Positions 1 through 1,473 of a DNA stretch of 1,473 nucleotides are shown here, one piece after another. Source of the DNA: Naegleria gruberi. Its lineage: Eukaryota. Both the position numbers and the translations under genes were made by a program. The DNA is taken from assembly GCA_000004985.1 (NCBI GenBank), contig GG739413.1; one strand, given 5' to 3'. The notes under the pieces are model-generated. The model ran no database searches. It was not told the DNA's origin and saw only the letters and a list, made by a program, of their open reading frames with translations. The first letter of the stretch is position 1. Every line of letters starts with the position of its first letter.

Positions 1-105
1 TTATTTGTAGAATGGTTAGATGATTCACCTGATGTTGGATTCTGTATTAATAACAAATTTAACAAATGGCTTCCATATCCCAGACCATCTTCTATTACCA
101 AATAG
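1..105 (+). CDS. Possible 3'-terminal coding exon fragment. Frame 1 is open from the window edge to TAG at 103-105 and reads ...LFVEWLDDSPDVGFCINNKFNKWLPYPRPSSITK*. Product unknown.
   Basis: Thirty-four sense codons run without a stop from position 1 and end at TAG 103-105. The T-rich stretch ttatttgtag at 1-10 ends in AG and could be a 3' splice acceptor, placing the exon start at 11. Amino-acid composition is diverse (W, D, P, G, C, K, R, Y). No recognisable domain. The overlapping minus-strand frame, 176 down to 1, is also open, so the strand call is ambiguous. Confidence 0.2.
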   Translation, partial: LFVEWLDDSPDVGFCINNKFNKWLPYPRPSSITK

Positions 106-420
106 CTATATGGACATCCAACGTGAACGTGTACGATGATGAAGCCAAATAGAGGTAATGGTAGACAAATATTCAGCTAAATCCACCATCCGAATACATC
201 ACAAAAGCAAACAAATAATTACAAAACATCAGAAAGATTATTCAATGCTGTTGCTAATGGAGATTGTCTTGGAAAGCGAACAACTAGACAGAATTATTCA
301 CTCTGATAAATCTTCTAATTAAACTTCTATTTCCATTATCACCAACCCCCTATCAAACCGTAGGGATTTTTTGACCAAATTTTCGACCTCCCTCCCCAAT
401 ACCGTAATTATGACAAGCTC

Positions 421-510
421 CCTAATAAAGCAACCTCTTCAATGAAGAAGATGACCATCTTGTGGATGAAAAACCTCTCTAACAAGAAGAGATGAAGAGG
501 AAACCTCGCT
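421..510. repeat. Imperfect direct repeat of an AACCTCT...AAGAAGA(G)ATGA unit, with a third truncated copy (AAACCTCGCT).
   Basis: aacctcttcaatgaagaagatga at 432-454 and aacctctctaacaagaagagatgaaga at 472-497 align at roughly 80% identity with one indel. AACCTC recurs again at 502-507. The three copies are spaced about 40 and 30 nt apart. The region is partly purine-rich (GAA) and low complexity. Confidence 0.3.
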
Positions 511-660
511 GATGATCCTGAGGGTACTTCCAACTTGACAAATACAATAATAGTAATATTTTTGCCATCTCTCCAATCCAATAATCATGTTGAATCAACT
601 CCATACATTCTTGCTGTTGCTTTATATTCAATATAGATGATATACTTGATGATGTTGATG

Positions 661-669
661 CAGGTGAGT
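661..669 (+). other. Near-consensus 5' splice donor CAG|GTGAGT. The exon would end at 663 and the intron begin at 664.
   Basis: caggtgagt matches the eukaryotic donor consensus MAG|GTRAGT at every position. It is followed by a T-rich stretch (gttattgtattttttt), as is usual for plant introns. Confidence 0.35.
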
Positions 670-920
670 TGTTATTGTATTTTTTTAAGATTCCTTAAAT
701 GAACCTTAATACAATACTGACTCCAACTGACAAGAATAAGTGCTTCCGCTCCTACAAAGAATATTCAATATTACCCACTTTATATTTAATAAATTATACA
801 ATATCTTGATAATTATATGAACAATATATGATTTTTATTGTCGGAATCATCACTAAATCATGCTACCCATCCAGAAATATCAAAGGGTACATTTCAATAT
901 CACTCTATTGTATGAAAGTG

Positions 921-927
921 TATAAAA
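921..927 (+). promoter_or_regulatory. TATA box (TATAAAA).
   Basis: Canonical TATAAAA sits about 30-35 nt upstream of a C/A-rich pyrimidine-containing patch (931-985) and about 60 nt upstream of the telo-box. This spacing is consistent with a TSS near 950-960 and a telo-box in the proximal 5'UTR. Confidence 0.35.
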
Positions 928-930
928 CTC

Positions 931-991
931 ACCCAAACCCCACCAACCCAAACCCAAAAATAGAATTCTTCTAAACCCAACCTTCAAACCC
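931..991 (+). repeat. Cluster of degenerate Arabidopsis-type telomere-like units (AAACCC / AACCC / CTAAACCC), an interstitial telomeric-like sequence.
   Basis: Five units lie within 57 bp: AAACCC at 935-940, 950-955, 973-978 and 986-991, and AACCC at 945-949. ctaaaccc at 971-978 is a circular permutation of the plant telomere unit CCCTAAA. C-strand orientation is on the + strand. Confidence 0.5.
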
Positions 992-1001
992 TAGCCCAAA
1001 A
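986..1001 (+). promoter_or_regulatory. Telo-box (AAACCCTA, Up2) fused to a site II / Up1-like element (AGCCCAAAA, the reverse orientation of TGGGCT).
   Basis: aaaccctagcccaaaa places AAACCCTA at 986-993 and AGCCCA at 993-998, which is the reverse complement of the site II motif TGGGCY. AGCCCAAAA closely resembles Up1 (GGCCCAWWW). In Arabidopsis, telo-box plus site II pairs are characteristic of ribosomal-protein, translation and cell-cycle gene promoters and 5' leaders (Tremousaygue et al. 2003). The pair are the Up2 and Up1 motifs of Tatematsu et al. 2005 (genes up-regulated on axillary bud outgrowth). TCP and TRB/Pur-alpha factors are thought to bind them. Confidence 0.5.
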
Positions 1002-1255
1002 TTATAAACTTATTCAAATATCATTAAATTTTATATCATTCCATAGCTAATGATGAGTAGAAAAACGTGTTATATTTAGTTTTTCAATTTATAAAATATT
1101 AACTTTGTAAATAGTGTCAGATTAAAATTTGTAAAATGAAACTATAGGAAGAATGATAATTTCAAAATCGTTTAATGAGATTATATAGTCTATATCATCG
1201 TTAACAACATTCATAATCACTTTCATATAAAATTTCAAAAGTTCATGTCTGTAGA

Positions 1256-1262
1256 TATAAAA
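1256..1262 (+). promoter_or_regulatory. Second TATA-like element (TATAAAA, inside gatataaaag).
   Basis: tataaaa at 1256-1262 lies about 185 nt upstream of ATG 1442. This offers an alternative core promoter for the putative downstream gene. It sits in extremely AT-rich DNA, where TATA-like strings arise by chance. Confidence 0.15.
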
Positions 1263-1441
1263 GTATCAAGTGAAAAGGGAAGTTGTGAGGTACAATAGGT
1301 CAACTATAACTTTTGAGTTTCTCATCTAAACATATTGAATCCTGACATGAAAATGTTCCATTTGATGAGTACATATCGAATATCAAATTTATTTTAACTT
1401 TCATATTTACAGATTTCTTCCCTCAACCATCATGGTCAACT

Positions 1442-1473
1442 ATGATGAAAAGGATGAAATCTGAAAAAGGACC
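1442..1473 (+). CDS. Possible 5' end of a + strand CDS (MMKRMKSEKG...) that runs off the window. Product unknown.
   Basis: ATGATGAAAAGGATGAAATCTGAAAAAGGACC is open to the window end, with A at -3. It lies 30 nt downstream of the candidate acceptor at 1412. Against it: the unspliced frame is already open from 1346, and an ATG at 1432 in another frame (MVNYDEKDEI*) has a stronger context (A at -3, G at +4). Confidence 0.15.
   Translation, partial: MMKRMKSEKG

Follow-up and report, generated by a model that had tools for sequence, protein, structure and literature searches.

The locus described here raises the question of whether a short sequence that joins a plant telo-box to a site II core marks the start of a transcribed gene, or is a look-alike in non-genic DNA. 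The sequence is a 16-mer at positions 986–1001 of a 1,473-nt stretch of DNA, hereafter referred to as the window, and an earlier note on the same DNA had read it as a promoter or 5′ leader element that lies downstream of a TATA box and announces a + strand gene with a growth- or translation-related function, starting at or beyond the right edge of the window. Our analysis upholds the motif identities and a tendency toward the + strand, however, it yielded no support for the gene itself, for a role of the TATA box, for a promoter layout of the ribosomal-protein type, or for a link with PRC2. By analogy with plant promoters, the 16-mer is quite possibly a promoter-proximal telo-box/site II module near a + strand Pol II start, a reading that we advance tentatively.

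Identity of the 16-mer

An exact search of the 1,473-nt window returned AAACCCTAGCCCAAAA once, at 986–1001 on the + strand, and with up to two mismatches allowed there was no second site in the window, nor any in 200 shuffles. Its first ten positions (986–995, + strand) read AAACCCTAGC, the extended telo-box of promoters, an exact match to the 10-nt promoter consensus from highly expressed Arabidopsis genes (PMC3390389), and the telo-box AAACCCTA starting at 986 is the sole copy in the window. The site II core reads AGCCCA on the + strand and TGGGCT on the − strand (993–998); it is the sole TGGGCY/GCCCA in the window, and within the 16-mer the GCCCA core and the telo-box have one base in common. 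This confirms the proposal that the sequence joins a telo-box to the reverse complement of site II TGGGCT, and the assignment of the telo-box as Up2 is in agreement with the PLACE entries quoted in PMC3390389, where Up2 (telo-box) is AAACCCTA and Up1 (site II) is GGCCCAWWW/TGGGCY.

The suggested near-match to Up1 likewise holds. Compared with the Up1/Up2 pair of axillary-bud outgrowth genes, Up2 is exact in the window, whereas AGCCCAAAA agrees with Up1 GGCCCAWWW at 8/9 positions, the match being inexact because the first G is replaced by A. A motif scan of the window found no exact copy of GGCCCAWWW, only its GCCCA core, and the extended site II consensus AAGGCCCAWT does not occur in the window. 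A full-text search for AAACCCTAGCCCA in print found no publication.

Shuffling was used to gauge how readily such a composite arises by chance. Of 5000 dinucleotide shuffles made from the complete window, 7.6% contained a telo-box and 30% contained a site II core, while the two occurred at most 15 nt apart in 1/5000 (0.02%). When only the C/A-rich tract that ends in the 16-mer was shuffled, a telo-box was obtained in 4.3% and the telo-box/site II composite in 0.125%. Given this rarity, chance and base composition do not account for the composite, a statement that, like the shuffle figures themselves, applies to a single window, the composite having been chosen post hoc from many windows.

Coding, RNA and compositional context

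The G+C content of the whole window is 31%, with values of ~0.35–0.385 before position 600 and 0.20–0.29 thereafter. The CpG observed/expected ratio for the whole window is 0.43 and that of TpG 1.43, and not a single CpG occurs between 843 and 1065; the loss of CpG together with the excess of TpG is compatible with past cytosine methylation. There is no long ORF, since no frame of the window has a stop-free stretch of more than 71 aa, and no coding start was recognized 3′ of the motif, where the stop-free stretches in 1002–1473 measure at most 42 aa and the ORFs that begin with an ATG either run to 17 codons at most or are interrupted by the window end. The ten longest stop-free segments matched no Pfam family, a concatenated six-frame query returned no protein homologue at E ≤ 0.01 (5645 candidates, 5.8 billion clusters), and neither search detected the remnant of a transposable-element protein. 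An exact-product look-up for two ORFs of the window returned no record. No tRNA was found in the window, an Rfam search at E ≤ 10 returned sub-threshold matches alone, none of them at the gathering score, and a reading by eye of the C/D boxes downstream of the motif disclosed no pair with a terminal stem. With no coding, tRNA or Rfam signal, the window is therefore regarded as non-coding eukaryotic DNA, and a plant nuclear non-coding origin is plausible for a sequence that is AT-rich, ORF-free and CpG-depleted.

Alternative genetic codes were considered and rejected, TGA being frequent in all frames with no convincing ORF; the ciliate code was included since the C/A-rich tract looks like Paramecium-type CCCAAA/CCCCAA repeats. 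A bacterial promoter/terminator scan was set aside as irrelevant to the DNA of the window.

Some further features of the window may be mentioned in their own right. A sub-threshold, C/D-box-like match to archaeal sR52 at 459–514 on the + strand (22.6 bits, the gathering score being 50; E 0.045) contains GGATGA, AGATGA and CTGA boxes and has no convincing terminal stem; it is probably a chance match. A palindrome, CCCTATCAAACCGTAGGG, at 348–365 is followed by a T-run and then by C/T-rich patches at 387–440, and a telo-box with one mismatch, AAACCGTA, is located at 355–362. The resemblance of this region to 973–994, with TCAAACCGTAG at 353–363 and TCAAACCCTAG at 984–994, was considered as a possible internal duplication and discarded as not significant, 15/200 shuffles scoring as well.

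A possible promoter-proximal module

In Arabidopsis, the combination of telo-box and site II marks promoters of genes for ribosomal proteins, ribosome biogenesis and snoRNAs (Gaspin et al. 2010, PMC3022908), and 3317/3896 intergenic TeloSII loci lie upstream of protein-coding start sites, while 160 of the 3896 coincide with non-coding RNA genes already known (Qu et al. 2015, PMC4660826). In a set of 118 highly expressed genes of Arabidopsis, 46 have the telo-box consensus AAACCCTAGC, on either strand and for the most part between −75 and +25, and site II, AAGGCCCAWT, is found at −150 to −25 with a preference for the sense strand, i.e., as GGCCCA (PMC3390389). The hexamers AGCCCA and GCCCAA are position-sensitive in Arabidopsis, with peaks at −85 and −72 (PMC1832190). 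The density of Arabidopsis telo-boxes is 680 per Mb in 5′ UTRs, as against 155 in the genome, 151 in introns and 185 in the remainder, so that 5′ UTRs have 4–5 times the genome-wide density (PMC3022908). Most Arabidopsis telo-boxes are nevertheless located elsewhere, 2426/21057 being in 5′ UTRs (PMC3022908), which weighs against a promoter-proximal reading.

By analogy with Arabidopsis and rice, the 16-mer would belong to a TeloSII promoter of the housekeeping or growth class, in which TRB-type Myb proteins (or Pur-alpha) would occupy the telo-box while the GCCCA core would be bound by class I TCP factors, and the binders of the two elements would jointly raise Pol II initiation nearby. The motifs and their statistics, the tract, and the lack of coding or known-RNA signals are direct observations, whereas the plant source of the DNA, the binding of proteins, the strand, the start site and any effect on transcription are features that we infer. 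On the published positional rules, the + strand start would fall at ~1019–1061 if the promoter is TATA-less, and at ~950–970 should the TATA box at 921 be in use. Because no recognizable coding exon exists in the window, the part of the transcript within it would have to be a long leader, an intron in the leader, or a non-coding RNA; any coding sequence would be located past the right edge.

The TATAAAA at 921–927 on the + strand is indeed located where the earlier note had placed it, 59 nt (about 60 nt in the note) upstream of the 16-mer, and as TGTATAAAA it agrees at 8/9 positions with TCTATAAAA, the TATA box found at −50 to −25 in the 118 highly expressed Arabidopsis genes (PMC3390389). Its assignment as a fitting promoter element could not be sustained, however: with a start dictated by this TATA box, site II would lie at ~+25 to +45, outside the interval of −150 to −25, and the start-site estimates obtained from the TATA box and from site II disagree. 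Regulatory elements of this kind are moreover under-represented in TATA-type promoters (PMC3190954), and Arabidopsis and rice TeloSII promoters are usually TATA-less, in contrast to the present case. A motif scan counts seven TATAWAW in the window, four on the + and three on the − strand, and a mirror-image TATAAAA is present on the − strand at 1029–1035, on the other side of the 16-mer and 28 nt from it. In view of this frequency and of the mirror-image copy, the association of the 16-mer with a TATA box is weak, and because the − strand has its own TATAAAA (1035–1029), the TATA argument picks no strand.

Other attributes of the sequence mildly favor the + strand as the transcribed strand, namely the excess of C over G on this strand in the tract (GC skew ~−0.5), the presence of GCCCA on the + strand, which is the preferred sense orientation, and the occurrence of TTCTTC at 966–972. 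The latter is part of a pyrimidine patch, TTCTTCT, located by motif scan on the + strand; TTCTTC, the complement of GAAGAA, is one of the Y Patch hexamers, which depend on direction, and occupies −100 to −13 (PMC1832190), and GCCCA, GAAGAA and AAACCCT are the three motifs of Arabidopsis ribosomal-protein promoters (PMC3212954). The locus thus shares with the TeloSII module of Arabidopsis and rice an exact extended telo-box adjoining a site II core, TTCTTC/GAAGAA nearby, and a presumed sense strand that is C-rich and G-poor.

The similarity does not extend to the layout that is typical of ribosomal-protein promoters, where the telo-box is located 0–280 nt, and redundant site II elements 80–400 nt, before the ATG (PMC3022908). 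While site II is redundant and upstream in the Arabidopsis and rice module, the window has one site II core, and it is 3′ of the telo-box; there is furthermore no credible ATG or ORF in the 0–280 nt past the telo-box, and no snoRNA within 472 nt. Since the only site II is on the 3′ side and neither a plausible start codon nor a known RNA was found in 472 nt, an architecture of the ribosomal-protein type, as implied by the earlier note, does not apply to this locus. The locus may still be a generic TeloSII promoter, provided that the leader is long or contains an intron, or that the product is non-coding; an intron in the leader could account for the missing start codon.

The remark that telo-boxes recruit PRC2 through TRB proteins is the part of the earlier interpretation that is least likely to apply, site II not being enriched at TRB-PRC2 sites; the combination of site II and telo-box instead goes with TRB-PEAT sites at ribosomal genes (PMC13132431). 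As in telo-box Polycomb response elements of the SEP3 promoter type, there is a single bona fide telo-box, on which TRB2/TRB3 depend (PMC13132431). In the window, however, the telo-box is fused to site II, which is enriched at TRB-PEAT rather than TRB-PRC2 sites, and no GAGA-type partner motif was noted beside the 16-mer.

Concerning the product, the 472 nt past the module contain no structured RNA at an Rfam gathering score, and a single feature to consider, a stable, imperfect hairpin of 54 nt at 1410–1463. The hairpin has a predicted folding energy of −21.6 kcal/mol, with z-scores of −3.75 on the + and −2.84 on the − strand, and inverted-repeat arms at 1406–1421 and 1452–1467, close to the right edge of the window. 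It contains ATGATGA (1442–1448) and CTGA (1460–1463), boxes that are situated ~420 nt downstream of the telo-box/site II module, and its sole Rfam match is to mir-9449, sub-threshold and on the − strand (E 5.9). The hairpin also overlaps an acceptor-like TTTACAG/AT. One might envisage that the module drives an unannotated + strand non-coding Pol II transcript with a processed part that includes the hairpin, and which, by analogy with those recovered in promoter-based screens in Arabidopsis, could be an orphan snoRNA, a sno-miRNA or a lincRNA; we consider this highly improbable.

A telomere-like tract possibly without function

The 16-mer is the 3′ end of a G-poor, C/A-rich, telomere-like tract of 74 nt (928–1001, + strand), which is recognized by composition, AACCC clustering and local alignment. 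The tract consists of 42% A, 42% C, 13.5% T and 2.7% G, and holds 5/6 AACCC pentamers of the window. Its local alignment with (AAACCCT)n scores 36, as against 14.8 ± 4.2 for shuffles, 1/500 of which did as well, and its alignment with (CCCAAA)n scores 48, as against 18.3 ± 4.8, with 0/300 shuffles as good. Tandem Repeats Finder reported no tandem array in the window. From these alignments and the lack of a reported array, the tract reads as a decayed telomere-like or microsatellite-like stretch, with the telo-box as its sole intact unit. The sequence resembles a degenerate repeat of the telomere type: in common with plant interstitial telomeric repeats it shows clustered AACCC and a similarity to (AAACCCT)n above that of 499/500 shuffles, while it differs from them in having one intact unit and no tandem array, and in fitting CCCAAA better than the plant 7-mer unit. 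The alternative by which the earlier note would have considered itself refuted, an interstitial telomeric relic, consequently gains some ground from the fact that the motif ends an array-like 74-nt tract, and loses some from the failure of Tandem Repeats Finder to report an array.

It is possible, if rather doubtful, that the tract is a decayed interstitial telomere-like or CCCAAA-type microsatellite, or a transposable-element fragment, without a role in transcription, and that the telo-box/site II look-alike is merely its best-preserved end. Alignment scores above those of nearly all composition-matched shuffles and the concentration of AACCC would be expected of such a relic, and the surroundings, ORF-free, low in G+C and depleted in CpG, are as in methylated non-genic DNA. 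In Arabidopsis, 11309/21057 telo-boxes (~54%) are in the compartment "other", outside UTRs, introns and CDS (PMC3022908), and 132 of the 3896 intergenic TeloSII loci have transposable-element signatures (PMC4660826). Against a relic stand the lack of an array and of any transposable-element protein remnant, and the low frequency of the composite in shuffles of tract composition. In addition, promoter telo-boxes are themselves thought to arise like microsatellites (PMC3022908), and a telomere-like origin therefore leaves function possible.

The 16-mer in metagenome contigs

The distribution of the 16-mer elsewhere bears on both a promoter module and a relic. A scan of metagenome contigs gave at least 120 loci, with 121 sites among the matches listed, and by blastn none of these loci resembles the window outside the 16-mer; a 25-mer spanning the motif had 0 matches in metagenome, viral and GTDB genome contigs. 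Among the matches listed, 66/121 sites lie within stop-free stretches of at least 120 aa and are chance occurrences in microbial coding sequence. At least about 8 of the 121 sites listed are in telomere-like arrays or satellite, and a dispersed AT-rich repeat family with the 16-mer has at least 10 members among the matches listed (L012, L025, L050, L056, L062, L067, L091, L098, L104 and L109; 71–88% identity over ~400 nt); the source of the family is probably a plant host among the communities sampled. The presence of the 16-mer in a dispersed repeat and in arrays or satellites is in line with a relic, however, membership of the window in the repeat family was rejected, since blastn found nothing and nhmmer gave 7.1 bits confined to 978–1036.

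A different setting was encountered in L072, L085, L094 and L110, which represent one plant locus with the 16-mer (4908–4923 in L072). Here, the 16-mer starts 126 nt before the ATG of a gene for a two-RRM, hnRNP-like protein (RRM_1, E 1e-17), and is directly followed by a CT-rich patch. This locus can serve as a natural positive control for the 16-mer as a 5′ element of an RNA-metabolism gene. The exact 16-mer is accordingly found in the 5′ region of an RRM gene as well as in repeats and arrays, so that the sequence by itself is not diagnostic, and with its further occurrence in microbial coding sequence, function is not decidable at this level.

Two plant-like contigs, L017 and L077, are 72% identical and have an inverted telo-box, CTAGGGTTTTC, ~45–60 nt upstream of the 16-mer and more site II motifs, TTTTGGGCT/TTTGGGCC, downstream of it; they are either a promoter dense in telo-box and site II, or a repeat.

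Intronic, minus-strand and non-plant alternatives

An intronic position of the telo-box is unlikely. It would entail a + strand gene in which one exon ends at 663 and the following one begins at 1412, with an AT-rich early intron of 748 nt between them. The donor CAG/GTGAGT at 661–669 (+) is a perfect match to the 9-nt 5′ splice-site consensus, and the acceptor TTTACAG/AT at 1405–1413 (+) is a good one; the drop in G+C after position 600 would suit an exon–intron transition, and in Arabidopsis the first two introns of genes show an enrichment of telo-boxes (PMC3022908). However, no ORF reaches the donor or continues from the acceptor, and no frame has a protein homologue. Plant introns are U-rich, whereas A exceeds T in 664–1411 on the + strand (0.39 versus 0.34). 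Splice-like sites on the − strand (935 and 31) are equally good, which means that the splice reading picks neither strand and leaves the donor at 661–669 ambiguous as a splice site. The − strand sites are donor-like GTGAGT/GTGAAT, with GTGAGT at 935, and neither adjoins an ORF with homologues.

We also regard it as improbable that the 16-mer belongs to a minus-strand or bidirectional promoter, with a leftward start at ~1000 set by the TATAAAA at 1035–1029. In the − strand orientation, TGGGCT comes before TAGGGTTT, in the canonical order, site II being usually upstream of the telo-box (PMC3022908), and a TATAAAA is available on that strand 28 nt from the motif. The telo-box is active on either strand (PMC3390389) and site II hexamers are direction-insensitive (PMC1832190). 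On the other hand, the leader would be G/T-rich and devoid of a pyrimidine patch, the extended site II prefers the sense strand as GGCCCA (PMC3390389), and neither an ORF start nor a homologue was found in the 985 nt leftward of the motif.

That the window comes from another AT-rich, non-plant eukaryote, where AAACCCTA and GCCCA would not have the meaning of telo-box and site II, is very unlikely: the tract does match repeats of the CCCAAA type no less well than it matches the plant unit, but the ciliate and other alternative codes open no long ORFs, and AAACCCTAGC, GCCCA and TTCTTC together are the trio reported for plant ribosomal-protein promoters (PMC3212954, PMC3390389).

Significance of the proposed telo-box/site II module

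The motif pair on which the tentative promoter-proximal reading is built is textbook plant promoter biology, and this instance of it opens no unresolved question. If functional, the locus would be one more case of a module of which thousands are on record in Arabidopsis and rice, and its use would be to point, in unannotated plant sequence, to a housekeeping or growth-related gene close by, or to a gene for a non-coding RNA.
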